From contig JBAWWL010000010.1 of the NCBI GenBank assembly GCA_037146775.1, positions 12,963-76,962 of the forward strand: DNA of 64,000 nt, in the 5' to 3' direction. A program made the position numbers and the translations under genes. Source of the DNA: Candidatus Omnitrophota bacterium. Lineage in GTDB: Bacteria > Omnitrophota > Gorgyraeia > Duberdicusellales > 4484-171. Below are positions 1 through 64,000 of the stretch, piece by piece (positions within the stretch are counted from its first letter, which is position 1; each line of letters begins with the position of its first letter). The notes beneath the pieces are model-generated. The model did no database searches, had not been told where the DNA came from, and saw nothing but the letters and a program-made list of their open reading frames with translations.

Positions 1-51
1 GACTAACGCGGCAATAATTATGAATAATAGTAAAAAATTTATTTCTAGCAT

Positions 52-1683
52 TTATTTAAAAAAATAGAAAAACAATCCTATCATTCCGATCAAACACCAA
101 GCCAAATAAGTCGATAATATACCGTTATGCAAGTAACGTAAGAAAGTTATGAATAACGATGAAATCCTTTTCCCCATTTCGTAAATATCGAATATTTTCT
201 TTTCTGCCATGGCATATATAACTTTAAAAATACCGATTTCTTTAAAGGAGTTATAGAAATCATCCGCTTTTACTTCTTCGTCGGGATCCGATTCTTCTCC
301 CCCGACAAAAGAATTACTCACACTTATTTTTTTCTTTATTACTGCAGATATGATAAGGCCGAAAATAAAACCTAAAACAATCAAGATCGTGGTGAATGTA
401 AGTTGATATGAATATGTTCCAGATAATATCCCCACACTTTTAAAGATAAATTTTAGGATAGTTGCCTGAGCGAAGATGCCGAAAATTACGCACAGTAAAG
501 AAAGAATGATCGGCGCGAACAAAAGAAGCGGGCCAACTTCTTTTGTTTCTTTTTTAGAATTTCCTAAAAATACTCCTGAATTCAATTTTAAGAATGAGGC
601 AAGGGTTAACCCCGAACCTATCAAGGCCAGAACTAAGGAAATCGCAATGATGAATTTTAAATAAAAAGAGGCGGTTGAATTCATGAAGTTTATTAAACTT
701 TGATAGATCATCCATTTTGAGACAAAACCATTCAATGGCGGAATCCCGGAAATAGAAAAGGAAGCGATAAGGGTGGTGATAAAGGTAAGCGGCATATATT
801 TCGCTAAACCACCTAACTGCGACAAGTCGGTCGTGCCTGCTCTCTTTTCAATATTACCGACGCTAAGGAATAAACAAGATTTATATATTGCGTGATTAAC
901 CATATGAAATAAACCCGCAGCTAAGCCCAGGGGGGTGCCAGAGGCAATACCTAAAACCATATAACCCACCTGAGATACTGCGTGGTAGCCCAAAAGCTTT
1001 TTTATATTATGTTGGATAAGTGCCATCATTACTGCGCAGATTATGGTAAGGGAACCGGCAACAAGCAAAATAATCTTTGCAATATCATCCAAGATGAAAG
1101 CATCTTTAACCACTCTTACTAAAAGATAAATGCCTAACAGCTTATCCAATGATGCGGGCAAATAGGCCACTACTGGTATGCTGGCGTGTTCTGCTGCTTC
1201 GGGAACCCAGGTGTGGAAGGGCATGCATCCGGCTTTCGCAAAACAACCAATGACAATACATATAAATGCGAGCAGTGAAAGCCCGTCATTTATAATAAGA
1301 AGGTTGCCTTGTATGGAAGTATTGGTGGTTAAGTAAGTATAAAGCAAGAAACCGAAAAGTAAAAAACCGTCGCTTCCCCCTACGATGATAAAAGTTTTTT
1401 TTGCCACACTGGCGATTATTGAGTTTGATTCGGAATAAAGGTTTATAAGTTGGAAAAGGGCTAAACCCAGAAATCCCCAGAAAATTACTATAAGGATAAG
1501 ATTACTGGAAAAAGCTACCCCCAAAGATGAAAGTGCAGTCAGGAAAAACCAAATATAATATTGAATCTTTTTAGTTTTTATAAATCCTAAAGAGTAAATG
1601 AAAATAATAACGGTAAAAAATACTATAAGGATTCCTATCAGTTGCGAGAGCGGATCAAAAAATAAATTCTTTCTAAAGTCCAT
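52..1683 (-). CDS. [NiFe] hydrogenase group-4 membrane subunit, NuoL/MrpA antiporter-like (EchA/MbhH/HyfB-like)
   Basis: 543-aa polytopic membrane protein. Conserved WVPEAAEHASIP-type motif of the NuoL/M/N-HyfB family. Last gene of the hydrogenase operon and overlaps the large-subunit gene by 11 bp. Confidence 0.6.
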   Translation of the reverse strand: MDFRKNLFFDPLSQLIGILIVFFTVIIFIYSLGFIKTKKIQYYIWFFLTALSSLGVAFSSNLILIVIFWGFLGLALFQLINLYSESNSIIASVAKKTFIIVGGSDGFLLFGFLLYTYLTTNTSIQGNLLIINDGLSLLAFICIVIGCFAKAGCMPFHTWVPEAAEHASIPVVAYLPASLDKLLGIYLLVRVVKDAFILDDIAKIILLVAGSLTIICAVMMALIQHNIKKLLGYHAVSQVGYMVLGIASGTPLGLAAGLFHMVNHAIYKSCLFLSVGNIEKRAGTTDLSQLGGLAKYMPLTFITTLIASFSISGIPPLNGFVSKWMIYQSLINFMNSTASFYLKFIIAISLVLALIGSGLTLASFLKLNSGVFLGNSKKETKEVGPLLLFAPIILSLLCVIFGIFAQATILKFIFKSVGILSGTYSYQLTFTTILIVLGFIFGLIISAVIKKKISVSNSFVGGEESDPDEEVKADDFYNSFKEIGIFKVIYAMAEKKIFDIYEMGKRISSLFITFLRYLHNGILSTYLAWCLIGMIGLFFYFFK

Positions 1684-2857
1684 AATCTTTTTTTAAATTT
1701 TCTGTTTTTTGTATGGAAAGTTTTATTAAATCGTCACCGGTCAATATCTTTTCACCGGTTTTTAAGAAAACGGCGCTTCTTTCGGTGCAACAATAGCAAG
1801 GATCGACTGCCGCCAGAGTAATAGCAGCATCGGAAATAGTATAGCCGGGCACGGTTACGAGATTGCTCGCTACATTCACGAAGGAAGGCGCGCGTATTTT
1901 GTGCCTTATTGGCCGGTTGGTGCCATCGCTACGTATGTAGTGGATGCATTCACCGCGTGGTGCTTCCACTCTCCCTATCCCTTCTCCCGGAGGTATATCA
2001 CGCACTTCTGCCTCGATCGCTCCGTCAGGAATTTTGTCCAGACATTGTTCAATGAGCGAACAAGATTCAAACATTTCAAGAATACGCACTATAACTTTTG
2101 CGTATATATCTCCTTCGCGGCAGGTTATGACTGACCAGTGTAGTTTGTCGTAAAAAGCGTAAGGATCGTCTCTGCGCACATCTATATTGACGCCGGATGC
2201 CCGCGCGGTCGGGCCGACAACAGCTATGGATAACGCATCTTCCTTCTTTAATATCCCTACACCCTTAGTTCTGGTTTGGATAACCGGGTCATCCTCAATC
2301 GCCTTTTGGAATAATTGCAGGGTAGGATAGAGCTCTTTGATGGTTTTACGTAAAACTTGATAATCCTCTTTTTTCATGTCACGCCGGACCCCACCGATTT
2401 TCATCATCGCGTAATTTTGGCGGTTACCGGAAATTAATTCAAACATATCTAAGATCGGTTCCCGTGCTTTCCATGCCCACATCCAAATGGTGTTATAACC
2501 AATAAAATGCCCGGCAAGCCCGAGCCAAAGAAGATGTGAATGTAGGCGCTGTAATTCATCGATAATCATACGAATGTAATGAGCGCGTTCAGGTATGTCT
2601 ATTTTTAGAAGGTCCTCCACCGCCAAGCAATACGCAAAAGGATGGGAAGTTGAACAAATACCGCAGATACGTTCGACCAAGAACGTTATTTGGTCCCAGT
2701 GTTTCGCTTCCGCGAGCTTCTCTATTCCGCGATGGTTATAGCCGATATCTACTTCCAGGTCGACTACTCGTTCACCCTCGACGATGAGCTTAAAAAATTC
2801 CGGCTCTTCTTGCAGTGGATGATACGGGCCAATAGGAACAATTTTGCGTTTACTCAT
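1673..2857 (-). CDS. [NiFe] hydrogenase group-4 large subunit (EchE/MbhL-like, NuoD homologue)
   Basis: N-terminal RICGICSTSH and C-terminal DPCYCCTERS CxxC pairs, which are the Ni-Fe ligating motifs. 394 aa, the size of energy-converting hydrogenase large subunits. Confidence 0.8.
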   Translation of the reverse strand: MSKRKIVPIGPYHPLQEEPEFFKLIVEGERVVDLEVDIGYNHRGIEKLAEAKHWDQITFLVERICGICSTSHPFAYCLAVEDLLKIDIPERAHYIRMIIDELQRLHSHLLWLGLAGHFIGYNTIWMWAWKAREPILDMFELISGNRQNYAMMKIGGVRRDMKKEDYQVLRKTIKELYPTLQLFQKAIEDDPVIQTRTKGVGILKKEDALSIAVVGPTARASGVNIDVRRDDPYAFYDKLHWSVITCREGDIYAKVIVRILEMFESCSLIEQCLDKIPDGAIEAEVRDIPPGEGIGRVEAPRGECIHYIRSDGTNRPIRHKIRAPSFVNVASNLVTVPGYTISDAAITLAAVDPCYCCTERSAVFLKTGEKILTGDDLIKLSIQKTENLKKDYGL

Positions 2858-3281
2858 TGGTATAATCCTTTCGTAAGGGATAGCTGTCTTTGGGCCAATC
2901 GTTATCCAGTAATAAATGCGTTAAATTGGGGTGGCCGATAAAACGTACGCCCAACATTTCATTGATTTCCCGTTCTACCCAGTCGCTTGCTCTAAATAGT
3001 TTGGTTAATGAATCAATTTCAGGGTTATTTTTTTCTAGAAATACCCGGATGTTAAAAATTTCCCCGCTCTTGTCGCAGCTAAAATGATAAATCAGCTCAA
3101 AATTTTGTTCATTGTCTATGCCGGTTATGGTAGAAAGGCGCATGGATAGGTCAGAAAAGAAAAGTTTTGCCGTCTGTAAAAGATGTTTTTTATCAATAGT
3201 CAGGTAAATCCTTTTGGGGCTCTTTGTTTCCCACTCTTTTATGGTTTCCTTTAACGCATTTTTTACTTCATCTTTAATCAT
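2850..3281 (-). CDS. Hydrogenase NuoC-like (30 kDa) subunit (EchD/MbhK-like)
   Basis: 143 aa. Sits between the small- and large-subunit genes. NuoC-family-like sequence (…NLTHLLLDNDWP…). Confidence 0.55.
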   Translation of the reverse strand: MIKDEVKNALKETIKEWETKSPKRIYLTIDKKHLLQTAKLFFSDLSMRLSTITGIDNEQNFELIYHFSCDKSGEIFNIRVFLEKNNPEIDSLTKLFRASDWVEREINEMLGVRFIGHPNLTHLLLDNDWPKDSYPLRKDYTNE

Positions 3282-3282
3282 T

Positions 3283-3705
3283 TTACCGCCTGTTTATTTT
3301 ATCAATTAGTTTTACAATTCCAGTGATCATTGCTTCTGGCTTGGGGGGGCAGCCCGGTATATATACATCAACCGGAATAACTTCATCAAGTGCAGCCACA
3401 GTGTTATAGCTATCTTTAAACATATGACGAGAGCAGGGGCAGGTGCCTACTGCTATCACAAAACACGGTTTTGGTGCTTGTGCGTATACCTTTTTAAAGC
3501 GTTTCAGCGCTTTTCTATTTAAAGATCCGGTTACAAGAATTGCGTCCGCATGCCGGATGCTGCCGATTAACTGTATACCAAAACGTTCTATATCAAAGCG
3601 TGGGGTAATACAATCTAAAATTTCAATGTCACAGTTGTTGCAGGAACCGATGCTTGCGTGAAAAACCCATAATGATTTTGTGAGAATTTTTTCTTTTAGG
3701 CCCAT
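3283..3705 (-). CDS. [NiFe] hydrogenase group-4 small subunit (EchC/MbhJ-like, NuoB homologue)
   Basis: GSCNNCDIE … GTCPCS … GCPP cysteine pattern for the proximal 4Fe-4S cluster. Start moved to the internal Met (MGLKEK…), whose ATG overlaps the stop of the upstream gene. The ORF track gives 3283..3765. Confidence 0.7.
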   Translation of the reverse strand: MGLKEKILTKSLWVFHASIGSCNNCDIEILDCITPRFDIERFGIQLIGSIRHADAILVTGSLNRKALKRFKKVYAQAPKPCFVIAVGTCPCSRHMFKDSYNTVAALDEVIPVDVYIPGCPPKPEAMITGIVKLIDKINRR

Positions 3706-4625
3706 CACATTCCTCGCAACGCTAAAATAATACCAACAATACCTACGGGAAACAAGAAAAACCAAAAAAAGTTTAAAATTTCTTTAATGCGTAACCGCGG
3801 ATTTATATTTTTTATTACCGCAACCAGCAATATGATTATTATGTATTCTGCTGGTATGGTGAGAAATTTTTGCCAGGCTCTAGAGTGAGGAAATTGGCCA
3901 AAAAGTAAAATCAATAAAAGCGGCAGTGAACCGTATAAAAGAAGTTTTGTGGCGCGGAAAAAACCCAACAATGAACCGGAATATTCTATCATAGTGCCGC
4001 CCATAATTTCCTGCTCTGCTTCCGCAGCGTCAAAAGGAACAATTCCTAGTTTCGCTTGAAGATAAAATAATCCCAGAATGCTTGCGATAATGCCGGATAA
4101 ACTTGCGATGTGGGCGTGGGTGGCTTGTTGTGCTGCGATAATGCCGTTTAACTTGATGCTTCCGCCCGACTTGATAATAATAATGACTAAACTTACGATA
4201 AATACAAATTCATACGCAAGCATAAGTTTTATTTCTCTTGTTGCGCCAACGAGCGCCAGGGGGTTGTTTGACGCAAAAGAACCGATAATGATGCAAAGTG
4301 ACGGAACAATGAGTAGATACAATAGAACTATTACATCTATGGTAAAGCTGTTATGCATGAAATAACTTTGTAAAATAGCAAGACTGAAGATTGTTGTCGA
4401 AGAAAAAGCTATGATCGGAGATAATATAAAAAGCCATTTTGAGGCATTGCGTGGCATTAATGTTTCTTTTGTGAATAGTTTTGCGATATCAATAAAGCTT
4501 TGATACCAGGGAGGGCCAACCCGGTATTGGAAACGTGCGGTTAGTTTACGTTCTAACCACCAACCCATGGCGCCTACGATAAACGCAAAAACAAATTCTG
4601 GAAATATTATTAAGTAAGTAAGCAT
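3705..4625 (-). CDS. Hydrogenase membrane subunit NuoH-like (EchB/HycD/MbhM-like)
   Basis: 306-aa polytopic membrane protein with a NuoH/HycD-like composition, inside the hydrogenase operon. Confidence 0.6.
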   Translation of the reverse strand: MLTYLIIFPEFVFAFIVGAMGWWLERKLTARFQYRVGPPWYQSFIDIAKLFTKETLMPRNASKWLFILSPIIAFSSTTIFSLAILQSYFMHNSFTIDVIVLLYLLIVPSLCIIIGSFASNNPLALVGATREIKLMLAYEFVFIVSLVIIIIKSGGSIKLNGIIAAQQATHAHIASLSGIIASILGLFYLQAKLGIVPFDAAEAEQEIMGGTMIEYSGSLLGFFRATKLLLYGSLPLLLILLFGQFPHSRAWQKFLTIPAEYIIIILLVAVIKNINPRLRIKEILNFFWFFLFPVGIVGIILALRGM

Positions 4626-4630
4626 AGGGC

Positions 4631-5128
4631 TTATTTCTTCTTTTTATATAAAACAGTATCGTCAAGAAACCACTTTTTATTGGATTTAATAGCCAATATA
4701 TCAGAAACCAGATAGATACCTTGTGCGATATCGTCTGTGTCGATATCCTTGATTTCGAGCGCTGTGTAGAGGCAGGTTGGAATGCAAGATTGATTGTTTC
4801 TACTTATGCAATAATCGCATTTAGAGTCAAAAAATTTTAAAAAATCTGCAAAAATGACGCCAAAAGGGCAAGCAATAGAACAGGTTTTGCATCCGGTACA
4901 AAGAAAACGCGCACGCTTAATAATACCTTTGTCGTCTCTTGAGAGTGCCTTATGATAACAAGAATTTACGCATGGTGCTTCTTCGCAGTGATGGCAAATT
5001 AATGAAAACGTTGCGAGTTCTCGTAAGGAAGTGATGCCGTTGTTTTGTGGATGGTAAATATAGCTGCATTTTACCACGCATTCCGGGCAGGCATCGCACT
5101 TGTCTAAGTCAATAAATAGTCGTTTCAT
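4631..5128 (-). CDS. 2x[4Fe-4S] ferredoxin subunit (EchF/HycB-like)
   Basis: Four Cys clusters (CDACPECVVKC, CHHCEEAPCVNSC, CTGCKTCSIACP, CDYCISRNNQSCIPTC). Confidence 0.7.
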   Translation of the reverse strand: MKRLFIDLDKCDACPECVVKCSYIYHPQNNGITSLRELATFSLICHHCEEAPCVNSCYHKALSRDDKGIIKRARFLCTGCKTCSIACPFGVIFADFLKFFDSKCDYCISRNNQSCIPTCLYTALEIKDIDTDDIAQGIYLVSDILAIKSNKKWFLDDTVLYKKKK

Positions 5129-5226
5129 ATTGTTTCAGATGTTAGTGTTGAGATGCCAGGCATCAGAGGCCAGATGTCTGATTCGAGAAAAAAATTTATC
5201 TGTTCCCCGGCTCTTGTTTTATATCT

Positions 5227-5359
5227 TCTATCCTCTGTCTTCTGCCTTTTACCCTCTGACTTCTGTCTTCTGATCTCTGTCTCTTGTCCCCTGACTTTTA
5301 TTTTCTATCTTCTGATTTCTGTCCTCTGTCTTCTGACCTCTGATGTCTGACTTCTGTTC
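5227..5359. repeat. Degenerate heptanucleotide tandem array, about 19 units of TCTGNCT
   Basis: Direct reading: tctgtct tctgcct … tctgacc tctgatg tctgact tctgttc. The array abuts the TGA stop of the HydG-like gene. A second copy of the same array lies at 53908..54019. Confidence 0.85.
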
Positions 5360-6181
5360 TCAGTCCCAAATATCCTCTATCTCTTTGATGTCTTCAAACC
5401 GGAATACCGGACCATCTTTGCAAATATAAAATTTGCCTAAACGACAATGGCCGCATTTGCCCAAACCGCAGCTCATATTTTTTTCCATCGAGAGATAAAT
5501 ATTAGTAGGTTGCAATCCTAAATCAAGCAGTTTGAGTGTTGCAAATTTCATCATAATTGGCGGGCCGCAAACTATACCAATCGCTTCGGGTAAGCATAGC
5601 GGCAGCTTATCCAAGAGCGTGGTAACGATGCCCACGTTCCCTTTCCAGGAGTTATCGGCTCGGTCAACAGTGAGCCGGAATTCGACATTATTTTGTTTTT
5701 TGAATTCATCGAGTTGATATTTATATACGATATCTACAGGGCTGCGCGCGCCGTAGCAGATAATAATTTTCTTAAAATCGGTTATACGCGCATAAAGCGC
5801 GTAAATTAAAGAACGCAGTGGCGCCAGTCCAACCCCGCCGCCAACGATGACCAATTCTTTTCCCTTGAAGCTATCAAGCGGGTACCCGTTGCCGTAGGGG
5901 CCGCGTACGCCAAAAATATCGCCTGGTTTAGCTTTGTGGAATAGCTCGGTTACCTTACCCACCCGCATAATGGTTACCTCGAATCCGTCTTTACGGTTAG
6001 GATTGGATGAGGGAGTAAACGGAGCTTCCCCCACCCCGGGGTACGTTAATTCGATAAATTGTCCGGTTTCAAAAGAAAAATTCTCCTCCGGCTTAAAAAT
6101 AAAAGTTTTAATGGTCGGTGTTTCTTCTATAATTTTGGTAACCGTAACTTTCTCGGGCAGATAAATTTGTTTAGTTTTCAT
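5360..6181 (-). CDS. FAD/NAD(P)-binding oxidoreductase with C-terminal 2Fe-2S (sulfhydrogenase gamma HydG / AsrB / PyrK-like)
   Basis: Ferredoxin-NADP-reductase-like fold signatures (GGGVGLAPL). C-terminal CGLGKCGHCRLG…C motif as in PyrK/HydG. Confidence 0.7.
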   Translation of the reverse strand: MKTKQIYLPEKVTVTKIIEETPTIKTFIFKPEENFSFETGQFIELTYPGVGEAPFTPSSNPNRKDGFEVTIMRVGKVTELFHKAKPGDIFGVRGPYGNGYPLDSFKGKELVIVGGGVGLAPLRSLIYALYARITDFKKIIICYGARSPVDIVYKYQLDEFKKQNNVEFRLTVDRADNSWKGNVGIVTTLLDKLPLCLPEAIGIVCGPPIMMKFATLKLLDLGLQPTNIYLSMEKNMSCGLGKCGHCRLGKFYICKDGPVFRFEDIKEIEDIWD

Positions 6182-7197
6182 GCGGGTGTTTTTATTGCGA
6201 GTTGCTTAAATACTTCGCGTATGTCAATTTTTGCCGGACAGCTTTCGATACAGCGGCCACAACCGGTACAGGCATACGTTTTTATATTATCCGGAAAGAA
6301 CTCAAATTTTTTAACATAACGGTTACGAAGGCGTTGTTGGCGTAATTTAAGCGGATTGGCTCCTCCGGCTACGCGGGTAAAATTTTTGTATTGGCAACCA
6401 TCCCATATTTTTGCGCGTACATATGTTGTCGTGTGCCCTGAATCACACAAAAGAAAGCAATGACAGGTAGGGCAATTCATAATGCAGGCTCCACACTCGA
6501 CACAGCGTAATGCTTCCTGGGGCCAGACAGCGTTCTCGTATCCATCTTTTACAAGGTTATAGAGCGCATCTTTGTCGGCAAGTTGTTGAGATTTCAGATA
6601 GGCTGTTAGATTCTTTACGATATCTTCTCTTTTTTTGGTTTGCTCAAGTATATGGTTATCGTCGACAGCTTTAAATAAGTCTTTATTATTTGTGATTGCG
6701 AGCTCTCCTTTCGGTGAGCCGACCATAACAATATATCCGCCTGATACCGGTGATAGGTTAAAATCAAAAGATTTTTCCGGATACGGATTGATTCCCAGTG
6801 CCAAGCAAAAACAGACATTTTTATAACCGGTGCAGTCACTGGAAATAATGAAGTTATTATTGCGCATTGTTTGGTAGTGAGTATCTGTGGTTCCTTCCAG
6901 AAAGACAAAGTCGTGAATAGCCAGTGAAGCGAGATCGCAGTTCTTTGCTCCGACAATACAGAAAGGTTTCTTTATTTTAGAATTATGTGAAAAATATGTG
7001 TGTATTGATTCGCGTGAGGGGGTAAAAAATTGGCGCAGAGAACTTATCGGCCGGTATTTGTTAAATTCGAAAACACCGCTATAGCTTTGCCAGCAGTATT
7101 CTGTTTCTCCGGTTGGAGTGTATACGTGGTATTGCCGGGAAAAGTTTTCTAAAAGCTTGGTAAAATTATTTTTTTGAATAAAGTAATTTTGTTTCAC
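6178..7197 (-). CDS. 4Fe-4S cluster protein, sulfhydrogenase beta HydB / AsrA-like
   Basis: CVECGACIMNCPTCHC and CTGCGRCIESCP motifs. 339 aa. Translationally coupled to the HydG-like gene. Confidence 0.65.
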   Translation of the reverse strand: MKQNYFIQKNNFTKLLENFSRQYHVYTPTGETEYCWQSYSGVFEFNKYRPISSLRQFFTPSRESIHTYFSHNSKIKKPFCIVGAKNCDLASLAIHDFVFLEGTTDTHYQTMRNNNFIISSDCTGYKNVCFCLALGINPYPEKSFDFNLSPVSGGYIVMVGSPKGELAITNNKDLFKAVDDNHILEQTKKREDIVKNLTAYLKSQQLADKDALYNLVKDGYENAVWPQEALRCVECGACIMNCPTCHCFLLCDSGHTTTYVRAKIWDGCQYKNFTRVAGGANPLKLRQQRLRNRYVKKFEFFPDNIKTYACTGCGRCIESCPAKIDIREVFKQLAIKTPA

Positions 7198-7275
7198 GAC
7201 ATCTTGTGAATTTTTTCACAAATAATATGAAAATAAAAAAACTATTTTTAAAGTATAGCAGTAAAACTTTTCTTG

Positions 7276-8184
7276 TCAAGGATTATCGCGACCTATTTTG
7301 TCAAAACCGGATAAAAAATCTCGCATGGCTGACAGGCATTCGTTAGTTTTTTCTAGAAAATGGGTATGTGAAGCATCCTCTATAATGCGCAGTATTGAAC
7401 CCGGAAGCATAGTTTGATAATAGGCGGTTGTTACGGGGCGTGCTTCATCGTAGCGTCCAGCCAGGAATAATGTAGGAATATTTATCTTGTGCAGGTCGTG
7501 TGCGCGTTCGTAATCTTTGAGTGTTCCGGTGCAGGTAAATTCGCTCGGTCCCCACATTTTGGTGTAGATAGTTGAATTTATTCTTGCAAAGGTTTTTTGC
7601 AAACAGTCAGGCCAAGGTTCTAATCGGCACACATGAAGTTTGTAGTACAACATTACTGCGTCTTGGTATTCTTTAGAATCGTAAATGCCCCGCTCCTCTG
7701 CTACAGCGACGGCCGATTGAGCATGCGCGGGTAGCTGTCTAAGGTATGCGCGTTGGTCGGCTATCCAGCGGGAAACGCTTAAGCACGGCCCGGAAAGTAT
7801 CATACTGGCGATACCAGAAGGTTGTTTCGTTAAGATGTATTCGATCGCGAGCATTGTTCCCCATGATGTGCCAAGGAGGTGTATAGTTTGTAATTTAAGG
7901 GCGGTACGTATTTGGGAAAGTTCTTCGACGGATCTTTCTAGTGTCCAGAGGCTAGGATCCTGTGGTTGTTCGGAATTGCCGCAACCTAGTTGGTCGTAAA
8001 AGATAACTGGCCGATCGTTACTTAATGTGTGGAGAGGCTCAAGGTAATCATGGGTAGCACCCGGTCCTCCGTGCAGCATCAAGAGAGGGGTTTTCTTTTT
8101 GTTGCGTCCTATAATTTTATACCATGCTTTGCCGCCCGTGACTGGTATAAAATCTTCGACCGTGTCGTTGCGGAAATCGTCCAC
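7276..8184 (-). CDS. Proline iminopeptidase / alpha-beta hydrolase (S33 family)
   Basis: HGGPGATHDY and GTSWGTMLA (GxSxG nucleophile elbow) motifs. 302 aa. Confidence 0.7.
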   Translation of the reverse strand: MDDFRNDTVEDFIPVTGGKAWYKIIGRNKKKTPLLMLHGGPGATHDYLEPLHTLSNDRPVIFYDQLGCGNSEQPQDPSLWTLERSVEELSQIRTALKLQTIHLLGTSWGTMLAIEYILTKQPSGIASMILSGPCLSVSRWIADQRAYLRQLPAHAQSAVAVAEERGIYDSKEYQDAVMLYYKLHVCRLEPWPDCLQKTFARINSTIYTKMWGPSEFTCTGTLKDYERAHDLHKINIPTLFLAGRYDEARPVTTAYYQTMLPGSILRIIEDASHTHFLEKTNECLSAMRDFLSGFDKIGRDNP

Positions 8185-8197
8185 GTTTCCCAGCGCG

Positions 8198-8575
8198 CTA
8201 GTCTTTTGTTACTTTTAGATCGCCGTTTTCACCCCAGGAAGTGTAAAATTTGCAGGTCATTTCTTTATTGTTGTTCACTGTCCCGGAAAAGCTGTAAGAT
8301 TTTGAGCTTGAAATTGCCGTGAAAGAGATGGCGGTATCCTTTATTGTTCCGGAAATAACATAGTAGTTTCCTTCCCAGTCAGAGAGAGTGCCGCTGATAG
8401 CGTCGCCGGCTTGCGCTAATTCGAGTTTCCCCGATTTTGTCCCGTCACTATACACATATTTCCAGTTGCCGGTTACGTTATATTGGGTTTGGGAAAAAAC
8501 ATCAGTTGTAATTGTCGCAGTAATAATTGCGCACGCAAAGAAAATCTTTTGCAGTAATTGCTTGTGTTTCATCAA
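8198..8575 (-). CDS. Hypothetical secreted protein
   Basis: N-terminal signal peptide (MMKHKQLLQKIFFACAIITATITT). No recognisable catalytic motif. Confidence 0.4.
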   Translation of the reverse strand: MMKHKQLLQKIFFACAIITATITTDVFSQTQYNVTGNWKYVYSDGTKSGKLELAQAGDAISGTLSDWEGNYYVISGTIKDTAISFTAISSSKSYSFSGTVNNNKEMTCKFYTSWGENGDLKVTKD

Positions 8576-8599
8576 TACCTCCTTGTAAGCGTTTATACG

Positions 8600-8971
8600 C
8601 TATATTTGCTGTATGCCTAAATAAACACCATTTCCGCTGTAGTATTCGATAGTGCCGGCTTGTGGATTGTATACTGAAAGCATCCATTTTCCTTCGGCAA
8701 TAAGGGGATCGTTATCTTTTTTTATTTGTGCGTTTACCGTTACGGTGGCGGTGGCGGTGTTATCAGTAGTTAAATCGGTAGATGTTTTGGTGGCAATTGT
8801 TTCTGCTGTTTTTATTGTTTCGGTCGAAATGCCTTCGATGGATTTCTCGTTCGTTTGATTTTTTTGCGGTGTGCAATTGGCGCATGCCAGACAGAACGCT
8901 ATTAGAAAAAATATTTTGATCATAAATCTCCTCCTTCCTAATATAGTATATGTATTCTTGCGATTATGCAA
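8600..8971 (-). CDS. Hypothetical lipoprotein
   Basis: Signal peptide with a lipobox-like FCLAC followed by a Thr-rich region. The true start may be the internal Met (MIKIFF…). Confidence 0.4.
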   Translation of the reverse strand: MHNRKNTYTILGRRRFMIKIFFLIAFCLACANCTPQKNQTNEKSIEGISTETIKTAETIATKTSTDLTTDNTATATVTVNAQIKKDNDPLIAEGKWMLSVYNPQAGTIEYYSGNGVYLGIQQI

Positions 8972-9428
8972 GTTCCTGTAAAAATTTTTTTAAGCGCTCG
9001 CGATGCTCAACATAGGCTTGGGAAAGAGCTTCAAGTAACTGCCGTATTATTTTTGTGTCAGTTTTATAAATCGAGAAAAATCTACTTTCGATGACTGAAT
9101 CTTCCAAGGTTAAAGCTATTTCCAGTGCTTTACGTAAAGATATTTTTTTTCTTTTTGCACGCACTATGTATTTTTTGATTGACGTGAGAGATTTCTCTAT
9201 GCCAGACAGTGCGAATCGGTCGGTATCGAATTGTACGTTTTTATCTGCCACTTGCGGATATAATTTTCTAATCCAGCTGGCATGCACGAGTTCTTCCAGC
9301 GACAAAATGTGCCAAAATTGTTGATGGAAAATGAACTGTCTTGAGAACAATGCATAAAGTGCGCTTATCGTTTCTTCATGCTGGGCCAGCCGTTCAACGG
9401 TCATCATTTGCCTTTTTATGGTGTCCAT
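8964..9428 (-). CDS. Hypothetical protein
   Basis: 154-aa ORF in an operon-like arrangement upstream of eda. No motif recognised. Confidence 0.3.
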   Translation of the reverse strand: MDTIKRQMMTVERLAQHEETISALYALFSRQFIFHQQFWHILSLEELVHASWIRKLYPQVADKNVQFDTDRFALSGIEKSLTSIKKYIVRAKRKKISLRKALEIALTLEDSVIESRFFSIYKTDTKIIRQLLEALSQAYVEHRERLKKFLQELA

Positions 9429-9440
9429 ACCCCTCCTTGC

Positions 9441-10070
9441 TTATACTTCTTTTGGTAAGTTACCAATGTAGCGTTTAATAAGTTCCGCAATATGCGAAAA
9501 ACGGCATTGCGCTAACCATTCTTTTTGAAAAACACTTGCCCCAAAGGTTATCGCGCTAGCACCATTGGTGAAATAGGCGCGCATATTTTCGGGAGTAACT
9601 CCGCCGCACGCTAAAAGCTCTATCGAATCAAAAGGGCCTTTTATTTCCTTAAAGTATTCTGGGCCGAAAAATCTTGCCGGGAATACTTTTACCATGGTTG
9701 CGCCCATGCCCCAGGCAGTATATATCTCCTGAGGAGTAAGTGCGCCAGGAAATACCGGTATATTTTGCTTAAGGCAAGACTTTACGAGTTTTTGCGTGCA
9801 TGTGGGCATTACTATGAATGTTGCACCGGCCCTTAGGGCATTATTGAGTTGTTTTACGGTTAATACCGTTCCGGCGCCGATTGTTAATTTGCCGGAAGCG
9901 ATATTTTTGGCTGTTTTAATCAAATGAACGGCGTTGTCGGTATTCATGGTGATTTCGATAGTTTCGAGGCCGCTTGCAATAATAGTTTCGATGAGCGGTG
10001 TGAGAATCTTGAGGTCAACCCCTCTTAGAATCCCCATGATTGGTTTTTTCCTAAAACGCGCAATATCCAT
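9441..10070 (-). CDS. eda: KDPG / KHG aldolase (2-dehydro-3-deoxy-phosphogluconate aldolase)
   Basis: GILRGVDL … IEITMNT … GAGTVLT … FIVMP motifs typical of the Eda family. 209 aa. Confidence 0.7.
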   Translation of the reverse strand: MDIARFRKKPIMGILRGVDLKILTPLIETIIASGLETIEITMNTDNAVHLIKTAKNIASGKLTIGAGTVLTVKQLNNALRAGATFIVMPTCTQKLVKSCLKQNIPVFPGALTPQEIYTAWGMGATMVKVFPARFFGPEYFKEIKGPFDSIELLACGGVTPENMRAYFTNGASAITFGASVFQKEWLAQCRFSHIAELIKRYIGNLPKEV

Positions 10071-10072
10071 GA

Positions 10073-11023
10073 TTAATCTTCGTCGACTCCCGCGAGACTA
10101 TCGTAAAATTCTCGGTAATTTTCCTTTTTGTCGCTGTCGCGCAAGGCTATTGCGGCCCTAGGGTGCTCGTCTAGAATGCCTGTAATTGCGTAGGGAATGA
10201 TGTAGCCCCACTCCATTTTTTCCCGTAACGGAATAAACTCGGTGGATATGACATCGAGAATCGGTCGAATATCGAATTTTGGATTTTTCAGGAAGCCGAG
10301 AATCAGTTCTAAAGGGCAATTGCCGGCAGCTCGGCCCAGGCCATAAATAGTTCCGTCAACGTAATTGGCATTATGTATAATTGCTTCAATGGTATTACCA
10401 AAGGCGAGTTGCTGGTTGTTATGCGCATGGATGCCGATTTCTTTAGTTTTAATAATTTCTTTTGCTTTTTTTATCAAATATTCGGTTGTTTCCTGATAGA
10501 GTGCACCGAAACTATCAACGATATAAATAACGTTTGCTCTACATTCTTTTTCAAGTTGGCATAGACATTCAGTGAGTTCGTTATCCAGTGCGTGCGAAAT
10601 TGCCATAATATTTACAGTAGTTTCGTATCCTAAATCCGCAAAATGATTAACCAGATGTATTCCCTTATCGATATCTTTCACATAAGAGGCCACGCGTACC
10701 ATGGTGACTGGGCTATCTTTGCGGGGTTTAATATCCTCCATGTCAACTCGGTCGACATCAACCATGACAGACAGTTTTGTTTTTGATTCAATTCCTTCCG
10801 TTATTCTTTTGATATCTTCATCGTCGCAAAATTTCCATTTGCCGAATTCCTGAGCCGAAAACAGACGTTTGGAATTCTTGTACCCTATTTCCATGTAGTC
10901 TACGCCCGCATCCGAAAGCGCTTTGTATACGGCGCGCACAAAAGTATCTTCAAAGTCATGATTGTTGATGAGTCCGCCGTCGCGTATGGTGCAGTCCAGC
11001 ACCTTTATCTTTTCTCTAAACAT
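10073..11023 (-). CDS. HMGL-like (DRE-TIM metallolyase) aldolase, 4-hydroxy-2-oxovalerate aldolase-like
   Basis: N-terminal VLDCTIRDGGL pyruvate-carboxyltransferase signature. 316 aa. Confidence 0.5.
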   Translation of the reverse strand: MFREKIKVLDCTIRDGGLINNHDFEDTFVRAVYKALSDAGVDYMEIGYKNSKRLFSAQEFGKWKFCDDEDIKRITEGIESKTKLSVMVDVDRVDMEDIKPRKDSPVTMVRVASYVKDIDKGIHLVNHFADLGYETTVNIMAISHALDNELTECLCQLEKECRANVIYIVDSFGALYQETTEYLIKKAKEIIKTKEIGIHAHNNQQLAFGNTIEAIIHNANYVDGTIYGLGRAAGNCPLELILGFLKNPKFDIRPILDVISTEFIPLREKMEWGYIIPYAITGILDEHPRAAIALRDSDKKENYREFYDSLAGVDED

Positions 11024-11125
11024 TACTCCTCCTTATTATATAGGTCTGATTAGTATAAATAATCTTCTATTATCATGTGCGCATTGAAACTGTTTGGTTG
11101 CTGCATGTAAACGGATAGGGAAGTT

Positions 11126-11878
11126 TTATTTGTATTTATTTAAGACGTCTAACAATTTTTTAGCACATGCTGGCATGGCTACTTTTTTTTCGATTAGTAT
11201 TTCTTTTGCGGACAAGTTTTTTGCATAGAGCGTTTTATTGGCATCCCAGTGTTGTGTGATAACATCCCCTCCTAATTTTATTCCTGCAAACAGTCCGCGG
11301 CTTCTCGAATAGGAAAGGATTCCCCCTTTAAGCTCAACATCAGTGGCGGCTTCCGCATTTCTCCCTACCGGACCGGCAGATACCGCTGCGTCTGCGCCCA
11401 GCTTAAATTTACCTTGCAGAATGCCGTCGACACTTCTTTGATTCATTACCAACAGAACAAAATCGGTCGCCTGTCCTCCTATCTGCCAGCCGATACTGCC
11501 GCCTGCGAGAGTAAAAAATGCCGGGCTTGACCATTGTTTGGTTTTTTCGCTGCGTACCATAAGAATTCCCTGGCCATATTTACCGCCGATACCAAAACCG
11601 GCAGAAACAGTTGAGGGAAATATGGCGATAGCCGAGCATTTTTTGAGTAAATCAGCCGGGATGCTTTGATCGGGCATTTGTTGTATTTCTGCTAATATTT
11701 TACCCGCTTCCTCTACGAGCGCTGTCCATTTATCTTCAGCATAGGTTGCTGTTGGTGTGACCGCAAAAACACATAATAAAGAAAGCAAAAATATGCCCGT
11801 TATTCGTTTTCGTGCGGAGTTTACTTTCGTATTTTGCGGATAACGAATGGCTGCTTTTTGTAAAATATTAGTACGCAT
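11126..11878 (-). CDS. SYLF (Ysc84-like, DUF500) lipid-binding domain protein, secreted
   Basis: Signal peptide, then Gly-rich GGSIGWQIGGQATDFVLLVMN … GILSYSRSRGLFAGIKLGG segments characteristic of the SYLF domain. Confidence 0.55.
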   Translation of the reverse strand: MRTNILQKAAIRYPQNTKVNSARKRITGIFLLSLLCVFAVTPTATYAEDKWTALVEEAGKILAEIQQMPDQSIPADLLKKCSAIAIFPSTVSAGFGIGGKYGQGILMVRSEKTKQWSSPAFFTLAGGSIGWQIGGQATDFVLLVMNQRSVDGILQGKFKLGADAAVSAGPVGRNAEAATDVELKGGILSYSRSRGLFAGIKLGGDVITQHWDANKTLYAKNLSAKEILIEKKVAMPACAKKLLDVLNKYK

Positions 11879-11879
11879 C

Positions 11880-13394
11880 TTATTTTATTTTTCGTGCAGA
11901 CGGTAATACTGCCTGGGTAATTTTAGGCAACGTTCCGAATAAGTTTTTGTATGCTTCGTTATATGCGTCTTTACCTGCGGCGAGCGCAAAAGTATAAGGC
12001 ATTACTGTTTTTGCTTGCAGGCTCATTGCTTTACTGACGGCGCGAATATCCCATTGTGCATGGCTGTCTTCGCGTAAGCGAGAAATATGATATAACTCTC
12101 TTGCGTTTATTCTCATTAACACACGGCGCCGGTGTGCATTGGTAAGTATATAGGCGGCCGTCTGGGGTATTTTTTTTCTAATGGCGTCATACGTGCGGTT
12201 AGTTTTTTTGATAATTTCTTTAAAATATTTTTCCATGCCCACTTCCTTGATTGATAAAGGAATTGTTACACCGAGTTGTGGTTCGTAGCTTTGGGCGGTA
12301 ATGGTAGACATGCGATGCCGTTTGAGTTGTCCGAAACAGGCGGCGGAAAGTATTATTTCAAACGTAAGATGTGCGTATTCAAATTCACGCAGCATGGAAT
12401 CGTAGAATTGCATATGTTTGCATGCGGCCTTAAATAGAGTTTGTAGTTTTTTTGGGCTCATTTTTTTTATGATACGTTTGCACTCAAGATATGATAAGTT
12501 GGTTACACTGTGTAATAAGCTCGCTGCAACACGTATATCGCCGTCTTTGCTGTATTCGACCAACGAAACCTCTTTTGCCTCGTGGTATAGCGGTTTATGT
12601 ACGCAGGTAGTTTGGGTGGATTTTATCGTGGCACGCAGCTCCGGATAGGTATAGCGGTCCCGGTCATTCGCTTCATAAAAAAGAACAATCGATGGCGCAA
12701 TTTCCGCTATTTGTGCGTGTATTGTTTTACCGAGGTCCCTTACTTCGGCTAGTTCGCTGGAAGCAAACCGGCGTAACATCAATTCAAGATTGCGGGCGTT
12801 GATGGTGAGCCCGACCTGCGATTGTGTTGCAAGGGATGTTATATAGCGTGCGTCTTCTTTTGCCCATCCTTCCAGGAGACTGTGATTTTTAGGGTCAGCA
12901 GCCAACGCACTATTTTTCTTAAAAACATATTCTTTGAGGCTGTCGAATAGCCGCGTGTATGCCTCATTTTGTTCATGAATGAGCGCGGTAAATTGCTTTT
13001 CTGTCGGTGTATTTTTAATTTCCTGGGGAATGACAAAATCCCGGTCTAGTGTTACATAACGTTGAGATTTCTCGGTATATGAGCAAAGCCTAAATTTTTC
13101 TACCTCTTCCATTGCCAGCCGCGAAATTTCCAGGATATCAAGGTTGAAGATTGCGTGTTCGGCAACGGAGTGGTGCCCCATTTTAAAAATAATGCTAGAA
13201 TTAGATTTTCGAGCGCGGTTAACTTCCGATCGTGCGTCTTTTCTTATCTCGTTGATTGGCCGAGGATCCCTGGAAATACGGGCGTAAGCCGCCGAAAGGA
13301 CTTCCGGAGTGACATCATCGCGATGGCCTCCTTTTTCTTGTAATTCCTGCAAAACAGAACTGTCAACATTGTAACCAGCTAAATAAACTTTCAT
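11880..13394 (-). CDS. thyX: FAD-dependent thymidylate synthase ThyX, tandem-duplicated (double-length)
   Basis: 504 aa. First half has HHSVAEH + KSQRY + NARNLELMLRR. Second half has the canonical RHRMSTITAQS + NARELYHISRLR. Confidence 0.75.
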   Translation of the reverse strand: MKVYLAGYNVDSSVLQELQEKGGHRDDVTPEVLSAAYARISRDPRPINEIRKDARSEVNRARKSNSSIIFKMGHHSVAEHAIFNLDILEISRLAMEEVEKFRLCSYTEKSQRYVTLDRDFVIPQEIKNTPTEKQFTALIHEQNEAYTRLFDSLKEYVFKKNSALAADPKNHSLLEGWAKEDARYITSLATQSQVGLTINARNLELMLRRFASSELAEVRDLGKTIHAQIAEIAPSIVLFYEANDRDRYTYPELRATIKSTQTTCVHKPLYHEAKEVSLVEYSKDGDIRVAASLLHSVTNLSYLECKRIIKKMSPKKLQTLFKAACKHMQFYDSMLREFEYAHLTFEIILSAACFGQLKRHRMSTITAQSYEPQLGVTIPLSIKEVGMEKYFKEIIKKTNRTYDAIRKKIPQTAAYILTNAHRRRVLMRINARELYHISRLREDSHAQWDIRAVSKAMSLQAKTVMPYTFALAAGKDAYNEAYKNLFGTLPKITQAVLPSARKIK

Positions 13395-13406
13395 AATTGT
13401 ATTGAA

Positions 13407-13667
13407 TTAGTGTTTATGTGTAATACGATAAAGGCTAAATGCGACGAGCGCATAGGCAAAAAGGCGGATAGTAATTATTGTTTCTTGCAATAATGTTTCG
13501 AGCCCTTGGATCGCGAGAATATGTGCTATTGCAAATATGCCAAATGCTGTCGCGATAAGTGCGGCTAATTCATTTTTATCTTTTTTATAGCCGCTATAGC
13601 CAAGTATAAGGATGGTAAGACATAATATTAAATTAATGATATTGATCGGATCAACTGCAAGTGACAT
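13407..13667 (-). CDS. Small hypothetical membrane protein
   Basis: 86 aa with two or three hydrophobic helices. Confidence 0.35.
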   Translation of the reverse strand: MSLAVDPINIINLILCLTILILGYSGYKKDKNELAALIATAFGIFAIAHILAIQGLETLLQETIITIRLFAYALVAFSLYRITHKH

Positions 13668-13844
13668 TTTTCCTCCTTTGATTGTGTATGTGTGTCATAT
13701 TATATGCATAACAAAACGAAAATATTATAACTCCTTTTCGGTTGATAAGCAAAATAAAATATTCGGTTCACAAAAAATAAGGTATATTTTTTGTGCGCGT
13801 TTATAGTTATTGAGAGTGTACATATTTGGCATGTTGCAAATAGT

Positions 13845-14267
13845 TTAGTGTTGTATAAAGTCTTGGTAGATCCCTACCAGGAGCGCGGTGATAGAAGTGA
13901 AAAAAATCAAAAAATAGTTAATGGTATCTTTACGGGAACGCAACGAGCATAATATTTCAGCTAAGAGATTATTTTCATCCCGGGAAAGTGTCTGGTGGGT
14001 AGCTATTTTTTCCGCGAGACCGGTATGAGTTAAGATATGTTTTAGGCGTATATCTTGACGGAACCGATAAAGGAAATAAATGAAGAATCCAGCTATGCCG
14101 ATATACCATAAAATTTTTGCGAAAAAAGGATGTGTTTTTAGGGTTATATTGACTAAACGTATCGATATAATAGCGATGATTCCAACGAAGAAGAATATCC
14201 ATGAGGTGGTTGTTTCGCGACATTGAATGTGTCTCGAGCAGTTCAAACATTTTGTATTTTTATCCAA
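13845..14267 (-). CDS. Hypothetical membrane protein
   Basis: 140 aa with several predicted TM helices. The alternative-frame ORF 13975..14250 is rejected. Confidence 0.35.
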   Translation of the reverse strand: MDKNTKCLNCSRHIQCRETTTSWIFFFVGIIAIISIRLVNITLKTHPFFAKILWYIGIAGFFIYFLYRFRQDIRLKHILTHTGLAEKIATHQTLSRDENNLLAEILCSLRSRKDTINYFLIFFTSITALLVGIYQDFIQH

Positions 14268-14581
14268 TTTTACCCCCTTCTTGGTGTGGCGTATTACATA
14301 ATTCGAAATAGTACGTATTTTACAGCGTAATAGCTTTTTTTCAATAATTTAGGTATAAGGTCATAAACAATAGCTCAATGTTTTTAAGGATAAATAGCAT
14401 AAAATATACGATCTTCTAATATTATCAATGGTTTTAGTTGTTTTTTGCAGAAAAATATGTTACTCTTAAATTGATGACAATCTGGTTTCTGATAAAGGTA
14501 AACCAAGGGTAACCTTGGGGCGCAAAGCTACCTATCCCGATATAACCGGGAAAGAGGGGTTACCAGAAAAACCATGTTTTT

Positions 14582-14609
14582 CCTAAGTTTTTCTGACTTA
14601 GGTTTTTTT
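14582..14609 (+). terminator. Intrinsic terminator-like hairpin (cctaagt-ttttctg-acttagg) followed by a T7 tract
   Basis: Perfect 7-bp stem followed by ttttttt, read directly from sequence. Confidence 0.5.
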
Positions 14610-14616
14610 ATTTAAG

Positions 14617-14656
14617 CCCTCAAGGCGCGCGATGTGTGTCTTTGAGGGTTTTTTTT
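14617..14656 (+). terminator. Second terminator-like hairpin (ccctcaa…ttgaggg) followed by a T8 tract, immediately 5' of the RBS of ORF 14670
   Basis: GC-containing stem followed by tttttttt, then GGAGGG and the ATG at 14670. Confidence 0.5.
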
Positions 14657-14669
14657 GGAGGGCTAAATA

Positions 14670-14927
14670 ATGAAAAAAGAAATAGCGTTTGCAGTAATCT
14701 TGGTAAGTATTCCTTTCCTTGCGTTTGCCGGTAGCACAGCTAACGTAAGAATATCGTGTGTTATCCCGGAACGAATTGAACTAAAAAGAACAGCCGTATC
14801 TGGGCCAACGGAATCGAATAATCAAACTGAAACAAAAAATAACAACGACAGCGAATATACCCACGCCAACAGCGAAATCCTGCGCGAGGGTAACCGGATT
14901 ATCATTGAAACTGTAGTGGTAAAATAA
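14670..14927 (+). CDS. Small secreted hypothetical protein
   Basis: Strong SD (GGAGGG) upstream and a signal peptide (MKKEIAFAVILVSIPFLAFAGS). 85 aa. It is the only plus-strand gene in this 30-kb stretch. Confidence 0.4.
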   Translation: MKKEIAFAVILVSIPFLAFAGSTANVRISCVIPERIELKRTAVSGPTESNNQTETKNNNDSEYTHANSEILREGNRIIIETVVVK

Positions 14928-14959
14928 TTATTAAAACTACAGTGCAAGGTTAGGGGTGG

Positions 14960-17830
14960 TTACTTTTTTTTAAGTGGTACAGAAAAATTGTGCGTAAATC
15001 CTTCCGAAACTTCTATCTCACTTTTTACCGCCACCGTAGGCAAATATTCTAAGGGCAATGAGTTTACGTCTAGGATTACACTATGTTTCCCCGGCTTAAT
15101 ATTCGCAAAAAAATAGGCCCCCTTATCGTTGGTGAGAGTTGTCTTTTTGCCGTCGAGAATCAATTTTGCTTTTGCAATAGGAGTGTCTTGGGTGTCTAAT
15201 TTCCCGTTGCCGTTTTCATCGTAAAAAATAACACCAGCGATCCCTGATGTTGAAGAGATTCCAAAAGCTATTTTTTGAGATGCTGATGACCGCGAGCTTA
15301 CTTGGAATGATGAAGGTGTGGTAATTATATAGCCGCGAGGAATACTAGTCATGTCTATCATGGCGTATACGCTTTCGGCACGTAAGGAAATAGAAAATTT
15401 CCCTTCTTTATCTGTGACGGTCTCGGTAGGTCCGGCAATTATTTTTATTCCCCCCACCCCCTCTTCAGCACCACTCCTGATACCGTCAGCATTACTATCC
15501 TTAAAGACTATACCTCGGATACGTAATGACGGTGTCCAGCGAAAAAAACTATCCCAGGCTAACCTAACTCCCAGGCGTGCTTCTGCTTCAATGAATTTAG
15601 CTACATCAGGATTTTCTGCCCAAACATTGCGTACCCTACCATCAAAAAAATATTGAATATCAGGTTTAGGTGAATAAGTAACATTAACAGTCCCCTCTAG
15701 ACTGTCTTCCCCGGAAAGAAATGAATGAATGGTGGTGGCGTTTTGTTCATCGCGATAGTAAGCGCGTATGGTAGTAGCCCAAGAAGGGCGGAATGCATGG
15801 TAGAAATCAACACCGCTTTCCATTACCGATGGCGTTGAACGCGTGTTGGAAGCAATTTCGTCTACCCAAGAATAAGTAATATTTGAATAAAGATAAATAT
15901 CGCGTAATAACTCTAGCCTCGCTCCACTTAAAATACTGTTACGTAGATAGTCTGAGCTTGCCGAGAGCGGATTAACGCTACTTTGATAGTTATATCCAAT
16001 ATTCGTATAGAGCGCATGGGTACGAAAAAGCGGTATATCAAAGCGTTTATTATAATTGGTTTGTGCATTTAAATTACGCTGCGGAAAAGACAACCCTGGA
16101 GAATTGGTATAGTAAAGACTTGCGGACAGATTCGATGTCGGATCAAAAGTGATATGTGCAAAATTATCCCACTCGACGTTAAGCGCGTCCGGGTTATCTT
16201 CTTTAAGGAGCAATTTATTACGATAGACGTCTATGGCAGTATTGAAGGAAATCTTATCTGTAGGCTGCCAATCAATACCAGCCAATGTTCCTATTTCTCC
16301 GCTGGCAGAAGGCCTTGAACTTATGGTCATAAAATCTTTTTCAATATTGCGAAAAGCGCAGTGTAGAATTGCGCGAGGTAATTTCCATTTATACATAACA
16401 TTAGCGGCAGTTTTTTTCTCGTCAGATGCGATTTCTGAAGCAAGCGTGGCGTTGGGGAAAATATGATTGCTCTGAAAAGAGAAAACCTTACTTCTTAAAA
16501 AATTCTTCCTATCTTGGCCATAACCGTGCGCATAATTAAGGTAAAAATTATTTTTTTTATAGGGGAAAAATCCTAATCTTAATCCTTCTATGTACGAATC
16601 TTGTTTTAGTCCGAGTACTGGGGAGAGAACACTTTGATAATAGGTACTTTCCCGGCCATAGATAACGTTGTATTGCAAATTTTTATTAAACATCGGCGCT
16701 TCTACCGAGAAACCGCGTAAGGTAACTCCTGGGACCGACAGTGAAGAGAACGGTTTAGTAAAATCAAAGCCACGTAATTTCAAGTTTTCAAATCCTAAAA
16801 AATGCCCGTCGGTTAATCCGGTGGTATAACTTGTTACTTTTTGATCTTGGTTTTGTTTTGACCATGAAAGGGAGGCATCGAATTCGCCATAGGGGGTAGG
16901 GCCAATCATGCCTGCCCATTGGTCAAAGGTTAAGCTCTGGCGTTTCATCGTGCCTAAGCGTCTTCCCCGGTAATATTGCCCCCAGTCTGAACGGTACATG
17001 AATTTAAATCCTTTCCCTTTTTCCCAGGTATTTTGTTTTTCATCAAAAAATCCAGACGGGACTACTTTTATTTGCAGTGTCCACCTAGCGTTACTATCCC
17101 AGATATGTAGAAAGGTTGACCCAACTTTTACGGCAACGATCTTTACGGAATTAGCGTTGATACGTTCGATTAGAATAATTTCCGGATTAATAGCTAAAAA
17201 ACGGGCTATACCAGAGCCTTTTACAATAAAAAATTCATCTAGAGAAAGTTGTGCGGTAAGAGGAAATTTATCTTTTGCATCAATGCTAAGTTCAATTGCC
17301 CCCTTTTCCTTTAATTCATTTTCTGTTTTTTTCCCCTGATATACCGGTGCCTGATTTATTTTTGTTTTAGATTGTTGTGTTTGCTGAATATCTTTGTTAT
17401 TTTCAATGATTATTGGTTGATTGTCTGCGGTAAGAGTCAACTTTTCTGGTTCTTTTTCGTACTGTTTGCCAGGTTCTGTCGGTATTTTCTTTCTGGGAGG
17501 GGCGAGCTTTTTTAGTGGTTGTGCTTGCGTTTTTTTCTGTAACTTTTCTACTACGGTTTTTTGCTGCTTTTTTGTAGCCGGGGTTTCTTCTATGACGCGA
17601 CCATCGATGGTTCGCTTTATAAGGTTAATATAAGAACGCGGTTCTTGAGCGCTTGGTTCGACTATTTCTGCAAGATGAAAATAATGAAGCGCGTTTCGGT
17701 AGTCCCCTTCATTTAATTCTTCTTTGCCGATTTCAAGCAGATATTCATATGAAGAAGATTCAGCATAAGCGGGTAGGGTAAGTAAACAAGAGCACAGCAG
17801 CAGTATATATAAAACAGCGATGATTTTCAT
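14960..17830 (-). CDS. Large outer-membrane beta-barrel protein with CpaC-like pilus N-domain and C-terminal CnaB/SdrD-B-type repeats (usher-like)
   Basis: Signal peptide, TPR-like segment, Lys/Gln-rich linker, and a LSLDEFFIVKGSGIARFLAIN…STFLHIWD block resembling the pilus-formation N-terminal domain of secretins. About 500 aa follow with an aromatic/Asn-rich alternating pattern (beta-barrel-like), then two roughly 90-aa blocks (…KDSNADGIRSGAE…, …YDENGNGKLD…) like SdrD-B/CnaB folds. Confidence 0.5.
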   Translation of the reverse strand: MKIIAVLYILLLCSCLLTLPAYAESSSYEYLLEIGKEELNEGDYRNALHYFHLAEIVEPSAQEPRSYINLIKRTIDGRVIEETPATKKQQKTVVEKLQKKTQAQPLKKLAPPRKKIPTEPGKQYEKEPEKLTLTADNQPIIIENNKDIQQTQQSKTKINQAPVYQGKKTENELKEKGAIELSIDAKDKFPLTAQLSLDEFFIVKGSGIARFLAINPEIILIERINANSVKIVAVKVGSTFLHIWDSNARWTLQIKVVPSGFFDEKQNTWEKGKGFKFMYRSDWGQYYRGRRLGTMKRQSLTFDQWAGMIGPTPYGEFDASLSWSKQNQDQKVTSYTTGLTDGHFLGFENLKLRGFDFTKPFSSLSVPGVTLRGFSVEAPMFNKNLQYNVIYGRESTYYQSVLSPVLGLKQDSYIEGLRLGFFPYKKNNFYLNYAHGYGQDRKNFLRSKVFSFQSNHIFPNATLASEIASDEKKTAANVMYKWKLPRAILHCAFRNIEKDFMTISSRPSASGEIGTLAGIDWQPTDKISFNTAIDVYRNKLLLKEDNPDALNVEWDNFAHITFDPTSNLSASLYYTNSPGLSFPQRNLNAQTNYNKRFDIPLFRTHALYTNIGYNYQSSVNPLSASSDYLRNSILSGARLELLRDIYLYSNITYSWVDEIASNTRSTPSVMESGVDFYHAFRPSWATTIRAYYRDEQNATTIHSFLSGEDSLEGTVNVTYSPKPDIQYFFDGRVRNVWAENPDVAKFIEAEARLGVRLAWDSFFRWTPSLRIRGIVFKDSNADGIRSGAEEGVGGIKIIAGPTETVTDKEGKFSISLRAESVYAMIDMTSIPRGYIITTPSSFQVSSRSSASQKIAFGISSTSGIAGVIFYDENGNGKLDTQDTPIAKAKLILDGKKTTLTNDKGAYFFANIKPGKHSVILDVNSLPLEYLPTVAVKSEIEVSEGFTHNFSVPLKKK

Positions 17831-18636
17831 TAATCACGTACGTTGGAAATTAGTACTTCTCCTTGTGGCGAAAAGGAAACATCAATTTCTTTAACTAATA
17901 CGTCACCTCCTTCTAGGTCAAAATTAAAAAAGAGCGTGTAATCGCCAGGCGAGATATCTTTTGGTAAGGAGATTTTAATTTCTGTCTTATTCCCTGGCAG
18001 AGTGTAAAGCTCAGGCGTTGTCCCTCTATCAGCTACTATACCCTTTGCATCCATAATATAGTAAGAACCTTTAGCGTAAAGGAAAGTTTCGCCGCCGTTA
18101 GTGAAGCTTCCAGTGAATGAGCGGCCTTTAGCCGCTAAAGCGTCAAAAACAGCTTTCTTTTTACCCGGTTTTGGTTCAATAATTATTAATGAACCTACTC
18201 GGCCTAAAATCATAACAGTTTTACCCTCCTGGTCAAACCCCTTCCCGATAGTAGTTTCGAAGAAAAGAACGCCGCAATGTACTTTCGTAAAGCTTGCGTT
18301 TGGTTTTAGATTGAGTTTAATTTCTTTACGTTCACGGGCAGCTAGATTTATTTCTTGCGGTGCGAAGCTAATCCATGAAGCAAGAGAAGTGTCGGTTGTA
18401 CCAGGAGAGTAAAACTCTTTTGTTCCGTCGAAAGGAGAAACATATACGAAATCTTCCAGATATATGCGCACGGCAACCGGAGTATCAAGCGTATTTTCTA
18501 CATTGATGGTATCGCTATAGGTATCAGTTACGGCAAGATAAGTGTGTATTTTGGGGTTATCAATTCTCAGTGCAAAAGCTGATACCGGTAGCATTGTAAT
18601 AATAGCGCATAACGTAATAAACCTGAAAAATAGCAT
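17830..18636 (-). CDS. Secreted periplasmic protein, possible pilus chaperone-like
   Basis: Signal peptide. Alternating beta-strand pattern (DTINVENTLDTPVAVRIYLE) reminiscent of the PapD-family N-domain. Tightly coupled to flanking genes. Confidence 0.35.
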   Translation of the reverse strand: MLFFRFITLCAIITMLPVSAFALRIDNPKIHTYLAVTDTYSDTINVENTLDTPVAVRIYLEDFVYVSPFDGTKEFYSPGTTDTSLASWISFAPQEINLAARERKEIKLNLKPNASFTKVHCGVLFFETTIGKGFDQEGKTVMILGRVGSLIIIEPKPGKKKAVFDALAAKGRSFTGSFTNGGETFLYAKGSYYIMDAKGIVADRGTTPELYTLPGNKTEIKISLPKDISPGDYTLFFNFDLEGGDVLVKEIDVSFSPQGEVLISNVRD

Positions 18637-18667
18637 TATTTCTCCGTTTTTCCTCTTGGCATAAAAA

Positions 18668-19291
18668 CTATTGTAATACTACTGAAAATGTAACTGTGCC
18701 GTTATATGTTCCGGCTGGTTTATCGGTTATCGGCGCAGAGCCAGCTGGTTCCCCTGGTGCTCCGGTAGCTAATCCGTAATATGCGCGCACAATTCTGGGT
18801 ACACCCGCATTTCCATTATAAATTACTTTGTTGGTCGCAAAAGCAAGTGATGTGGCAGTGAAACTATCTCCGGCCGGCATAGCCCCTTGAGCAATGCCAT
18901 TAACCGCGTCTTGCGATTTATAGTCGGGTGTCATCATAAGGTTATTGTTAAGATCGCTTCCGCCGGTGGTTGTAAAGCCGTTGCAAGTTTGTTGCAGCCT
19001 ATATGCGCTGCCGGCAGTTCTTCCGATCAGAAATACCGTAAAGTATTTTCCAGCAAGATAGATACCATTTGTTTGATCGTAAGTAAGTGTGCCAAAATCC
19101 ATGCTTGTTACTGCCGCTGATCCTGCTCCGTATGGGTCAACTCCTGGTGGTGCTGATTGTATCCAATAGGTTAATTCAAGTCCTGAAGGTACGATTGCGC
19201 GTACGGGGACACTTGCAGTACTGACAGCAAATGCCGGGTTGCTTAAGGCAACCATTAATGTTGCGACGATTAGGGTTATTATACGTCTCAT
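18668..19291 (-). CDS. Secreted Gly/Thr/Ala-rich fimbrial subunit-like protein (SCPU / Csu-pilin-like)
   Basis: Signal peptide. Small-residue-rich composition. C-terminal …YNGTVTFSVVLQ beta-strand resembling spore-coat-protein-U / archaic chaperone-usher pilins. Confidence 0.4.
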   Translation of the reverse strand: MRRIITLIVATLMVALSNPAFAVSTASVPVRAIVPSGLELTYWIQSAPPGVDPYGAGSAAVTSMDFGTLTYDQTNGIYLAGKYFTVFLIGRTAGSAYRLQQTCNGFTTTGGSDLNNNLMMTPDYKSQDAVNGIAQGAMPAGDSFTATSLAFATNKVIYNGNAGVPRIVRAYYGLATGAPGEPAGSAPITDKPAGTYNGTVTFSVVLQ

Positions 19292-19309
19292 TTAATCTCC
19301 TTTCATCCT

Positions 19310-20710
19310 TTAATGTTCCACTAAAGCGTAACTAATTTGTGCACGATAGTCTCCTGCCTTGGTATCTATGGGTACCTTGAGTGAATATTTCATCCGTATA
19401 ACTGAGGCATCACCGTTGGCATTTGAATTGAACACAACTGTGTCACCTAATTTTACCGGCACCCATTGGCTACAAAGCACTTCTCCTTTTTGGCCCTCTC
19501 CTATTTCGCCCAAATAGGTAAATAATTCTGCAGGAATCACATCTCCTTGGTTATTCGTAAGCGGAGCAGCCATTTTTTGCACTATCGAATATGGTTTTGT
19601 CATATTCGTTTTGATCTTAAGTATCACCTCCTTTTCTATGGGCGAATTCTCCTCAGTAACATTACTAAAATATAATCCTCCTGCGGTATCTGCTTCAACT
19701 GCAATTTCAAAAACTCTTTCGATATTTATTTGTATTTTTAACGGCAGACGCTTAAGCATTACGCCGTTTGATTCGAGTGTATAAACAATCATTCCCTGGA
19801 AAATTCCGCTTCCTACAGTATTGAGGCGATTTAGGTCAATATTAAAATTAATCGTTACGATATCGTTTTCACCTTGCGCGTCAGATGTATATATGGGTAT
19901 GGTTTTGAGCGTTATATTAGTTGGTGACGCATAAAGCGTTTGGCCGGTTTGTGCAGAAACTAAGAACGATAAAGCCTCATTGGGAAAAGATTCGTTTTTC
20001 TCGTTACGCAATGGCTCTTCGATTTGTTGTATAATTTGAATGCGTTCCCTTGTTTTTCCGGTTAGGGAAATTGTAATATTACCTTGAGCGTTGTTGTCGG
20101 AGGCTGATATTCGTAATAAATCAGCGCCTTGAGAGGATGTGGTTATTTTTACTTCAAGCTGTTGCTCAATAGTAAGATAAACATTTAAGATAAAAGTTTC
20201 TTCGCTCATTCCCCCTTCTATTGGTTTAAGCGTATACAGGATTCTACCTAAAAAATTTCCCGAAGCGTTAATCTTGCTATTATCAAATTCATAGGCAACA
20301 ATAAATGAATCGCTATTACCATTGGCTGAGGAAGTATAAATTACTTGTTCCATTGTATCCAGCGGTACCGGTGAAAGTTGATAAAGGCTACCCGAAGCGT
20401 TGCTCCCTTGCAGAGTATAAAAGTTTATCGCCTCACGGTCAATAAATACCCCCTGGTCGTTACGCAGTGGGTCAAGCAGGCGTTGGCGTATTTCATATTT
20501 TTTGCTCAAGTCAGAATTGATACGTATTTTGACTTGACGGCTTTGTCGCGCAAAAGAAGCGGTCCTGCTGAAACGCAAGCTTGTATCGCCGTCGATTGGA
20601 AGCACGGTAAGGCTGTTCGCGGCCCATGATGACGGAGAAGCCAGGAGACCAAGAAAGCAAAAAAATACAATAGCGGCTATTTTCTGTATATACCGTACTG
20701 CGTGTTGCAT
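19310..20710 (-). CDS. Large secreted protein with three internal repeat domains (putative adhesin / tip subunit)
   Basis: Start moved to the internal Met (MQHAVRYIQKIAAIVFFCFLGLLASPSSWA), which gives a good signal peptide. Three roughly 150-aa repeats each end in …YTLK, …YTLE and …YALVE. The ORF track gives 19310..20815. Confidence 0.4.
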   Translation of the reverse strand: MQHAVRYIQKIAAIVFFCFLGLLASPSSWAANSLTVLPIDGDTSLRFSRTASFARQSRQVKIRINSDLSKKYEIRQRLLDPLRNDQGVFIDREAINFYTLQGSNASGSLYQLSPVPLDTMEQVIYTSSANGNSDSFIVAYEFDNSKINASGNFLGRILYTLKPIEGGMSEETFILNVYLTIEQQLEVKITTSSQGADLLRISASDNNAQGNITISLTGKTRERIQIIQQIEEPLRNEKNESFPNEALSFLVSAQTGQTLYASPTNITLKTIPIYTSDAQGENDIVTINFNIDLNRLNTVGSGIFQGMIVYTLESNGVMLKRLPLKIQINIERVFEIAVEADTAGGLYFSNVTEENSPIEKEVILKIKTNMTKPYSIVQKMAAPLTNNQGDVIPAELFTYLGEIGEGQKGEVLCSQWVPVKLGDTVVFNSNANGDASVIRMKYSLKVPIDTKAGDYRAQISYALVEH

Positions 20711-21212
20711 TACGCCAGATAGTGTTTGTAATTTATGATAAAAACCGGTACTCACTCTGATCTCCCTTTCTGTAACTTGATAAATAGAAACATTTACATT
20801 TGCAAAATATAGCATATTTTACTATATTTTTCAAGGCAAAACAGTTTTGCGAATTGACTCACATTAAGTGTCGCTCAAATATTTTATACGGGTATTGTTT
20901 CAGTCCGAGACTGATCCGTTCCCTGGCGGAGACACATAATTAATTTAACCAAAAATATATAATAATTTTATTATAGGGGGTTCGTGGATTAAATCTATTG
21001 TACCTAGGTATAACAAGACATGGTTAACTTTAGAATGAATATATGATTAATGGTGTTGTCTATCGGACCAAGTTGATTTTTCCTTTATGCTCATTAAGGA
21101 ACGGCTCCACGGTAGGTGCGACAAAATATTGATAGGCTTTTATTAAGCCAAAAATGATTATGCCGACTATAATGAGTTTTTTTATCATTGCGTATTGTAA
21201 TGTTAGCGCGAG

Positions 21213-21557
21213 TTATTTATATGTCTGGAAGCCGGGCATGCGATCACTTTTTACTTTTTGGAAGCGGCTATCCTCGACGCTCATTAACGCTTTTATGTGA
21301 TGCCATGGGATAAGGATGTTGGTGCGTAATTTTTCTTTTACCTGTTTGGTTACAGGTATTAAACTGCCGTTTTCATCCCACCATATGCCTAGTTCATATG
21401 CCGGATTTTCTATCCAGACGCCGATATCTTCTATGCCGGTTATGACCGCCCATAGTTCATCTTTAAAGATTTGAAAAAGCCCAAGATCTCCGCGTATTTC
21501 ATCCGCAAATTTAAAAAGTACCAATTTGCCTTTTAGCTCTTCTATTTGCATGTACAC
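21213..21557 (-). CDS. Hypothetical protein
   Basis: 114-aa ORF with a good SD (AAGGAGGTG). Carries the shared 16-bp upstream motif. Confidence 0.35.
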   Translation of the reverse strand: MYMQIEELKGKLVLFKFADEIRGDLGLFQIFKDELWAVITGIEDIGVWIENPAYELGIWWDENGSLIPVTKQVKEKLRTNILIPWHHIKALMSVEDSRFQKVKSDRMPGFQTYK

Positions 21558-21581
21558 CTCCTTTAGAATAAATTATAGATA

Positions 21582-21597
21582 ATTCTATTGTACTGTA
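21582..21597 (-). promoter_or_regulatory. Shared 16-bp upstream motif TTACAGTACAATAGAA (minus-strand reading), copy 1
   Basis: Identical 16-mer at 22503..22518, also about 25-60 nt upstream of a minus-strand start codon. Contains a TACAAT -10-like hexamer. Confidence 0.4.
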
Positions 21598-21628
21598 ACG
21601 AGATTCTTTTTGCAATCATTATGCATAT

Positions 21629-22444
21629 TCATACAAAGAAGTGGTTATCCCGGTATTGCAATAAGTGTTCGGCGTGCATGCTGTTGAGTTGTTTGCGCAG
21701 GCGTGGCGCGGTTGCCTTGGTTTCCTTTTGTAAGGAAGAAAATGTGCGTTTATTCTTTACAAGTAGCGCTCGTATGATTTGCCCTCTGAGTTGCCGGTCT
21801 GAGCCGGGAAAGGTGCTTTGTCTGCGATAATGAGCGCTTTTGCGATTTGGGTTGATATTATTTTCTTTTATGAACGTGCCGTAATCCATCAATGCCCAAT
21901 ACCAGCGTCGCGGGTTACGGCGATCGAGAGTTTGTTTAATCAACGTAATAATTTGTCCGTCACTAATGGCCGCTTTGTTTCTGAGAAAACAGTGGATAAA
22001 TACGCTGCGAATATTGGTTTCGATGAATACTGTCGGCTGGTTAAATGCAAAGGTGCAAATACTGGAAGCAGTAGTCCGGCCAATTCCTGGTAGCGAATCC
22101 AATGTTTCTATGTTCTCTGGAATGACGCCACGATGTGCTTGTGTAACTTGTTGAGCGATTTTTTTCAGCCATAACGCCCGGCGATTATATCCAAGCCCCT
22201 GCCATACGCGCAAGATATTGCCCAGAGGCGCAGCCGCTAAGATTTTTATGGTGGGAAAGGTTTTAATGAATTGCCCGTATTTTTCAATAACACGCAAAAC
22301 CTGTGTTTGCTGCAACATAATTTCGGAAACCAGTATGTGGTAGGGATTGGTTGCCTTGCGCCAAGGTAAATTACGTTTGTGAATGCGATAGTGGGATAGT
22401 ACCATTCTCTGGAACTTTTCTATTCGTTTTTCAGATAAAACCAT
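21629..22444 (-). CDS. HhH-GPD base-excision DNA glycosylase (MutY/Nth family), lacking the 4-Cys FeS-cluster loop
   Basis: N-terminus like MutY (NLPWR…YHILVSEIMLQQTQV) and an HhH motif LPGIGRTTASSI. No Cys-X6-C-X2-C-X5-C cluster. 271 aa. Confidence 0.6.
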   Translation of the reverse strand: MVLSEKRIEKFQRMVLSHYRIHKRNLPWRKATNPYHILVSEIMLQQTQVLRVIEKYGQFIKTFPTIKILAAAPLGNILRVWQGLGYNRRALWLKKIAQQVTQAHRGVIPENIETLDSLPGIGRTTASSICTFAFNQPTVFIETNIRSVFIHCFLRNKAAISDGQIITLIKQTLDRRNPRRWYWALMDYGTFIKENNINPNRKSAHYRRQSTFPGSDRQLRGQIIRALLVKNKRTFSSLQKETKATAPRLRKQLNSMHAEHLLQYRDNHFFV

Positions 22445-22502
22445 TTGATTGGTCTAGGATAACTTTTGCGGTATATATTACATGAGGCTGTTACTAACGA
22501 TG

Positions 22503-22518
22503 TTCTATTGTACTGTAA
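22503..22518 (-). promoter_or_regulatory. Shared 16-bp upstream motif TTACAGTACAATAGAA, copy 2
   Basis: Exact repeat of 21582..21597, located upstream of the glycosylase gene start. Confidence 0.4.
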
Positions 22519-22670
22519 GTCGACAGTATTGAAAAGATGTAATAATTCGTCTGTAAATGAAGCCTTCCGTAGCCCCTCGGGCTAAAAGCCCGAGGTTTCA
22601 GCATAGCTAATACTAAACGGCGCACCATATAATCCGCGTTATGAATACCGCGGTTTTGGCGCCGTGAATG

Positions 22671-22700
22671 TATAAAAAGGCACTGGCGTGTGCCAGTGCC
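22671..22700 (-). terminator. Intrinsic terminator (ggcactggc-acac-gccagtgcc plus T-tract) downstream of the 22731..23135 gene
   Basis: 9-bp GC-rich stem followed on the minus strand by ttttta. Lies 30 nt after the stop codon. Confidence 0.6.
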
Positions 22701-22730
22701 TGCGTTTATTCTATCTAAAAACTTGGACGA

Positions 22731-23135
22731 TTAATAGAAGTATCTTGTTTCCCAATGACCGCCATCCTCTACCTTATATTTTATATAGTGTCCTTCAACT
22801 ATTACTTCGCCATAACCCGCATGGTATTCTTTGTGTTCTGGAACGTATATTCTGCGCCAAGCATAGTCAGGAACCCATGTACGATCGCTACGTTCATCAT
22901 GTCGGTAATGATCATCGCGGCGGTTGTCTCTGCTCCTCGCGTATTGATTTTTATCTTTAGTGCGGTTTATGCCGGTCATAGTGCCAATAACGTCAACTTT
23001 GCCTCCGGTAATAATCCGTACACCCTCAATTCCCGTCAATATTTTTCCTGCTACATCCCAATCACTGGCAAAACTTTTTTCGCAACACCCCAGGAGTATC
23101 GCAGTTACGAATACAAGAACGATAGTTTTTTTCAT
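22731..23135 (-). CDS. Small secreted / lipoprotein, Arg/Asp/His-rich
   Basis: Signal peptide with LLGCC lipobox-like motif. Charged low-complexity region (RDNRRDDHYRHDERSDR). Confidence 0.4.
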   Translation of the reverse strand: MKKTIVLVFVTAILLGCCEKSFASDWDVAGKILTGIEGVRIITGGKVDVIGTMTGINRTKDKNQYARSRDNRRDDHYRHDERSDRTWVPDYAWRRIYVPEHKEYHAGYGEVIVEGHYIKYKVEDGGHWETRYFY

Positions 23136-23332
23136 GGTCTACCTCCTTTTTCTCAACCATCCTTAGTGCTCGCACCAGGATTTATTTTATATAAATGACA
23201 CTTAGTGCCCTTCAGATATTTAGACACACATATTACGCAAAAAGTTCCCAGAGGCTTGGATTATTTTACGGAGAAAAATAATGCGTTAGGCGTGTGTAGA
23301 AGGTTAGGGCAATTGCGGTTATCTTCGGTGGG

Positions 23333-23593
23333 TTACTTCTTTACGGTTATTTTTTTCAAGGAATAAACAAAGTTTATCGCAAAGCCGAATAAAACTGCCC
23401 AAAACCACCAGTTATCCGGCGTTTTGCCTTGAAGCAATTGTGCATATGAACGGGTTAATCCGCAACCAGGACAGTTGCTGAAAATGATTTGTATGGGGCA
23501 GGTATATGCGACATGCACCGAGAAGATCGCATACCAGGTGGAAATGAGTGTCCAGACAATAAACGGAAAATTATAACCTAGAAATAGAGCCAT
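23333..23593 (-). CDS. DUF2752-like membrane protein (CPGCGxTR motif)
   Basis: CPGCGLTRS motif and two TM helices. 86 aa. Confidence 0.5.
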   Translation of the reverse strand: MALFLGYNFPFIVWTLISTWYAIFSVHVAYTCPIQIIFSNCPGCGLTRSYAQLLQGKTPDNWWFWAVLFGFAINFVYSLKKITVKK

Positions 23594-23637
23594 ACGTCTA
23601 TCGGGTAAATGTTTTCTTGTGCAGCCAGAGGTACGCT

Positions 23638-23856
23638 TTAGTTTCCTTCTAGCGGTGTACCGCTTGCGTCAGGTAGTTTGTGGGTAGCAATCAAAATAAT
23701 GTCAACGATCCACCAAATACCGCAGCCTCCCCCGGTGATAAGTTTCAAAATACCTAATCCGACATAACCAAGATAAAATCTGTCCACGCCTAAGCTACCG
23801 ACTAAAATGGAAAGTATGAGCGCTACCAGAAAACTTTTTCCTTCTTTTTTTTCTAC
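23638..23856 (-). CDS. TM2 domain-containing small membrane protein
   Basis: DRFYLGYVGLGILKLITGGGCGIWWIVDI matches the TM2 domain. Start set at MVEKKEG…, preceded by a GGAGGTG SD. The ORF track extends to 23982. Confidence 0.5.
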   Translation of the reverse strand, partial: VEKKEGKSFLVALILSILVGSLGVDRFYLGYVGLGILKLITGGGCGIWWIVDIILIATHKLPDASGTPLEGN

Positions 23857-24111
23857 CATACTGTCACCTCCTACTATCATATATTTTTTATCCAACCGAC
23901 CACAATTATTATACCGTATGGTATGCCTTCCGGCAATAGAAAACAGCTTAAAAAATTCTTTCTTGTAATGGGATATCCTCAAGTATCAGGGTATGTCTAT
24001 TTTGTGTGTTCACTTTATATGTTATTTTTTTGTGGTCGAGAATTGAAGCTTCACCGGGTAATTAAGCATTTAAAGAATCTCGAGATTTAAGATAAAGCAG
24101 ATCAGGAGGTT

Positions 24112-25479
24112 TTATTTCTTTTCTTCTTTTGTGCCGAAAATTGCATTGATCGCATCAATTGCTTTTTGTGCGGTAGTATCATTGGTTGGCGCAGAGCCGT
24201 CTTCCGAGGAAGGAGATTTGATGTTTTTTTCGATGACTTTGCGCAGTATGTCCATTCCTTGTTTCTCTATCCGTTTTTGTATTGTTTTGAGGGCTGGTTT
24301 TGTTAACTGGGCCAGGGCTTCTTGAAAGCCTTTAAATTCCGGCTTTTCTAGAGTTCCGGTTATTGCGAATTGTAAGGTAAGCGGAGTAATATCGTTTAGT
24401 GTCTCGCAAAGTATGGGTAATGGCATGAACATATCGGCTACAGTTCCGGTTTCTTGCACGGAAAATTTATGGTTGGCGAGGGTGAGGTTATTTTTTGAAT
24501 CAAGCGCATCGTCAGTTAATATTGTTTTTGATTCTAACTGTAAGGTACCTTTTTCTATGTTTACCGGAAGCGAATCCCGATAGACAAAGCGTATCGCGTC
24601 AAGATCGACGTCTTCGGCATTCAACAAGTACTGGGTTTGTACCGTATCTTGGTTTAGTTTCGTGAGATAATCCAATTCAATCGTTCCGGCAAGGCGTTGA
24701 TTGGCGCTAATTTTTCCGGAAAGCCTGCAACGCTCCAGGCGCAGGTTATTTTGTGAGTCGAAAAATAATTTGTTAAGCAGTATGTGTGCCTCGGTTATCG
24801 CCACCGTGTTACCGTCGTCAAGGGAAACAATAATATTTGCATCGGAAATACGCAATTTTTTTATGCCAAATAAATATTCTCCCGTAAGCGGCCGGAATAT
24901 TACTCTGCGGCCATGAGGAATTTTTATTACTTCCGTCACAGTTTTAGCAGCATCTTTTCGTTCAACTTTTGCTTTTGCGAGTTGCTTTTTGGAAAAGCGT
25001 TGTTTTATAATTTCATATAATTTACTGAACCAGTCTTTTTTCTCTCGAAGTATATTGCCGAGATCGCTCGTTTGTTTTTTTTCGGGGGTCGATTCTTTTC
25101 TCCCTATTTTTTCGATATTAAATGTCCCGTCCGGACTACCTTGCGTATTTATTTCTAAGCTATCAATGCTGACCCCGTTAAACATAATCCGCCTTGAAAG
25201 CAGGCCAAAAAAGCTCAAGCTAGCTTTCATATTATTAATTGCAACTATACGGATTTGCGGCTGGTCCGGATCGAAAACTTTTAGATTTTTAAGCTCAATA
25301 GTTAAAGTAAGCGGCCAGAGATGCATTTTTTCAAGCGAAATTTTTGCCGCTGTTTTTTCATTGATAGTTTTAACGGCCAAAGAGGTAAGCGCGGGGCTTG
25401 CGATAAAGCCGACAACAAGATGCAGGAGAATAAGTATAACAAGCAGAATAATGAGATTTTTTATTTTGAGTCTTTTCAT
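24112..25479 (-). CDS. AsmA-like / DUF748-type membrane-anchored protein
   Basis: N-terminal TM anchor followed by a long beta-rich region with AsmA-family-like organisation. 455 aa. Confidence 0.35.
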   Translation of the reverse strand: MKRLKIKNLIILLVILILLHLVVGFIASPALTSLAVKTINEKTAAKISLEKMHLWPLTLTIELKNLKVFDPDQPQIRIVAINNMKASLSFFGLLSRRIMFNGVSIDSLEINTQGSPDGTFNIEKIGRKESTPEKKQTSDLGNILREKKDWFSKLYEIIKQRFSKKQLAKAKVERKDAAKTVTEVIKIPHGRRVIFRPLTGEYLFGIKKLRISDANIIVSLDDGNTVAITEAHILLNKLFFDSQNNLRLERCRLSGKISANQRLAGTIELDYLTKLNQDTVQTQYLLNAEDVDLDAIRFVYRDSLPVNIEKGTLQLESKTILTDDALDSKNNLTLANHKFSVQETGTVADMFMPLPILCETLNDITPLTLQFAITGTLEKPEFKGFQEALAQLTKPALKTIQKRIEKQGMDILRKVIEKNIKSPSSEDGSAPTNDTTAQKAIDAINAIFGTKEEKK

Positions 25480-26021
25480 TTTTGTATGCGGTTTGCGACC
25501 CGGTCCACTCGGGAGGTAACCTTATCTATCTTCTGAATCCGACGTGCCCAGCGGCCGAAACCGGAATCAAATATTTTTTGGGCAACCCGTGGGCGTATTT
25601 GTACGCTCAAGAATTTTGCGATCAGATATACCGGTATAAGCAGCAGACAGGAAAATGCCAGGCCACCGGCAACCAGAGTGTTATTGATATCTAAAAGCGC
25701 AACTAGCGGCAGATGTGTGAGCCAGCGCCAGAAATTCGCGAGGAATTTTGCGTCAATAAGAAGATAACCGCCGATTTTATCGGTAATGGCGCTTACTCCG
25801 GCTATATAGAGCAGTTTAAACATGGGTAAACTGATTGCGGTGGCAATGCGGTTTACATTGATGATGAAGAAAAAAAGGAAAAGCATTAAAGCCATTACTC
25901 CGTTCCAGGGTACAAAGCTAAGAAGCATCGCAAAGCAGACGCCGGCGGCTATTTCGCGATGAGAAACGCTTGGTTCAAAGAAATTAATGATCGTTGCCGG
26001 GATGTTGACGAAAGAAAACAT
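25476..26021 (-). CDS. Hypothetical polytopic membrane protein (DUF2062-like)
   Basis: 181 aa with 3-4 TM helices, translationally coupled to flanking genes. Confidence 0.3.
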   Translation of the reverse strand: MFSFVNIPATIINFFEPSVSHREIAAGVCFAMLLSFVPWNGVMALMLFLFFFIINVNRIATAISLPMFKLLYIAGVSAITDKIGGYLLIDAKFLANFWRWLTHLPLVALLDINNTLVAGGLAFSCLLLIPVYLIAKFLSVQIRPRVAQKIFDSGFGRWARRIQKIDKVTSRVDRVANRIQK

Positions 26022-26644
26022 TATTTCCCCTTATTTTTTAGTTTCTGTAACTCGATAGCAATTATGGAGGTGTCAGGGAGCTCGTTGATGTCATGGACTT
26101 TTATATAACGAATGATCCCTTTTTTGTCAATCACAAATATGGCGCGTTCGGCCACCCCGTCTTCACGTAAAACCCCGTATCTATCGGCAACTGCACCATG
26201 CGGCCAGAAATCGGAAAGTAATTCAAACCAAAGTCCTCCCAGGGCTTTTTGCCATGCGGATAGCGTAGGGATATTGTCAACGGTAATGCTCAATAAAACT
26301 GCATCACATTCTTCAAAGAGAGGTTGGAGGCTATCGTATGAGGGTAGCTGGTTTGAGCATACCGGAGTCCATGCTGCCGGGATAAAAGCAATTACTATAT
26401 TTTTTTTACCGCGGTATTCGTTTAAAAGTATTCTTTTTCCAGAGGTAGATAGTAAGCTAAAATCAGGAGCGGCTTCCCCAATTTTAACCTTAAGCGTGCT
26501 TTCGGTGGGTTTAAGTTTTCCGGGGTTATAAATAAGCCTTTCTGCTTCGCGCGATTGAGCGAAACCAAAAAAAATCGTTAATAATAACGTCAACAATGCG
26601 GTGAGGAATATTGATAAAATTTTCATAAAATCAGCATTGCGCAA
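26021..26644 (-). CDS. Peroxiredoxin (AhpC/TSA / redoxin family), membrane-anchored or secreted
   Basis: AAWTPVCSNQ peroxidatic-Cys motif (T-P-x-C). N-terminal hydrophobic segment. Confidence 0.7.
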   Translation of the reverse strand: MRNADFMKILSIFLTALLTLLLTIFFGFAQSREAERLIYNPGKLKPTESTLKVKIGEAAPDFSLLSTSGKRILLNEYRGKKNIVIAFIPAAWTPVCSNQLPSYDSLQPLFEECDAVLLSITVDNIPTLSAWQKALGGLWFELLSDFWPHGAVADRYGVLREDGVAERAIFVIDKKGIIRYIKVHDINELPDTSIIAIELQKLKNKGK

Positions 26645-26791
26645 AGAATCTTATTACTGACGGCTAATTATAAAGCTTTATAGTTAATCTGACAATAATA
26701 ATTTAATCCAAGAAATTATTCGTTATCCGAGGAACTGATAGTTTTGGTGGATTCAATATATTTTTCGGTTAACAATTTTAGCTTTGAATCC

Positions 26792-27136
26792 TCATCTTTT
26801 CATAACCATGATACTCAATGCTTTTAGCCCAGATAGTGAGTTATCGACATATTCTACCGCGACTTCATCCGACACTTTAACCTCAAGGAAACCCACCTTG
26901 TCGGTACCTTTAATTATTTCTGTGTCAGAAGAAACTATTAATGTTATCTCGTCAATTTTACCGAAATGCATTGTTCTTACGGAAATTTTATTACCGACCC
27001 AATCAACTTCTTCCAGCGTTCCGGTAATACGTTTTATCTCGTTGTTTTGGTTATGATTTTGACCATAGCAAAAGATGCCGAAAAAAACGGATAATACGAT
27101 AAATAAAAATATTCTTTTTTTGAGCATAATTTTCAT
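26792..27136 (-). CDS. Small secreted hypothetical protein
   Basis: Signal peptide. 114 aa. Confidence 0.35.
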   Translation of the reverse strand: MKIMLKKRIFLFIVLSVFFGIFCYGQNHNQNNEIKRITGTLEEVDWVGNKISVRTMHFGKIDEITLIVSSDTEIIKGTDKVGFLEVKVSDEVAVEYVDNSLSGLKALSIMVMKR

Positions 27137-27148
27137 CGGAGGACAGTA

Positions 27149-28345
27149 TTATCTTGGTTCGGTAGCGCGTATAAGATTTGATTGTTGCGAGCTTAATGCA
27201 TCAAGAAGTTGATCTTCTTTGACTAAGCCAAGTTCTTTTAATATTTCTCCCAAAGCCACTCCCCTTTTCCAGTTAATCATCAAGGCTTCGTCGAGCTGTT
27301 CCTGGGAAAGCATGTGTTTATCCAGGAGAATCTGGCCGAGCGGTTTGTATTGCTGGATAAAGATATCGTCTTTTTTGTATACCTGTAAGTCCAATGCGTC
27401 CGGGGGGTTTATGTTACGGCGGTCGGCCATGAATTTACTGCCGGGGACAGTTTTTAAGTATTTTTTTACTTCGGCTGCCCGCTCGTTTATTTCAATGATA
27501 TTCTTGAATTCGTGGGGCTGGGTTTTATTCACTAGAGCGACGGTTACGCTCATGAGCGGCATTTTTTTAATTTGCCGCAGGCGATCGCGCGCAACCACAA
27601 AGCCCTGTTCGCGGTCTTTTAAAGAGTAATGAAAAGGGATGATGTTGTCGAATAAAAATATAAAATTTTGGCATATTTCTTTATAGCGTTCAGGAGCGGT
27701 AACAAAAACAAAATCGTCGCCGCCGATGTGGCCGATAAAATCATCTTCGCTGGAAAATTTTTTTATCACCGAATACAAAAGATAGGCGGTTTGCATCAAC
27801 ACACGGTCGCCTTTTACATAACCGTATACGTCGTTAAAATACTTAAAATTGTCAATATCGATATGGCCGAAAGTAAATGAGGTGTCTGCTTCGATCTTTT
27901 CGCGTACCACATCTTCGATGAGTCGGCTGCCAGGCAGTCCCGTAAGCGGACTCGAATAAAAACTGTGCTGATAGCGGCGAATGGCTATTTCAATGCGTGT
28001 GCGTAAATCAAGAGGGTCAGGGGGTTTGATCAGATAGTCGTCGATGCCGTGCTTTAGGGTTAAGAGTTGTTCTCTTAGCTGGCGTTTGTTGATAAGGGTA
28101 ATAACCGGAATAAGTGAGGTGATGAAATCATTTTTGATGAGCCGGCAAATTTCCAGATGGGATTTACTTGCGGAATGTACATCTACGACAATAGCGTCAG
28201 GCGCGATGCGTTTGATGACGGCGATATCGTTTATTTTTGATTCTTCGGAAAAAACTTCATATCCCCAACCGTCGAAACAAAAGCGCAAGACGTCAGTGAG
28301 GTGCTTGTCGGACGAAACAATAAGTAGGCGTTTAATTTTTTTCAT
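27149..28345 (-). CDS. Response-regulator receiver + degenerate GGDEF (GGDDF) + C-terminal MshEN-like c-di-GMP-binding domain
   Basis: REC domain at the N-terminus. GDRVL … HIGGDDFVFV block. Last about 55 aa show two tandem (R)LGxxLLxxGLIxxxQLxxAL-like motifs (KPLGQILLDKHMLSQEQLDEAL and ALGEILKELGLVKEDQLLDAL). Confidence 0.65.
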   Translation of the reverse strand: MKKIKRLLIVSSDKHLTDVLRFCFDGWGYEVFSEESKINDIAVIKRIAPDAIVVDVHSASKSHLEICRLIKNDFITSLIPVITLINKRQLREQLLTLKHGIDDYLIKPPDPLDLRTRIEIAIRRYQHSFYSSPLTGLPGSRLIEDVVREKIEADTSFTFGHIDIDNFKYFNDVYGYVKGDRVLMQTAYLLYSVIKKFSSEDDFIGHIGGDDFVFVTAPERYKEICQNFIFLFDNIIPFHYSLKDREQGFVVARDRLRQIKKMPLMSVTVALVNKTQPHEFKNIIEINERAAEVKKYLKTVPGSKFMADRRNINPPDALDLQVYKKDDIFIQQYKPLGQILLDKHMLSQEQLDEALMINWKRGVALGEILKELGLVKEDQLLDALSSQQSNLIRATEPR

Positions 28346-28405
28346 TAACTCAATTTATTATAGCAACAAAAGTGTTAAAAAAGCAAGGAAGTTTTGAAAA
28401 TTTGT

Positions 28406-29458
28406 TCAGGATTTATCGGAATTAAGTAGGTAGAGCGCTTTTTCCAAGACGTTATCCGGAGTGATTGATGTAAGGCATAAAAAGTTTTTTGTGCAATTGT
28501 GCGCCAGACATTCAAAGCAACCTACATTTTTATGCAGATAGATCGATTTGTTACCCAAGGGTTTCCAGCGTTCAGGCGAGAGCCCGGGGTCGCTTCTACC
28601 AAAGATTGATATCACCGGAATACGTAACGCGGCCGCGATATGAACAGGGCCGGAGTCGTTGGAGATGAATAACCGTGAGCGTTTTAAGAGCGAGCCTACC
28701 TCGCTAATAGTTAAGTTACCCCGCAGGTCGATTACGCTGTTCTCTCCTACTATTTTTTGAGCATATGCTTTTTCCCGCTCCGCGGTTATAACGACGATTT
28801 TCATCTTGGTTTTTTCTTTCAGTAGCTTGACGAGTTGGGAAAAATGTTCTTGCGGCCAGCGTTTTGAAGGACACGATGCCGAGGGGTGGATAACGATAAA
28901 CGGATCATTTTCGCTTATGCCATGGCGTGCTAATATGGTTTCTATTGAGTGTTCGGCATCTTTGTGTATGGGGAAATAGAGGTCTCTGTCCACTATGGGT
29001 ATGCCGATTTCACGTAAGATATCAAGCGTATATTCTGACTCATGCTTTGTTCCTTCCTGCTTGAGGTGTTCAATCGGAACGTTTAGGAGCCAGCCTAATT
29101 TTCTATTCCAGCCTACACGCCGCGGGATACCGCTAAAAAAAGTCAGCAGGTTCACGCGATTTGTCGGGTGGAGTATGATTGCCAAGTCAAATTTATATTT
29201 ACGCAAGGTAAATGAGAACCATAAGGTTGCTAAGAAATTTTTATGCCGTTTATCTTTGTCGTAGACGATGATTTCGTCAAGATACGGGTTACCATTGAGA
29301 GCATCTTTAGTGTATGGCCGGCACATAAACGCAAGATAAGCGTTAGGGTAGTAATTGCGTATGTTTTTGATAGCCGGCGTTGAAAGGATGACATCTCCGA
29401 GGCGATCGGTACGAATAATAAGGATTCGTTTAGGATTATTGGTAAAGATGTCCATCAA
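28406..29458 (-). CDS. Glycosyltransferase family 9 (LPS heptosyltransferase)
   Basis: N-terminal ILIIRTDRLGDVILSTPAI GT9 signature. 350 aa. Confidence 0.7.
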   Translation of the reverse strand: MMDIFTNNPKRILIIRTDRLGDVILSTPAIKNIRNYYPNAYLAFMCRPYTKDALNGNPYLDEIIVYDKDKRHKNFLATLWFSFTLRKYKFDLAIILHPTNRVNLLTFFSGIPRRVGWNRKLGWLLNVPIEHLKQEGTKHESEYTLDILREIGIPIVDRDLYFPIHKDAEHSIETILARHGISENDPFIVIHPSASCPSKRWPQEHFSQLVKLLKEKTKMKIVVITAEREKAYAQKIVGENSVIDLRGNLTISEVGSLLKRSRLFISNDSGPVHIAAALRIPVISIFGRSDPGLSPERWKPLGNKSIYLHKNVGCFECLAHNCTKNFLCLTSITPDNVLEKALYLLNSDKS

Positions 29459-30429
29459 TCCTCCACTCTATTGCCGGCGTTTTTATGATACATATCGTTA
29501 TAGAGCTGCTGCACTGCCTTAACTACTTGCCCGGGGTTTATTTCCATACATTGATGATTCATGTGGCAATGCGGCTTCTCGCAAGGAACACAGGGTAGTT
29601 GTTCATTATACAGTACCGTGTACTTTGTGGACCAGGGGCCGTAACGCTGGGGGCTGTTTTGCCCGAAAAGCGCCACTGTCGGAATATTAAGATAACTTGT
29701 GATATGTAAGATGCTTGAATCAACGCACACCAGAAGCTGACAATGTTTTTTTATAAGATAAAATACTTCATGTATGGCGGTTTTGCCGACGAGGTCAACT
29801 ATGCCTTCCATACCAAGAATGTCTTTGTAAAATTGACGGTCACGTTCCTGGCCCAAGATAATCATAGGAGCAACTTGCTTTAATTGCCTTATGGTTTCGG
29901 CTAAATGTTTATAAGGGTATTGTTTTTGCAGGGCATTTGAAGCGCAGGCGATAAATATTGCGTTGGGCAATTTATAATTTTCCCATTTTTTACTTTCGGT
30001 ATCATTTAGAATAAAATCGCTGATGGCCCTAGGCGCTTTCGGGGCAAATGGGGCTATGAGCGCAAGATAGGCGTCTTTTGCGTGCTGGTGGGAAGTTTTT
30101 GCCCGGCAAAAAGGCGTGTGTTTTCCTCCGCTTACAAGTGGAAGCAGCGAATTCTTCAAATCAACCATCAAGTCGCAGCTGCCGGCTAAAGAAAACGCGA
30201 AACGCATTTTTTTCCAAATATTCCAACGTTTATCAAAAACGAGTACGCGGTTAATATTATTATGGCGACTGAAAAATTCTTCTGTCTGGCGTGAGGCTAT
30301 AACGCTGATCTGGCTTGCAGGGTAACACGATCTCAACGCGTCTATGACCGGTAATCCCAGGACAGTGTCGCCTATGTTAGTGGGAAAATTTATGGTAATA
30401 CGATGATAATAAGGTTCATTCTTAGGCAT
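29455..30429 (-). CDS. Glycosyltransferase family 9 (LPS heptosyltransferase)
   Basis: GT9 fold motifs (ITINFPTNIGDTVLGLPVI). Overlaps both neighbours (operon). Confidence 0.65.
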   Translation of the reverse strand: MPKNEPYYHRITINFPTNIGDTVLGLPVIDALRSCYPASQISVIASRQTEEFFSRHNNINRVLVFDKRWNIWKKMRFAFSLAGSCDLMVDLKNSLLPLVSGGKHTPFCRAKTSHQHAKDAYLALIAPFAPKAPRAISDFILNDTESKKWENYKLPNAIFIACASNALQKQYPYKHLAETIRQLKQVAPMIILGQERDRQFYKDILGMEGIVDLVGKTAIHEVFYLIKKHCQLLVCVDSSILHITSYLNIPTVALFGQNSPQRYGPWSTKYTVLYNEQLPCVPCEKPHCHMNHQCMEINPGQVVKAVQQLYNDMYHKNAGNRVED

Positions 30430-31432
30430 GTTTTAAAATGGATTGTATTTCCAGCAAAACGTCTTCCACGCTGATTGCTTTCATGCACACATTATTTTTA
30501 CAGTCTAGGCGGTAACAAGGGGTGGGACAGTCAAGATGCTTCCTGATAACTGTTACATGTTTTCCTATTGGTCTGGCAATCTTTTCTGAGGTAGGTCCAA
30601 AGAGAGCGAGGGTGTGTACTCCTGTGGCAGCGGCCAAATGTGCAGGCCCTGAATCTGCCGAGATAAAGATATCCATCTCCTCTATCAATGCGGCTAGTTC
30701 CGGCAAGTCAGTTTTACCGCAGAGATTATACGGTTTTTCTTGCATCAAATTTGCGATTTCTTCAGCGCAGGAACAGTCTCTTGATGCACCGACAAGAATT
30801 ATTGCGCATTTTGTTTCTTTGGTCAGCCGATCAGCGAGCTTAGCGATATATGCCGCTGGCCAGCGCTTCAGGTGCCAGTTTCCCGAAGGATTAATACCTA
30901 TAAGATACGAATATTTTTTACGTGCTTCTTCGATCAGCCATCTATATTTTTCCTTCTGCTTTTCTGTAGTATATAATTTAGGCAGCTTATCGTTGATAAT
31001 AATTCCCATTTCTTCAAAAAGACACAAGTAATAATCTTGACGATGAAGATTACCCGCCGGCGGCGTAATCGCGGCATTTATTACTCCAATGGTTTTTAGG
31101 CGACGGTAGCCTATTCGTCTTTTTATGCCGGCCAGCCAACAAATCAGCGCGCGGGTAAATGAGCGATGTATTAAAAAAGCTGTATCGAATTTTTTTGCTT
31201 TGAGTAATTTTACGAAACGCAGTTTTGCGAGGAGGCTTCTTTGGGATGTTTTTTCGTCAAAAATTATGATTTCATCGATATATGGATTATTCGCAAACAC
31301 GCCCCTGACCCGTTCGGGAGCCATTACCGCCACATATGCGGAAGGAAATTTTTCTTTAAGCGCCCGAAATGCGGGTGTAGTAATGATGGCGTCGCCTATC
31401 CAGTTAATATTAACTACAAGAATACGATTCAT
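30422..31432 (-). CDS. Glycosyltransferase family 9 (heptosyltransferase, WaaC/WaaF-like)
   Basis: ILVVNINWIGDAIITTPAFRALK GT9 signature. 336 aa. Confidence 0.7.
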   Translation of the reverse strand: MNRILVVNINWIGDAIITTPAFRALKEKFPSAYVAVMAPERVRGVFANNPYIDEIIIFDEKTSQRSLLAKLRFVKLLKAKKFDTAFLIHRSFTRALICWLAGIKRRIGYRRLKTIGVINAAITPPAGNLHRQDYYLCLFEEMGIIINDKLPKLYTTEKQKEKYRWLIEEARKKYSYLIGINPSGNWHLKRWPAAYIAKLADRLTKETKCAIILVGASRDCSCAEEIANLMQEKPYNLCGKTDLPELAALIEEMDIFISADSGPAHLAAATGVHTLALFGPTSEKIARPIGKHVTVIRKHLDCPTPCYRLDCKNNVCMKAISVEDVLLEIQSILKHA

Positions 31433-31474
31433 TATTCCGGATATAAAGTTTACGTATGTGTGGTGAAGTAATCC

Positions 31475-32242
31475 TTAGTACGGTTTTTTAACATTTTTAA
31501 AAAGAGTATAAAAACCGCTTAATTTTGCCCATAAGCTTATATGTGAATCGCGGTTGGTGGCTTTGATTCTGCGTAACGCAAAGCGATCCAGCTGCTTTGA
31601 GAAGCCCCGGTTCGTGGCGCAGGCGCATAGATATCTGACCGAGGCTACTTCATTGAGCGTGCGTTCGTCAAAGGCTCCTCCCGGATAAGCGATTGCGGTT
31701 ATTTCGCAGGAAAATAGGCGCGAGAGTGTTTCTTTTGAGCCTTGGATTTCGCGGGTAAGCTTTTCGCGGCTTATTTTTGATAAATCCGGATGGGTAAGTG
31801 TGTGCGAGCCGATTTGTACCTTTGTATTTTTTAGGAACGTGCGTATATCGTCTTGTGAGAGATATCCCGGTTGATTAATTTTATTAACTACTATAAATAT
31901 AGTCGCGGGAAAATTGAATACGCGTAAGATGCGTATTGCCTCTAGATTATTCTTGTAGCCGTCATCCAGAGTTATCACTACCAGGTTTCGAGCGGGCCGT
32001 TTATTGGCTTTGAGAAGCTGGGCGTATTCCTGAAGAGAGATGACTTTATAGTCGTTGTTTTTGATATATTGCATCTGTTGATAGAAATGAGCAGGAGTCA
32101 CTGTATTGTTACTCTTTGTTTTTGCGTTGTCTATCGAATGGTACATGAGAATGGGGACGGTATAGTTTTGGTCAGCATAAAACCAGAAAAATATTCCAAA
32201 AAACAGAATAACCGCAAATATGATTTTTAACAATGTTTTCAT
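31475..32242 (-). CDS. Polysaccharide deacetylase (NodB homology domain)
   Basis: ITLDDGYKNN and FPATIFIV motifs. N-terminal TM anchor. Confidence 0.65.
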   Translation of the reverse strand: MKTLLKIIFAVILFFGIFFWFYADQNYTVPILMYHSIDNAKTKSNNTVTPAHFYQQMQYIKNNDYKVISLQEYAQLLKANKRPARNLVVITLDDGYKNNLEAIRILRVFNFPATIFIVVNKINQPGYLSQDDIRTFLKNTKVQIGSHTLTHPDLSKISREKLTREIQGSKETLSRLFSCEITAIAYPGGAFDERTLNEVASVRYLCACATNRGFSKQLDRFALRRIKATNRDSHISLWAKLSGFYTLFKNVKKPY

Positions 32243-33312
32243 CTTATCAACTCCTTGTAAACATTTTCTGTCGCAGTAGCCATTCTCGCCAGCGAAAACA
32301 GAGAAACGTCTTCACGGGCATTCTCGACAAGTTGCGTGCAGAGATTACGATGAGACAGGATCCCTTCGATTGCTTCTTGCAGGCTGGAGCCGTCGTGATG
32401 ATAAAAGAGAACGCCATTTTCGCCGTTACGAATTATTTCGGCAATGCCACCGGTATTGAAGCCGACAACTGGTACCCCCTTAGCAAAGGCTTCGACTATC
32501 GCGTAGCCGAACCCCTCTCTCTTTGAAGGTACGACCAGTATGTCCGGAATATCCAAAAAATCCTTTGAATCCATATCGAAAAATTTCACCCGCTGCTCCA
32601 GGTCGGCAAGTTTGAAAAAAAGCTTCAGTTGCCGCAGCAACCTCCCCTTGCCGCTTACCGCAAGATAGACGTTGGGGTGATTAAACGAAAGTAACTTTAA
32701 CGCTTCGGCAGCGATAAAATGGCCTTTTTCTTCGGAAATCCTGCCCAGGATCCCTATAACAAAATCAGTTTCCTTAAAACCGTAATCAATCTTTGATTTT
32801 CGGCGTACGGTGAATTCTTTTTCGTCGATACCATTGTGGATCATTCTGATCTTACTTTCGTCTATGTGCATGTCTTGGTGTAAATGTTTTTTGACAGCTT
32901 CGCTCACTGCGATAGTACGTAATCCTGCCAGTTTGAAATGCCTGCGCCATACCGTAGGCTGGTGAAAGCCATGAAAGGTGCTTATGTAGGGAATTTTGCG
33001 CAGTTTATATGTCAAATAAGCGAGATATTGCGTTACGCGTGTATTGGCATGAATAATCTGGATTTGTTCGCGAGCGACAAAAGACAGCAATGCGTTTAAT
33101 GACAGAGGTATTTTCAGGCTGCAGATTGATTTTGTTTTAATCGGCAGATATATGTGCGTAATATTAGATTGGGTGAGTTTCGGCAGCCATTCGCCGCCCG
33201 AAGACCCTACCCAAACCCGGTGGCCACGTTCCTTGAGCCCTTTAGCGAGATTTAATGTATAACGAGAAATGCCTGCCGGGTTAAAATGAGTGCAGAGAAT
33301 AAGAATATTCAT
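32239..33312 (-). CDS. Glycosyltransferase family 4 (GT-B)
   Basis: Start set at the internal Met (MNILILCT…), whose ATG overlaps the stop of the upstream gene. EGFGYAIVEA GT4 motif. The ORF track gives 32239..33429. Confidence 0.7.
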   Translation of the reverse strand: MNILILCTHFNPAGISRYTLNLAKGLKERGHRVWVGSSGGEWLPKLTQSNITHIYLPIKTKSICSLKIPLSLNALLSFVAREQIQIIHANTRVTQYLAYLTYKLRKIPYISTFHGFHQPTVWRRHFKLAGLRTIAVSEAVKKHLHQDMHIDESKIRMIHNGIDEKEFTVRRKSKIDYGFKETDFVIGILGRISEEKGHFIAAEALKLLSFNHPNVYLAVSGKGRLLRQLKLFFKLADLEQRVKFFDMDSKDFLDIPDILVVPSKREGFGYAIVEAFAKGVPVVGFNTGGIAEIIRNGENGVLFYHHDGSSLQEAIEGILSHRNLCTQLVENAREDVSLFSLARMATATENVYKELIR

Positions 33313-35378
33313 CAGTCTGTGAGTATCTCTTTTATTTTTGCGAATACTTCCTGGGGGGTAATTTTTTTCATGCACAAATCTTTTTCTTCCGTCTTTTTCT
33401 TGCATTGCGGCGAGTAACAAAATGAGCATAAAAGGTCTTTACAGAATATATGCAGGTTGTTTGCTTTTATCGTATGTCTATTTGGGTCGGTTGGGCCAAA
33501 AAATGCAATCGTAGGAATGCCTATTGCCTGTGCCAGATGCAGGGTGGCCGTGTCCGGCGTGATAAACAGTTTTAGCTTGCTGAACAATACCGGTAAATCT
33601 TGCAGTGATGTTTTTGCACATAGATTGACGGGGCGAGGGGTAATATAAGATTCAATTTTATCTGCCTTTTCTTTTGCGCTTTCGTCTCCGATTAAAACGA
33701 CTTTATAATACGGTAGGTGCTTATAGATGAGTTCGATTAAATTAACTACGTGTGCGAACGGCCAGTTTTTCGATTGCCAGCGCTTCGACGCAGATATATT
33801 GATGCCGATAAGATTATCTCCGTCTATGTTTAGCTTCGCAGCCGGTTCTTTTGGTTCCCAGAATAAAAGCTTTTTATCGGCGATCGAGATACCCAACAGC
33901 TGCAGAATACGTTCCTGCGAAGTAAGCGGATCGTCGGCATGGTTAGTGCGTATATGTTTTGTAAGCAGAAAACCCCAGCGTAAGGAATATCCTAATGAAT
34001 AATGAGGGTAGCTTAAATATGAAATTAAATGTGAAGCATGGTTATTCTGAAGATCAATTATATAATCAAATCCCTTGCGGCGCAGGATCCGGGCTACGGT
34101 TTTTATGTTGGCAAATTTTTTATAATCAACGTCGAGCGTGATGACTTCGTCAAGATACGGGCATCCGTATAAGATTGGCGCGTATTGTTTCAGAGTGAGC
34201 AGGCAGATTTTTCCTTCCGGAAAGCGTTCCTTCAAGGCTTTCAGGGATGGAATTGCCAGGATTAAGTCGCCCAGGGAAGAGATTTTAATGATGAGAATGC
34301 GAAAATAGCTGATAGTTTTTTGATATACAGCTTGTGTTTCTTTGAGGCACTTTTCCATTGAGTAGAGTCTTTCGACTTTCTCTCGCGCATTTTTTGCTAA
34401 CGTATCGGCGAGCGTGTTATCGCCGAGCAGTTTGACCATTGCATTGGCTATCGCTTCGCTGTTCTTTGGCTCAACGCTGATGCCGTCGATATTATCTTCG
34501 ATAATCTCGCTTACTCCGCCAACGTTGGTGGCGATAACCGGGATGCCGCAGGCATATGCTTCCAGTACCGATCGCGGAAAAGCCTCGTCAATTACCGAAG
34601 GTACTATGACCATCCGCGCGTGGCTCAACACATTCTCGACGTCGGGCCTAAAACCAATAAATTTTACATTGCGATCGAGAGCATAGCGGTTTACCAATGT
34701 CTTTAGGTGCTGTAAATAATCGAGTTTTGATTTATCGGCAGAACCGACAATTTCCAAGGTTAAAAATGGGTTGTTCCTCATTACTTTTTTGAATGCTTCG
34801 ATGAGATATTCGTACCCTTTGGAAGGAGAAACGCGCCCCACGCTGACAATGATGTTGCTATTTTTTCTTATCTCAGGATCGGTGTAGGTGAATTTATGCA
34901 GATTTACCCAACGGTTTATTACTACGATTTTGTCTTCGCTCACCCCGAATGTTTCTTTCATGTGCCGGGCAACGGCTTTTGACGGACAAATGACAAATTT
35001 ACCCCAGCCCATTACTTCGCTGGAAGATTTACTTTTATAGATGCCATGGATTGTGGTAATAAAATATGCCTTGCGGCCTCTGGAAGCAAAAAAACTGATC
35101 CAGCCGGGTACCCGTGAGCGGGCATGAATAATATCTACATGCTCTTTCTCGAGTATTTTGCGTAGGTCGGAAATAAGAAAAAACGAAAAAAGAGACTTTT
35201 TATAGACCGGTAGGGTATAATGCGGGATACCCTCGGCCGCCAATTGCTCTACCAGGCGCCCGCCACCGCTGACGACAATATTTTGGATGTCTTTATCTTT
35301 GAAATAGGTGGCTAAGTCAATCACTCCTCGTTCAACGCCGCCAATCTCCATGTATGGCAAAATCTGCATTATTTTCAT
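33312..35378 (-). CDS. Bifunctional GT4 glycosyltransferase - GT9 heptosyltransferase fusion
   Basis: N-terminal half has GT4 motifs (EAFPRSVLEAYACGIPVIAT). C-terminal half has the GT9 signature (ILIIKISSLGDLILAIPSLKAL). Start set at MKIMQIL…, preceded by GGGGG. 689 aa. Confidence 0.65.
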   Translation of the reverse strand: MKIMQILPYMEIGGVERGVIDLATYFKDKDIQNIVVSGGGRLVEQLAAEGIPHYTLPVYKKSLFSFFLISDLRKILEKEHVDIIHARSRVPGWISFFASRGRKAYFITTIHGIYKSKSSSEVMGWGKFVICPSKAVARHMKETFGVSEDKIVVINRWVNLHKFTYTDPEIRKNSNIIVSVGRVSPSKGYEYLIEAFKKVMRNNPFLTLEIVGSADKSKLDYLQHLKTLVNRYALDRNVKFIGFRPDVENVLSHARMVIVPSVIDEAFPRSVLEAYACGIPVIATNVGGVSEIIEDNIDGISVEPKNSEAIANAMVKLLGDNTLADTLAKNAREKVERLYSMEKCLKETQAVYQKTISYFRILIIKISSLGDLILAIPSLKALKERFPEGKICLLTLKQYAPILYGCPYLDEVITLDVDYKKFANIKTVARILRRKGFDYIIDLQNNHASHLISYLSYPHYSLGYSLRWGFLLTKHIRTNHADDPLTSQERILQLLGISIADKKLLFWEPKEPAAKLNIDGDNLIGINISASKRWQSKNWPFAHVVNLIELIYKHLPYYKVVLIGDESAKEKADKIESYITPRPVNLCAKTSLQDLPVLFSKLKLFITPDTATLHLAQAIGIPTIAFFGPTDPNRHTIKANNLHIFCKDLLCSFCYSPQCKKKTEEKDLCMKKITPQEVFAKIKEILTD

Positions 35379-35406
35379 TGATTTCCCCCGGAAAATGATC
35401 GTTATA

Positions 35407-37212
35407 TCACAATAATCTTCGGATGCCTTCTCTGACTGCCTTCTTGTTGTAATTAAAAATAGAAGGAGTAACAGATTTAATATCACCTATATTATACGGT
35501 TTATCTAGAAAATTGACATCATTTTCTAAAGACTCTAAAAACACTTTATGTTTATCTATGTGTTTTTCCAGCAGGACGCAGACACATAATTTTCCTAATG
35601 CGGCGATTTCAGAGATCATCGAAATGCTTTCGCTTGTAACAAAAACAATATCTGCAAGCGAAGAAAAACCGTCAAAGACACAATCATAGTTTTGCCGGCT
35701 GGGGTAAACGATAGCTTCGGTATTTTTAAACGGGGCTAATTCTTTTTCGACATACATCTCGAGTATTTTTGGGGTGCGTCTTGAAGTGCTGGCGATAATA
35801 CCGTAGTTGTGCGTAAGGCAGAATTCTTTTAAGCGCATGACAAAGGTGGCCAGATTTGTGGTATATCCTTGCGTATCGGATATCGGGCCGCCTAAAAAAA
35901 ATGCTACTTTCTTTTTTTCGCTTAAGCTAAAAATCCCTCTGCATTCATTGATTTTGTCGGTAACCTTGGCGGGATAGGTGAGTGCGCCTTTTATCTTGAC
36001 TGTACGGGGCCCTTCGATGCGGTCGTGCAAAGGAATGATGCTCAGATCGAATTTGCGTAAAGGAATATTGGGGCGCAGAATAACCACTGACTTTGCTCCC
36101 AGCGAAGCAGCCATGATTTTATTGACCGGTGCAACCGTACTGCCGGTGCTTACGACGATATCGGCGTAGGTATGCTCTATTTCTTCTTTGGTCCGTTTAC
36201 TTAACAGCCATTTTAAGCAGCTACCGCAGCCGGTGCATGCCTTGCAGGAAAATAATGCACAGGTTTCTGCCACTATGCGCGCGAGAGCGTTTTTGTATTG
36301 GATGTTGATGATTTTGCTGCGAATAATAAACTCTTCTTCCGAAAATATCGACACAAACGCTTTTGATTGTTTTAGGTGTCCCGGTTTTGCGTCGCTTATG
36401 ATCGCGATATCCAAATCCTTTTTGCGTTTGAAACGCTTATGGCACCATAGATATTCCCAAGGGTATTTTTCCAAATAACGTTCATAAATACAGTTTAATT
36501 CGCGCAATATATCCGCATCTTCCCTGGATTGAGGGTCGATCGGCTTGCCAATCTCGACTGTGCTGGAAAAATCTTTTTCACGGTAACCGAAACAGGGATA
36601 TATTTTTTTATTCAGTTTTTTCGCCAAATAAACAGCTCCGCTTGGTGTGGGAACCATATGTGTAAAGAATTGAACTGTAAGCGCGTTATCCTCCGCTCCG
36701 TGATCAATGACCATACCAATGACATAGCCGTTGTGCAGGCTGCGTACCGCGTCTTTAAGAGAATAGGTAAGCTCAAGAGACGACTCGGCGCGTAATTCGC
36801 CAAGGAAAGCATCAAGGTGTTTCTTTTTTTGTTCTTTTGCGAACATTTTATATTTAAGCCGGCTTGCGATGAGATAATTATAAATTTCCCAACTGCCTTC
36901 GTGGATAGCAACAAGAATGCCACCGTCTTTATCGATATGCTCCAGGCCTTTTACGGTAACGTATTTGAGTATGCGTGGAGCGATCATACTTTCGATTCCT
37001 GCCAGAGCCAGATAGTTAAAGTGTTTGCGGATAATATGTCTTATCTCAGCATTACTTTTCTGAGGAAATACTGATTTTAGGTTTTTAAAGGCAATGCGTC
37101 GTTTTTTGAGGTTGTAATAAAGAACACAACCTACGAGGTTGCCTAGCCACAGCGAACACCAAAGAGGCGCACGCAAAAAAATAGTTCTAAAAAATTTCGC
37201 GAGATAATACAT
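35407..37212 (-). CDS. Lipid A late acyltransferase (LpxL/HtrB-like) fused to ELM1-like (DUF1022) domain
   Basis: N-terminal 250 aa are LPLAT/LpxL-like (…HEGSWEIYN…). The C-terminal about 330 aa begin DIAIISDAKPGHLKQSKA, the conserved start of ELM1-like proteins. Confidence 0.55.
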   Translation of the reverse strand: MYYLAKFFRTIFLRAPLWCSLWLGNLVGCVLYYNLKKRRIAFKNLKSVFPQKSNAEIRHIIRKHFNYLALAGIESMIAPRILKYVTVKGLEHIDKDGGILVAIHEGSWEIYNYLIASRLKYKMFAKEQKKKHLDAFLGELRAESSLELTYSLKDAVRSLHNGYVIGMVIDHGAEDNALTVQFFTHMVPTPSGAVYLAKKLNKKIYPCFGYREKDFSSTVEIGKPIDPQSREDADILRELNCIYERYLEKYPWEYLWCHKRFKRKKDLDIAIISDAKPGHLKQSKAFVSIFSEEEFIIRSKIINIQYKNALARIVAETCALFSCKACTGCGSCLKWLLSKRTKEEIEHTYADIVVSTGSTVAPVNKIMAASLGAKSVVILRPNIPLRKFDLSIIPLHDRIEGPRTVKIKGALTYPAKVTDKINECRGIFSLSEKKKVAFFLGGPISDTQGYTTNLATFVMRLKEFCLTHNYGIIASTSRRTPKILEMYVEKELAPFKNTEAIVYPSRQNYDCVFDGFSSLADIVFVTSESISMISEIAALGKLCVCVLLEKHIDKHKVFLESLENDVNFLDKPYNIGDIKSVTPSIFNYNKKAVREGIRRLL

Positions 37213-37230
37213 GTTTGTATTTATTCCTTT

Positions 37231-38247
37231 TTATACGGTCGGCGCAATTCTTTTAAATACATCCTCCATAAATTTTTCTTCGTCATCGATTTCTATTTCT
37301 ACCTCGAGAACGTAACAGGGTAGTTGTGTAATATTGTCGGGGATGTGATAAGTATCTTTTTGGGTCATAATGATCGCATCAATACCGTTTGTTTTAAGTT
37401 GCTCTTGTAATCGCCTAAATTCTTCACTGGTAAATTCGTGGTGGTCGGGATAGGCTATGGTTTTGACTATATCGAGCTTACATTCTCGCAATTTGTTAAA
37501 GAATCCTTGCGGGTACCCTATTGCGGCAATAGCGGCGATTCTTTTTCCCTGTAAAGTAGCCATACAGATCTCGTTTTTACTAAAATCAAGCAATCGTTTA
37601 GGTTTGTAAGTGAATGAATAAATTGCAAGGTGGGGAAAAATTCTCCATAGGCGCGCTTTTATTTCCTGCCAGTCGGATAATTCCTCTCGGTAACTTATAA
37701 AAAGTATATTCGCCCGGTTAAGCGATGAAAGTGGCTCGCGAAAAAAATACGCAGGAATAAGATGTGTGTTTCCTTTGAATTCCCGAGCGGCCATAATAAC
37801 GATATCTAGGTCTCGTTTTAACTTGCGATGCTGAAAGCCGTCATCAAGAATAAAAATATTATAATCGGGAGATAACTTTTTAGCTAGGGCAGCCCTGTTA
37901 ATGTTGGAAAAAACGATCGCGCCTTTTTCTTTCAGCAGCTTCTCTTCGTCATTTCCGTAACCCCGGCGTAAAATAGCTATGCGATAACAACCGGTTAATT
38001 TACGGTATAGGTAGAGCGCCAAAGTGGTTTTTCCAGATCCGGCCCAGGAAAGATTGCCGATGCTGATAACTTTTTTGTCAATTTGTGTCGAAGAGAAGAC
38101 CCCTTTGTCGTATGAAAAGTTACGTATACGTACTATAAATCCGTACAGCAGCGAAAGAGCTACGAGAAAAGAATAAATAATATTCTCATACACATTTTTA
38201 TTGTTTTTTTCAAGAAGAGAAAGGTACCGGCGTTTTAATGATGTCAT
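37231..38247 (-). CDS. lpxK: Tetraacyldisaccharide 4'-kinase
   Basis: P-loop GNLSWAGSGKT. 338 aa. LPS gene context. Confidence 0.7.
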   Translation of the reverse strand: MTSLKRRYLSLLEKNNKNVYENIIYSFLVALSLLYGFIVRIRNFSYDKGVFSSTQIDKKVISIGNLSWAGSGKTTLALYLYRKLTGCYRIAILRRGYGNDEEKLLKEKGAIVFSNINRAALAKKLSPDYNIFILDDGFQHRKLKRDLDIVIMAAREFKGNTHLIPAYFFREPLSSLNRANILFISYREELSDWQEIKARLWRIFPHLAIYSFTYKPKRLLDFSKNEICMATLQGKRIAAIAAIGYPQGFFNKLRECKLDIVKTIAYPDHHEFTSEEFRRLQEQLKTNGIDAIIMTQKDTYHIPDNITQLPCYVLEVEIEIDDEEKFMEDVFKRIAPTV

Positions 38248-38248
38248 A

Positions 38249-39520
38249 TTAGTTAAGACTTTTGATTACTAGTTTTAAATTTTCGTCAAGACTTTTACGC
38301 TCGTCTTCAAAAACTTTCATGCATCGTATTCTTAAATTTTGGCGTAAAACAGGATTCTTGATAAGTGCGAGAATTGCTTCTTCTAGGGCTTTTTCGTCTT
38401 TTGCTTGGATACCGGCACCCTTGGCTAAAATAATTTCTTCAATATCTTTAAAGTTATTCATCGAAGGGCCGAATATGGTAGGTTTAAGGAAGTAGACCGG
38501 TTCAAGGATATTCTGGCCGCCGTGAGGTACAAAACTTCCTCCCACTACGCAAATGTCGCTTAAGCTGTAAAAATAAAGCAATTCACCAATAGTATCCAGA
38601 AGAAACACGTTGGCCATCGTTTGACTTTTCGTGTGGGTGCTTAACCTCAATGTTTTTATTCCGAATGACGCCGCTATTTTTTCTATAACCGGGACTCGTT
38701 CGATATGCCGCGGGGCAATAATTAATGATATTTTTTCTTCCAATTGCGCAAAGTTTTTATACAACCTTAACAGCATTTCTTCCTCGGGCTCGTGAGTACT
38801 GCCGGCAATCAAGACGAGCGAAGCATTTTGTCTTAGGATAGGCATATATTTCTCTTTGATGGCTGCCAGATATTGATCATCTATCGAAATGCTTTCAAAT
38901 TTCATATTTCCGCTGACCATAACGTGTTCTTCTTTGCAGCCTAAAGCCAGAAAGCGCTTTTTATAATGCTGATTTTGGGCGCCTACAAAATTACATTGGC
39001 GCATTACCAGTTTTGTAATGGGCCGGGCAAGCCGGTAGCGCCGAAATGCTTTATCGGAAATCCGGCCGTTCACAATAACGATAGGAATATGTTTTTGCCT
39101 CAGGCGATGAAAAAGATTCGGCCACACTTCTGTCTCGGCAGCGATAAAAATCTTTGGCCGGATAATGCGTAATACCCGTTCCAGGACAAGCGAGAGGTCG
39201 AACGGAAAAAAGAAAATGGTAGCATACGAAGAGTACTTCTTTTTCGCTACCGCATTGCCGGTAAGCGTGGTGGTAGTGATTACGATAGGATAGTTGTATA
39301 CCTGCCGCAGCCGTTTAATAAATTCTCCGACAAGGATCACTTCGCCCACGCTCACTACTTGTATCCAGATGGATGCTTCGTTTTTGGTGCGTGTGATGTG
39401 GCCGAATTTCTCTTTTAGTGCCGCGAGATTTATTTTTTTACGCCGTGCATAAAAAGGTAAATAAAGTACCAACCCAATGAAAAAAATTATATCGTACACT
39501 AAAAAAATGATTGTTGACAA
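38249..39520 (-). CDS. waaA: 3-deoxy-D-manno-octulosonic acid (Kdo) transferase
   Basis: N-terminal TM anchor. IWIQVVSVGEV motif typical of KdtA/WaaA. 423 aa. Confidence 0.7.
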   Translation of the reverse strand: MSTIIFLVYDIIFFIGLVLYLPFYARRKKINLAALKEKFGHITRTKNEASIWIQVVSVGEVILVGEFIKRLRQVYNYPIVITTTTLTGNAVAKKKYSSYATIFFFPFDLSLVLERVLRIIRPKIFIAAETEVWPNLFHRLRQKHIPIVIVNGRISDKAFRRYRLARPITKLVMRQCNFVGAQNQHYKKRFLALGCKEEHVMVSGNMKFESISIDDQYLAAIKEKYMPILRQNASLVLIAGSTHEPEEEMLLRLYKNFAQLEEKISLIIAPRHIERVPVIEKIAASFGIKTLRLSTHTKSQTMANVFLLDTIGELLYFYSLSDICVVGGSFVPHGGQNILEPVYFLKPTIFGPSMNNFKDIEEIILAKGAGIQAKDEKALEEAILALIKNPVLRQNLRIRCMKVFEDERKSLDENLKLVIKSLN

Positions 39521-39679
39521 AAAACCCCCTTCCGTTATGTGGAGCCGCAGCTTTCTGGGTAATATCGAAACTGCTCGTGCTGGCTCATCCGATAGACCCG
39601 TCTTCAGACGGAAAACCCAGATGGTGTGAAAAATCTTATTTTATCACAGAAACCGTGATTAGCAAAGGTGGAGCAATTA

Positions 39680-40558
39680 TTATGCTCGTGGATGGGTTTT
39701 GTCGTAAACTTTTTTTAAGGTATCTATGGTGAGATGGGTGTATATTTGGGTGGTCGAAATATTAGAGTGGCCGAGAAGTTCCTGGACGCTTCGTAGATCT
39801 GCCCCCCGGTTTAGGAGGTGTGTTGCGAAAGAATGCCGGAATGTATGGGGAGAAACTTTTAGAGAAGTAGCTGCTTTTTTGAGATAGCGCGTAATAATAC
39901 TCCTTACCCCCCGATCAGTTAACGAACCGGCCCTGTGATTAATGAACAGTGAATCATTTTTATCAATGCGTTTATCCAGATAGTGCTTAAGGCTCATGAT
40001 GGCAGGTTCTCCCATTGGTAATAATCGTTCTTTACGTCCTTTGCCCATGACCTTGGCTATGCCGCTAATAATGTCGACATCGTTAATTTTAAGCGACACT
40101 AATTCTGAAACGCGCGCTCCGGTGGAATACAAAAATTCCAACATGGCTTTATCGCGTAGCGTCATCACATCATCACCTTGGGGCAGCGCCAGGATGGTGT
40201 TGGTTTGCTCCTCTGTCAAAAAGTTTGGTAAATTTTTTTCCAGCCGCGGATAGATAAGCGATGCTGCGGGGCTGGTTTTTATTTCTTCTTCGCGGACCAT
40301 GAATTTAAAAAAACTCTTGAGGGTTGATATCTTACGTGAAACGCTGCGTTTATTAAGGTTCTTTTCCGAAAGGTTAGCCAGGTATTTTCGCAAAATGAAA
40401 TAGTCGATATTCTTTATATCCCGTCCCCCCTGGCTGTCGAGAAACTGTTCAAATTCTTTTAGGTCAATTTTGTAATTTGTTAGGGTGTGAGGTGAGTAGT
40501 TTCGTTCAATAGACAGATGGTTGAAAAATTTATCTGTGTAATATGAAAAAGGAATCAT
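39680..40558 (-). CDS. Tyrosine site-specific recombinase XerC/XerD
   Basis: C-terminal HTFRHSFATHLL … LGHSNISTTQIYTHL catalytic motifs (R-H-R-Y). 292 aa. Next to topA/dprA, so a chromosomal Xer is more likely than a phage integrase. Confidence 0.8.
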   Translation of the reverse strand: MIPFSYYTDKFFNHLSIERNYSPHTLTNYKIDLKEFEQFLDSQGGRDIKNIDYFILRKYLANLSEKNLNKRSVSRKISTLKSFFKFMVREEEIKTSPAASLIYPRLEKNLPNFLTEEQTNTILALPQGDDVMTLRDKAMLEFLYSTGARVSELVSLKINDVDIISGIAKVMGKGRKERLLPMGEPAIMSLKHYLDKRIDKNDSLFINHRAGSLTDRGVRSIITRYLKKAATSLKVSPHTFRHSFATHLLNRGADLRSVQELLGHSNISTTQIYTHLTIDTLKKVYDKTHPRA

Positions 40559-40596
40559 ATAATTAGTAGCACATGTTTACCGGCCAATATATTGTC

Positions 40597-42618
40597 CTAT
40601 GTATTTGTTTCTTCAGAAGAGTCGTTGCTTTCTTCTCCCGGTGTCGGCTCGATGTTTTCGTTTTGCTGACCGTCAGGTGCATTAACGTCGGGAAGTTTGC
40701 GGCTCGTATAGCGACACTGGGGAAATTTTGAACAACCATAAAAATTTTGTCCCCGCTTGTTCCGTCTTTCGATAAGCTTACCTTCTTTGCACCCCGGACA
40801 GGCAACTTCGGTGGTAATGCTTTCGGCGTAACGGCACACGGGAAAAGTTGAGCAGCTCAAGAATTTTCCCCGGCGCGACCATTTCACTACCAGCGGTTGA
40901 TTACACTTTGGGCAGTTTTTCCCCGCGAATTCAATTTCTTTTTTAATGATGTTTGTTGCTTGGTCGATTTTTTCTTTAAACGGAGGATAAAATTCTTTTA
41001 AAATTTGATGCCACTCGATTTTTCCTTCTTCGATTTCATCGAGTTCCTCTTCCATGTGTGCGGTAAAATCCTCGTTCATGATTTCAGCGAAATGTTCAAC
41101 TAGCAATTCGCTCACCTTTATCCCCAAGTCCGTGGGGATAAAGCAGTTACGTTCGCGCTTCAGATAGTTCCTCATTAAAAGCGTATGTATGGTCGGCGCA
41201 TACGTTGAAGGCCTGCCGATACCTTTTTCTTCTAACAACTTTACCAGGGAAGCGTCGTTAAATCGTGCCGGCGGTTTCGTGGTATGGTCTTGGATTTCAT
41301 AACTGTTTAAGGTAAGGGTTTGGCCGTTTTCCATTTCTGGCAGGGTAATTTGTTCTTCTTCTCGTTCGTACACCTTTAAAAAGCCCTCAAAAAGAAGTTT
41401 TTTCCCTTCGGCGACACATTCAGCATTGTTGGAAGAAATGGTGACTTTAGTATTTTCTAAAATCGCTTCAGACATGCGCGTTGCCAGAAACCTTCTCCAA
41501 ATTAGTTCATAAAGTTTTGCTTCGTCGGTGGTTATACAATCGGCGATCTGTAAGGGTTGACGATTAACACCGGTAGGCCGTATTGCCTCATGGGCAAGTT
41601 GAGCGCCTTTTTTAATCTTATATTTATATTCTTTTCCGGCGAGATAGTCATTCCCGTACACTTTGACAATAAAATCTTTTGCTTCTTGCTTCGCGCGTGG
41701 CGCGACTTGGAATGAATCCGTACGCATATAGGTAATTAAACCAACCATATTTTCTTTTATTTGTGCGCCTTCATATAATCGCTGCGCAATGAGCATTGTT
41801 TTTTGCGACGAAAACCGTAATCGGTTAAACGCATCTTGCTGCAGGAGTGATGTCGTATACGGCGGCGGCGGCCGGCGGACGATTTGTTTTTTCTTAGTAT
41901 GTTTGACTGTATAGTGCTCGTTTTTTATAGCTTCAATACAGCTGACAGCATCCTCTTTCGTATCAAAGACCGCCTCTTTTCCTTTATATTTTTCTAGTTT
42001 CGCCTTAAAAGTAGTGCCGTTAAACGAAAAAGTTATTTCAATGCCATAGGTAGTTTTTGGCACAAAACTTTTAATTTCTTTTTCTCGTTCAACAATAAAT
42101 TTAAGTGTAACTGACTGGACTCTCCCCGCAGAAAGACCGCGCACTACTTTTTTCCACAGAAGCGGCGAGAGATGATAACCGACGATGCGATCGAGCAGGC
42201 GTCGGGCGATTTGAGAATTAACTTTGTTGGTATCCAGTTCTCCCGGTTGAGCGATGGCTTCTTTGATTGCTTCCTCAGTTATTTCATGGAAAACAATCCG
42301 CTGGAATTTTTTTGCTACTTTCGTTAATTTTTCTCTGATATGCCAACCGATCGCCTCTCCTTCCCGGTCAGGATCGGTTGCGATGTATACGATTTCTTTA
42401 TTTTTTGCCATTTTTTTTAGCTGAGTGATAATTTTTTCTTTACCGGGTATAACGCGATAATGAGGAAGAAAATTATTGTCTACTTCAATAGAAAGTTTCT
42501 TAGCTGGGAGGTCAACCAGATGCCCCATCGAAGAGGTAACCTCGTAATCTTTTCCTAAAATTCCCATGATGGTCCGAGCTTTCGTCGGTGACTCAACAAT
42601 AACAAGATATTTACTCAT
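40597..42618 (-). CDS. topA: DNA topoisomerase I
   Basis: TOPRIM N-terminus (LVIVESPTKA), catalytic Tyr region, and three C-terminal Zn-ribbon CxxC…CxxC repeats. 673 aa. Confidence 0.85.
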   Translation of the reverse strand: MSKYLVIVESPTKARTIMGILGKDYEVTSSMGHLVDLPAKKLSIEVDNNFLPHYRVIPGKEKIITQLKKMAKNKEIVYIATDPDREGEAIGWHIREKLTKVAKKFQRIVFHEITEEAIKEAIAQPGELDTNKVNSQIARRLLDRIVGYHLSPLLWKKVVRGLSAGRVQSVTLKFIVEREKEIKSFVPKTTYGIEITFSFNGTTFKAKLEKYKGKEAVFDTKEDAVSCIEAIKNEHYTVKHTKKKQIVRRPPPPYTTSLLQQDAFNRLRFSSQKTMLIAQRLYEGAQIKENMVGLITYMRTDSFQVAPRAKQEAKDFIVKVYGNDYLAGKEYKYKIKKGAQLAHEAIRPTGVNRQPLQIADCITTDEAKLYELIWRRFLATRMSEAILENTKVTISSNNAECVAEGKKLLFEGFLKVYEREEEQITLPEMENGQTLTLNSYEIQDHTTKPPARFNDASLVKLLEEKGIGRPSTYAPTIHTLLMRNYLKRERNCFIPTDLGIKVSELLVEHFAEIMNEDFTAHMEEELDEIEEGKIEWHQILKEFYPPFKEKIDQATNIIKKEIEFAGKNCPKCNQPLVVKWSRRGKFLSCSTFPVCRYAESITTEVACPGCKEGKLIERRNKRGQNFYGCSKFPQCRYTSRKLPDVNAPDGQQNENIEPTPGEESNDSSEETNT

Positions 42619-42623
42619 AGTAT

Positions 42624-43697
42624 TTATGTACGTACGAAATAGGAGGGTTTAACTTCCTTTACCACTCCTTTTAGTTGCAGATTGAGAATAATTTTATTGA
42701 CCAGAGATTGTTCGAGATGGCATTTTTGTATAATTTCTTCAAGATGTGCTCCCTCTTTATCGAGCAGGGAAAAAACCGCCTGCTCCTCTTTAGGTAACGA
42801 TAGCGTGTGGTCGTTAGTCTTCTTGGTATCGAAACTGACATGAAGTTCTTCCAGAATATCTTTTGCGGCGTCTACGAGTTTAGCTCCTTCTTTGATCAGC
42901 GAGTGCGTGCCCTGGCTTAGTGGTGAGTCGGCTTTACCTGGTATAGCGAATACTTCCCGGTTTTGTTCGAGGGCATAATGTGCGGTAATCAACGCGCCGC
43001 TACGCTGGGCAGCTTCGACTACCAATACTCCTTTTGAGAGGCCGCTGACAATGCGGTTCCGGCGCGGGAAATTCTCTTGGCGCGGCGGTTCGTTCATAGG
43101 AAATTCGGAGATCAGCGCACCGGTGTCAGCGATACGTTCAGAAAGCTGTGTATTCTCTTTCGGGTAAATATTACATAATCCACTTCCCAAAACGGCGATT
43201 GTTTTGCCGCACTTTAGCGCTCCCTTGTGCGCGGCGGTATCTATTCCTCTCGCCAATCCGGAGACGATAATCATACCTAGAGAAGCCAGGGTATAAGAAA
43301 ATTCTTCCGCCATGGTAATGCCGTAGATAGTTGGAATACGCGTCCCTACGATTGCAAATAAAAATTCGTTCAAAATATCAACATTTCCTTTAATGTAAAG
43401 TATCAGAGGCGGATGGCTTATTTCCTTTAAGAGCTTGGGGTAGTGGGCGTCAAAAATATCAATGACATGTATTTTTTTATGGGCAATCAGCGCGAATTCT
43501 TTTTCCAGGAGTCCGGAACTCCTGATATGTAATATTTCGTCTATATCTTTTTGAGTAAGCGAAGGAATTCCTCTTAAAGTCTTTGCGTCTGCTTCAAGAA
43601 TAGCTTGTGGGTCCGTGAGGACTGAAAGAATGTCTTCGCGCTTCTTGGGGCTAAGCGCAGGAATTAAGTTTAGTAAAATAGAACCGGTTTTGGCCAT
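42624..43697 (-). CDS. dprA: DNA-processing protein DprA (Smf)
   Basis: Rossmann-like DprA core (GLARGIDTAAHKGAL…) plus a C-terminal winged-helix. 357 aa. Confidence 0.8.
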   Translation of the reverse strand: MAKTGSILLNLIPALSPKKREDILSVLTDPQAILEADAKTLRGIPSLTQKDIDEILHIRSSGLLEKEFALIAHKKIHVIDIFDAHYPKLLKEISHPPLILYIKGNVDILNEFLFAIVGTRIPTIYGITMAEEFSYTLASLGMIIVSGLARGIDTAAHKGALKCGKTIAVLGSGLCNIYPKENTQLSERIADTGALISEFPMNEPPRQENFPRRNRIVSGLSKGVLVVEAAQRSGALITAHYALEQNREVFAIPGKADSPLSQGTHSLIKEGAKLVDAAKDILEELHVSFDTKKTNDHTLSLPKEEQAVFSLLDKEGAHLEEIIQKCHLEQSLVNKIILNLQLKGVVKEVKPSYFVRT

Positions 43698-43727
43698 ATT
43701 CGTTAGTTACTGATTGTATCTATAAAT

Positions 43728-44279
43728 CTAGCTATTTTCACACCGATCGAATTTGCTTAGAATAGCTACAATGGCGTTTGCGACCTCCTCTGGAGTCTTT
43801 TGTTCTGTATCAATTGTATAGTGTGCACGAGCATAATACGGTTTTCGTTTTCGTAATAATGTTTTGATGTGTGCCAAGGGATCCTTAACGTTAAGAAGCG
43901 GCCTGTGGGTGAAATTTTTCGTGCGGTTATAAATCGTTTCGCTGGATGCCGACAGATTAAATACGATACCGGTATTCTTTAATATGCGCGCGTTATCATC
44001 GTTACAGATAAGACCTCCTCCGCAGCTTACCACAAGAGCAGTCTTTAAGGATAAGTTTTTTAGCAATTCGCTTTCTATCTGCCGAAAGCGTTTTTCGCCG
44101 GATTCAGAAAAAATGTCGGCGATCTTTTTATGTTCTTTTTTTTCAATAAGTTCATCGAGCTCAACAAACTTTTTATGCAGCTTATTAGCAAGTAATTTTC
44201 CGACAGTGGTTTTTCCGGTACCCATAAAACCAACGAGATAAATATTTTTCATAACCATAGCATTATTAACATAATGCAC
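43728..44279 (-). CDS. aroK: Shikimate kinase
   Basis: P-loop GFMGTGKTTVGKLLA. About 170 aa after the probable start at MKNIYLVG. Confidence 0.75.
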   Translation of the reverse strand: MHYVNNAMVMKNIYLVGFMGTGKTTVGKLLANKLHKKFVELDELIEKKEHKKIADIFSESGEKRFRQIESELLKNLSLKTALVVSCGGGLICNDDNARILKNTGIVFNLSASSETIYNRTKNFTHRPLLNVKDPLAHIKTLLRKRKPYYARAHYTIDTEQKTPEEVANAIVAILSKFDRCENS

Positions 44280-44349
44280 GTCTTTGTCAACAGGGTAACA
44301 GAAACCATCCAGCCATTGCGAATTAATGTTTTTGTCGGCCGTAGATTTC

Positions 44350-44892
44350 TTATTTGCCTTTTCTTTTTTTAGAAACCGGTTTTTTCTTTAAAGCTATTTT
44401 TTTCTTTGTGGCAAATTTATTCTTTTCGCTCATTTGACGTGTGGCGACGGTGGTTGCTTGAGTGGGCGTGGTTTGGGTAGGCGTTATTTCTTTTGGTTTA
44501 TTGTCGAAGTTTCCCCTGAATGAATTTCCTGCTTTGCGGCGAGAAAAACATACTTGGCAATATACCAAACGTCCTTCAACCGGCCTAAAGGGAACTTGGC
44601 ATTCTTTTCTGCAATCAGCACAAATTGTTTTATACATGATTCTTTCTCTATAGCGGTTATCCTGCCGATTACTGCCCGGAAAACGGTTATCTTGTCTTGT
44701 GGCCTGGAGATTATGGTTTGCAGGCTGTTGAAAGGGTTTAGGGAATGATTGAGGAACAGGTTTTACTTCGGCCGGCTTAGGCATTGCTCGATTTATTAAA
44801 GTATCTACTTTTCTTTCAAGCGAACTAAGCTGTTCCTGAAGTTTAGTAATTAAGCCTATAATGTCCGATTCACCCTGCGAATGCTTTTTCAT
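44350..44892 (-). CDS. Hypothetical Zn-ribbon protein with basic C-terminal tail
   Basis: Coiled-coil N-terminus, CADCRKEC … CQVCF Zn-ribbon, Lys-rich C-terminus. Confidence 0.35.
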   Translation of the reverse strand: MKKHSQGESDIIGLITKLQEQLSSLERKVDTLINRAMPKPAEVKPVPQSFPKPFQQPANHNLQATRQDNRFPGSNRQDNRYRERIMYKTICADCRKECQVPFRPVEGRLVYCQVCFSRRKAGNSFRGNFDNKPKEITPTQTTPTQATTVATRQMSEKNKFATKKKIALKKKPVSKKRKGK

Positions 44893-45034
44893 ATTGCACC
44901 CCTATAATTATGATTTATAAATATTAAATATTACGTTCCCAGAACTTAACTATTGTAATACGGGAATTGCTTAGGAGCAAATAAAAAATTGAATACGGGC
45001 CAAAAAACAGATCGCTTGCCCGGTAAAAAACTTT

Positions 45035-45397
45035 TTATTGCATGCGCCAGGCGATCCAGTCGAGTAAAAGTGCGGTAATTTTATGGCATTCGTCGCTGGT
45101 TAACGTACGGCCCTTAGGAATTGAGTGCCATCTAAAAAGGCAGCTGCGACAGCAGGTTGCGGTTGCGCGCAGCGCCTTAAAGACCGGATGACCATTGAAT
45201 GGAGTTTGTTTTCCGTCATCTGTTGGGTTTGCCGGAGCAAGCCGTCTTGCTATGAAATCCTGCGCATGCTGTTTTATCTTTTCGAGTCCTATTTTTTCAA
45301 TATAATCAAAATCTTTTTGATCCAGCTTAAACCGCATACGGAACTTTGATTTTTGGAGATGAGGTAGAAGTTGAGGGAAACTTAGATCACAGGACAT
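45035..45397 (-). CDS. Hypothetical protein (DUF4186-like, conserved CCRSC motif)
   Basis: 120 aa. The CCRSCLFRWH motif is recalled for DUF4186. Low certainty. Confidence 0.3.
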   Translation of the reverse strand: MSCDLSFPQLLPHLQKSKFRMRFKLDQKDFDYIEKIGLEKIKQHAQDFIARRLAPANPTDDGKQTPFNGHPVFKALRATATCCRSCLFRWHSIPKGRTLTSDECHKITALLLDWIAWRMQ

Positions 45398-45436
45398 GAT
45401 TATTACAAAAGTTTGTAGAAGCTGCGTGTTTATGGG

Positions 45437-45901
45437 TTAGCTTTTGTTTTTACGGTTGGTATCTTTCTTGAAAGCTGTATCTATATTTTCTTTCAAGTGT
45501 TTTGCTTTCTTCATTAATTCAATCAATTCGTCTTCTTTCTCGTGCGGTAAATCTTGCGGTTTAACTTCATAAGCCTTTATCAAATTATCAATTACATTTT
45601 GAGCATGTCGAAGAGCAATACGCTGCATATCCTCTTTGGTAATTTTTCGGCTTTTGAGCTTCACTCTCGGACCGGTATAAAAACCTGCTTCTTCCATGTC
45701 GGGGCCATTGTCTTCGTCGTAAGACGCGCTTGTTTCTATTACCTCAAACCTGTGATCTTTTTTGAAAAAATACAAAAAGTCATCGTAGCTTGAAAACTTG
45801 CCGTTAACCGAAGACTCCTTCCATAGCTTTTTTATCGGAACATAGAAATCTTCAGCCTGTTTAAGAATGGTTATAATTTTAGTTAATACCTCTTTCTCCA
45901 T
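45437..45901 (-). CDS. Hypothetical protein
   Basis: 154-aa charged ORF with no motif. Confidence 0.3.
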   Translation of the reverse strand: MEKEVLTKIITILKQAEDFYVPIKKLWKESSVNGKFSSYDDFLYFFKKDHRFEVIETSASYDEDNGPDMEEAGFYTGPRVKLKSRKITKEDMQRIALRHAQNVIDNLIKAYEVKPQDLPHEKEDELIELMKKAKHLKENIDTAFKKDTNRKNKS

Positions 45902-46020
45902 TTTAAAAATAAACGATCGAGCGTCGATTCCGCTCCGAGAGTAAGAGACGGTTGATAAATTGATGTAACGGGCGATGCTTAATTCGTGCTACGTATTTAT
46001 TAATGTTTATTGATTTATCT

Positions 46021-46088
46021 GACATCTGAAGGTCTGACCCCTAGTAGATTTTGTGACATCTGAAGGTCTGACCCCTAGTAGATTTTGG
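46021..46088. repeat. Perfect tandem duplication, 2 x 34 bp (gacatctgaaggtctgacccctagtagattttg)
   Basis: Copy 2 contains the last three codons and the stop codon (cta on plus) of gene 46075..46755. Copy 1 lies immediately 3' of it. Confidence 0.85.
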
Positions 46089-46755
46089 AAAGATTTTCTA
46101 TGCCTATTCCAGTATTGCCCGGCGTTGCCCAGCGGCCTATTAATATTTTATCCTCAATTTTATAGTCAACCACGCCTGTATTTTGTCCCACGCCCCAGCT
46201 TACGATCAATAAATCACCCTCAAGAATGCCTATCCCGGAATAACTTTCGGACAATAATGACCAGTTTACTGAATATATTTCGCCATTCTTATTGATTGAA
46301 ACGGTTCCGGCATAATTGCTGCCAGTGTCGGGGTTGTACGCATTGGTTATTTTATATACGCCGCCAAGGCCAGCCGGACCCTCTAAATCTTCCGTGCCGA
46401 TTGAGCCAGATTTTGAACTTGCCCACTTACCTTTTAATTTTGATCCTTCTATTTTATAGGCCACCACCCCGCAATGTGCGCCGGCGTTCCAGCCTACGCA
46501 AAGAACGTTATCGACCAGTATCCCGATACCTTCGTATATGGTAAATTGCGGAACCTTCCAGACGAGCTTATATGTTTCTCCTAGATTAATAATTTGAAGA
46601 ATGCCGGTATACTTTGTTTTGTCCGGATTTACCCCGTAAATTATCTCATACTTTCCCGATAAATCCTTGCGGGGAGAAGCGCTGGTGTCGGCAGGAAAAA
46701 CATTACCGCCAAAGAACACAAACGTCAACAATAGCAGTAGTATAAACTTTCTCAA
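46075..46755 (-). CDS. Secreted hypothetical protein with two internal repeats
   Basis: Signal peptide. Repeats …GVVAYKIEGSKLKGKWASSKSGSIGTEDLE… and …GVVDYKIEDKILIGRWATPGNTGIGIENL…. Confidence 0.4.
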   Translation of the reverse strand: MRKFILLLLLTFVFFGGNVFPADTSASPRKDLSGKYEIIYGVNPDKTKYTGILQIINLGETYKLVWKVPQFTIYEGIGILVDNVLCVGWNAGAHCGVVAYKIEGSKLKGKWASSKSGSIGTEDLEGPAGLGGVYKITNAYNPDTGSNYAGTVSINKNGEIYSVNWSLLSESYSGIGILEGDLLIVSWGVGQNTGVVDYKIEDKILIGRWATPGNTGIGIENLSKIY

Positions 46756-46759
46756 GGGG

Positions 46760-47923
46760 CTATTTGCTATATTTTTTTATCAGCTCAAGTGCGATAATGT
46801 TCCGCTGTATCTGGTTCGTTCCCTCGTAGATCTGGGTTATTTTTGCATCGCGCATGAATTTCTCTATAGGGTAATCACGCATATATCCGTAGCCGCCGAA
46901 TATTTGTACTGCGTTTGTCGCGACTTCCATGGCTGTGTCAGAAGCAAATAATTTAGCTGCGGCACTGGCAGTTCCTACATCTTTGACTCCTCTGTCGACC
47001 ATGGATGCGACACTGTACACCAGACTTCTTGCAGCTTCGGTTTTAGTTACCATATCGGCAAGCATCCATTGAATACCCTGAAATGAGCTGATAGGTTTGC
47101 CAAATTGAATGCGTTTGTGAGAGTAGTCGGTAGCAAGTTCGAGTGCGCCTTGCGCAATCCCTACCGCTTGTGCGGCAACGCCAGGCCGTGACTGGTCAAA
47201 TGTTTTCATCGTCGCAATAAAACCAATACCTTCCCGTAATCCCAGTAAATTTTCTTTTGGAATTCTTGCGTCGCTAAAAACCAATTCCCTGGTGGACGAG
47301 GTGCGTATTCCCAGCTTTTCTTCTTTTTTACCGAAGGTAAAACCCGGAGTTCCTTTTTCCACAATAAATGCGGAAACGCCTCTGGCTCCCCGTGCTTTAT
47401 CGGTTACGGCAATTACGGTATAAATTTCGGCATCGCCGCCGTTAGTGATGAAATGCTTTGTGCCATTCAACACGTAGCTGTTGCCGTCTTTTTTTGCTGT
47501 TGTCTTGACTGCGGAAGCGTCGGAGCCTGCCTCGGGCTCGGTGAGTGCGAATGCGGCCAGTTTTTTCCCGGATGCGATATCGGGTAAGTATTTCTTTTTC
47601 TGTTCTTCCGTACCGAATAAAAGTATCGGAAACATCCCTAAAAACGATGCAGCGTAGGTTGTGGCGACGCCGCCGTCGACTCGGGAAATTTCTTCTGTGG
47701 CAATGCAGAGATTTAAAAGCCCAGCGCCCATTCCTCCATAGCTTTCAGGAATGCAGAGCGCGAAAAGATCGGATTTCGCAAGAGTCTTGACGATTTCCCA
47801 AGGGAATTCTTCTTTTTCGTCGAGTTCGTGTGAAAAGGGGCGTATTTTTTCTTCAGCAATCTGGCGGCACAAATCGCGCAACATTTTTTGTTCTTCGCTC
47901 AAAGGGTAGTCAACTAAAAACAT
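46760..47923 (-). CDS. Acyl-CoA dehydrogenase (short/butyryl-CoA type)
   Basis: ACAD signatures (ALTEPEAGSDA…; catalytic C-terminal YEGTNQIQ). 387 aa. Confidence 0.75.
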   Translation of the reverse strand: MFLVDYPLSEEQKMLRDLCRQIAEEKIRPFSHELDEKEEFPWEIVKTLAKSDLFALCIPESYGGMGAGLLNLCIATEEISRVDGGVATTYAASFLGMFPILLFGTEEQKKKYLPDIASGKKLAAFALTEPEAGSDASAVKTTAKKDGNSYVLNGTKHFITNGGDAEIYTVIAVTDKARGARGVSAFIVEKGTPGFTFGKKEEKLGIRTSSTRELVFSDARIPKENLLGLREGIGFIATMKTFDQSRPGVAAQAVGIAQGALELATDYSHKRIQFGKPISSFQGIQWMLADMVTKTEAARSLVYSVASMVDRGVKDVGTASAAAKLFASDTAMEVATNAVQIFGGYGYMRDYPIEKFMRDAKITQIYEGTNQIQRNIIALELIKKYSK

Positions 47924-47966
47924 ATTTTTGCTCCTTCCTTTTCCGTGCGTTTCCTGTAATAAATGA

Positions 47967-48419
47967 TTATATCGTGAGAATAACGGCTGTTTCCCTGCAG
48001 TTTGGAAAATAAATACAATTAACGCAGTCGCTCCATATTTTATGGGGAAGTTCTTTCATCTCAGTTTCCTGAAAGCCTACTTTTTTAAAGAATTGAGGTA
48101 CAAAGGTAAGTGCAAAAACTTTCTTTAGCCCCATGCTTTTTGCTTCTTCGACGCACCGGCATACCAGCTTTGCACCGACGCCCTGGTGCTGGAATTTCCT
48201 GTCAACGATCAGCGACTTTACCTCTCCTAAATCCTGCCAGCCTATTATATGCAACGCGCAACAGGCAATGATCTTTTTCTGCCGTTCTTCAAGCCAAAAA
48301 TCTCTAATATTCTCGTAAATGTAATTGAGGGGACGTTCGAGAACATGCCCTTTTTTGGCCCAGGTATTTATAAGCGAGTAAATAGCCTTAGCGTCAGTTA
48401 TCTTTGCTTTTCTTAGCAT
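47967..48419 (-). CDS. GNAT family N-acetyltransferase
   Basis: Acetyl-CoA-binding motif RKFQHQGVGAKL. 150 aa. Confidence 0.6.
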   Translation of the reverse strand: MLRKAKITDAKAIYSLINTWAKKGHVLERPLNYIYENIRDFWLEERQKKIIACCALHIIGWQDLGEVKSLIVDRKFQHQGVGAKLVCRCVEEAKSMGLKKVFALTFVPQFFKKVGFQETEMKELPHKIWSDCVNCIYFPNCRETAVILTI

Positions 48420-48978
48420 TATCGAAGAAAAAAGTTACTCCTCCCAAGTACATATTCGAGTCTATACCGCTGTTAGGGTGTTTAATGCTGGCATTGGAAA
48501 GATGGCGGTAGCGGTATTCGAGATTGAGTGCGACATTATCCTTGATAAAATAGTGTAATCCCGCTCCTCCCTGAGGAAGAAAGTTGTATTGCGTAGACTG
48601 CTCAAGCGTGTGTTGGCTCATGTAGAGCATACCTAGCCCGCCTTTTACGTATGGCTGTATTTTGGCATTAAGCGGTAGAACATATTTGACTAGAAAATTA
48701 GAACCAGCTTCGACGTTGCTGTTTGGCGAGTTAATGGTATTGATGAATGGTTCGAGAACAAAATCGAAACGTCCGGGGAACTTAAGCCCGATCTTACCCA
48801 AGAGCGGTTTGCCGTCAAAATCGAAGGCAACGAGTAAAGGTACTCCCTGGTATTTTTTCTGGGTATGGTCGAGATTACCGTTTAAAAAACCGGTGGTTAC
48901 TTCGATAGCATCAAGTGCGTGTGCAAACGGCAGAAAACAAAACAAGAAAACCATAACTAACAATACATTTTTTTTCAT
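48394..48978 (-). CDS. Outer-membrane beta-barrel protein (PagL-like acyloxyacyl hydrolase / OmpW-like)
   Basis: Signal peptide, alternating aromatic pattern, and a C-terminal …GGVTFFF terminus typical of OM beta-barrels. Confidence 0.4.
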   Translation of the reverse strand: MKKNVLLVMVFLFCFLPFAHALDAIEVTTGFLNGNLDHTQKKYQGVPLLVAFDFDGKPLLGKIGLKFPGRFDFVLEPFINTINSPNSNVEAGSNFLVKYVLPLNAKIQPYVKGGLGMLYMSQHTLEQSTQYNFLPQGGAGLHYFIKDNVALNLEYRYRHLSNASIKHPNSGIDSNMYLGGVTFFFDNAKKSKDN

Positions 48979-49059
48979 AGGTAATCCTCCTTAAGAATAA
49001 ATTTTAAACGGGAAAGTGTGATCTGTCAAATCTTTTTAGAAAAAAATGTTCGCGTGTTA

Positions 49060-50340
49060 TTAGCGGGAAGACGTGGTTTTTGGTTTTTTCGGTTTGATGC
49101 TGGGGTGGGTAAAAAAATCTTTCAGCACAGAAAAGGCTTTTTTCGGTATCCTTTCATCGAGGGTGTCTTCCAGTTTCATTTTTAAACTTACAATGCCGAA
49201 CCATTCTTCGTTCATGTTCAGGCCGGTAGAAACTCTGATATCATGGTAATAAGCTCCGTTAGACCAGCCGGCTTCCGAGTTATGAAGAACCCATTCTGAG
49301 GTGTATCCTTCATTGTGTTTCCACCACTCGTCGTTCCACTCAAAAAGAGCACCGCCAATGCAATTCCCTTCTTTATTACCGCTTGAGACGGTATTGGCAT
49401 AAATGTCCTGCCATTGCGAGAGCACATACTCGGCTTGAGTTTCTTGATCTTCTTTATTCTTGTAGGAGTCGTAGCTGTCCGCGCCAAACTCAGAAAGAAA
49501 AATCGGCTTATCAAAAACATTTTTAACATGGCGAAAAAGATTTCCGAATGTTTTACCGCGATAAGCTATGATTGCCAAAACATCGATATTTTTACAGATA
49601 CGTGCGGCGATATCGAGGAAGTTCGCTTCGCCGTTACCAAGGGCAATCGGATGTACGGGGTCAATCTTTTTTATTTCCGCAGCTAACTCATCGGCAAACG
49701 TATAATAGATTTCTGCCCGGCGGGCAATTTGATTACACGGTTCTTTAATCTGCTCTATTTCGGGAGAGGTCCAGAAGCAGATTTTACCCGCAAAGGTATA
49801 ATTGTTTTCATTACCCAATACCCACATTAAGAGACCTTTTTCGTTTTTGAGGGCTTCGACAATTTTTAATATCCGCTCTTTGGTTTTTTGTTGAAAAGTT
49901 GAGTCGGCATAGTTTGGGCCGGGGTATGTCCAGAGCCCCATCCAATCGCTCACGATCGTATAAATACCGAATTTCTCGTACATGTCGCGAATGAATTCTT
50001 TTGTTTTTTCTATGTCGTTGCCAACGCTATAAATACGTACGCAATTAACACCAAGCTTTTTCATGAGTTTGCCGTCAGCGAGCCACGGCTTTTTACTATC
50101 CGCAAGAAAATCGTAATCGTAGCCTTTACCGATTGGTGTGGGGTTGTAAATAAGGCCTTTCAGGAATACCGGTTTACCTTTTATGTAAAGACAGTATCCC
50201 CCTTCTTTGGTAGCTTCAATAACCACGCTTGCCACCTGGCTAAAGGCGTTGAAAAATAGCAGGCAGCCTAATAAAAGGCTGCCTGCTATCACAATAAGTT
50301 TACTCTTTTTCGTATCTAATGTCATCGAGGTAGAACACAA
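49060..50340 (-). CDS. Clan GH-A TIM-barrel glycoside hydrolase (GH5/GH2-like)
   Basis: Signal peptide. GVNCVRIY, WVLGNENNY (acid/base NE) and FLSEFG (nucleophile E) motifs. Paralogous to the C-terminal domain of 51624..54023. Confidence 0.55.
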   Translation of the reverse strand: MCSTSMTLDTKKSKLIVIAGSLLLGCLLFFNAFSQVASVVIEATKEGGYCLYIKGKPVFLKGLIYNPTPIGKGYDYDFLADSKKPWLADGKLMKKLGVNCVRIYSVGNDIEKTKEFIRDMYEKFGIYTIVSDWMGLWTYPGPNYADSTFQQKTKERILKIVEALKNEKGLLMWVLGNENNYTFAGKICFWTSPEIEQIKEPCNQIARRAEIYYTFADELAAEIKKIDPVHPIALGNGEANFLDIAARICKNIDVLAIIAYRGKTFGNLFRHVKNVFDKPIFLSEFGADSYDSYKNKEDQETQAEYVLSQWQDIYANTVSSGNKEGNCIGGALFEWNDEWWKHNEGYTSEWVLHNSEAGWSNGAYYHDIRVSTGLNMNEEWFGIVSLKMKLEDTLDERIPKKAFSVLKDFFTHPSIKPKKPKTTSSR

Positions 50341-51475
50341 CCCCTTCAGGATCGTTTACGTCAATATTTGTTGCCCAACAGAATCCGCCAATTACATAAG
50401 AAAGGTCTTTTCCTTTGAGGTCGATCTCATATTTTTTCCAGTCCTTTGTAAGCTGTACCGGACCGATGCTGGCACTGTCGGAGTCCGCGTGTTCGCCGCT
50501 ATTGATGCCGCCCATTTTGAATTCGTTGATAGTTTCTCCGCCTTTTTCGCCTCGTGCCCAGAAAGTAACTTTCGTTGCGCCCTGGAGGTTAAAGCCGGCG
50601 TTAGGAACGGTTCCCCAGTTGTTGGCCGGTTGCTGCCAATACATACCTGCCCAGCGAGTTCCGGAATTGTTGCGATATTCAATGCGAACGCAGGAAGTGC
50701 CGCTAAAGGGCAAATTCTTCCAATTTACGTCTAATTTTAAGTCTTTCGCCGCGGTAGCAGGCATCCATCCGGAAGGAATAAAATGGTTATCTAAGCTTGA
50801 AGCATCCGCATATACATAGAAAGGAAAATTGGTTTTTGCTTCTTCTTTCTTTAAGCCAGCGTCAACGGTGAAATAAATATCATCTAAATAAATCGATTGC
50901 TCTCCGCCGGCCTGGTCCGCGTTAAACACGATACAAAACCCGCCGTTAATGTAATGCATATCCTTTCCGGTGAGGTTAATCGAATATTGCTGCCAATCTT
51001 TCGTTAATTTAACCGGGCCGTATTCGACAGTAGTGGAATCGGGAAACTGTACTGTTTCACCTGCGGTAGTTTTAATTATGCCGCCAATTTTTATCGAGGT
51101 AATAACTTCTCCGCCTTTTTCGCCTTTTGCCCAAAACACAAGTTTGTTGAAACCGGTTAAATCGACGCCGGTATCCTTTGCGCCCCAGTTATTCTGTGAG
51201 GATTGCCAGTAAATACCTGTCCAACCCTGGCCTTGAGTCTTTTTTGCGGCATAGGTTATCTTCATACATGATGTGCCGCGAGCACCTACGGTTTCTTGGT
51301 CATTAAATTTTAAATCGCCGAAATCGCCCATCCAGCCGGAAGGAATAAAATGGTTGCCGGTTGCGCCCTTGTCGCTATAGACGTCAAACCGTTTTTCTTC
51401 TTTTTTTTCCTCGGCTGCCAGGACGCCGCTTATTACCAACATACACCCGAGTATCACAAGTAAAATCTTACGCAT
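50300..51475 (-). CDS. Secreted protein with two tandem carbohydrate-binding-module-like domains
   Basis: Internal duplication: …NHFIPSGWMGDFGD…GTSCMKITY…WTGIYWQSSQNNWG…FWAKGEKGGE… versus …NHFIPSGWMPATAA…GTSCVRIEY…WAGMYWQQPANNWG…FWARGEKGGE…. Confidence 0.45.
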   Translation of the reverse strand: MRKILLVILGCMLVISGVLAAEEKKEEKRFDVYSDKGATGNHFIPSGWMGDFGDLKFNDQETVGARGTSCMKITYAAKKTQGQGWTGIYWQSSQNNWGAKDTGVDLTGFNKLVFWAKGEKGGEVITSIKIGGIIKTTAGETVQFPDSTTVEYGPVKLTKDWQQYSINLTGKDMHYINGGFCIVFNADQAGGEQSIYLDDIYFTVDAGLKKEEAKTNFPFYVYADASSLDNHFIPSGWMPATAAKDLKLDVNWKNLPFSGTSCVRIEYRNNSGTRWAGMYWQQPANNWGTVPNAGFNLQGATKVTFWARGEKGGETINEFKMGGINSGEHADSDSASIGPVQLTKDWKKYEIDLKGKDLSYVIGGFCWATNIDVNDPEGVVFYLDDIRYEKE

Positions 51476-51623
51476 TCCGTTCCTCCTTCTGTTTAGATCA
51501 TTACTGTACCAAATACACAGTAAACAATAAACTGCATTTTTTTGTTGTTTCGCCCCTTTTCACCTCCTTCTGATCGTTTCAACGTAGTAAATTAAGCAAT
51601 AGAGAACGTTTAAAATGTACGCG

Positions 51624-54023
51624 TCAATTGTCTTTCCACAATCCTTTATAGGTAAGGTATGCCTTTTTTAATGTACGTAAAAAAGGAGATTGTTTACCTT
51701 CGCCTTGGCCTACAACGCCAAGCCATTCTTCATGCATATAACCATCCAGAAAAGGCCCCGTAAAAAGGCCTTTGCGGTCATGATGCCATGGTTTATAGGA
51801 TTTCCACCACTCATCCGTCCATTCGAACACGAATCCGCCGATTGCATTTCCTGTGCCATATCCGCTTGAGTTGCAGGCAATATCCAGCCAGGCGTTGCGA
51901 TGGTATTCAGCCTGAAAAGATTCGGATTCTTCCATGGAATATCCTTGTGCATAAGAAGGTGCGCCATATTCGGTAATCATTGCGGCCCTACTCGATGTAT
52001 TTTTGACTTCATCCCAAAAATCAAAGAATCCGTATTTTCCTCGGTAACAGTTTGTTCCAAACACATCAATATCGGGACAGTTTTTAGCAAAAACATCCAG
52101 GAACAGCGCATCCCCTGACGCAATACCAACCGGCCGCTTAAGGGGGTCGAGTTGTTTTATTAACTTTGCTGCTTCGTTTGCGAATTTAAAAAAACTTTCC
52201 GGCTTTTTGTCGGCATTACACGCAACGCCGTACACATTCTCGTTTCCTAAAAGCCACATGATGATACCGGGTTCGTCCTTGAATTCGGTAACCATTTCCC
52301 GTACACTTGAGAGCATATTTTCTTGATGAGCAGGATCGTCGTAGTCAGTTCCCGGTTCCCATGGCGCTTTACTTCCGAGGGCGTATTTTCCCAAAAAATC
52401 GCCCAATACTGTATATATACCATATTTTTGGTACATTTGTCGAATAAGTTCTTTATTTATTTTAAATGGCTGGTGATATAGCCGTACGCAGTTAACTCCC
52501 ATATTTTTCATGAGATAAAAGTCACCGACTGTCTTTTCCCCTGCGTCTTGTATGCCGTTTGCGTTTTCGTCCACCCAGGTTTCGTAGGGAGCGTCGATGG
52601 TATTGTTATTGTTTACATCCTGGATACTCCAGTTTTGTTGAGTGCCTTTATCGGGAGATTCGCCAACACGGGTAGGGGCGTAAGTGACTCCTTTTATGAT
52701 AAATGGTTTTCCGTCAACCAGAAATTGCCAATCCCCGTTTTCGTAACGCACTATCTTTACTTTTTCTCCGCCTCTGGTTTCAACGATTTTACCCGGTTTC
52801 CGGTATTTTTCCTGCGCAGGGCATAGATTGGTCTTTAAGCATAACTTTTGCAGTATGTTTGCTTTAACTAATTTCCCCGGATTGACTATAAAAATATCGT
52901 TTCGTATGTCATTATCAAAGCCATTTATTACCTTTATCGAAGCGCCCTCCAACCTCAAGCCTAATTCCGGATTTTCCCGCAAGAGATGTTTGATCCGGTA
53001 CAGGCTTGCTTTGCCGATATACCAAGGCGTGTGCCAGTATGTCCATCCGTACGCAGTCGGAAAATGGACCAATACCGCATAGTAAGCTTTAATGGCTTGC
53101 TTTGTGAGTCCGCTGCGTTCCAGAATGTCGGCAATAAAAAATTGTTTTACCCCCCACGGTTCGGGGGCAATATTCCATTTATAAAATGCGGTCTTAAAAT
53201 CGCGACTATTTAAAATATTCCAGTGTTCGACAGTGCCTATTTCTTTTTTTATTTTAATGAATTCAGGGTCAAATTTAAGTGAGCTGGAATTTGGGTAAAT
53301 TCCTTCGCCTACGGCGTTCGATAAACCGATTTGGTCTTTAATTATGTACTGGTATTCTTTGGTCCCGGCACCTTTAAATTCGCCATACTTGGTATAATCA
53401 ACCGGAAAGATACCCGGGTCATATAGCTCAATAAGTATTGATTTTTCTAAAACGTTTGGTGCCTCAGTGTCGGTTCCTTTGATCTCGTCCAGGACTTTTT
53501 CTGCAGTCTCTTTTATGGACCAGAAAGTTCCGCGTGAAGGGTCGAATGCTTGCGCGTAGGGGTATTTTTTTGTCACTTCTTCAAGTATTTTTGCCGCCTC
53601 ATCAATTTTATTTTCGTCACGCAGGCTTTCGCCTTTGATAAAGTAACTTATCGCTACATCATCCATTATTTTGAAGGCGGTTTCCTCATTTTGAGGAGGG
53701 AATTTTTGGAGTGTTGCGGCAAGTTTATCGGCTTCGGCTGAGAACTTGAAAATGCATTCGTCGGTAACCTTATACACTTCTTCGTATTTCTTTTCTCCTT
53801 GCAGTGCCCATGCCTTTTTTACATATTCGGAAGAGTCTTCTTGTTGCGCAAAACAGACCAAAGACCAAAAACTAAAGATTAAAGACAAAAAACAGACAAC
53901 AGAAAAATCTGCCTTTTGGCCTCTGCCCTCTGACTTCTGACTTCTGCCTTCTGCCTTCTGTCCTCTGGCTTCTGTCTTCTGCCTTCTGTCCTCTGACCTC
54001 TGACCTCTGTCCTCTGTCTTCAT
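51624..54023 (-). CDS. Membrane-anchored clan GH-A glycoside hydrolase with N-terminal heptad-repeat (RGQKSEG)n extension
   Basis: The ATG overlaps the stop of the upstream permease (ATGA). N-terminus is MKTEDRGQRSEDRRQKTEARGQKAEGRSQKSEGRGQKAD, followed by a hydrophobic anchor FSVVCFLSLIFSFWSLVCFA. C-terminal domain has VNCVRLY, WLLGNENVY and ITEYG. Confidence 0.55.
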   Translation of the reverse strand: MKTEDRGQRSEDRRQKTEARGQKAEGRSQKSEGRGQKADFSVVCFLSLIFSFWSLVCFAQQEDSSEYVKKAWALQGEKKYEEVYKVTDECIFKFSAEADKLAATLQKFPPQNEETAFKIMDDVAISYFIKGESLRDENKIDEAAKILEEVTKKYPYAQAFDPSRGTFWSIKETAEKVLDEIKGTDTEAPNVLEKSILIELYDPGIFPVDYTKYGEFKGAGTKEYQYIIKDQIGLSNAVGEGIYPNSSSLKFDPEFIKIKKEIGTVEHWNILNSRDFKTAFYKWNIAPEPWGVKQFFIADILERSGLTKQAIKAYYAVLVHFPTAYGWTYWHTPWYIGKASLYRIKHLLRENPELGLRLEGASIKVINGFDNDIRNDIFIVNPGKLVKANILQKLCLKTNLCPAQEKYRKPGKIVETRGGEKVKIVRYENGDWQFLVDGKPFIIKGVTYAPTRVGESPDKGTQQNWSIQDVNNNNTIDAPYETWVDENANGIQDAGEKTVGDFYLMKNMGVNCVRLYHQPFKINKELIRQMYQKYGIYTVLGDFLGKYALGSKAPWEPGTDYDDPAHQENMLSSVREMVTEFKDEPGIIMWLLGNENVYGVACNADKKPESFFKFANEAAKLIKQLDPLKRPVGIASGDALFLDVFAKNCPDIDVFGTNCYRGKYGFFDFWDEVKNTSSRAAMITEYGAPSYAQGYSMEESESFQAEYHRNAWLDIACNSSGYGTGNAIGGFVFEWTDEWWKSYKPWHHDRKGLFTGPFLDGYMHEEWLGVVGQGEGKQSPFLRTLKKAYLTYKGLWKDN
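53908..54019. repeat. Degenerate heptanucleotide tandem array, about 16 units of TCTGNCT (second copy, inside CDS)
   Basis: tctgcct … tctgacc tctgacc tctgtcc tctgtct. Same unit and phase as the 5227..5359 array. Encodes the 7-aa repeats of the GH N-terminus. Confidence 0.85.
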
Positions 54024-54856
54024 CCCACCACCGCTCCGGCAGTTAAACCTTTAATGATTTGTTTCTGCATCCGCAGGTATAGCAATATAATAGGAAGAGC
54101 TGCTACCGCTAAAGCTGCCATAATCAAGGTGTGTTGGATGATATTACGGTTATAGATTTCCATTAACCCTACCTGTAGCGGCATTAGTTTATCTTCGGTA
54201 AACATCAATGACGCAAGCACGAATTCATTCCAGACGTTAAGTGTATTAAAAATAATTACCACAGCTAATGCCGGAGCTACAAGCGGCAGTCCGACATTCC
54301 ACCAGATTTGCAAACGGTTGCAACCGTCAATTCTGGCGGCATCCTCGAGATCGCGCGGTAATTGATCAAAAAAGGTGCGCAGCATATAGATACTTAAAGA
54401 AAGCCCCATATTGGTCATTGCCAGAATATAGCCGGTTCGGTTAATGAGATGCAGTTTATTGAGTAAGATGTAGACAGGCACGAAACCCGCAGGTAAGGGG
54501 ATCATCATTGCCGCTAAAAACATGAAAAATATAACGTTTTTACCGGGAAAATTCAAACGCGAAAACGAATAGGCGGCAAGCGAAGAAATAATCACGATCA
54601 AAAAGACCGTTACGATCGTATAAAAGACGCTGTTGACAAAATATGAGCCAAGATTGCCGTCGACGAGCGCGGTTTTGTAATTGTCGACGTTGAATCGCGT
54701 AACTGGTTTAAGGCCGAAATCACTACGGAATTCCTGCTCGGTCTTGAGTGATACATTAAGCATCCAGATGAGCGGGAAAATACAGCTTAGCGCTACGCTT
54801 AAAAGGAATAAGTGCAGAAACAGGAGAATGAATATTTTTTTAGTTCGGTAATACAC
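54020..54856 (-). CDS. Carbohydrate ABC transporter permease (MalG/UgpE-like)
   Basis: EAA-loop region DAARIDGCNRLQIWWNVGLPLVAP. 278 aa, six TM helices. Confidence 0.75.
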   Translation of the reverse strand: MYYRTKKIFILLFLHLFLLSVALSCIFPLIWMLNVSLKTEQEFRSDFGLKPVTRFNVDNYKTALVDGNLGSYFVNSVFYTIVTVFLIVIISSLAAYSFSRLNFPGKNVIFFMFLAAMMIPLPAGFVPVYILLNKLHLINRTGYILAMTNMGLSLSIYMLRTFFDQLPRDLEDAARIDGCNRLQIWWNVGLPLVAPALAVVIIFNTLNVWNEFVLASLMFTEDKLMPLQVGLMEIYNRNIIQHTLIMAALAVAALPIILLYLRMQKQIIKGLTAGAVVG

Positions 54857-55730
54857 CCCAGCGTTTCCTTATTTGTTTGGAGATGTGTAGCATGGTGAAC
54901 GACACGATAATCAATAAAATCCCCAGTACTACTCCTTCGGCGCAAGCTAAACCAACTTGATTACCGCGTAGATGATTATAGATACGCATGACCGGAACCT
55001 GGGTAAGCCCTCCGGCTCCTCTGGTAAGAGCCAGGATCATAGCGAATGCCTGCATAGTGCCTAATATGGTCAAGACGAATACGACGGCAATCACCGGCAT
55101 CAGAAGCGGGAAAGTGACCCGGCAAAATGTTTGCCAGGCGTTGGCGCCGTCAATACGCGCGGCTTCATATAATTGTTCCGGAATAGTTTGTAACCCGGCA
55201 AGTAAGATAACGAACGCCCAACCAAAACCTTTCCAACAGTGGACCAGGGCAGTGGTGAGAAGTACTCTGTCTTTTCCTAGCCAATCGATTGCAAAAAATC
55301 CCAGACCGGCCTTTTTGAGCCACTGGTTGAAAATTCCGGGGTCTGAAACGAGAATTTCTCGCATAAGTAATCCTATAATGATCTCCGACAATACCGGTAA
55401 TATAAAAAATATGACGCGATAAATCTTGCCGGTCCGGGTAGCCCGATCGACTCCGAGTGCCAGGCAAAACGCAAGGATATTCTGAAAAGTAAGCGCCCAG
55501 AAGGTGATGAAGGCGCTGTTATACATCGATTGCCACCAATCTTTATCGTAGAAAAGGATTTCTTTGAAATTAGACCAGCCGACGAATTCCAAAGAAGAAA
55601 TTGCGTCTCCGCGCTGGAAGCTTAGCACGAACGTATAAATGAAGGGGTACACGTAAAAAATACAGAAAATCAAAAAGGCAGGCAGTACAAAGGAAAAATT
55701 TTTAAATTTGTCAGACAGAGAGTCGTGCAT
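54840..55730 (-). CDS. Carbohydrate ABC transporter permease (MalF/UgpA-like)
   Basis: EAARIDGANAWQTFCRVTFPLLMP motif. 296 aa. Confidence 0.75.
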   Translation of the reverse strand: MHDSLSDKFKNFSFVLPAFLIFCIFYVYPFIYTFVLSFQRGDAISSLEFVGWSNFKEILFYDKDWWQSMYNSAFITFWALTFQNILAFCLALGVDRATRTGKIYRVIFFILPVLSEIIIGLLMREILVSDPGIFNQWLKKAGLGFFAIDWLGKDRVLLTTALVHCWKGFGWAFVILLAGLQTIPEQLYEAARIDGANAWQTFCRVTFPLLMPVIAVVFVLTILGTMQAFAMILALTRGAGGLTQVPVMRIYNHLRGNQVGLACAEGVVLGILLIIVSFTMLHISKQIRKRWGVLPN

Positions 55731-55741
55731 AATGGAAATAT

Positions 55742-57034
55742 TTATTTTGCCAGTACGCGCTTTTTTACCGCTTGTATTTCGTGTGCTACTTCCTCCGGAG
55801 TTTTAATCCCCATTACAATTTGCTGTAATCCTTTATCGATGACTTCTATTACCCGTGAATCTTCGTTGTATGGCCATATATTGGGATGGGTAAGTATGGT
55901 TAGGTCTTTCAGGAGAGGCTTAAGGACAGTCGGAATATTTTCATCGCAATTACGGATAGCGGGTAGATTATTCGTTTCTTTTATGAGAAATTCTTGCTGT
56001 GGTTTTTCCGTCAACCATTGCAATAACTTTACCGCTTCTTCCTTGTTTGGTGAATGAGAATTTACTATAAACGCGGCGCCCGCTCCGCCCCAGATTTTTG
56101 CGGGAAATTTTTCTGATATTTTTGGCAGCGGAAAAAATCCATAATTTAGGTCCGGACCAAGCTGTTTATATACGTTTACCGTCCAGCTGCCGTTGAATGA
56201 GAAGGCAGCTTGGCCTTTTGAGAATTGGTCTTCTGCTTCTTTGTTGATCATGGTAGTGATATTCGGTGAGAGAATGCCGGCATCTCGTAACTCTGCAAAG
56301 AGCGAAAACACCGTAATCCAATCTTTGTCGGTATAAGGAACCGTTCCTTGGATCGTTTTAAAAAACTTTTCTTCGCCCATAAGGTTTATGGCCCATTCGG
56401 TAGCGAGACAATCTAAAAGCCATCCTTCGCCCCAGCCACACACAAAACCGTTTACTTTCTGGGACGCTTTTATCTTTTTAGCGTATGCTATGAATTCAGC
56501 GAGTGTTTTTGGGGGTTGATTCGGATCAATTCCTGCATCACTAAAAAGCTTTTTATTATAAATAAACTCTATGAGCGTCGTGTCGATGGGAACGCCGTAA
56601 ATACCGGGAGTTACTCCGTATGTATTACCTGGTTTAAAAATTGTGACTTCCAGGGCTTGGTTATAAAACGAATCTTTCCAGGCGTTATTGCCTGCTTCCA
56701 TATAAGGAGTTAAATCTAAAATGTATCCGGCTTTTACAAAAGAACCGACAGTTCTTTTTTCTCCCAGGATACCGAATATTTCCGGCAAATTTCCGGCTCT
56801 GGCTGCGGCGATAACTTTTTGCGAATAAATGTCAGGAGGAAAGAAAAGTTTAAATTCAACATCGATACCGGTTTTTTCTTTGTATTGTTTGGAGAGTGTC
56901 TCGAAGGCTGGTTTTCGGTCGTTCATCCAGTGCCAAATAACGATCTTTTTGGACGTCGATTTTTGCTGGGCACAACCGCTGGCTAACAATAAAATTACCG
57001 TGAGTATTTTTACCAGTCGTAATGCAGGACGCAT
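55742..57034 (-). CDS. Extracellular solute-binding protein (sugar ABC transporter, family 1)
   Basis: Lipoprotein-type signal (LLLASGCAQ). 430 aa with SBP_bac_1-like organisation. Confidence 0.7.
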   Translation of the reverse strand: MRPALRLVKILTVILLLASGCAQQKSTSKKIVIWHWMNDRKPAFETLSKQYKEKTGIDVEFKLFFPPDIYSQKVIAAARAGNLPEIFGILGEKRTVGSFVKAGYILDLTPYMEAGNNAWKDSFYNQALEVTIFKPGNTYGVTPGIYGVPIDTTLIEFIYNKKLFSDAGIDPNQPPKTLAEFIAYAKKIKASQKVNGFVCGWGEGWLLDCLATEWAINLMGEEKFFKTIQGTVPYTDKDWITVFSLFAELRDAGILSPNITTMINKEAEDQFSKGQAAFSFNGSWTVNVYKQLGPDLNYGFFPLPKISEKFPAKIWGGAGAAFIVNSHSPNKEEAVKLLQWLTEKPQQEFLIKETNNLPAIRNCDENIPTVLKPLLKDLTILTHPNIWPYNEDSRVIEVIDKGLQQIVMGIKTPEEVAHEIQAVKKRVLAK

Positions 57035-57157
57035 AATGCCTCCTTTAGTTTATTGATGGCGTAAAAAGAAAAATACTGTAACATATTTTACTTGGGAATG
57101 CAACTTATTTAAAAGTCGTTTACTATATCTGGCAAAAATGAATATTTTGTGCCGGTA

Positions 57158-58009
57158 TTAATCGAACACGACCGTTTTGTTGTTGTAAGCAAGGACCTTT
57201 CGTTCCAGGTGCCAGCGAACTGCCCGGTTTAACACCACTTTTTCTAGGTCTTCCCCTTTCCGTTTCAAATCTTCGAACGTGTCGCGATGACTGACTCGTA
57301 CCGTATCCTGTTCAATGATTGGCCCTCTATCGAGTTGTTCGGTAACATAATGACTGGTTGCGCCGATAATTTTTACTCCCCTGCGATATGCTTTTTCGTA
57401 GGGCTTACGGCCTACAAACGCCGGCAAAAAAGAATGATGGATATTGATAACGCGATTCGGGAACTTTTCAACAAATTGTTTAGTTAAAATTTGTGTATAG
57501 CGCGCCAGCACGATTATTTCAACGTGTTTTTTCTCCAGGAGAGTTATTGTGCGGTTTTCTGTCGGCCGTTTATTTTTTTTTGTAACTTTGAATTCAAAGA
57601 ATTCGATACCGAAATGTTTTGCGATCGGCCGCGCAACCGGATGATTACTGATAATACACGGGATGTGACAGTTGAGTTGATCGCTCTTGTAGCGCAGGAG
57701 CAGGTCATAAAGGCAATGAGTATAACGCGAGACAAAAACAGCCATTTGAGGTTTCTCGAAGCTTGCGTGAAGCGACCAGTTCATTTTAAACCCAGCCGCC
57801 AGAGGCGAAAATGCTTTTACGATATTTTCTTTAGCGATCTTAAAACTATCGAGTGACCATTCGATACGCATAAAGAAGGTGTTTGTCTGGCTGTCGATAT
57901 GCTGATCAGCGTGCTCTATGTTGCCGCCATGCTGATAGATAAAATTAGATATTTTGGCGGTAATTCCTTTTTGATCCGGGCAGGAAACAAGTAAAATCGC
58001 GGTATTCAT
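57158..58009 (-). CDS. purU: Formyltetrahydrofolate deformylase
   Basis: N-terminal ACT domain followed by a formyltransferase core (…NIHHSFLPAFVG…). 283 aa. Confidence 0.75.
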   Translation of the reverse strand: MNTAILLVSCPDQKGITAKISNFIYQHGGNIEHADQHIDSQTNTFFMRIEWSLDSFKIAKENIVKAFSPLAAGFKMNWSLHASFEKPQMAVFVSRYTHCLYDLLLRYKSDQLNCHIPCIISNHPVARPIAKHFGIEFFEFKVTKKNKRPTENRTITLLEKKHVEIIVLARYTQILTKQFVEKFPNRVINIHHSFLPAFVGRKPYEKAYRRGVKIIGATSHYVTEQLDRGPIIEQDTVRVSHRDTFEDLKRKGEDLEKVVLNRAVRWHLERKVLAYNNKTVVFD

Positions 58010-58115
58010 AAGAAATTAAATTATATAGTATTTCCCTAAGAAAATCAAATACTTTTTCGAAACAAGCCCTGCTATTTGGAAGGTGCGCAATATGTGCAGA
58101 GACGTGTAAGCCGAC

Positions 58116-60080
58116 TTACGTGCGGGCTTTGCCGTGCTTTTTGAATATCGCTTCTATTTCGTCGTAATCAAGCTCATCTTTTTCGATCAAACTAGCTGCC
58201 ATTTCGTCGACGATGTCCCAGTTTTTACGCAGAATTTCTTCGGTTTCGCGCATGCATTCTTGCAGGATCTCATTACCGTCTTTATCGAGTTGGTCATAGA
58301 AGTAGGGTAGTGCGCGGTTTTGGAAAAACGAGCCCTTGAAATCTCCGACATAACCGGATTTACCCATGCCTAAGCGCCAGGTCATCAAATAAGCCAATCG
58401 GGTTGCTTCTTCGAAATCAGAGCCTGTGCCGACAGACGTGACGCCGTATTTAATTTTTTCCGAGGCATAACCGGCCAGAAAACTTTTGATGTTGGCGAGC
58501 AAATGATTTTTGTCGCGAATAGTAATTTCTTCTTTTTCCGGGGTCCAGGTCACTCCTCCGGCTCCGCCGCGCGGGATAATGGTAACTTTGAATACATCCT
58601 GGAAGGGTACCGCGATATAGGTAACCACCGCATGACCGCTTTCGTGATAAGCGACTCGCTCTCTTTCTTGAGGGCTGTAGCGGCATTTGCGTTTTAATCC
58701 TAATTCGATACGTTCGCGTGCCTCATTAATTTCTTTCATAGTAACTAATTCTTTGTTGGCGCGCACGGCAATAAGCGCCGCTTCGCGTACCATATTAGAG
58801 ATTTCCGCAGGAGTGCTTTGTACGGCCAAACGTGCGAGTTTGTCAATTTTTACATTTTCTTTATCGTATTTTATTTTATTGAGATAGTACTGGAATATTG
58901 CTTCTCTTTCGTCTAGATTCGGCAGCGTTATAGAGATGTGCCTATCAAATCTTCCCGGCCTAAGCAATGCGGGGTCAAGGAAATCGGGATCCATATTGGT
59001 TGCACCAATGACGACAATATTGTATTCGGCGTCTTTGTCTTTCAAGCCGTCCATTTCAACCAAGAGTTGATTCAAAGTTTGATTATGTTCGCTTTGCCCG
59101 CCGCCGCCGGTTTCTGCTCTGCGTTTTGCGCCGACCGCATCAATTTCATCGATAAAAACGACACAACCGCCCTTTTCTTGGGCTGATTCTTTTGCTTCCA
59201 TGAAAAGTCGTCTGATTCTGCTGGCGCCGACACCGACATACATTTCCACAAATTCTGAACCAGCTCGCGCTAAAAACGGCACTCCGGCTTCATTTGCCAT
59301 GGCGGTTGCGAGATATGTTTTTCCACATCCGGGTGGCCCAAGCATCAGTAACCCGCGCAAAATCTTACCGCCTATTTTTTGTACCTGCGCCCGGTCTTTA
59401 ATCAGTTTAACGATTTCCATCCCTTCCTGCTTAACCTCTTCCATGCCCACCACGTCATCCCATCCGATAAGATGTGCGTCCTTATTTTTTTGTAACGAAG
59501 CTTCTCGTAGCTCTTCTATGGTAGGTCGGCGTACGCCTTCTTGAACGAATATCGCTTCTATCTCGGTATAGATAAGTTCGTTTTTTTGGATCAGCTTCTC
59601 GGCAAATATTTCAACCAGTTTCCAGTTTTGACGCAGGATGCTTTTTACTTCCAAGATAGTGCTTTCTATAATGTCTTGTGCGTCCTTATCTAGCTCTTCG
59701 CGTATCAGGTGAGAAATCCATCGACCTTCTTTATCCTCAAAATTTCCTATATAACCGGAATGTCCCATCCCCCAACGCCAGGTCATGTCGTGTGCCGCAC
59801 GCGTAGCACTTTCAAATTCCCGGTCAACATTATTAGAGGTGGTACCAAACTTAGTTTTCTCGGCGACAAAACCGGCGATATACACTTTGATTTCCGTAAG
59901 CAATAAAAATTTATCGCGAGAATAGGTTTTTTCTTTATCGGTTATCCAGGTAAGGCCAGTATTCGATTCTGGCGAGGTAAGAGTAGTTTTCGAAATATCT
60001 TTATTCGGCGCACATAGGTAAGTGATAACAATATGTCCGGATTCGTGATAGGCGGATCTCTGTTTTTCAAGCAAATTCAT
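58116..60080 (-). CDS. Atypical soluble FtsH-like AAA+ metalloprotease with duplicated M41 domains (M41-AAA-M41)
   Basis: No TM helix. First M41 domain: residues 10-180 with HESGH plus …SNNVDREFESAT. AAA+ domain: Walker A GPPGCGKT, Walker B VVFIDEID, pore loop MYVG, SRH ATN…RPGRFDR. Second M41 domain: HESGH plus …GSDFEEAT. 654 aa. Confidence 0.7.
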   Translation of the reverse strand: MNLLEKQRSAYHESGHIVITYLCAPNKDISKTTLTSPESNTGLTWITDKEKTYSRDKFLLLTEIKVYIAGFVAEKTKFGTTSNNVDREFESATRAAHDMTWRWGMGHSGYIGNFEDKEGRWISHLIREELDKDAQDIIESTILEVKSILRQNWKLVEIFAEKLIQKNELIYTEIEAIFVQEGVRRPTIEELREASLQKNKDAHLIGWDDVVGMEEVKQEGMEIVKLIKDRAQVQKIGGKILRGLLMLGPPGCGKTYLATAMANEAGVPFLARAGSEFVEMYVGVGASRIRRLFMEAKESAQEKGGCVVFIDEIDAVGAKRRAETGGGGQSEHNQTLNQLLVEMDGLKDKDAEYNIVVIGATNMDPDFLDPALLRPGRFDRHISITLPNLDEREAIFQYYLNKIKYDKENVKIDKLARLAVQSTPAEISNMVREAALIAVRANKELVTMKEINEARERIELGLKRKCRYSPQERERVAYHESGHAVVTYIAVPFQDVFKVTIIPRGGAGGVTWTPEKEEITIRDKNHLLANIKSFLAGYASEKIKYGVTSVGTGSDFEEATRLAYLMTWRLGMGKSGYVGDFKGSFFQNRALPYFYDQLDKDGNEILQECMRETEEILRKNWDIVDEMAASLIEKDELDYDEIEAIFKKHGKART

Positions 60081-60411
60081 AACCTACTCCTGATTTTTAG
60101 TAAAGTTATTGCTATAACAAACATAAATAATATAACATAACAACCACTAAAAACAATGAATTTTTTGTCAGAGCTTGTTTGGTTTTTATTCTGTTACTTA
60201 AACAACACGCTTTACCGGCCGATTTTTTCCAAAAAAATTAGTTATTTTAATCTTATTATAAAAAATACTGTTAACCGGAAAAATGCCTTTGTCTACTACC
60301 CCACAGGCCTTCGGTCTGGGGAGTTAAAATGTTTTATAAGTGCCTTATACTCATCGCGTTGAGTAATTAGTGAACTGCACCATTTGGTTCTCGGCATTTT
60401 TCCCGGTAGCC

Positions 60412-60432
60412 CAGCAGGCCGAAGGCCTGTTG
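60412..60432 (+). other. Hairpin cagcaggcc-GAA-ggcctgttg (9-bp stem, one G·U)
   Basis: Read directly from sequence. Intergenic between the divergent ftsH-like genes. Confidence 0.4.
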
Positions 60433-60449
60433 GATAACCTCGCTGTGAT

Positions 60450-60496
60450 CTGAATTTTACCTTTAAATATCAAAGAAATATAAGGGTAAAATTCAG
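60450..60496 (+). other. Perfect 12-bp inverted repeat ctgaattttacc / ggtaaaattcag with a 23-nt AT-rich loop
   Basis: Read directly from sequence. Confidence 0.45.
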
Positions 60497-60512
60497 CGGC
60501 GCCCCACAGGGC

Positions 60513-60543
60513 AAAAAAATGCATTTTCTAAATGCATTTTTTG
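60513..60543 (+). terminator. AT-rich terminator-like hairpin (A7-tgcattt-tct-aaatgca-T6), potentially bidirectional
   Basis: A-tract, then a 7-14-bp stem, then a T-tract. Low GC, so likely a weak terminator. Confidence 0.35.
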
Positions 60544-60556
60544 GGTTAATCTTATT

Positions 60557-60585
60557 TTGACAAAGCCTTAAAGATATGGTATCCT
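60557..60585 (+). promoter_or_regulatory. Candidate sigma70-type promoter for the ftsH-like gene (TTGACA - 17 bp - TATCCT)
   Basis: Consensus -35 hexamer at 60557-60562, a 17-bp spacer, and a -10-like TATCCT. AGGTG SD 7 nt before the ATG at 60601. Confidence 0.35.
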
Positions 60586-60600
60586 TTTGCAGGTGTTATT

Positions 60601-62274
60601 ATGAATACAAAATTAAAAATATTTTGGCGGTTATATTGGCTGCGTATTCTTGTCATTACTATTGTCACCATCCTCCTTATCTCCTTAATATTCGTTATCG
60701 TTGCCGGCATAAACTCCTACACTAAAATGGAATCCTTCTATAAAGAGCAGATGAAAGCTAGCATGGCAATGCAATTCTATTTATATGTGGTGGGCGGCTT
60801 AATTACCGCCGTTGTCTATGTTTATCTCTTTACTACGATGATGCATCGCGGAGGCGGAATGCGAGAATTTTCTAAAATACAGACAAAGTCGGTAAAAGGC
60901 GAAGAAATCGGGGTAAAGTGGAAAGACGTTATCGGAATGGAGGAAGTTAAACGAGAGGCCTGGGAAGCGGTAGAGCTAATAAAAGAGCGGGCACGCCTGC
61001 AAAGAATGGGCGGACAAATCATTCGCGGTGTTTTATTAGTTGGGCCTCCGGGTGTAGGAAAAACTTACCTGGCAAAAGCCATAGCTACAGAATGTAATCT
61101 GCCGTTTTTATCTGTTATCGGTAGCGAGCTTGAAGGTATTTTTGTAGGTTTAGGGGCAATGAAAATCCGCAAACTCTTTAAGGCTGCCCGTGAGCTTGCG
61201 GAGCTACAAGACGGATGTATAATCTTTATCGATGAAGTTGATTCGGTAGCTCGGCCGCGGCGAGCAGGCGTTGGGCTTGGCGGAGCAGAAAGTTATAATA
61301 TGGCAGTAAACCAACTGCTTGCGGAAATGGATGGTTTAAGGTCAAAAGAATATAACGTTGTAGTAATCGCTGCTACCAATGTCCCCGAAAACGAACTGGA
61401 GCCTGCGTTGATGCGCGCAGGAAGGTTTGATCGTAAAATATATATCGGTTTGCCGACCCTTGAGGACCGCGAAGCAATATTTAGATTTTATCTCAGTACG
61501 CTCCAGTACGATAGGCAAGGTATCAGATTTGACCATTTGGCGCGTCTAAGCGTAGGTAATACTCCCGCAGATATCGCGAATATTGTCCGTGAGGCATCTT
61601 TAATTGCGGTAAGAAACAGGCGCGAAATTATTACCATGAAAGAAATTGCCGACGCGCGCGAACGTATTACTTTGGGCCTGAAAAGAAAAATTAAATATAG
61701 CCCCCAAGAACGCGAGCGTGTATCCTATCATGAAGCCGGCCACGTGGTAGTAACATACATAGCCGTTCCTTTTAAGGATGTTTTTAAGGCAACCATTATA
61801 CCGCGCGGTTATTCCGGAGGGGTTACCTGGGTTCCGGAAAAAGAAGGAATTGAAATACAAGACAAAAACCACCTTTTAGGAAATATCAAAAGTGATCTGG
61901 GTGGTTATGTCGCCGAAAAAATTAAATACGGCATCACCTCCGTAGGTGTAGAGCAAGACTTTAAGAGCGCAACGGAAATTGCCTATAGAATGGTATGGAG
62001 CTTGGGCATGGGCAATACGGAATATATCGGTGATTTTCGCAGCCAGATATTTAAAGAAAGATACCCTCCAGGATTTTTTAGCGAGCTAGATAAAAACGCC
62101 AACGATATCTTAAAAGAATCAATGGTCGAAACTGAAGATATATTGCGAAAAAACTGGGTTATCGTTGAAGAAATCGCAAAGCAGCTTATTGAGAAAGACG
62201 AACTGAATTATGACGAAATCGATGAAATCTTTAAAGCTCATAATAAAGGGCCATCTCAAACACCTTCTGTTTAG
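60601..62274 (+). CDS. FtsH-like membrane AAA+ zinc metalloprotease (short periplasmic loop)
   Basis: Two N-terminal TM helices separated by only about 20 aa. Walker A GPPGVGKT, Walker B IIFIDEVD, pore loop IFVG, SRH. M41 domain with HEAGH plus …EQDFKSAT. 557 aa. Confidence 0.75.
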   Translation: MNTKLKIFWRLYWLRILVITIVTILLISLIFVIVAGINSYTKMESFYKEQMKASMAMQFYLYVVGGLITAVVYVYLFTTMMHRGGGMREFSKIQTKSVKGEEIGVKWKDVIGMEEVKREAWEAVELIKERARLQRMGGQIIRGVLLVGPPGVGKTYLAKAIATECNLPFLSVIGSELEGIFVGLGAMKIRKLFKAARELAELQDGCIIFIDEVDSVARPRRAGVGLGGAESYNMAVNQLLAEMDGLRSKEYNVVVIAATNVPENELEPALMRAGRFDRKIYIGLPTLEDREAIFRFYLSTLQYDRQGIRFDHLARLSVGNTPADIANIVREASLIAVRNRREIITMKEIADARERITLGLKRKIKYSPQERERVSYHEAGHVVVTYIAVPFKDVFKATIIPRGYSGGVTWVPEKEGIEIQDKNHLLGNIKSDLGGYVAEKIKYGITSVGVEQDFKSATEIAYRMVWSLGMGNTEYIGDFRSQIFKERYPPGFFSELDKNANDILKESMVETEDILRKNWVIVEEIAKQLIEKDELNYDEIDEIFKAHNKGPSQTPSV

Positions 62275-63061
62275 TTTACTTATTGCTTCACTCCTTTCCT
62301 GCGCCGCTGATACTCATACCACCTATTCGCGCAAAGACATCAAAACTATCATACTAAATCTTTGTAAAAACGAATTTAATATTGAGGTTAAGGTTTGGGA
62401 GTCCGGAGAGACTATATGGATTTATGCGCCGTTTGCCAACGTTCTTGATGAAAAACGGCAAATCAACAAAGATATCCAAGCCAATATCCGCAGAATATTT
62501 CTCTCCATTAGCCGTGTTATTTTGAGTATGGATAAAGCGCCGAAATTCTATGCGTTTGTATTTTCCGATACACAAGATATTGGTTTTGACGTGTACTATA
62601 TCGGTTTTGCCTACGATCTGGTTAAATTTGAACTTAACCATATTTCTTTAGGCCAAATGCAGGAGCGCCAGGCGGTATTGCAGTTATTAAACCCACAGGC
62701 GCTGGGAGATGTCGACGGAAACCATATTAATAAGTACGACATCAGCCTGGGAGAATTTGTTTCTTATCTTATCAAGCAAAACATTGAAAAAACTTTTTCT
62801 GCACCCGAGGTAAAAGATAATTTTAAAATTAACGAATTACAGACAAACTTTACAAATGGCAAACTCGAGATTACCTTTGATATTATGGTACAAAAATATC
62901 GCGAAGGGCTTGCATATCCTTTTGACGAAATTACCGCGATCACGAAAAGATTTTTGAAGATTTATGATTTCCCGGCCGACTTGACAGAAGTGGAAATTAA
63001 GGATAACTTCAATAAAAAAACCCGCTTTTATTCCAGAGAAGTCCTCAAAGAAGGAAAATAA
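62210..63061 (+). CDS. Hypothetical lipoprotein
   Basis: Signal peptide with LLSC lipobox. Overlaps the 3' end of the ftsH-like gene by 65 bp. 283 aa. Confidence 0.4.
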   Translation: MTKSMKSLKLIIKGHLKHLLFSLLIASLLSCAADTHTTYSRKDIKTIILNLCKNEFNIEVKVWESGETIWIYAPFANVLDEKRQINKDIQANIRRIFLSISRVILSMDKAPKFYAFVFSDTQDIGFDVYYIGFAYDLVKFELNHISLGQMQERQAVLQLLNPQALGDVDGNHINKYDISLGEFVSYLIKQNIEKTFSAPEVKDNFKINELQTNFTNGKLEITFDIMVQKYREGLAYPFDEITAITKRFLKIYDFPADLTEVEIKDNFNKKTRFYSREVLKEGK

Positions 63062-63085
63062 TTTCCTGTTGTAACCAGAAGAATT

Positions 63086-63523
63086 TTAAATTTCTGTAGC
63101 GTTTTCGAGGAAAGGAAGTATTTTTTGTTTATCCTGAAGCGATCTGCCGCTTACTTCTATCTGAAGAGAACCGCTTTGTATCCGAGCGCTTCGGTCTTTT
63201 ACTTCTGCAGGGCCGATAACGAACGTCCCGGGCTTAGCTGCAGTCAATTTATATTCTAATTTCAGCGTCATTATTGTTTTGCCTGCTTTGGTAACGTAAT
63301 TACGTGATTGAGCCTCGGCGACAACAATGAAATCTTTTAATACCGGGAGAGTTAATTGTGGATCGCTAAATTTACCCTCGATAGTTATGGTGTAGGTAAA
63401 AATCTCGCCTGTTTCAATATGATCTTTGTCGGCGGTTGCGTTAACGGTATTTGCGTCTTGGCAGAACGCAAGCGCAAAGAATATATAGAACGAAAATAAA
63501 AAAATACTAACGAATCGTAACAT
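63086..63523 (-). CDS. Hypothetical secreted protein
   Basis: Signal peptide (MLRFVSIFLFSFYIFFALAFC). 145 aa. Confidence 0.35.
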   Translation of the reverse strand: MLRFVSIFLFSFYIFFALAFCQDANTVNATADKDHIETGEIFTYTITIEGKFSDPQLTLPVLKDFIVVAEAQSRNYVTKAGKTIMTLKLEYKLTAAKPGTFVIGPAEVKDRSARIQSGSLQIEVSGRSLQDKQKILPFLENATEI

Positions 63524-64000
63524 GTCTGTTTTTAATGGTAATCCGGTTTTCCGCCAATAATTTAACCGCCCGGGGATACAAAATGTGCTCTATTTTATGT
63601 ATCGCGGCTGTTAACCGTGCGAGGCTGGTGCCGGCTTTTATGGTTACTTTTTTCTGTAAAATAATCGGCCCATGATCGACTTTCTCATCCACAAAATGAA
63701 CCGTAACGCCGGTTACTTTACGGCCGCAGGCAAAGGCTCGCTCGATTGCCCGTTCGCCGCGAAAAGCCGGTAAAAGAGCAGGATGTATATTGATGATCCT
63801 GTGGTTATATCTCTTTACAAAATAAGGCGTGACAATTCGCATGAAACCTGCCAGGATTATTGCGTCGATATCCTCTTGCTCTAATATGCGGATAATCGCT
63901 TTATCAAACGCTAAGCGGGACGGGTAACATTTTGGATTCACGTACACATCCCGCACGCCGAATTTTTTTGCCCGGACACGGACAAAAGCATTCTCTTTAT
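63507..64000 (-). CDS. purN: Phosphoribosylglycinamide formyltransferase (partial, N-terminus beyond window)
   Basis: IINIHPALLPAFRG and VTGVTVHFVDEKVDHGPIILQ formyltransferase motifs. The canonical N-terminus is missing and the frame stays open to the window edge. Confidence 0.65.
   Translation of the reverse strand, partial: KENAFVRVRAKKFGVRDVYVNPKCYPSRLAFDKAIIRILEQEDIDAIILAGFMRIVTPYFVKRYNHRIINIHPALLPAFRGERAIERAFACGRKVTGVTVHFVDEKVDHGPIILQKKVTIKAGTSLARLTAAIHKIEHILYPRAVKLLAENRITIKNRHVTIR

Follow-up and report, generated by a model that had tools for sequence, protein, structure and literature searches.

The STRR heptanucleotide families, whose classic units are CCCCAGT, TTGGTCA and CAACAGT, were first described in cyanobacteria. 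The hupS-hupL spacer of uptake-hydrogenase operons contains STRR hairpins built on a 7-bp unit in Anabaena variabilis, Nostoc PCC 7120, N. punctiforme and Lyngbya majuscula, and in these four cyanobacteria they were proposed to stabilise the transcript or to couple translation (PMC2670836). TAACTGA repeats are intergenic and patchily distributed in marine Beggiatoaceae, some Cyanobacteria and Bacteroidetes (MacGregor, 2015; PMC4679880). The GGGAATC heptamers of Xanthomonas and the GGGGA(T/C)T heptamers of Nostoc are over-represented in intergenic DNA, with a site inside an operon (pecE-pecF) among them (Rehm, 2015; PMC4692102). The (ATCTTTC)n repeat of H. influenzae hmw forms a hairpin in the 5'-UTR which is cleaved by RNase III, raising expression (PMC12721329). 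According to the summaries given in PMC4679880 (citing Mrazek, 2007) and PMC4692102, the long simple repeats of many bacteria are most often heptamers, and polymerase slippage has been proposed as their cause.

The array described here lies in a window of 64 kb (64,000 nucleotides, the whole stretch of DNA that was analysed) from a Candidatus Omnitrophota MAG, the HydG-like protein being a 100% match to the NCBI MAG protein. Searching the literature for Omnitrophota or Omnitrophica together with heptamer repeats, we found no description in the library searched, which is not proof of novelty.

The closest resemblance is to STRR: 7-nt units occupy a spacer between two genes of a hydrogenase operon whose co-transcription is, for the array here, predicted, a hairpin is predicted, there are several loci per genome and the role proposed is transcript stabilisation or translational coupling. 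Assessed as an STRR-type repeat, the array is tandem, heptameric, intergenic and recurrent at two CAGARGN loci, and its sequence is not that of the STRR units. The host belongs to the Omnitrophota rather than the Cyanobacteria, the hydrogenase is of group 4 rather than a group 2a uptake enzyme, the unit is CAGARGN, the array is far more degenerate, and its very large purine-rich loop is closed by inverted units that are few and decayed. STRR is best regarded as an analogue by architecture; common descent is unsupported, and the CAGARGN array does not appear to be a member of the cyanobacterial families.

Comparison with the other systems is also informative. As at hmw1A and hmw2A, a transcribed heptamer arm is predicted to pair with a complementary downstream region, and hmw shows a route by which this can alter downstream expression. 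However, hmw has perfect repeats, proven phase variation, a position in the 5'-UTR after a promoter and a pyrimidine-rich 5' arm, whereas the element here has the opposite, purine-rich arm order, is decayed and intercistronic, and is only a candidate for RNase III cleavage. TAACTGA repeats share the short repeat-free spacers often seen at the junction in close relatives, the rarity of Shine–Dalgarno sequences where a spacer carries repeats and a proposed post-transcriptional role (PMC4679880), but differ in unit; here 19 units start at a stop codon and an inverted arm follows. Some GGGAATC and GGGGA(T/C)T repeats form inverted pairs and they vary in length and sequence between close relatives (PMC4692102), but they are G-tract repeats able to form G-quadruplexes and CAGARGN has no G-tracts. 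A G-quadruplex was rejected here on that ground, and H-DNA or a triplex was judged, rather than computed, to be unlikely since a C or T breaks the purine run every 7 nt.

Our preferred explanation, held with moderate confidence, sees in the array the 5' arm of a palindromic heptanucleotide element that has decayed, the Omnitrophota counterpart of cyanobacterial STRR, in a spacer which is untranslated and is neither a recoding signal nor, in its present degenerate state, a high-frequency slippage switch, and holds that a hairpin is predicted between the cistrons. A non-coding, hairpin-forming repeat arm is the most likely identity of the array.

Anatomy of the intercistronic element

The locus comprises the following features.

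5360..6181, minus strand: HydG/AsrB-like FAD/NAD(P)-binding Fe-S subunit gene (Pfam NAD_binding_1, FAD_binding_6, DHODB_Fe-S_bind)
5360-5362, minus strand: TGA stop codon of the HydG-like gene
5224..5359 (to 5361 by one Tandem Repeats Finder estimate), minus strand: 5' arm, a direct array of 19 degenerate heptamers (Tandem Repeats Finder, pattern against shuffles, unit table)
5189..5223 (35 nt), minus strand: loop region TATAAAACAAGAGCCGGGGAACAGATAAATTTTTT, ending in a T run
5133..5188, minus strand: 3' arm, eight in-phase inverted units, TCTGNNN (lag-7 identity, shuffles)
4631..5128, minus strand: 2x[4Fe-4S] ferredoxin-like gene (Pfam Fer4_11)

The HydG/AsrB-like product is 273 residues long. 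The ferredoxin-like gene is the first in a membrane-bound group-4 [NiFe]-hydrogenase block and is followed on its 3' side by NuoH-, B-, C-, D- and L-like genes with gaps of no more than 5 nt; the remaining junctions of the operon are also of 5 nt or less, or overlap. The array is intergenic, between the TGA at 5360-5362 and the ferredoxin ATG at 5126-5128, in a spacer of 231 nt (5129-5359). No Shine–Dalgarno sequence precedes this ATG, whereas a canonical AAGGAGG site is used elsewhere in the genome. Neither a sigma-70-like promoter nor an intrinsic terminator was found on the coding strand of the spacer. Searched with Rfam 15 covariance models, the spacer gave nothing at or above the gathering score, and the matches from a permissive search of it were noise, scoring 16.9 and 13.8 bits where the cut-offs are 60 and 53.5.

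The unit reads CAGARGN on the mRNA (minus) strand, which is TCTGNCY on the plus strand. Within CAGA(A/G)G(N) the variation falls at positions 5 and 7, the other positions (1-4 and 6) being mostly conserved, and the 5' arm as a whole is 80% purine. Tandem Repeats Finder places the array at 5224-5357 or 5361 with period 7, 19.1 copies and 66% matches, and also gives a period of 21. The two-unit pattern TCTGNCTTCTGNCT, with up to two mismatches, occurs 29 times in the window against 2.8 expected from shuffles, a number reached in 0 of 100 shuffles; all except four of these matches fall in this array or in a second array region (53883-54019). The first full unit starts 3 nt after the TGA. The tandem TCTGNCT array of about 19 units adjoining the HydG-like stop codon, as originally predicted, is therefore real. 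The claim that the spacer is about 230 bp and almost entirely repeat holds for the length, but not for the extent, since the direct array makes up about 60%. The spacer is 100% identical in an independent Logan assembly of SRR12676968, so the array was not created by a single assembler.

Direct array, loop and inverted units together make the 231-nt spacer a single palindrome. The eight inverted units (TCTCGAA TCAGACA TCTGGCC TCTGATG CCTGGCA TCTCAAC ACTAACA TCTGAAA) end 4 nt before the ferredoxin ATG. Lag-7 identity in this 3' arm is 0.47, compared with 0.15-0.34 at other lags, and five of the eight units start with TCT in register, which was equalled by 0 of 20,000 shuffles. The loop and the inverted units were absent from the original prediction.

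Complementarity between the two 40-nt arms (5151-5190 and 5316-5355) is 73% and the inverted array is in phase, so that the repeat arm is predicted to pair with the region downstream of it. The predicted RNA fold of the spacer has an energy of -50.8 kcal/mol with a modest z-score of -2.5, and the predicted minimum-energy fold pairs units 2-4 with inverted units. Sense and antisense strands fold about equally well (-46.7 versus -47.6 kcal/mol), and the same comparison is mixed across orthologous spacers, so that no G-U signature points to selection on the RNA. The sense strand is clearly favoured only where the element is coding.

From this architecture we infer an intercistronic RNA hairpin, which might work as follows. 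The element would fill a junction between the HydG-like and ferredoxin genes that was ancestrally tight and translationally coupled. On the polycistronic mRNA the first units past the stop codon would pair with the inverted units beside the ferredoxin start, looping out about 150 nt of purine-rich RNA and leaving about 20 unpaired nt between stop and start. The arrays presumably arose and expanded by replication slippage and block duplication, and the insertion would be tolerated as the hairpin folds it out of the way. The hairpin may also act as an RNase III-type intercistronic processing or stability site; such processing would uncouple the soluble HydB/G-like module from the membrane module. 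Among the options first put forward for the array, a structured spacer fits best, with direct and inverted units giving a predicted long hairpin, and its effect on the expression of the hydrogenase subunits is a prediction of the model.

Slippage in situ, taken alone, leaves unexplained the presence of the same core at two loci of the genome and in other genomes, the variable positions 5 and 7 beside a fixed core, and the bias towards a purine-rich first arm.

The orthologous junction and a second element

In about 25 species the HydG-like/ferredoxin junction is tight (0-11 nt). Many species thus lack the spacer, which is therefore dispensable for the operon. At eight other loci (L003, L010, L011, L016, L019, L038, L063 and L070) the orthologous junction holds heptamer spacers of 48-170 nt, in most of which an inverted run comes after a direct one, and the units are particular to each species. 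The unpaired flanks outside the predicted hairpin of such spacers total about 8-20 nt. Turnover is rapid: amongst the nearest relatives (79-82% identity) the junction measures 1 nt (L004), 68 nt (L207), about 82 nt (L209) and 148 nt (L208), that of 68 nt containing a decayed purine heptamer run. A conserved junction that is either tight or filled by palindromes of unrelated units is a natural comparison set, with which a tolerated insertion and an intercistronic regulator could be told apart.

A search for further TCTGNCT arrays, as had been suggested, was run within the 64-kb window and returned the second array region; there are two CAGARGN loci within the 64 kb of genome covered. Only these two elements stand out strongly among heptamer-periodic spacers in the window. 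A 34-nt repeat at 46012-46087 carries CAGA motifs but is not a heptamer array. The second element has two arms.

53908..54023, minus strand: second CAGARGN array (Tandem Repeats Finder period 7, 16.3 copies, 82% matches; ORF)
53855..53904, minus strand: inverted U-rich arm, TCTGTTG TCTGTTT TTTGTCT ... TTGGTCT TTGGTCT

Here the TGA of a permease gene overlaps an ATG, and 15-16 CAGARGN units come next in frame, the longest perfect tract covering 2.9 of them. These units encode the charged n-region of the predicted signal peptide of a 799-residue GH2/TPR protein, the array-encoded peptide including MKTEDRGQRSEDRR, and the inverted arm encodes the hydrophobic h-region FSVVCFLSLIFSFWSLVCFA. The element has a predicted RNA fold of -64.9 kcal/mol; compared by strand, the sense folds better (-58.7 versus -28.0 kcal/mol for the antisense). 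An orthologue from another species (L083) carries the same CAGARGN/TCTGNNN palindrome at the same place, the start of the GH2 gene, with seven direct units against the 15-16 of the window. The loop of the intercistronic element, at its CAGA-(T-run)-TCT junction, resembles the loops of the second element and of L083.

That this second array is really translated, as the original prediction held, is well supported by three lines of inference. Orthologues keep the ATGA start/stop overlap whether or not they carry the array, two TTG codons inside the hydrophobic stretch are the sole other candidate starts in frame for the 799-residue ORF, and the NCBI annotation is the 799-residue form. Heptamer arrays at some gene starts are probably translated as signal peptides.

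Heptanucleotide repeats in Omnitrophota and metagenomes

Heptamer hairpin elements of the known cyanobacterial kind are common in Omnitrophota. We examined 717 kb of Omnitrophota-labelled loci together with the window for periodicity and found 42 periodic segments at lag 7, compared with 0-7 at any one of the other lags between 4 and 12, so that period 7 exceeds every other period in that range by at least six-fold. Periods 7, 14 and 21 dominate the Tandem Repeats Finder calls in the Omnitrophota-labelled loci. Across all loci and the window, about 43 of 53 lag-7 segments are non-coding. An uncultured phylum is thus shown to be rich in heptanucleotide repeats.

CAGARGN arrays also occur in many metagenome contigs of 37-70% GC, about one-fifth of them, among the matches listed, with an inverted partner no more than 200 nt downstream; the scan covered the CAGARGN pattern alone, and shows the presence of CAGAAGN arrays rather than an unusual abundance. 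Heptamer hairpins are purine-first in 17 of 18 and in 56 of 69 cases. The stop codon of a same-strand ORF adjoins the 5' end in 24 cases on the metagenome contigs, against three in the mirror arrangement, among the matches listed and with ORF-based statistics that are noisy at high GC.

More speculatively, and with a distinctly smaller chance of being right, the heptamer palindromes might form a distinct, actively spreading class of elements in Omnitrophota and other uncultured bacteria. Such elements would have a fixed arm order (purine/A-rich 5', pyrimidine/T-rich 3') on both strands and would settle at stop-to-start junctions and at gene 5' ends. Where one came to lie in frame after a start codon, the purine arm would give a charged n-region and the pyrimidine arm a hydrophobic h-region, building or replacing a signal peptide, and the 7-nt unit could switch export on or off.

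Other explanations for the array

A dispersed, actively propagating palindrome of the REP/BIME or MITE type, inserted by a trans-acting enzyme or by recombination rather than grown by slippage, deserves consideration, although we think it unlikely. In its favour, the layout of CAGARGN, T-rich loop and TCTGNNN is shared by two loci separated by 49 kb and by the start of the GH2 gene in L083, similar arrays, some with inverted partners, occur in the metagenome contigs, and the arm and orientation biases suggest something beyond random slippage. However, unit number and sequence differ at every locus, and no conserved termini, target-site duplications or near-identical copies were seen among the window copies, L083 and L084, which have the architecture and a CAGA-T(n)-TCTG loop in common but differ in flanks and in the number of units. 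No candidate transposase or RAYT was linked to the element at the loci compared. The metagenome matches are mostly longer arrays, but in a collection of this size a three-unit pattern alone could, by our own estimate, give about 100 matches by chance.

More doubtful is a periodic RNA-binding platform, in which the ribosome or an oligomeric protein that binds RNA would be drawn to the NAG-N4 periodicity of (CAG-ARGN)n and so control translation of the ferredoxin and hydrogenase. HutP recognises NAG triplets spaced by 4 nt. Conservation of the CAGA.G core with variation at positions 5 and 7 would suit such a platform, as would the Shine–Dalgarno-like tetramers, six in the first array and ten in the second, and a ferredoxin start that lacks a Shine–Dalgarno sequence in a genome with AAGGAGG elsewhere. 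The protein S1, Csp and CsrA have been proposed as binders of the TAACTGA heptamer (PMC4679880). Yet other Omnitrophota have wholly different heptamers at the same junction, a poor fit to a conserved sequence-specific binder, 95-230 nt separate the array from the start codon, and no candidate protein was identified. Partners that might be considered are a HutP/TRAP-like protein, CsrA, cold-shock proteins, ribosomal protein S1 and 30S subunits acting through GAGG/AGGA motifs.

A slippage-prone contingency element had also been suggested; as a phase- or rheostat-variable repeat, the array would set the expression level of the hydrogenase genes downstream through its number of units. There are precedents in the heptamer arrays that vary by 7-nt steps between Cyanothece 8801 and 8802 (PMC4679880) and in the proven phase-variable hmw repeat (PMC12721329), and the related element has fewer direct units in L083 than in the window. 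The array is, however, too decayed for this role, with a longest perfect tract of 1.9 units and a lag-7 identity of 0.64, compared with 13-17 perfect repeats in hmw. A look-up of strains by the proteins on either side of the spacer gave two assemblies, the NCBI MAG contig and the Logan contigs of SRR12676968, with identical spacers, and L084 and L085, which carry a related element and come from two JGI samples, are 99.99% identical and show no indels across an eight-unit array. We consider a contingency function very unlikely.

Scarcely more plausible, and if anything less so, is a stranded remnant of a duplicated N-terminal module, another of the options first raised, with the module taken here as one encoding a signal peptide. 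The repeat family and the order of purine arm, T-loop and pyrimidine arm are indeed those of the element encoding the n- and h-regions of the GH2/TPR protein. But the array contains no ATG, GTG or TTG, and stops interrupt all the sense frames; the ferredoxin, an Fe-S protein of the cytoplasm, has its start codon where orthologues place it, and sister species have unrelated heptamer palindromes at the junction. Most lag-7 arrays of the lineage are intergenic. The two arrays have in common a family of DNA repeats, which occupies further intergenic positions and further genomes, and not a protein module.

The frame following the TGA reads EQKSDIRGQKTEDRNQKIENKSQGTRDRDQKTEVRG and then a stop, 36 open codons whose peptide begins EQKSDIRGQK, an exact match to the in-frame sequence originally reported and similar to the peptide encoded by the second array. 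Programmed UGA readthrough or recoding, which would add this 36-residue heptad tail to the HydG-like subunit, is almost certainly not the explanation, because the open frame is unremarkable given that the purine composition predicts such a length (P about 0.2, with just one or two stops in each of the three sense frames), and because 35 HydG-like orthologues have the same last residue (...DIWD), closed by TAA, TAG or TGA, about 25 of them with the next gene within 0-11 nt and none found with a conserved downstream extension ORF. For annotation, arrays of this kind are open in several frames and invite false calls of recoding or of small ORFs.

A palindromic heptamer element in a hydrogenase operon

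The array under study (array 1) is situated in a minus-strand hydrogenase operon, arranged as follows from its 5' side:

6178-7197, minus strand: Fer4_22 protein (HydB/AsrA-like)
5360-6181, minus strand: FAD/NAD/Fe-S protein (HydG/AsrB-like) gene, TGA at 5360-5362
5129-5359, minus strand: spacer, 231 nt
4631-5128, minus strand: 2x[4Fe-4S] ferredoxin
3' of the ferredoxin, minus strand: NuoH-, NuoB- and NuoC-like, group-4 [NiFe] large subunit and NuoL-like genes

The spacer is the sole exception amongst the operon junctions, the remainder of which are all at most 5 nt or overlapping. An NCBI Candidatus Omnitrophota MAG encodes a protein that matches the HydG-like protein at 100% identity, and the next-best matches (about 80% identity) are from Omnitrophota too. 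In relatives, genes for Mbh/Mrp-type membrane subunits come next in the operon. Elsewhere in the window a c-di-GMP-I riboswitch aptamer is present at 14487-14567 on the plus strand (Rfam RF01051, scoring 61.4 bits where the gathering threshold is 35).

Tandem Repeats Finder confirms the heptamer array, placing it at 5224-5357/5361 as 19.1 copies of a period-7 unit with 66% matches, and describes it also at period 21. Its minus-strand units are CAGAAGT, CAGACAT, CAGAGGT, CAGAAGA, CAGAGGA and so on, with consensus CAGA(A/G)G(N), hereafter CAGARGN. A two-unit pattern with up to two mismatches has 29 matches in the window, compared with an expectation of 2.8 in shuffled sequence, and all but four of these fall within array 1 or 53883-54019. 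The array does abut the stop codon, its first full unit lying 3 nt past the HydG-like TGA, and the frame after the stop translates, over 36 codons, to exactly the peptide of the original prediction.

The description of the spacer as a direct array holds for 19 units but is incomplete. These are followed by a 35-nt loop region with a T run at its end and then by inverted units, which end 4 nt short of the ferredoxin ATG:

5133-5188, minus strand: eight inverted units in constant 7-nt register (TCTCGAA, TCAGACA, TCTGGCC, TCTGATG, CCTGGCA, TCTCAAC, ACTAACA, TCTGAAA)

An in-phase TCT start is found in five of the eight, a figure reached by none of 20,000 shuffles, and a repeat search gave 73% complementarity between 40-nt arms at 5151-5190 and 5316-5355. 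The predicted fold of the mRNA strand (-50.8 kcal/mol, z = -2.5) pairs units 2-4 with inverted units and leaves a loop of about 150 nt that is rich in purines. The second array (array 2) has a matching layout: an ATG, 15-16 CAGARGN units, a CAGA-TTTTT-CTG loop and inverted U-rich units. Since inverted units follow the loop and array 2 shares this layout, the spacer as a whole is a single, decayed palindromic heptamer element, one of two members of its family in the window. The spacer is 100% identical in an independent Logan assembly.

Within the 3' arm is a mini-ORF of 12 codons (MPGISTLTSETI, then a stop; 5125-5163, minus strand), the TGA of which overlaps the ferredoxin ATG (ATGA); this may reflect chance or serve as a coupling device. 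A Shine-Dalgarno site is missing from the ferredoxin start, although AAGGAGG is used elsewhere in the genome, for example 5' of the ATG near 48976. A 34-nt direct repeat at 46012-46087 (2.2 copies, 95% identity, minus strand (A)TCTACTAGGGGTCAGACCTTCAGATGTCA(C/G)A) includes CAGA motifs at 7-8 nt spacing.

Junction turnover and proposed roles

About 25 species have a tight junction, in which the HydG-like stop lies 0-11 nt from the ferredoxin start or overlaps it. In eight orthologue loci (L003, L010, L011, L016, L019, L038, L063 and L070) the junction holds 48-170 nt of heptamers with species-specific units, in most cases a direct run and then its inverted run, and the predicted hairpins cover nearly the entire gap, with roughly 8-20 nt unpaired in total. 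Turnover is fast amongst the nearest relatives (79-82% identity), whose junctions are:

L004: 1 nt
L207: 68 nt, a short decayed purine heptamer run, CAGA-like units included
L208: 148 nt, a distinct hairpin that is related to that of L003
L209: about 82 nt, GTCAAGG-like units

With the junction tight in many species, and unrelated units or fast turnover in others, the element is therefore dispensable and its sequence is not conserved. The junction repeatedly takes in hairpin-forming heptamer arrays.

Amongst the roles originally proposed, that of a structured spacer fares best, the hairpin being borne out as a prediction only by the fold, the arm complementarity and the in-phase inverted units. 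No promoter-like or terminator-like site was found on the spacer coding strand and no Rfam match in the spacer. The best inference is that the element would act as an intercistronic hairpin: a tolerated insertion that folds out, and possibly also a processing or stability site. Contingency switching by array 1 is unlikely, with lag-7 identity of only 0.64 and a longest perfect tract of 1.9 units; no length variation was seen in the material compared (two assemblies of the spacer and, for a related element, the Omnitrophota locus L084 against L085). A recoding or readthrough role is not supported. Array 1 is 80% purine, so that stops are rare in all its sense frames (2, 1 and 1 in 45 codons); from composition alone 36 open codons have a chance of about 0.2, and 35 orthologues end at the identical ...DIWD residue, none with a shared extension. 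A duplicated N-terminal module is not supported as first stated, as the two arrays have in common a DNA repeat family and not a protein module; ATG, GTG and TTG are absent from array 1 and stops break every sense frame.

The element is real and ordinary in kind, a member of the heptanucleotide-repeat class typified here as STRR-like (short tandemly repeated repetitive sequences), to which it adds an Omnitrophota palindrome filling a formerly tight operon junction. Its closest analogue, also heptameric and in a hydrogenase operon, is the STRR hairpin of 7-bp units that separates hupS from hupL in cyanobacterial uptake-hydrogenase operons, for which transcript stabilisation or translational coupling has been proposed (PMC2670836). 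The best mechanistic precedent is the (ATCTTTC)n repeat of the H. influenzae hmw 5'-UTR, a long hairpin whose cleavage by RNase III raises expression (PMC12721329); its arm order is opposite to that of the purine-first elements here. TAACTGA (PMC4679880) and GGGAATC/GGGGATT (PMC4692102) repeats are patchy, intergenic and fast-evolving, like the Omnitrophota heptamers. In many bacteria, no class of long simple repeat is as common as heptamers, and slippage of the polymerase has been suggested as the cause (Mrazek 2007, as reported in PMC4679880 and PMC4692102). More novel aspects are the arm-order bias, the stop-codon abutment and the putative repeat-encoded signal peptides.

Array 2 as a putative signal peptide

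Array 2 is probably translated, as first claimed, judging from a conserved ATGA overlap, the start candidates and the NCBI annotation, which gives the 799-aa form. The relevant features are:

53855-54023, minus strand: array 2 palindrome, putative N-terminal signal peptide of a 799-aa GH2/TPR protein
L084 10001-10086: related repeat-encoded N-terminus

The start codon (ATG, 54021-54023) and the TGA that ends the upstream ABC permease gene overlap. This overlap also sets the start in the orthologue locus L083, together with an array 2-type element of seven direct and about nine inverted units (10001-10125), and in the closest relative, L086 (89% identity), where the CAGA array is absent. Upstream of the conserved mature N-terminus, the sole other in-frame start candidates are a pair of TTG codons within the hydrophobic stretch, which in all orthologues ends (C/S/V)(F/Y)A(Q/E), just N-terminal to the conserved ...DSSEYV. 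The purine arm would supply a charged n-region and the inverted U-rich pyrimidine arm a hydrophobic h-region. Strong 7-residue periodicity in the first 50 residues is seen in 10 of 120 orthologues (0-1 at other lags), and several of the periodic ones carry CAGARGN-type heptads, e.g. EDRGQRT and SEVRGQR.

Heptamers in Omnitrophota and beyond

Around HydG-like orthologues 80 loci were fetched, the majority from Omnitrophota-labelled MAGs. Periods 7, 14 and 21 dominate the Tandem Repeats Finder rows for these loci and the window (36, 30 and 13 rows). A uniform lag test over 717 kb (Omnitrophota-labelled loci and window) gave 42 lag-7 segments against 0-7 at other lags in the range 4-12; the other loci (442 kb) gave 11 against 1-9. 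About 43 of the 53 lie outside long ORFs, mostly between co-directional genes. Units vary by genome (e.g. GCAAATG, AGCGTAA, TTTAGGA, GTACATA, GGACGTA), and in several genomes one unit recurs at multiple sites. In the literature covered, full-text searching listed no paper on heptamer repeats of this kind in Omnitrophota/Omnitrophica.

The Omnitrophota MAG loci L030 and L033 have the units ACTCTGT, TTTAGGA and CAATACG in common at similar coordinates (about 5000 and 8020-8100), a pair suited to studying array change between species. L084 has further heptamer palindromes (17848-17955, 18636-19132); its CTAAACN and GTTTAGN arrays are about 420 nt apart, and the small gene between them has a weak Pfam match to the 23S rRNA intervening-sequence protein family.

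At least 120 stretches with three CAGARGN units in a row were returned by a scan of metagenomes, a record of presence and not a claim of excess. Amongst the matches listed, arrays have 3-33 units and occur well beyond Omnitrophota, since the contigs span 37-70% GC. Of the 69 listed metagenome hairpins with an inverted partner within 200 nt, 56 have a purine-rich 5' arm, as do 17 of 18 hairpins of unrelated units in the orthologue loci and window (p = 1.4e-4 for the latter). In the latter set the bias is of A over T (17:2), with none of G over C (10:9). The preference holds on both strands because the elements are palindromic. A purine-first order may avoid the Rho loading that a pyrimidine arm emerging first from the polymerase would invite; alternatively, a U-rich arm beside starts without a Shine-Dalgarno site may bind ribosomal protein S1, or there may be selection for charged-then-hydrophobic order in translated elements. 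An ORF-based count on the metagenome contigs (L087-L206), noisy where GC is high, found the stop of a same-strand ORF abutting the array 5' end in 24 of the 101 CAGARGN arrays amongst the matches listed, against three in the mirror arrangement.

Follow-up and report, generated by a model that had tools for sequence, protein, structure and literature searches.

The question raised by this locus is what is built by four tightly packed genes whose products match no classical pilus family. The window, i.e. the whole stretch of 64,000 nucleotides that was analysed, belongs to a Candidatus Omnitrophota MAG, and its proteins were 100% identical to the proteins of that MAG. The reading that we favor, at a probability of roughly 0.7, is that the encoded proteins form a chaperone-usher-like machine which builds a surface fibre on the Omnitrophota outer membrane. 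The genes (all from the ORF list) and the other elements are as follows:

19310..20710, minus strand: G1, 466 aa, secreted, with three tandem subunit-like repeats
18668..19291, minus strand: PIL, 207 aa, secreted, putative major fibre subunit
17830..18636, minus strand: CHAP, 268 aa, periplasmic and chaperone-like, with two Ig-like domains
14960..17830, minus strand: USH, 956 aa, usher-like outer-membrane protein
14670..14927, plus strand: sm, 85 aa, secreted (NCBI annotation MEI8350229.1)
14487..14567, plus strand: c-di-GMP-I riboswitch aptamer (RF01051), 5' of sm
14582..14656, plus strand: leader from the aptamer to sm, with hairpins, U-runs and GGAGG, a putative expression platform
20806..20834, minus strand: sigma-70-like promoter match (by consensus), 5' of G1

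The four genes were all found on the minus strand, tightly linked and co-directional as the initial annotation had described them, and the stop of CHAP overlaps the start of USH by 1 nt. By eye, a hydrophobic signal peptide with an AxA-type site could be seen at the N-terminus of each of the four proteins. The G1 reading frame (19310..20815) gives 501 aa from its first start codon and 466 aa when the Met codon at 20710 is taken as the start, as in the initial annotation; homologues of G1 are 445-491 aa long. The promoter match 5' of G1 (TTGAAA-17-TATATT with a TG extension) agrees with the consensus at 10 of 12 positions. Since such matches are weakly enriched over shuffled sequence, we treat it as a pointer and not as evidence of function.

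Conserved co-occurrence of the genes, which had also been raised, was evident from 64 loci of other genomes that encode a CHAP relative, nearly all of them Omnitrophota. The order G1-PIL-CHAP-USH was kept in every one as far as each contig extends, with G1 as the first gene in nearly all. Since the same order recurs in 64 loci while the flanking genes vary from locus to locus, the fixed four-gene arrangement is far beyond chance.

CHAP gave the clearest link to a known system. Its AF2 model (pLDDT 93.4) consists of two Ig-like domains, in agreement with the beta-rich periplasmic protein and the similarity to Ig-fold chaperones proposed earlier. When the model was compared with the PDB using Foldseek, the top match was WxLIP of Enterococcus faecium (E 4e-12), followed by CfaA, Caf1M, FimC, EcpB, CsuC and PapD (E 1e-10 to 1e-7). 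Whole-length alignments to CfaA, Caf1M, FimC, YadV, SafB, EcpB, CsuC and PapD had target-normalised TM-scores of 0.5-0.64. A profile of 35 CHAP sequences was used in an hmmsearch of the PDB sequences, and the top match was EcpB (E 0.021), with the F1-G1 hairpin covered. Using hhalign, the CHAP profile aligned with E. coli EcpB over 174 columns and both domains (Prob 92%, P 6e-7); in about 30 controls P ranged from 0.002 to 0.6. These profile comparisons indicate that CHAP is remotely homologous to the pilus chaperone EcpB. P93 of CHAP, conserved in at least 90% of the family, aligns with EcpB Pro60, which Pakharukova et al. 2015 (PMC4654587) describe as the sole residue invariant across the chaperone-usher superfamily, and the conserved G-R146-V-G148 of CHAP aligns with the motif A-R-I-G in the G1 strand of EcpB. 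In contrast, CHAP has a glycine at the position of Arg89 of EcpB and CsuC, the residue by which archaic and alternative chaperones anchor the C-terminus of the subunit (PMC4654587).

We also evaluated the two putative subunits. G1 and PIL are both secreted and Gly/Thr/Ala-rich, and the composition noted initially for PIL was confirmed (12.4% Gly, 11.4% Thr and 12.4% Ala in the mature protein), as were the three repeats of G1, which are mutually homologous (hhalign Prob 98-99.6%). Each repeat is in turn related to PIL residues 63-208 (Prob 71-94%, P 8e-8 to 4e-5). PIL begins with an amphipathic strand (STASVPVRAIVP; alternating motif V/F-x-V-x-A-x-V-P) and ends with a strand motif (GTYNGTVTFSVVLQ; invariant G-x-Y followed by a hydrophobic strand). 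The family comprises 512 representatives of 50%-identity clusters, with one to three PIL copies per locus. No match was found for PIL in Pfam, NCBIfam or the PDB sequences, nor for G1 in Pfam or the PDB sequences. The C-terminus of PIL had been compared to SCPU/Csu pilins; this likeness stood at the level of short motifs, and in Pfam and NCBIfam no SCPU similarity was found beyond them, while the PIL profile against CsuA/B gave P = 0.087. From its motifs, PIL may be an incomplete Ig fold with a donor strand, and G1, given its homology to PIL, a putative tip or pre-joined segment of the fibre.

The AF2 model of USH (pLDDT 77), together with Pfam, bore out the proposed layout of a periplasmic N-domain, a large barrel and two C-terminal beta-sandwiches, with the following parts:

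17606..17761, minus strand: residues 24-75, TPR-like helical N-terminus, with helices in the AF2 model
17060..17311, minus strand: residues 174-257, periplasmic beta N-domain resembling PF13629 (T2SS-T3SS_pil_N), with AF2 strands
15551..17005, minus strand: residues 276-760, predicted 26-strand beta-barrel
14963..15529, minus strand: residues 768-956, two C-terminal beta-sandwiches of SdrD_B / CarboxypepD_reg type, with AF2 strands

The USH profile matched consensus TPR proteins, and TPR_2 was present in 10 of 18 USH homologues; after this part comes a disordered linker rich in Lys, Glu and Gln (residues 79-173, pLDDT <50). PF13629 was found in all 18 homologues (best E 8.6e-9; 2.4e-4 for the USH of the window), as were PF17210 and PF13620; in the USH of the window, PF17210 matched the C-terminus in two stretches (4e-14), and PF13620 matched there as well. 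In the DSSP assignment of the model, the barrel consists of 26 successive strands (pLDDT mostly 85-95), and no plug-sized insertion was seen. In Foldseek against the PDB, the top 11 matches, SdrD aside, were the ushers FimD and PapC (E 4e-18 to 4e-13), with alignments of 780-820 columns; their TM-scores were low (0.3-0.5), and large beta-barrels resemble one another in 3Di space. The barrel-only usher structures 3ohn and 2vqi gave target-normalised TM-scores of 0.46-0.49 with the USH barrel. At the sequence level, USH did not match the Usher model of Pfam, its profile gave no hhalign signal with FimD or EcpC, and no usher was matched among the PDB sequences. A plug domain is a hallmark of ushers; classical ushers have a plug and 24 strands, whereas USH has 26 predicted strands without a plug insertion, and its N- and C-terminal domain families are unrelated to those of the Usher family. 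For these reasons USH, as modelled, is usher-like in architecture and yet outside the Usher family.

Two other functions have to be weighed against a fibre-building machine. USH might be a general outer-membrane transporter or an exopolysaccharide export porin, with functionally unrelated secreted proteins as neighbours. Exporters that join TPRs to a barrel include BcsC, PgaA and AlgE/AlgK, the TPR-like motif of USH would suit such a role, and TonB-dependent transporters, AlgE and Occ porins do appear in its Foldseek list at E 1e-8 to 1e-6, the TonB-dependent transporters at about 1e-8. However, the ushers, aligned over nearly the full length, score about 10 orders of magnitude better than all these, USH has a single TPR-like unit, neither a plug nor a TonB-box domain was found in it, and no glycosyltransferase or polysaccharide genes were found near the four genes in the window or the related loci compared. 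The neighbours, moreover, keep their fixed order across genomes with differing surroundings, besides the start-stop overlap in the window. We consider this function very improbable; USH is not a TonB-dependent transporter, an alternative that the initial annotation had raised. A non-polymerising complex for surface display or anchoring, like the Gram-positive WxL/Csc clusters, is somewhat less improbable but still unlikely. CHAP would then be a WxLIP-like adaptor tethering PIL and G1 to the envelope and USH their export or anchor pore, with no donor-strand-exchange fibre. WxLIP, a WxL-interacting protein with no known role as an assembly chaperone, does head the Foldseek list of CHAP, Pfam WxLIP_PGBD weakly matched 14 of the 35 CHAP family members (best E 4e-4) and fn3_5 matched 20, and the pilin character of PIL is drawn from motifs. 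Yet the TM-score of CHAP to WxLIP (target-normalised, 0.47) does not exceed those to chaperone-usher chaperones, which reach 0.64, and the sole profile-level sequence link is to EcpB, a true pilus chaperone. No WxL domain was found in PIL or G1, the host is a diderm with an usher-like outer-membrane protein in the operon, and the triple fusion of G1 and the conserved amphipathic N-terminal strand fit the logic of a polymer.

Beyond the four genes annotated initially, the locus has a convergent gene, sm, and a c-di-GMP-I riboswitch. Homologues of sm lie directly tail-to-tail with a USH homologue in 44 loci. Over 43 divergent loci the protein keeps a signal peptide, an N-terminal strand motif and a C-terminal hairpin motif (REGNRIIIETVVVK). 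The N-terminal strand (STANVRISCVIP) mimics that of PIL, the mature N-termini of the two align in register (P 4.5e-4 to 3e-3), and their motifs are more similar in same-locus pairs than in permuted pairs (p 0.0008). The sm protein has a subunit-type N-terminal strand without the subunit body. The aptamer scored 61.4 bits in the window against a gathering score of 35. With Rfam, 14 of 17 loci were found to have it in this same place, and a covariance model built in this analysis detected it in about 50 loci, where the sm ORF comes next; in one locus (L063) it lies directly 5' of PIL itself. The leader holds a hairpin at 14582-14602 followed by T7 and a second, strong one, supported by sequence and RNAfold, at about 14618-14648 followed by T8, and the Shine-Dalgarno GGAGG lies 3' of both terminator-like hairpins, ahead of sm; this leader is the putative expression platform of sm. 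A riboswitch link to such a fibre locus was unreported in the literature searched.

The riboswitch could instead act mainly by antisense, if the gated transcript continues past the sm ORF, reaches the 3' end of USH and lowers the operon by transcriptional interference or an RNA duplex. In 31 of the 44 loci, at most 15 nt separate the stop codons of sm and USH, which are adjacent or overlapping in 16; in these loci a terminator would not fit between them, and therefore convergent transcripts must overlap there. No terminator-like site was found in the sm-USH gap of the window (14927 to 14960), and antisense-acting riboswitches are on record (PMC9943018). Against antisense as the main mode, sm is clearly a conserved protein whose motif co-varies with PIL. 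We regard it as possible but rather doubtful; the antisense and sm-protein mechanisms are mutually compatible.

Together, these observations suggest how the fibre-building machine might work. All components would be exported by Sec, as their visible signal peptides imply. CHAP, with its chaperone fold and homology to EcpB, would capture PIL and G1 in the periplasm by beta-strand complementation, the mode of subunit capture of EcpB, CsuC and CfaA. From its predicted architecture, USH would be the outer-membrane assembly pore, in which the N-domain and the two C-terminal beta-sandwiches would handle chaperone-subunit complexes and the large barrel would pass the fibre. Since the alternating hydrophobic motif is conserved, we infer that each incoming subunit inserts its amphipathic N-terminal strand into the previous one, with G1, three subunit-like domains in one chain, most likely at the distal tip. 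The riboswitch would control sm, which most likely caps, terminates or inhibits fibre growth in response to c-di-GMP, and antisense transcription into USH may add to this effect.

The initial annotation of a divergent chaperone-usher-like system outside the Proteobacteria thus held for the fold and EcpB homology of CHAP and the architecture of USH, and was not supported for the archaic type or for membership in the Usher family. The lack of close Fim/Pap matches was as stated there, since no component reached the Usher, PapD_N/C, Fimbrial or SCPU models of Pfam and NCBIfam. EcpB is the only relative of the system detectable by sequence, which argues for the alternative (ECP) pathway as the nearest and against the 'archaic' SCPU/Csu assignment; judged by sequence, the locus is an orphan variant of the chaperone-usher kind. 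Assembly of the proposed Omnitrophota fibre can be likened to that of E. coli pili, and proteins that family databases do not recognise most likely build a fibre much as the chaperone-usher pili of E. coli are built.

The locus comprises four genes on the minus strand and, facing them, a riboswitch with a short fifth gene (sm). The riboswitch and sm were missing from the initial annotation; both belong to the system. The parts are as follows.

14487..14567, plus strand: c-di-GMP-I riboswitch (RF01051, 61.4 bits against a gathering score of 35)
14670..14927, plus strand: sm, an 85-aa ORF convergent with USH
14960..17830, minus strand: USH, a 956-aa ORF; its start and the CHAP stop share one base
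17830..18636, minus strand: CHAP, a 268-aa ORF
18668..19291, minus strand: PIL, a 207-aa ORF
19310..20710, minus strand: G1, 466 aa from the Met of the initial annotation and 501 aa from the first possible start

The initial annotation had proposed a divergent archaic chaperone-usher fimbrial cluster here. Its description of the four large proteins was correct but its strand was not, as all four genes lie on the minus strand. By eye, G1, PIL, CHAP and USH each begin with a typical signal peptide. Housekeeping genes with no relation to the cluster flank it, namely a tandem ThyX and, at the opposite end, an HhH-GPD glycosylase. The former (11880..13394, minus strand) encodes a 504-aa protein with two ThyX (Thy1, PF02511) stretches per chain, and looks like a tandem-fused flavin-dependent thymidylate synthase. 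Annotated proteins from a Candidatus Omnitrophota MAG match CHAP, USH and sm with full identity from end to end, and the corresponding match of PIL spans 94% of its length. The names given to the locus proteins at NCBI are 'hypothetical protein' or 'SdrD B-like domain-containing protein'. Nothing relevant came up when the five proteins were scanned directly against Pfam and NCBIfam, and there were no matches to Usher, PapD, Fimbrial or SCPU models when the window proteins and their homologues were scanned singly, in agreement with the earlier statement that none of the proteins is close to the Fim/Pap families. The homologue-by-homologue scans yielded nothing relevant beyond generic Ig/fn3-type matches, PF13629 and SdrD_B.

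We observed that the loci of four distant CHAP homologues had the identical four genes in the identical order, with other neighbours. Scanning a single genome for each species, we found 64 loci; the scan relied on one peptide pattern and would miss more divergent systems. Nearly all of these were labelled Candidatus Omnitrophota, while some carried the labels 'uncultured Planctomycetales' or 'Planctomycetia' and one was a Ca. Elulimicrobium. HMM scans of all ORFs showed the order G1-PIL-CHAP-USH, with one to three copies of PIL, in virtually every locus of sufficient length. The order is thus fixed across the 64 loci wherever the contig reaches and the flanks are unrelated, which is the conserved co-occurrence that the initial annotation had proposed to look for by comparative genomics. 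Individual loci depart from this pattern in places. One carries two neighbouring CHAP paralogues (L060, 6947..8626, plus strand), as ECP does with EcpB and EcpE, and in another (L065, 4856..10878, plus strand) every gene is fragmented, either because the genes have decayed to pseudogenes or because the assembly contains frameshift errors.

A Synechococcales MAG contains a distant version of the cluster (L068, 5492..10784, plus strand). It encodes a clear homologue of CHAP with 268 aa (hhalign P 3e-19), two proteins of ~180 aa and an outer-membrane protein of 972 aa whose C-terminus is of the CarboxypepD_reg type, as in USH; our covariance model gave no riboswitch match in it. This could be a genuine occurrence outside Omnitrophota or a contamination of the bin. 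In cyanobacteria, slr1667 and slr1668 are reported to be chaperone-usher-like genes.

We further examined CHAP, the putative chaperone. Its AlphaFold2 (AF2) model (35-sequence alignment; pLDDT 93.4, pTM 0.82) has two all-beta domains, residues 23-155 and 162-267, and together with Foldseek it showed the two Ig-like domains in a boomerang arrangement that are typical of such chaperones. The top Foldseek match in the PDB was the Enterococcus WxL-interacting protein (WxLIP; 4e-12), followed by CfaA, Caf1M, YadV, FimC, SafB, EcpB, CsuC, PapD and SfaE in full-length alignments. For the pilus chaperones the E-values were 1e-10 to 1e-7 and the target-normalised TM-score reached 0.64.

At the level of sequence, EcpB was the best match of the 35-sequence CHAP profile among PDB sequences, at a marginal E of 0.021 covering the F1-G1 hairpin. 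When a 64-sequence profile assembled from the genome loci was compared with EcpB using hhalign, we observed a Prob of 92% and a P of 6e-7 over 174 columns and both domains. About 30 unrelated comparisons, run as controls, gave P from 0.002 to 0.6. There was no signal for FimC (P 0.25). The window CHAP matched neither PapD_N (PF00345) nor PapD_C (PF02753), and both were absent among the 25 families listed for its 35 homologues. The Ig-chaperone likeness that had been suggested for the 268-aa protein was thus borne out by the AF2 fold, by Foldseek and by the EcpB alignment.

The functional residues described by Pakharukova et al. 2015 (PMC4654587) were transferred to CHAP through its hhalign alignment with EcpB. 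The proline that kinks strand D1 (Pro60 in EcpB) is the sole invariant residue of the chaperone superfamily (PMC4654587). This residue (P80 of the precursor) pairs with CHAP P93, a position at which 90% or more of the CHAP-family alignment agrees. The A-R-I-G segment of the EcpB donor strand (strand G1 of the Ig fold, not the G1 protein) pairs with the conserved G-R146-V-G148 of CHAP, and EcpB Tyr169 pairs with Y211. Arg89 in strand F1 is highly conserved in archaic and alternative chaperones (CsuC, EcpB), where it anchors the C-terminal carboxylate of the subunit (PMC4654587). It (precursor R109) pairs with G122 of CHAP, in a G-V-L-F-F-E consensus, so the F1 arginine is missing from CHAP. The family does conserve other basic residues, K73 and R204 being invariant and R146 present in at least 90% of sequences, and these might replace the F1 arginine. 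Because of this mapping of residues onto EcpB, we regard CHAP as a remote relative of the non-classical chaperones with an altered site for anchoring the subunit C-terminus. By its sequence it is assigned to the non-classical branch as a remote member, with ECP as the nearest system.

The initial annotation had read the 956-aa protein as an usher with an N-domain, a barrel and two C-terminal domains, and we saw this layout in the AF2 strands and the Pfam domains. The AF2 model of USH (18 sequences) had a pLDDT of 77, with most of the barrel at 85-95. It starts with a signal peptide and a short helical unit of TPR type, which a disordered stretch of ~95 residues links to a beta N-domain (174-257); then come 26 consecutive strands of transmembrane length (276-760) and two C-terminal beta-sandwiches (768-956). 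Pfam scans found a PF13629 domain ('pilus formation protein N-terminal') at the N-terminal side in 18 of 18 homologues and two SdrD_B/CarboxypepD_reg-type domains at the C-terminus; Pfam and profile matches together indicated one TPR-like unit. In the Foldseek search of the PDB, complexes of FimD and PapC filled the first 11 places, with the exception of SdrD (E 4e-18 to 4e-13 over 780-820 columns), which agrees with the usher-type architecture seen in AF2 and Pfam. The TM-scores were modest, 0.3-0.4 for whole usher complexes and 0.46-0.49 for isolated usher barrels.

Matches to TonB-dependent transporters, Occ porins and AlgE followed at 1e-8 to 1e-6. A TonB-dependent transporter, the outcome that would have spoken against the initial annotation, was rejected, since USH has neither a plug nor a TonB box and ushers ranked above transporters in Foldseek. 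An LptD-like protein and a secretin were also rejected, the first because LptD was absent among the 50 Foldseek matches listed, and the second because USH has no Secretin domain.

Sequence comparisons did not place USH in the usher family. None of the 18 homologues had a Pfam match to Usher (PF00577), PapC_N or PapC_C. The USH profile retrieved only TPR proteins and SdrD from the PDB sequences, with no ushers, and hhalign comparisons with FimD and EcpC gave P of 0.12-0.34. The 24 strands with a plug between strands 6 and 7 were not seen either, as the secondary-structure string has 26 strands and no plug-sized insertion. From its predicted model, USH is a protein with the architecture of an usher that is not a member of the Usher family.

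PIL and G1 are the putative subunits. The three repeats reported for the first protein of the cluster are real, as they are homologous to one another at an hhalign Prob of 98-99.6%. Every repeat is also related to residues 63-208 of PIL (Prob 71-94%, P 8e-8 to 4e-5). Since the repeats are homologous both to each other and to PIL, G1 is a chain of three subunit-like domains; it is without the long N-terminal extension of the PIL type. PIL itself is part of an orphan family of considerable size (512 cluster representatives at 50% identity) with a conserved amphipathic N-terminal strand of alternate hydrophobics followed by Pro (F/V-x-V-x-A-x-V-P) and an invariant G194-x-Y196 ahead of the C-terminal strand.

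No pilin family matched PIL (116 sequences scanned) or G1 (24 sequences), except for isolated DUF4402 matches at E 0.056-0.085. The PIL profile (two alignments) and the G1 profile retrieved nothing from the sequences of solved structures. PIL, G1 and sm gave no hhalign signal against EcpA, EcpD, FimA or CsuA/B (P at least 0.008 for PIL and G1). The comparison of PIL with CsuA/B (P 0.087) aligned the FGTL motif alone. The C-terminus of the 207-aa protein had been likened to SCPU/Csu pilins; this holds for the shared short motifs, but neither the Pfam SCPU/DUF4402 matches nor the hhalign comparison with CsuA/B was significant. Because the motifs recall CsuA/B and yet these comparisons are not significant, a pilin fold of PIL is something that we infer from sequence. 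The alternating motif at the mature N-terminus and the invariant G194/Y196 strand at the C-terminus are the sole indirect support for a putative incomplete Ig-like fold, one without its last strand and with an N-terminal donor strand. The type V pili of Bacteroidota were rejected as a model, since the signal peptide of PIL is not followed by a lipoprotein cysteine and the LPAM_1 match of PIL (E 0.08) is the signal peptide itself.

Two further observations concern the PIL family. Weak matches to NCBIfam NF040942 'ExtJ', a small protein encoded in the operon for selenite/tellurite reduction (ext), were found for 6 of the 93 members in the PIL-family alignment (best E 0.001). Also, four loci have an extra protein of ~500 aa encoded upstream of G1 (L008 224..1738, L009 2861..4426, L010 3316..4827 and L012 1771..3276, all on the plus strand). 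It matches the PIL profile at ~1e-50, and may be a second multi-domain subunit.

The riboswitch occupies the 5' leader of sm, 103 nt ahead of the start codon, and its match to the Rfam model makes it a canonical c-di-GMP-I aptamer. Rfam searches found an aptamer in the equivalent place in 14 of the 17 related loci examined. A covariance model of our own, built on 13 of these, extended this to ~50 loci. The aptamer is nearly always on the strand opposite the operon, 210-900 nt past the USH stop codon, and a homologue of sm is almost always the first or second ORF downstream of it. In the window leader, two hairpins that resemble terminators, both with a U-run behind them, precede the Shine-Dalgarno sequence. 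The leaders of the window and of eight other loci showed several competing hairpins, and in some the Shine-Dalgarno sequence abuts the 3' end of the aptamer.

Several loci showed variations on this arrangement. For some aptamers (L014, L018, L008, L011, L005 and L001/L002) the best Rfam model was a variant, RF03167 (c-di-GMP-I-GGC) or RF03168 (c-di-GMP-I-UAU), and therefore the ligand may differ between lineages. In L063 a c-di-GMP-type aptamer is on the operon strand immediately upstream of PIL (6037..6123, plus strand), and an HMM scan of the ORFs of this locus detected no sm homologue. L013 has a strong second copy of the aptamer ~1.2 kb further on (5473..5574, minus strand), while weak tandem matches adjoin the main aptamer in L036 (6673..6735, minus strand) and L026 (11379..11435, minus strand). 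In L003, where the aptamer match is weak (23 bits), a gene for a GAF-GGDEF diguanylate cyclase adjoins sm (12400..13839, plus strand), and group II intron domains (RF02001, RF01998, RF00029) are located a short way upstream of G1 (5192..5714, plus strand). A conserved ORF of ~80 aa that has no signal peptide is present between the aptamer and sm in L001 (11931..12170, minus strand) and L004 (9793..10038, minus strand), as well as in L005, L008, L014 and L018, with the motif ...VV(S/T/A)F(I/L)NR(E/D/K)ELDFLD.... A ribbon-helix-helix protein was considered for it by eye and set aside for want of Pfam support; it may be a riboswitch-controlled regulator.

The sm protein has ~64 mature residues. 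The family (43 sequences) consists of a signal peptide, a conserved mature N-terminus, a variable linker and a conserved C-terminal hairpin motif. The mature N-terminus has the motif T-x-x-F/V-x-(I/L/V)-S-(V/A)-T-(I/V)-P across the 43 sequences; in the window, the N-terminal strand is STANVRISCVIP. When signal peptides were removed, the mature N-termini of sm and PIL aligned in register over 19 columns (P 4.5e-4 to 3e-3). The motifs of sm and PIL from the same genome were more alike than permuted pairs (BLOSUM score 20.5 versus 16.8 +/- 1.2 in 36 loci, p 0.0008, a value that is optimistic because the loci are phylogenetically related).

We consider the locus to be a chaperone-usher-like fibre assembly pathway, with a probability of about 70%. 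The chaperone fold and EcpB homology of CHAP, the usher-like architecture of USH as predicted by AF2, and the co-inheritance of the genes rest on tool results, while strand exchange and polymerisation are steps that we infer. The parts would be exported by Sec, and the EcpB-like CHAP would hold PIL and G1 through strand complementation. USH would serve as the assembly pore in the outer membrane, the PIL subunits would polymerise via their N-terminal strands, and G1 would form the distal end of the fibre. For the riboswitch unit our preferred reading, itself tentative, is that sm may act as a naturally occurring 'donor-strand-only' mini-subunit, capping or inhibiting growth. It would insert its subunit-mimicking N-terminal strand into the groove of the last subunit and so cap, terminate or release the fibre. 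The positions of the stop codons point to another possible effect. In 31 of 44 loci the stops of sm and USH are separated by at most 15 nt, with 16 cases in which they abut or overlap, and in those loci the convergent transcripts must overlap. This overlap favours an antisense interference with the USH transcript, an alternative to capping that does not exclude it and that we consider improbable. If capping or inhibition by sm operates, the length or abundance of the fibre would be tied to c-di-GMP, and control by the second messenger would act directly on the polymerisation chemistry of the periplasm.

Chaperone-usher pili are the textbook case of ATP-independent fibre assembly, and their known diversity lies almost wholly within Proteobacteria and the Pfam Usher, PapD and Fimbrial models. 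The Omnitrophota system follows the same logic and escapes these models entirely. Together, these results have led us to conclude that the system most likely works in the chaperone-usher manner, with membership of the Usher, SCPU and Fimbrial families unsupported. The literature that we searched on usher, pili and c-di-GMP in Omnitrophota, on WxLIP and on the 'Pam pilus' held no description of it, in keeping with the initial proposal of a previously undescribed system; nor did the literature searched connect a riboswitch with a chaperone-usher-type machine. Omnitrophota are uncultured, and many are ultra-small and possibly host-dependent. For this phylum, in which cell-cell interaction is an open question, the locus is a candidate organelle of adhesion or attachment. 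It also provides a remote outgroup for the evolution of ushers and chaperones, with an EcpB-like chaperone and a predicted plug-less 26-strand barrel. Donor-strand peptides have been discussed as inhibitors of pilus assembly, and the locus offers a testable case of a riboswitch coupled to such a machine through a mini-protein that resembles a natural donor-strand peptide. Its interest lies in this riboswitch-controlled strand mimic and in the phylum-wide orphan machinery. Whether the loci amount to a phylum-wide, sequence-orphan chaperone-usher-like class, having a plug-less 26-strand pore and a c-di-GMP-riboswitch-gated sm mini-subunit as a new kind of regulator, is a larger claim that we put forward as possible and rather doubtful.

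Among known systems, FimD and PapC gave the best solved-structure matches of the USH model (~800 columns), and share with it a periplasmic N-domain, a large barrel and two C-terminal beta-sandwiches. However, they have 24 strands and a plug, as against 26 predicted strands and no plug insertion in USH. The N-domain of USH is PF13629-like and its C-domains are SdrD_B/CarboxypepD_reg-like, unlike PapC_N and PapC_C; it has in addition the N-terminal TPR-like unit and the disordered linker of ~95 residues, and there is no sequence similarity. CHAP shares the two-Ig boomerang fold with FimC and PapD.

With the archaic (sigma) Csu/SCPU systems, such as the Csu pili of Acinetobacter, the locus has in common its non-classical character and wide phylogenetic distribution. 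The structural matches of CHAP include CsuC (E 2e-8 to 5e-8). By eye, PIL and CsuA/B (its sequence checked against PDB 7zl4) have three short motifs in common, namely F-G-T-L, an N-terminal strand of alternating type and, at the C-terminus, a G-x-Y ... strand. However, SCPU/DUF4402 in PIL is limited to isolated Pfam matches (E ~0.06), and since hhalign added only the FGTL alignment at P 0.087, SCPU membership is unsupported. The label 'archaic (Csu/SCPU)' of the initial annotation was thus too specific, because membership of the Usher, SCPU and Fimbrial families is unsupported and the plugged 24-strand barrel and the F1 arginine are both missing.

The WxL/Csc systems of Gram-positive bacteria resemble the locus in that WxLIP (DUF916 + DUF3324) tops the Foldseek list of CHAP, and the CHAP family has weak Pfam matches to WxLIP_PGBD. 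However, Pfam and NCBIfam found no WxL domains in PIL or G1. WxL clusters occur in monoderm bacteria and have no outer-membrane component, and WxLIP is membrane-anchored.

PapH and FimI, the chain terminators of P and type 1 pili, are full-size subunits of the pilin fold; complexes of FimI were among the Foldseek PDB matches of CHAP. In the proposed reading sm would resemble them in donating a strand to the last subunit, accepting none and ending growth. It differs in having only an N-terminal strand and a C-terminal hairpin and in being transcribed separately under a riboswitch, and its terminator role is a putative one. As in the GEMM-I control of adhesion and pili, an RF01051 aptamer is upstream of a gene in a surface-appendage locus; here, however, what the aptamer regulates is a gene for a mini-protein that converges on the assembly operon, rather than the operon itself, with the exception of L063.

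[quoted passage not shown] It consists of the pilin EcpA, the chaperones EcpB and EcpE, the usher EcpC and the tip protein EcpD. EcpB and CHAP have in common the superfamily-invariant proline and the (A/G)-R-(I/V)-G of strand G1. The parts list is also alike, with a ~200-aa pilin, a chaperone, a large outer-membrane protein and a multi-domain protein of ~500 aa. The differences are that PIL and G1 are unlike EcpA and EcpD, and USH unlike EcpC, in hhalign comparisons, and that the anchoring Arg89 of EcpB is a Gly in CHAP. Moreover, the gene for the multi-domain protein comes first in Omnitrophota loci, the window, like most loci, has just one chaperone, and the Omnitrophota locus carries a riboswitch-controlled mini-protein.

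Follow-up and report, generated by a model that had tools for sequence, protein, structure and literature searches.

Heptanucleotide repeats at the 5' end of a glycoside hydrolase gene in a Candidatus Omnitrophota bacterium probably encode most of its signal peptide

Dispersed heptanucleotide tandem repeats occur in cyanobacteria as the STRR sequences. TAACTGA repeats have been described in Beggiatoaceae, Cyanobacteria, and Bacteroidetes (PMC4679880), and GGGAATC repeats in Xanthomonas and Nostoc (PMC4692102). These repeats, STRR included, form genome-wide 7-nt arrays that differ between close strains by indels in 7-nt steps; they consist of one or a few fixed units per lineage, lie mostly between genes, often close before a start codon or close behind a stop codon, and have been characterized as essentially non-coding. 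In the opa genes of Neisseria, as summarized in a preprint (bioRxiv 10.1101/2020.09.16.300947), CTCTT pentamers lie inside the region coding for the signal peptide, and in neuO of Escherichia coli K1 an AAGACTC heptanucleotide repeat occupies the 5' coding region; about 66% of the sequenced genomes carry neuO in the OFF state, and switching has been measured within cultures (PMC13001214). In nanH3 of Gardnerella, which encodes a secreted sialidase, a poly-C tract adjoins the signal-peptide region (bioRxiv 10.1101/2020.09.16.300947).

The locus described here lies within a 64,000-nt stretch (hereafter the window) of the Candidatus Omnitrophota contig JBAWWL010000010.1, to which all coordinates refer (Table 1). 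Like opa, it has a pyrimidine-rich, non-triplet repeat in the leader that gives hydrophobic residues in any frame, but opa has a unit of 5 nt in perfect repeats that form a single arm confined to the hydrophobic core, its switching has been measured, and its products are surface adhesins of a host-adapted pathogen, whereas the present phylum is environmental and uncultivated. At the Omnitrophota locus, unlike opa, two opposite arms form both the charged and the hydrophobic parts, and the array is imperfect. With neuO it shares the translation into 7-residue repeats and a full-length protein only if the number of units is divisible by three; neuO, however, is a cytoplasmic, phage-borne acetyltransferase whose repeat, with 3–53 perfect copies, is not a signal peptide, and OFF alleles are rare in the Omnitrophota hydrolase family as against about 66% in neuO (PMC13001214). 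The likeness to nanH3 lies in a slippage-prone repeat at the leader of a secreted glycoside hydrolase, a frame-dependent loss of the enzyme, and annotation without a signal peptide, although the nanH3 tract is a homopolymer that follows the leader and does not encode it. In contrast to the STRR, TAACTGA, and GGGAATC repeats, the Omnitrophota unit varies by locus, and about two-thirds of the sampled arrays fall in signal-peptide coding sequence. By analogy, the window locus may be likened to the opa and neuO repeat loci, in a setting that is new and with an imperfect array that has been seen in one state.

Table 1 Features of the hydrolase locus and of the second array (positions within the 64,000-nt window)
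Feature	Position	Strand	Basis
Mature hydrolase, 740 aa + stop; TPR-like N-terminal region, clan-A TIM-barrel	51624..53846	minus	Pfam, structure match
Pyrimidine-rich arm, degenerate heptamers; hydrophobic core and putative C-F-A/Q site	53847..53906	minus	Tandem Repeats Finder, codons, fold, orthologues
Purine-rich arm, 16 imperfect units AGNCAGA (plus strand TCTGNCT)	53908..54019	minus	Tandem Repeats Finder, pattern search, codon table
ATGA overlap: hydrolase ATG 54021-54023 / permease TGA 54020-54022	54020..54023	minus	ORFs, codon table
ABC permease, last before hydrolase	54020-54856	minus	ORF, Pfam BPD_transp_1
ABC permease	54840-55730	minus	ORF, Pfam BPD_transp_1
Solute-binding protein	55742-57034	minus	ORF, Pfam SBP_bac_8/1
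Non-coding array, ~19 units CAGARGN, TAG/TAA interruptions	5224..5361	minus	Tandem Repeats Finder, pattern search

The array begins one base past the ATGA overlap between the stop of an ABC permease gene and the start of the gene for a 799-aa hydrolase. Tandem Repeats Finder detected 16.3 copies of period 7 at 53908–54021 (matches 82%), overlapped by rows of period 14 and period 35, and the pattern TCTGNCYTCTGNCY, allowing at most one mismatch, had 24 matches in the window, compared with an expectation of 0.46 from shuffles; every one of them falls within either this array (53908–54019) or a second one (5227–5359). On the minus strand, units 1–8 read AGACAGA, GGACAGA, GGTCAGA, GGTCAGA, GGACAGA, AGGCAGA, AGACAGA, and AGCCAGA, and units 9–16 GGACAGA, AGGCAGA, AGGCAGA, AGTCAGA, AGTCAGA, GGGCAGA, GGCCAAA, and AGGCAGA, with a constant core CAGA and variation at three positions; the longest tract exact at lag 7 measures 20 nt, with fewer than three identical units in succession. 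The translation is MKT-EDRGQRS-EDRRQKT-EARGQKA-EGRSQKS-EGRGQKA-D, in which the purine arm supplies residues 3–39 as five charged heptads of the type E-D/G/A-R-G/R/S-Q-K/R-S/T/A. A listing of all in-frame ATG, GTG, and TTG codons ahead of the conserved mature start gave the ATG at 54023, with GGAG and GGTGG located 5–17 nt upstream, and two TTGs only (codons 46 and 55), which lie within the hydrophobic core without a Shine-Dalgarno sequence; none of the three codons occurs from the array to the middle of the core, and an alternative start for the hydrolase was rejected on this listing. Because there is no other usable start upstream of the mature N-terminus, and because the closest orthologue keeps the ATGA, the array, a tandem repeat in the 5' coding region whose unit is not a multiple of three and which is in frame with the start, is almost certainly translated, as judged from the sequence. 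These results agree with the original prediction in its sixteen TCTGNCT units, in its 7-residue translation (to the letter), in the ATGA overlap, which is kept in the orthologous loci L081 and L006 and in those of Ca. Susulua, and in the view that translation of the array is plausible. At the array, the minus (coding) strand showed no promoter-like or terminator-like site and no Rfam match even at E ≤ 1, and a promoter, a terminator, or a known RNA family was rejected there. An identical 799-aa product, and hence an equal array length, is found in GCA_964613555.1 (NCBI) and in Logan SRR12676968, which argues against a single-assembly artefact. A scan of metagenome contigs with the exact flanks for further alleles of the window lineage returned only the L081 contig, and a look-up of the exact protein returned the same allele twice and no second one.

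The arm that follows is likewise composed of heptamers (TCTGTTG TCTGTTT TTTGTCT ... TTGGTCT TTGGTCT; Tandem Repeats Finder row of period 7 at 53855–53890) and encodes FSVVCFLSLIFSFWSLVCFA (residues 40–59), a hydrophobic core of 20 residues, with 58 of the 59 leader codons being repeat-derived. The original prediction had passed over this heptamer build of the hydrophobic part (TTGGTCT/TCTGTYT), which is partly complementary to the purine arm. Residues 1–39 contain 12 K/R versus 8 D/E (net charge about +4), and the leader has the Sec arrangement of a positively charged n-region followed by a hydrophobic h-region, the n-region in the window (~38 residues of Arg, Lys, Glu, and Gln) being far longer than usual for a signal peptide. 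The leader ends in C-F-A↓QQEDSS, a putative signal-peptidase site, and orthologue N-termini have S/C-F/Y-A↓Q-D/E sites, in which position −3 is a small residue and position −1 is A or S, immediately adjoining the conserved mature start. Owing to these sites, a cleavable Sec signal peptide appears more likely than a permanent anchor; the core of 20 residues, up to 33 in locus L001, could equally serve as an uncleaved anchor. The earlier description of the enzyme as membrane-anchored through a signal-anchor finds no support in the putative site and its counterparts in orthologues, and the charged repeat, which had been assigned to the cytoplasmic face, would constitute a removable n-region if the leader is cleaved. 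The part of the literature covered contains no account of signal peptides built from heptamers in Omnitrophota.

The mature protein matches Pfam Glyco_hydro_2_C (PF02836; 1.3e-14, 54.5 bits versus a cutoff of 21) and, weakly, TPR. By sequence match, it is a clan GH-A TIM-barrel (GH2/GH158-like), with the GH158 chain 9oro as the closest solved structure (E = 1.9e-10) and GH2 beta-glucuronidases next, and all NCBIfam equivalog scores were far below their cutoffs. More than 1000 homologues exist in Omnitrophota. The upstream genes of the operon span 54020–57034 (minus strand), the gene order is the same in orthologous loci, and translation of the hydrolase is probably coupled to that of the last permease.

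Orthologues having at least 90% protein identity often carry non-homologous leaders. In L081, whose protein is 89% identical and whose flanking DNA is near-identical, the entire leader segment is swapped for an unrelated sequence, and in L006 the purine arm has decayed to a non-coding spacer with an acquired TAA, the gene using a new downstream ATG, so that the charged heptads are dispensable. Many orthologues have a leader of the form charged heptads, (F-C-L-L-S-S-V)n, and A↓Q-D/E-S-S, in which FCLLSSV corresponds to three units of TTCTGTC, in the complement orientation, and autocorrelation over 57 orthologous loci shows peaks at lags 7, 14, and 21 in the leader region that are absent in the gene body. 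The near-clonal Ca. Susulua loci have leader alleles of 133, 147, 168, and 189 nt, with only 0–7 nt differences over 2200 nt of gene body among them. The alleles of 147, 168, and 189 nt are in frame and differ by exact steps of 21 nt (three units), whereas that of 133 nt has a 35-nt (5-unit) deletion, with a frameshift and a 49-aa product, which confirms the predicted frame arithmetic. This allele is present on three contigs from three samples (L082, L084, and L085), two more contigs encode the same 676-aa truncated products, and the frameshifted allele recurs across samples on slightly different SNP backgrounds; as the alleles come from metagenome assemblies, a collapse of repeats by the assembler is possible. 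The OFF count includes as DNA-level frameshifts the verified Susulua 676-aa members only; several cluster members of 741 aa were rejected as OFF alleles, because they reflect alternative start calls within one contig (P0168 versus P0173). Of about 50 species representatives in which the mature start was placed correctly, all have an in-frame leader (0 OFF). OFF states are rare, accounting for one of the four Susulua length classes, and this rarity is more in keeping with purifying selection on a mutable tract than with a switch in use; the window allele is ON. Of the suggested phase-variation-like switching, a rapid form is less obvious at the window locus, where the array is imperfect and a single allele of the lineage was found. 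The imperfect window array predicts a lower rate of slippage than do perfect tracts.

The hydrolase locus is one example of a class of arrays across the sampled Omnitrophota stretches. In 82 stretches totaling 978 kb, tandem arrays with at least 3.5 copies numbered 93 for period 7, versus 15 for period 6 and 7 for period 8. Fifty-nine of the 93 period-7 arrays lie in the first 90 codons, which make up 22% of the sequence (p = 2e-17), in ORFs that look secreted, 31 lie in the 7% that is intergenic, and none lies mid-gene. The median position is residue 10 for purine-rich arrays and residue 27.5 for pyrimidine-rich ones (p = 4e-7). The period is constant at 7, and the units vary by locus (AGNCAGA, TGGAAAA, AAAGGAT, CTATGGA, TGCCATA, and others). 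Differing unit sequences between loci led us to reject a fixed mobile element, and a REP/MITE-like palindromic element does not apply, since only the period and the order of the arms are conserved and the arms vary in unit and length; nor do the arrays belong to the intergenic STRR/TAACTGA type (CCCCAGT, TTGGTCA, CAACAGT, TAACTGA), given the varying units and the 59 of 93 at coding 5' ends, although a period of 7 and indels in 7-nt steps are common to both. A search with the 59-aa leader against the whole protein library gave 216 matches, mostly short ORFs called through similar arrays, a few being in-frame insertions in real proteins; carrying no taxonomy, this search says little on distribution. 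The pyrimidine arm is roughly the reverse complement of the purine arm, and the arms pair in the predicted fold of the window module (−64.5 kcal/mol, z = −3.4 versus shuffles). With arm-wise shuffles in eight loci, z ranges from −1.6 to −6.3, the complementarity exceeding that expected from composition; an exact inverted repeat was rejected, since the two arms match only in part as reverse complements (for example, AGGTCAG versus TCTATCT in Susulua). The second array of the window, also anticipated by the original prediction and made of the same family of units, is real: its first unit overlaps the TGA stop (5360–5362) of an asrB/hydrogenase-gamma-like gene, a degenerate inverted arm at ~5140–5190 precedes a 4Fe-4S gene with its ATG at 5128, and the fold of the module has z = −2.5 and −2.8. 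Its occurrence had been considered an unusual dispersal to an unrelated site, which does not hold for a phylum where period-7 arrays dominate and many reside in spacers and signal-peptide regions.

We consider it probable that translation of the array yields the front part of a signal peptide built almost wholly from heptanucleotide repeats. In the predicted scheme, the purine arm of 16 AGNCAGA units, read from the ATG over the permease stop, would form the positively charged n-region, and the pyrimidine arm would form the 20-residue hydrophobic core ending at the C-F-A↓Q signal-peptidase-type site. The leader would carry the TPR and clan-A glycoside hydrolase, whose gene follows those of a sugar ABC importer, out of the cytoplasm and would probably be removed thereafter. 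Since 7 is not a multiple of three, the same 7-residue peptide results whichever frame of the array is read; after slippage the leader would keep its character, and the enzyme would be in frame only if the units gained or lost add up to a multiple of three. The length alleles may arise by replication slippage or unit–unit recombination, most survivors being in frame with an occasional OFF. Period-7 arrays, often with a purine arm ahead of a complementary pyrimidine arm, would gather where constraint is loose, as in signal peptides and spacers.

It may well be, although we put this forward tentatively, that the arrays are a neutral by-product, in which a slippage bias makes heptamers that are kept where constraint is lax, OFF alleles are merely deleterious, and the heptads have no function. 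Pointing in this direction are the fixed period of 7 with units that differ among loci and genomes, the lack of arrays in gene bodies and their frequency in spacers, the decay of the L006 purine arm, the rarity of OFF alleles, and the RGQKSE-type repeats found also as in-frame insertions of unrelated proteins; heptamers are moreover over-represented in bacterial simple repeats, with a polymerase footprint suggested as the cause (PMC4692102). However, the strict purine-before-pyrimidine order and the extra complementarity require selection or a specific template switch, and the frameshifted Susulua allele is present in several samples on slightly different SNP backgrounds. Neutrality and the signal-peptide reading overlap largely, the sole difference being whether the instability is used.

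That the hydrophobic segment is instead an uncleaved type-II signal anchor, tethering the enzyme to the inner membrane with the heptads as a permanent cytoplasmic tail, seems unlikely to us. Its length (20 residues here and 26–33 in L022 and L001) is long for a cleaved leader, and the long positive N-terminus agrees with the positive-inside rule; yet the small-x-A/S↓Q-D/E motif lies at the boundary between repeat and mature protein also in orthologues with ordinary leaders of 25–30 residues, and the tail varies in sequence, length, and presence even at ~90% protein identity, which counts against an anchor because a functional cytoplasmic domain would be conserved.

Selection for a nucleic-acid hairpin (an mRNA fold or a DNA cruciform), with the peptide incidental, is a rather improbable reading, in which the hairpin would gate translation of the hydrolase by ribosomes coming from the permease or set the stability of the mRNA. 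It draws on the folds that are stronger than those of shuffles and on two-arm modules between cytoplasmic genes, where no leader is possible, in the window (5128–5362) and in L019 (9598–9676), the latter directly preceding a strong AAGGAGG and a GTG start; in several loci an ATGA or TGA junction marks the start of the module. Against this, some loci show only weak complementarity (z = −1.6 and −1.9), in many orthologues one arm or both are missing, the units are non-homologous between loci, which bars a covariation comparison, and Rfam has no matching family. A non-coding 5' UTR or intergenic repeat with a downstream hydrolase start, for which L006 (with its start after the TAA) and the disagreement of gene callers over starts at such leaders speak, and on which the open frame has no bearing because T always precedes C and the purine orientation is therefore stop-free in any frame, is highly improbable in view of the retained ATGA, the exact 21-nt steps in Susulua, and the TTGs at codons 46 and 55, which would give a leader without an n-region.

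Beyond the signal-peptide reading of the window locus, we speculate, with considerable doubt, that the arrays constitute a lineage-wide, mutation-driven generator of secretion signals in Omnitrophota that doubles as a set of contingency switches. A heptanucleotide array would expand, and a fold-back or template switch would copy it inversely; the pair would then read as n-region and h-region because hydrophilic residues tend to have codons complementary to those of hydrophobic ones. Secreted enzymes and binding proteins would then have their leaders rebuilt continually, with function retained in whatever frame the arrays are read, and the switches would turn individual secreted proteins on or off within the population, which, if true, would be useful to tiny, possibly host-attached cells that share public goods. 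If the present findings are confirmed, contingency loci would reach into a large, uncultivated environmental phylum and act on nutrient-acquisition enzymes instead of antigens. Two short opposite repeats would suffice to write a whole signal peptide, offering a route to its de novo origin and rapid turnover, and the non-homologous leaders, together with truncations and mis-starts by gene callers, would affect predictions of the Omnitrophota secretome. The bias toward heptamers, with none in gene bodies, would also provide a handle on an unexplained preference of bacterial replication slippage that has been noted but little studied.

The period-7 array predicted at the 5' end of the hydrolase gene was confirmed by Tandem Repeats Finder (TRF), and with a two-unit pattern allowing one mismatch, 24 matches were found in the window as against 0.46 expected, all within this array or the one at 5227-5359. 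Read on the minus strand, on which all genes of the locus lie, it is (AGNCAGA)16, in which the CAGA core is invariant and the other three positions vary; at most two adjacent units are the same, and exact lag-7 identity extends over 20 nt at most. This purine arm starts one base past the ATGA, in an operon encoding, in order, a solute-binding protein, two permeases, the 799-aa hydrolase, and a 391-aa protein. The hydrolase has a GH2-type TIM barrel and weak TPR matches (Pfam), its closest solved relative being a GH158 enzyme, followed by GH2 beta-glucuronidases, and homologues place the source organism in Omnitrophota. An identical protein (NCBI MEI8350266.1) is encoded in two assemblies, making a single-assembly artefact unlikely for the array, of which one allele was seen in the window lineage. 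The product of the gene after the hydrolase may be its carbohydrate-binding partner.

Features of the window and of other sampled Omnitrophota stretches (L-numbers)
Feature	Position	Strand	Remarks
ABC permease	54020-54856	-	TGA stop 54020-54022
Hydrolase ORF, 799 aa	51624-54023	-	ATG 54021-54023, overlapping permease TGA as ATGA
Array at hydrolase 5' end	53908-54021		period 7, 16.3 copies, 82% matches, consensus TCTGCCT
Hydrophobic segment, TRF row	53855-53890		7-periodic
Gene after hydrolase	50300-51475		duplicated domain, ~190 aa per copy; ordinary non-repeat signal peptide; no Pfam match; borderline NCBIfam 'choice-of-anchor J' match only
Second window array, CAGA-core family	5224-5361		module 5128-5362 between asrB/hydrogenase-gamma-like gene and 4Fe-4S gene
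34-nt tandem duplication	46012-46087		2.2 copies, 95% identical; GATTTTGTGACATCTGAAGGTCTGACCCCTAGTA; apparently intergenic, between ORFs 45437-45901 and 46075-46755
Ca. Susulua stagnicola module (L019)	9598-9676		(AAGGNAA)x5 then (TTNNTCC)x4; intergenic, beginning at ATGA junction with upstream gene
Array and spacer (L006)	2120-2300		hydrolase restarts at new ATG 2290
Heptamer arrays (L070)	2633-2665, 7700-7732		unit TGCCATA
Velamenicoccus archaeovorus LiM arrays (L058)	1851-1890, 5799-5826, 9643-9678		units TTTTCTG/TCTGTTT/TTCTCTG

Because T always precedes C, the purine orientation contains no stop in any frame, and the open frame alone is no proof of coding. What decides the question is that no other usable start precedes the mature N-terminus. 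The conserved mature protein has Q60 as its first residue (QQEDSSEYVKKAW), matching the listed orthologue N-termini, and the only in-frame ATG, GTG, or TTG codons before it are ATG 54023, with GGAG and GGTGG upstream, and TTGs at codons 46 and 55, which sit in the hydrophobic stretch without a Shine-Dalgarno sequence. On the coding strand, the array region has no promoter-like or terminator-like site, and it matches no Rfam family. We conclude from these sequence features that the array is most probably translated, as MKT(EDRGQRS)(EDRRQKT)(EARGQKA)(EGRSQKS)(EGRGQKA)D, and the heptad translation from the ATGA start put forward in the original prediction was right in its coding and frame logic. 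The closest orthologue (L081, 89% protein identity) keeps the ATGA within near-identical flanking DNA, and its sequence from the ATG to the mature start is unrelated to that of the window. Another locus, L006, has kept both the ATGA and an AGACAGA array, but with a stop after 15 codons and then an A-rich decayed spacer, indicating that the purine arm is dispensable and able to decay; L006 is a snapshot of a translated arm becoming spacer.

The hydrophobic segment FSVVCFLSLIFSFWSLVCFA is also 7-periodic (TCTGTTG TCTGTTT TTTGTCT ... TTGGTCT TTGGTCT), a heptamer build that the original prediction overlooked, so that repeats account for 58 of the 59 leader codons. This pyrimidine arm is approximately the reverse complement of the purine arm, and the predicted RNA fold pairs both (-64.5 kcal/mol, z = -3.4); when the arms were shuffled separately, controlling composition, z was -3.45 for the window and -1.6 to -6.3 for seven other loci. 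Hydrophilic and hydrophobic residues have largely complementary codons (AGA/TCT, GAA/TTC, CAG/CTG, AAG/CTT, GAC/GTC), and a purine arm with its inverse therefore encodes a charged n-region and then a hydrophobic h-region. The enzyme had been taken to be membrane-anchored, and the long hydrophobic cores (20 residues in the window, up to 33 in L001) would suit a permanent anchor, but the leader ends in C-F-A↓Q, with S/C-F/Y-A↓Q-D/E at the equivalent position of orthologue N-termini, including orthologues with ordinary 25-30-residue leaders. This conserved small-residue site at the leader/mature boundary (↓) favours a cleavable Sec signal peptide, and the permanent anchor is unproven.

In a survey of 82 Omnitrophota stretches (978 kb; arrays of at least 3.5 copies), 93 arrays had period 7, 15 period 6, and 7 period 8. 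Fifty-nine of the period-7 arrays fall within the first 90 ORF codons (22% of sequence, p = 2e-17), 31 are intergenic (7% of sequence, p = 6e-14), three touch C-terminal ends, and none is mid-gene; dispersal to an unrelated site, previously considered unusual, is thus the rule. Loci were selected around the hydrolase family, to which 43 of the 59 belong. Sixteen fall elsewhere, in solute-binding lipoproteins, TPR proteins, and hydrolases of other kinds; almost all of these proteins have signal-peptide-like N-termini, and a few of the 16 arrays in fact lie just 5' of the true start. The median residue is 10 for purine-rich and 27.5 for pyrimidine-rich arrays (p = 4e-7), the reverse order never being seen, and the leader region of 57 orthologous loci, unlike the gene body, shows autocorrelation peaks at lags 7, 14, and 21. 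Many orthologue leaders are of the type MRNSEVRGQRTEDRGQRSKARFSVICFLLSVFCLLSSVFCYA↓QDSS or MRDPEDRGQRTEARGQKSEDRSQIFCFLPSAFCLLFSVFYLLSSVFCYA↓QGSS, FCLLSSV being TTCTGTC x3, in the orientation complementary to AGACAGA; others have different units, such as TGGAAAA, giving WKIENGK, and then TTTTCCA-type units giving FSIFYLP. Within one genome (L070; L058), identical or closely similar units make up the hydrophobic cores of several secreted operon proteins, suggesting exchange between leaders or a shared seed. A whole-library search also revealed RSQKSEV/RGQRTEA-type heptad runs as in-frame insertions in otherwise normal proteins (P0376, P0301, P0345), namely a sensor kinase/receiver protein, a glycosyltransferase-like protein, and a membrane protein.

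The two-arm module recurs between cytoplasmic genes, where it is non-coding. The first unit of the second window array contains the TGA stop of the upstream gene, TAG/TAA interruptions occur, and the array is followed by a degenerate inverted arm. In the predicted fold, the module is modestly stabler than shuffles (z = -2.5 and -2.8). The L019 module has the architecture of the leader module but is non-coding, and directly precedes AAGGAGG and the GTG start of a cytoplasmic-looking gene.

Leaders of proteins at least 90% identical are often non-homologous. As many as six unrelated signal peptides occur among such hydrolases, sharply delimited by the start codon and the cleavage site (e.g., P0004/P0168/P0169/P0171/P0176/P0179 and P0111/P0152/P0154/P0159), and start calls conflict on one contig (P0168, 775 aa; P0173, 741 aa), so that Omnitrophota secretome predictions are probably unreliable. 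In Ca. Susulua stagnicola, leader alleles of 147, 168, and 189 nt hold 2, 3, and 4 copies of EVKGQRS in exact 21-nt steps, and a fourth, of 133 nt, lacks five units (35 nt), deleted between two exact 21-nt repeats of the L019 allele. The frame is shifted in this fourth allele, its 49-aa product still being leader-like, and the gene caller starts the hydrolase at Met112. The 133-nt allele was confirmed at the DNA level on three contigs from three samples (L082, L084, L085), and the same truncated products of 676 aa come from two further contigs. These steps bear out the original frame arithmetic. Array length is by far the fastest-changing character of the gene, since over the 2200-nt gene body the alleles show no more than 0-7 nt of difference. 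Surviving length changes are mostly frame-preserving, and all species representatives with a correctly located mature start are in frame with the leader.

In the predicted mechanism, hydrolase translation would be coupled to the permease via the ATGA, and the leader would direct Sec export and probably be cleaved after A59, with units gained or lost by slippage or by recombination between units. As 7 is coprime to 3, each array yields the same heptad peptide in all frames, so that leader function survives slippage, while the enzyme is in frame (ON) only at net multiples of three units.

Heptamers are over-represented among bacterial simple repeats, which are enriched near N-termini (PMC4692102). 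The closest system in logic is Neisseria opa, with CTCTT repeats within the leader coding region (as summarised in bioRxiv 10.1101/2020.09.16.300947). Escherichia coli K1 neuO has AAGACTC heptanucleotide repeats in its 5' coding region and is ON if their number is divisible by three (PMC13001214). The dispersed heptamers known from cyanobacteria, Beggiatoaceae, Bacteroidetes, and Xanthomonas have been reported as intergenic, with fixed units (PMC4679880, PMC4692102). In literature of incomplete coverage, no report was found of heptamer-built signal peptides or of such arrays in Omnitrophota. Unusual here are the two arms that write the entire leader, the locus-specific units, the recurrence in many Omnitrophota lineages, and the non-pathogen setting. 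The pattern is striking, yet its parts have known precedents, and the window array is imperfect and seen in a single state. The neuO locus is OFF in about 66% of genomes (PMC13001214). An adaptive ON/OFF switch is unproven for the Omnitrophota arrays, where OFF (frameshifted) alleles are rare, a pattern more suggestive of purifying selection on a mutable tract than of a switch in heavy use.
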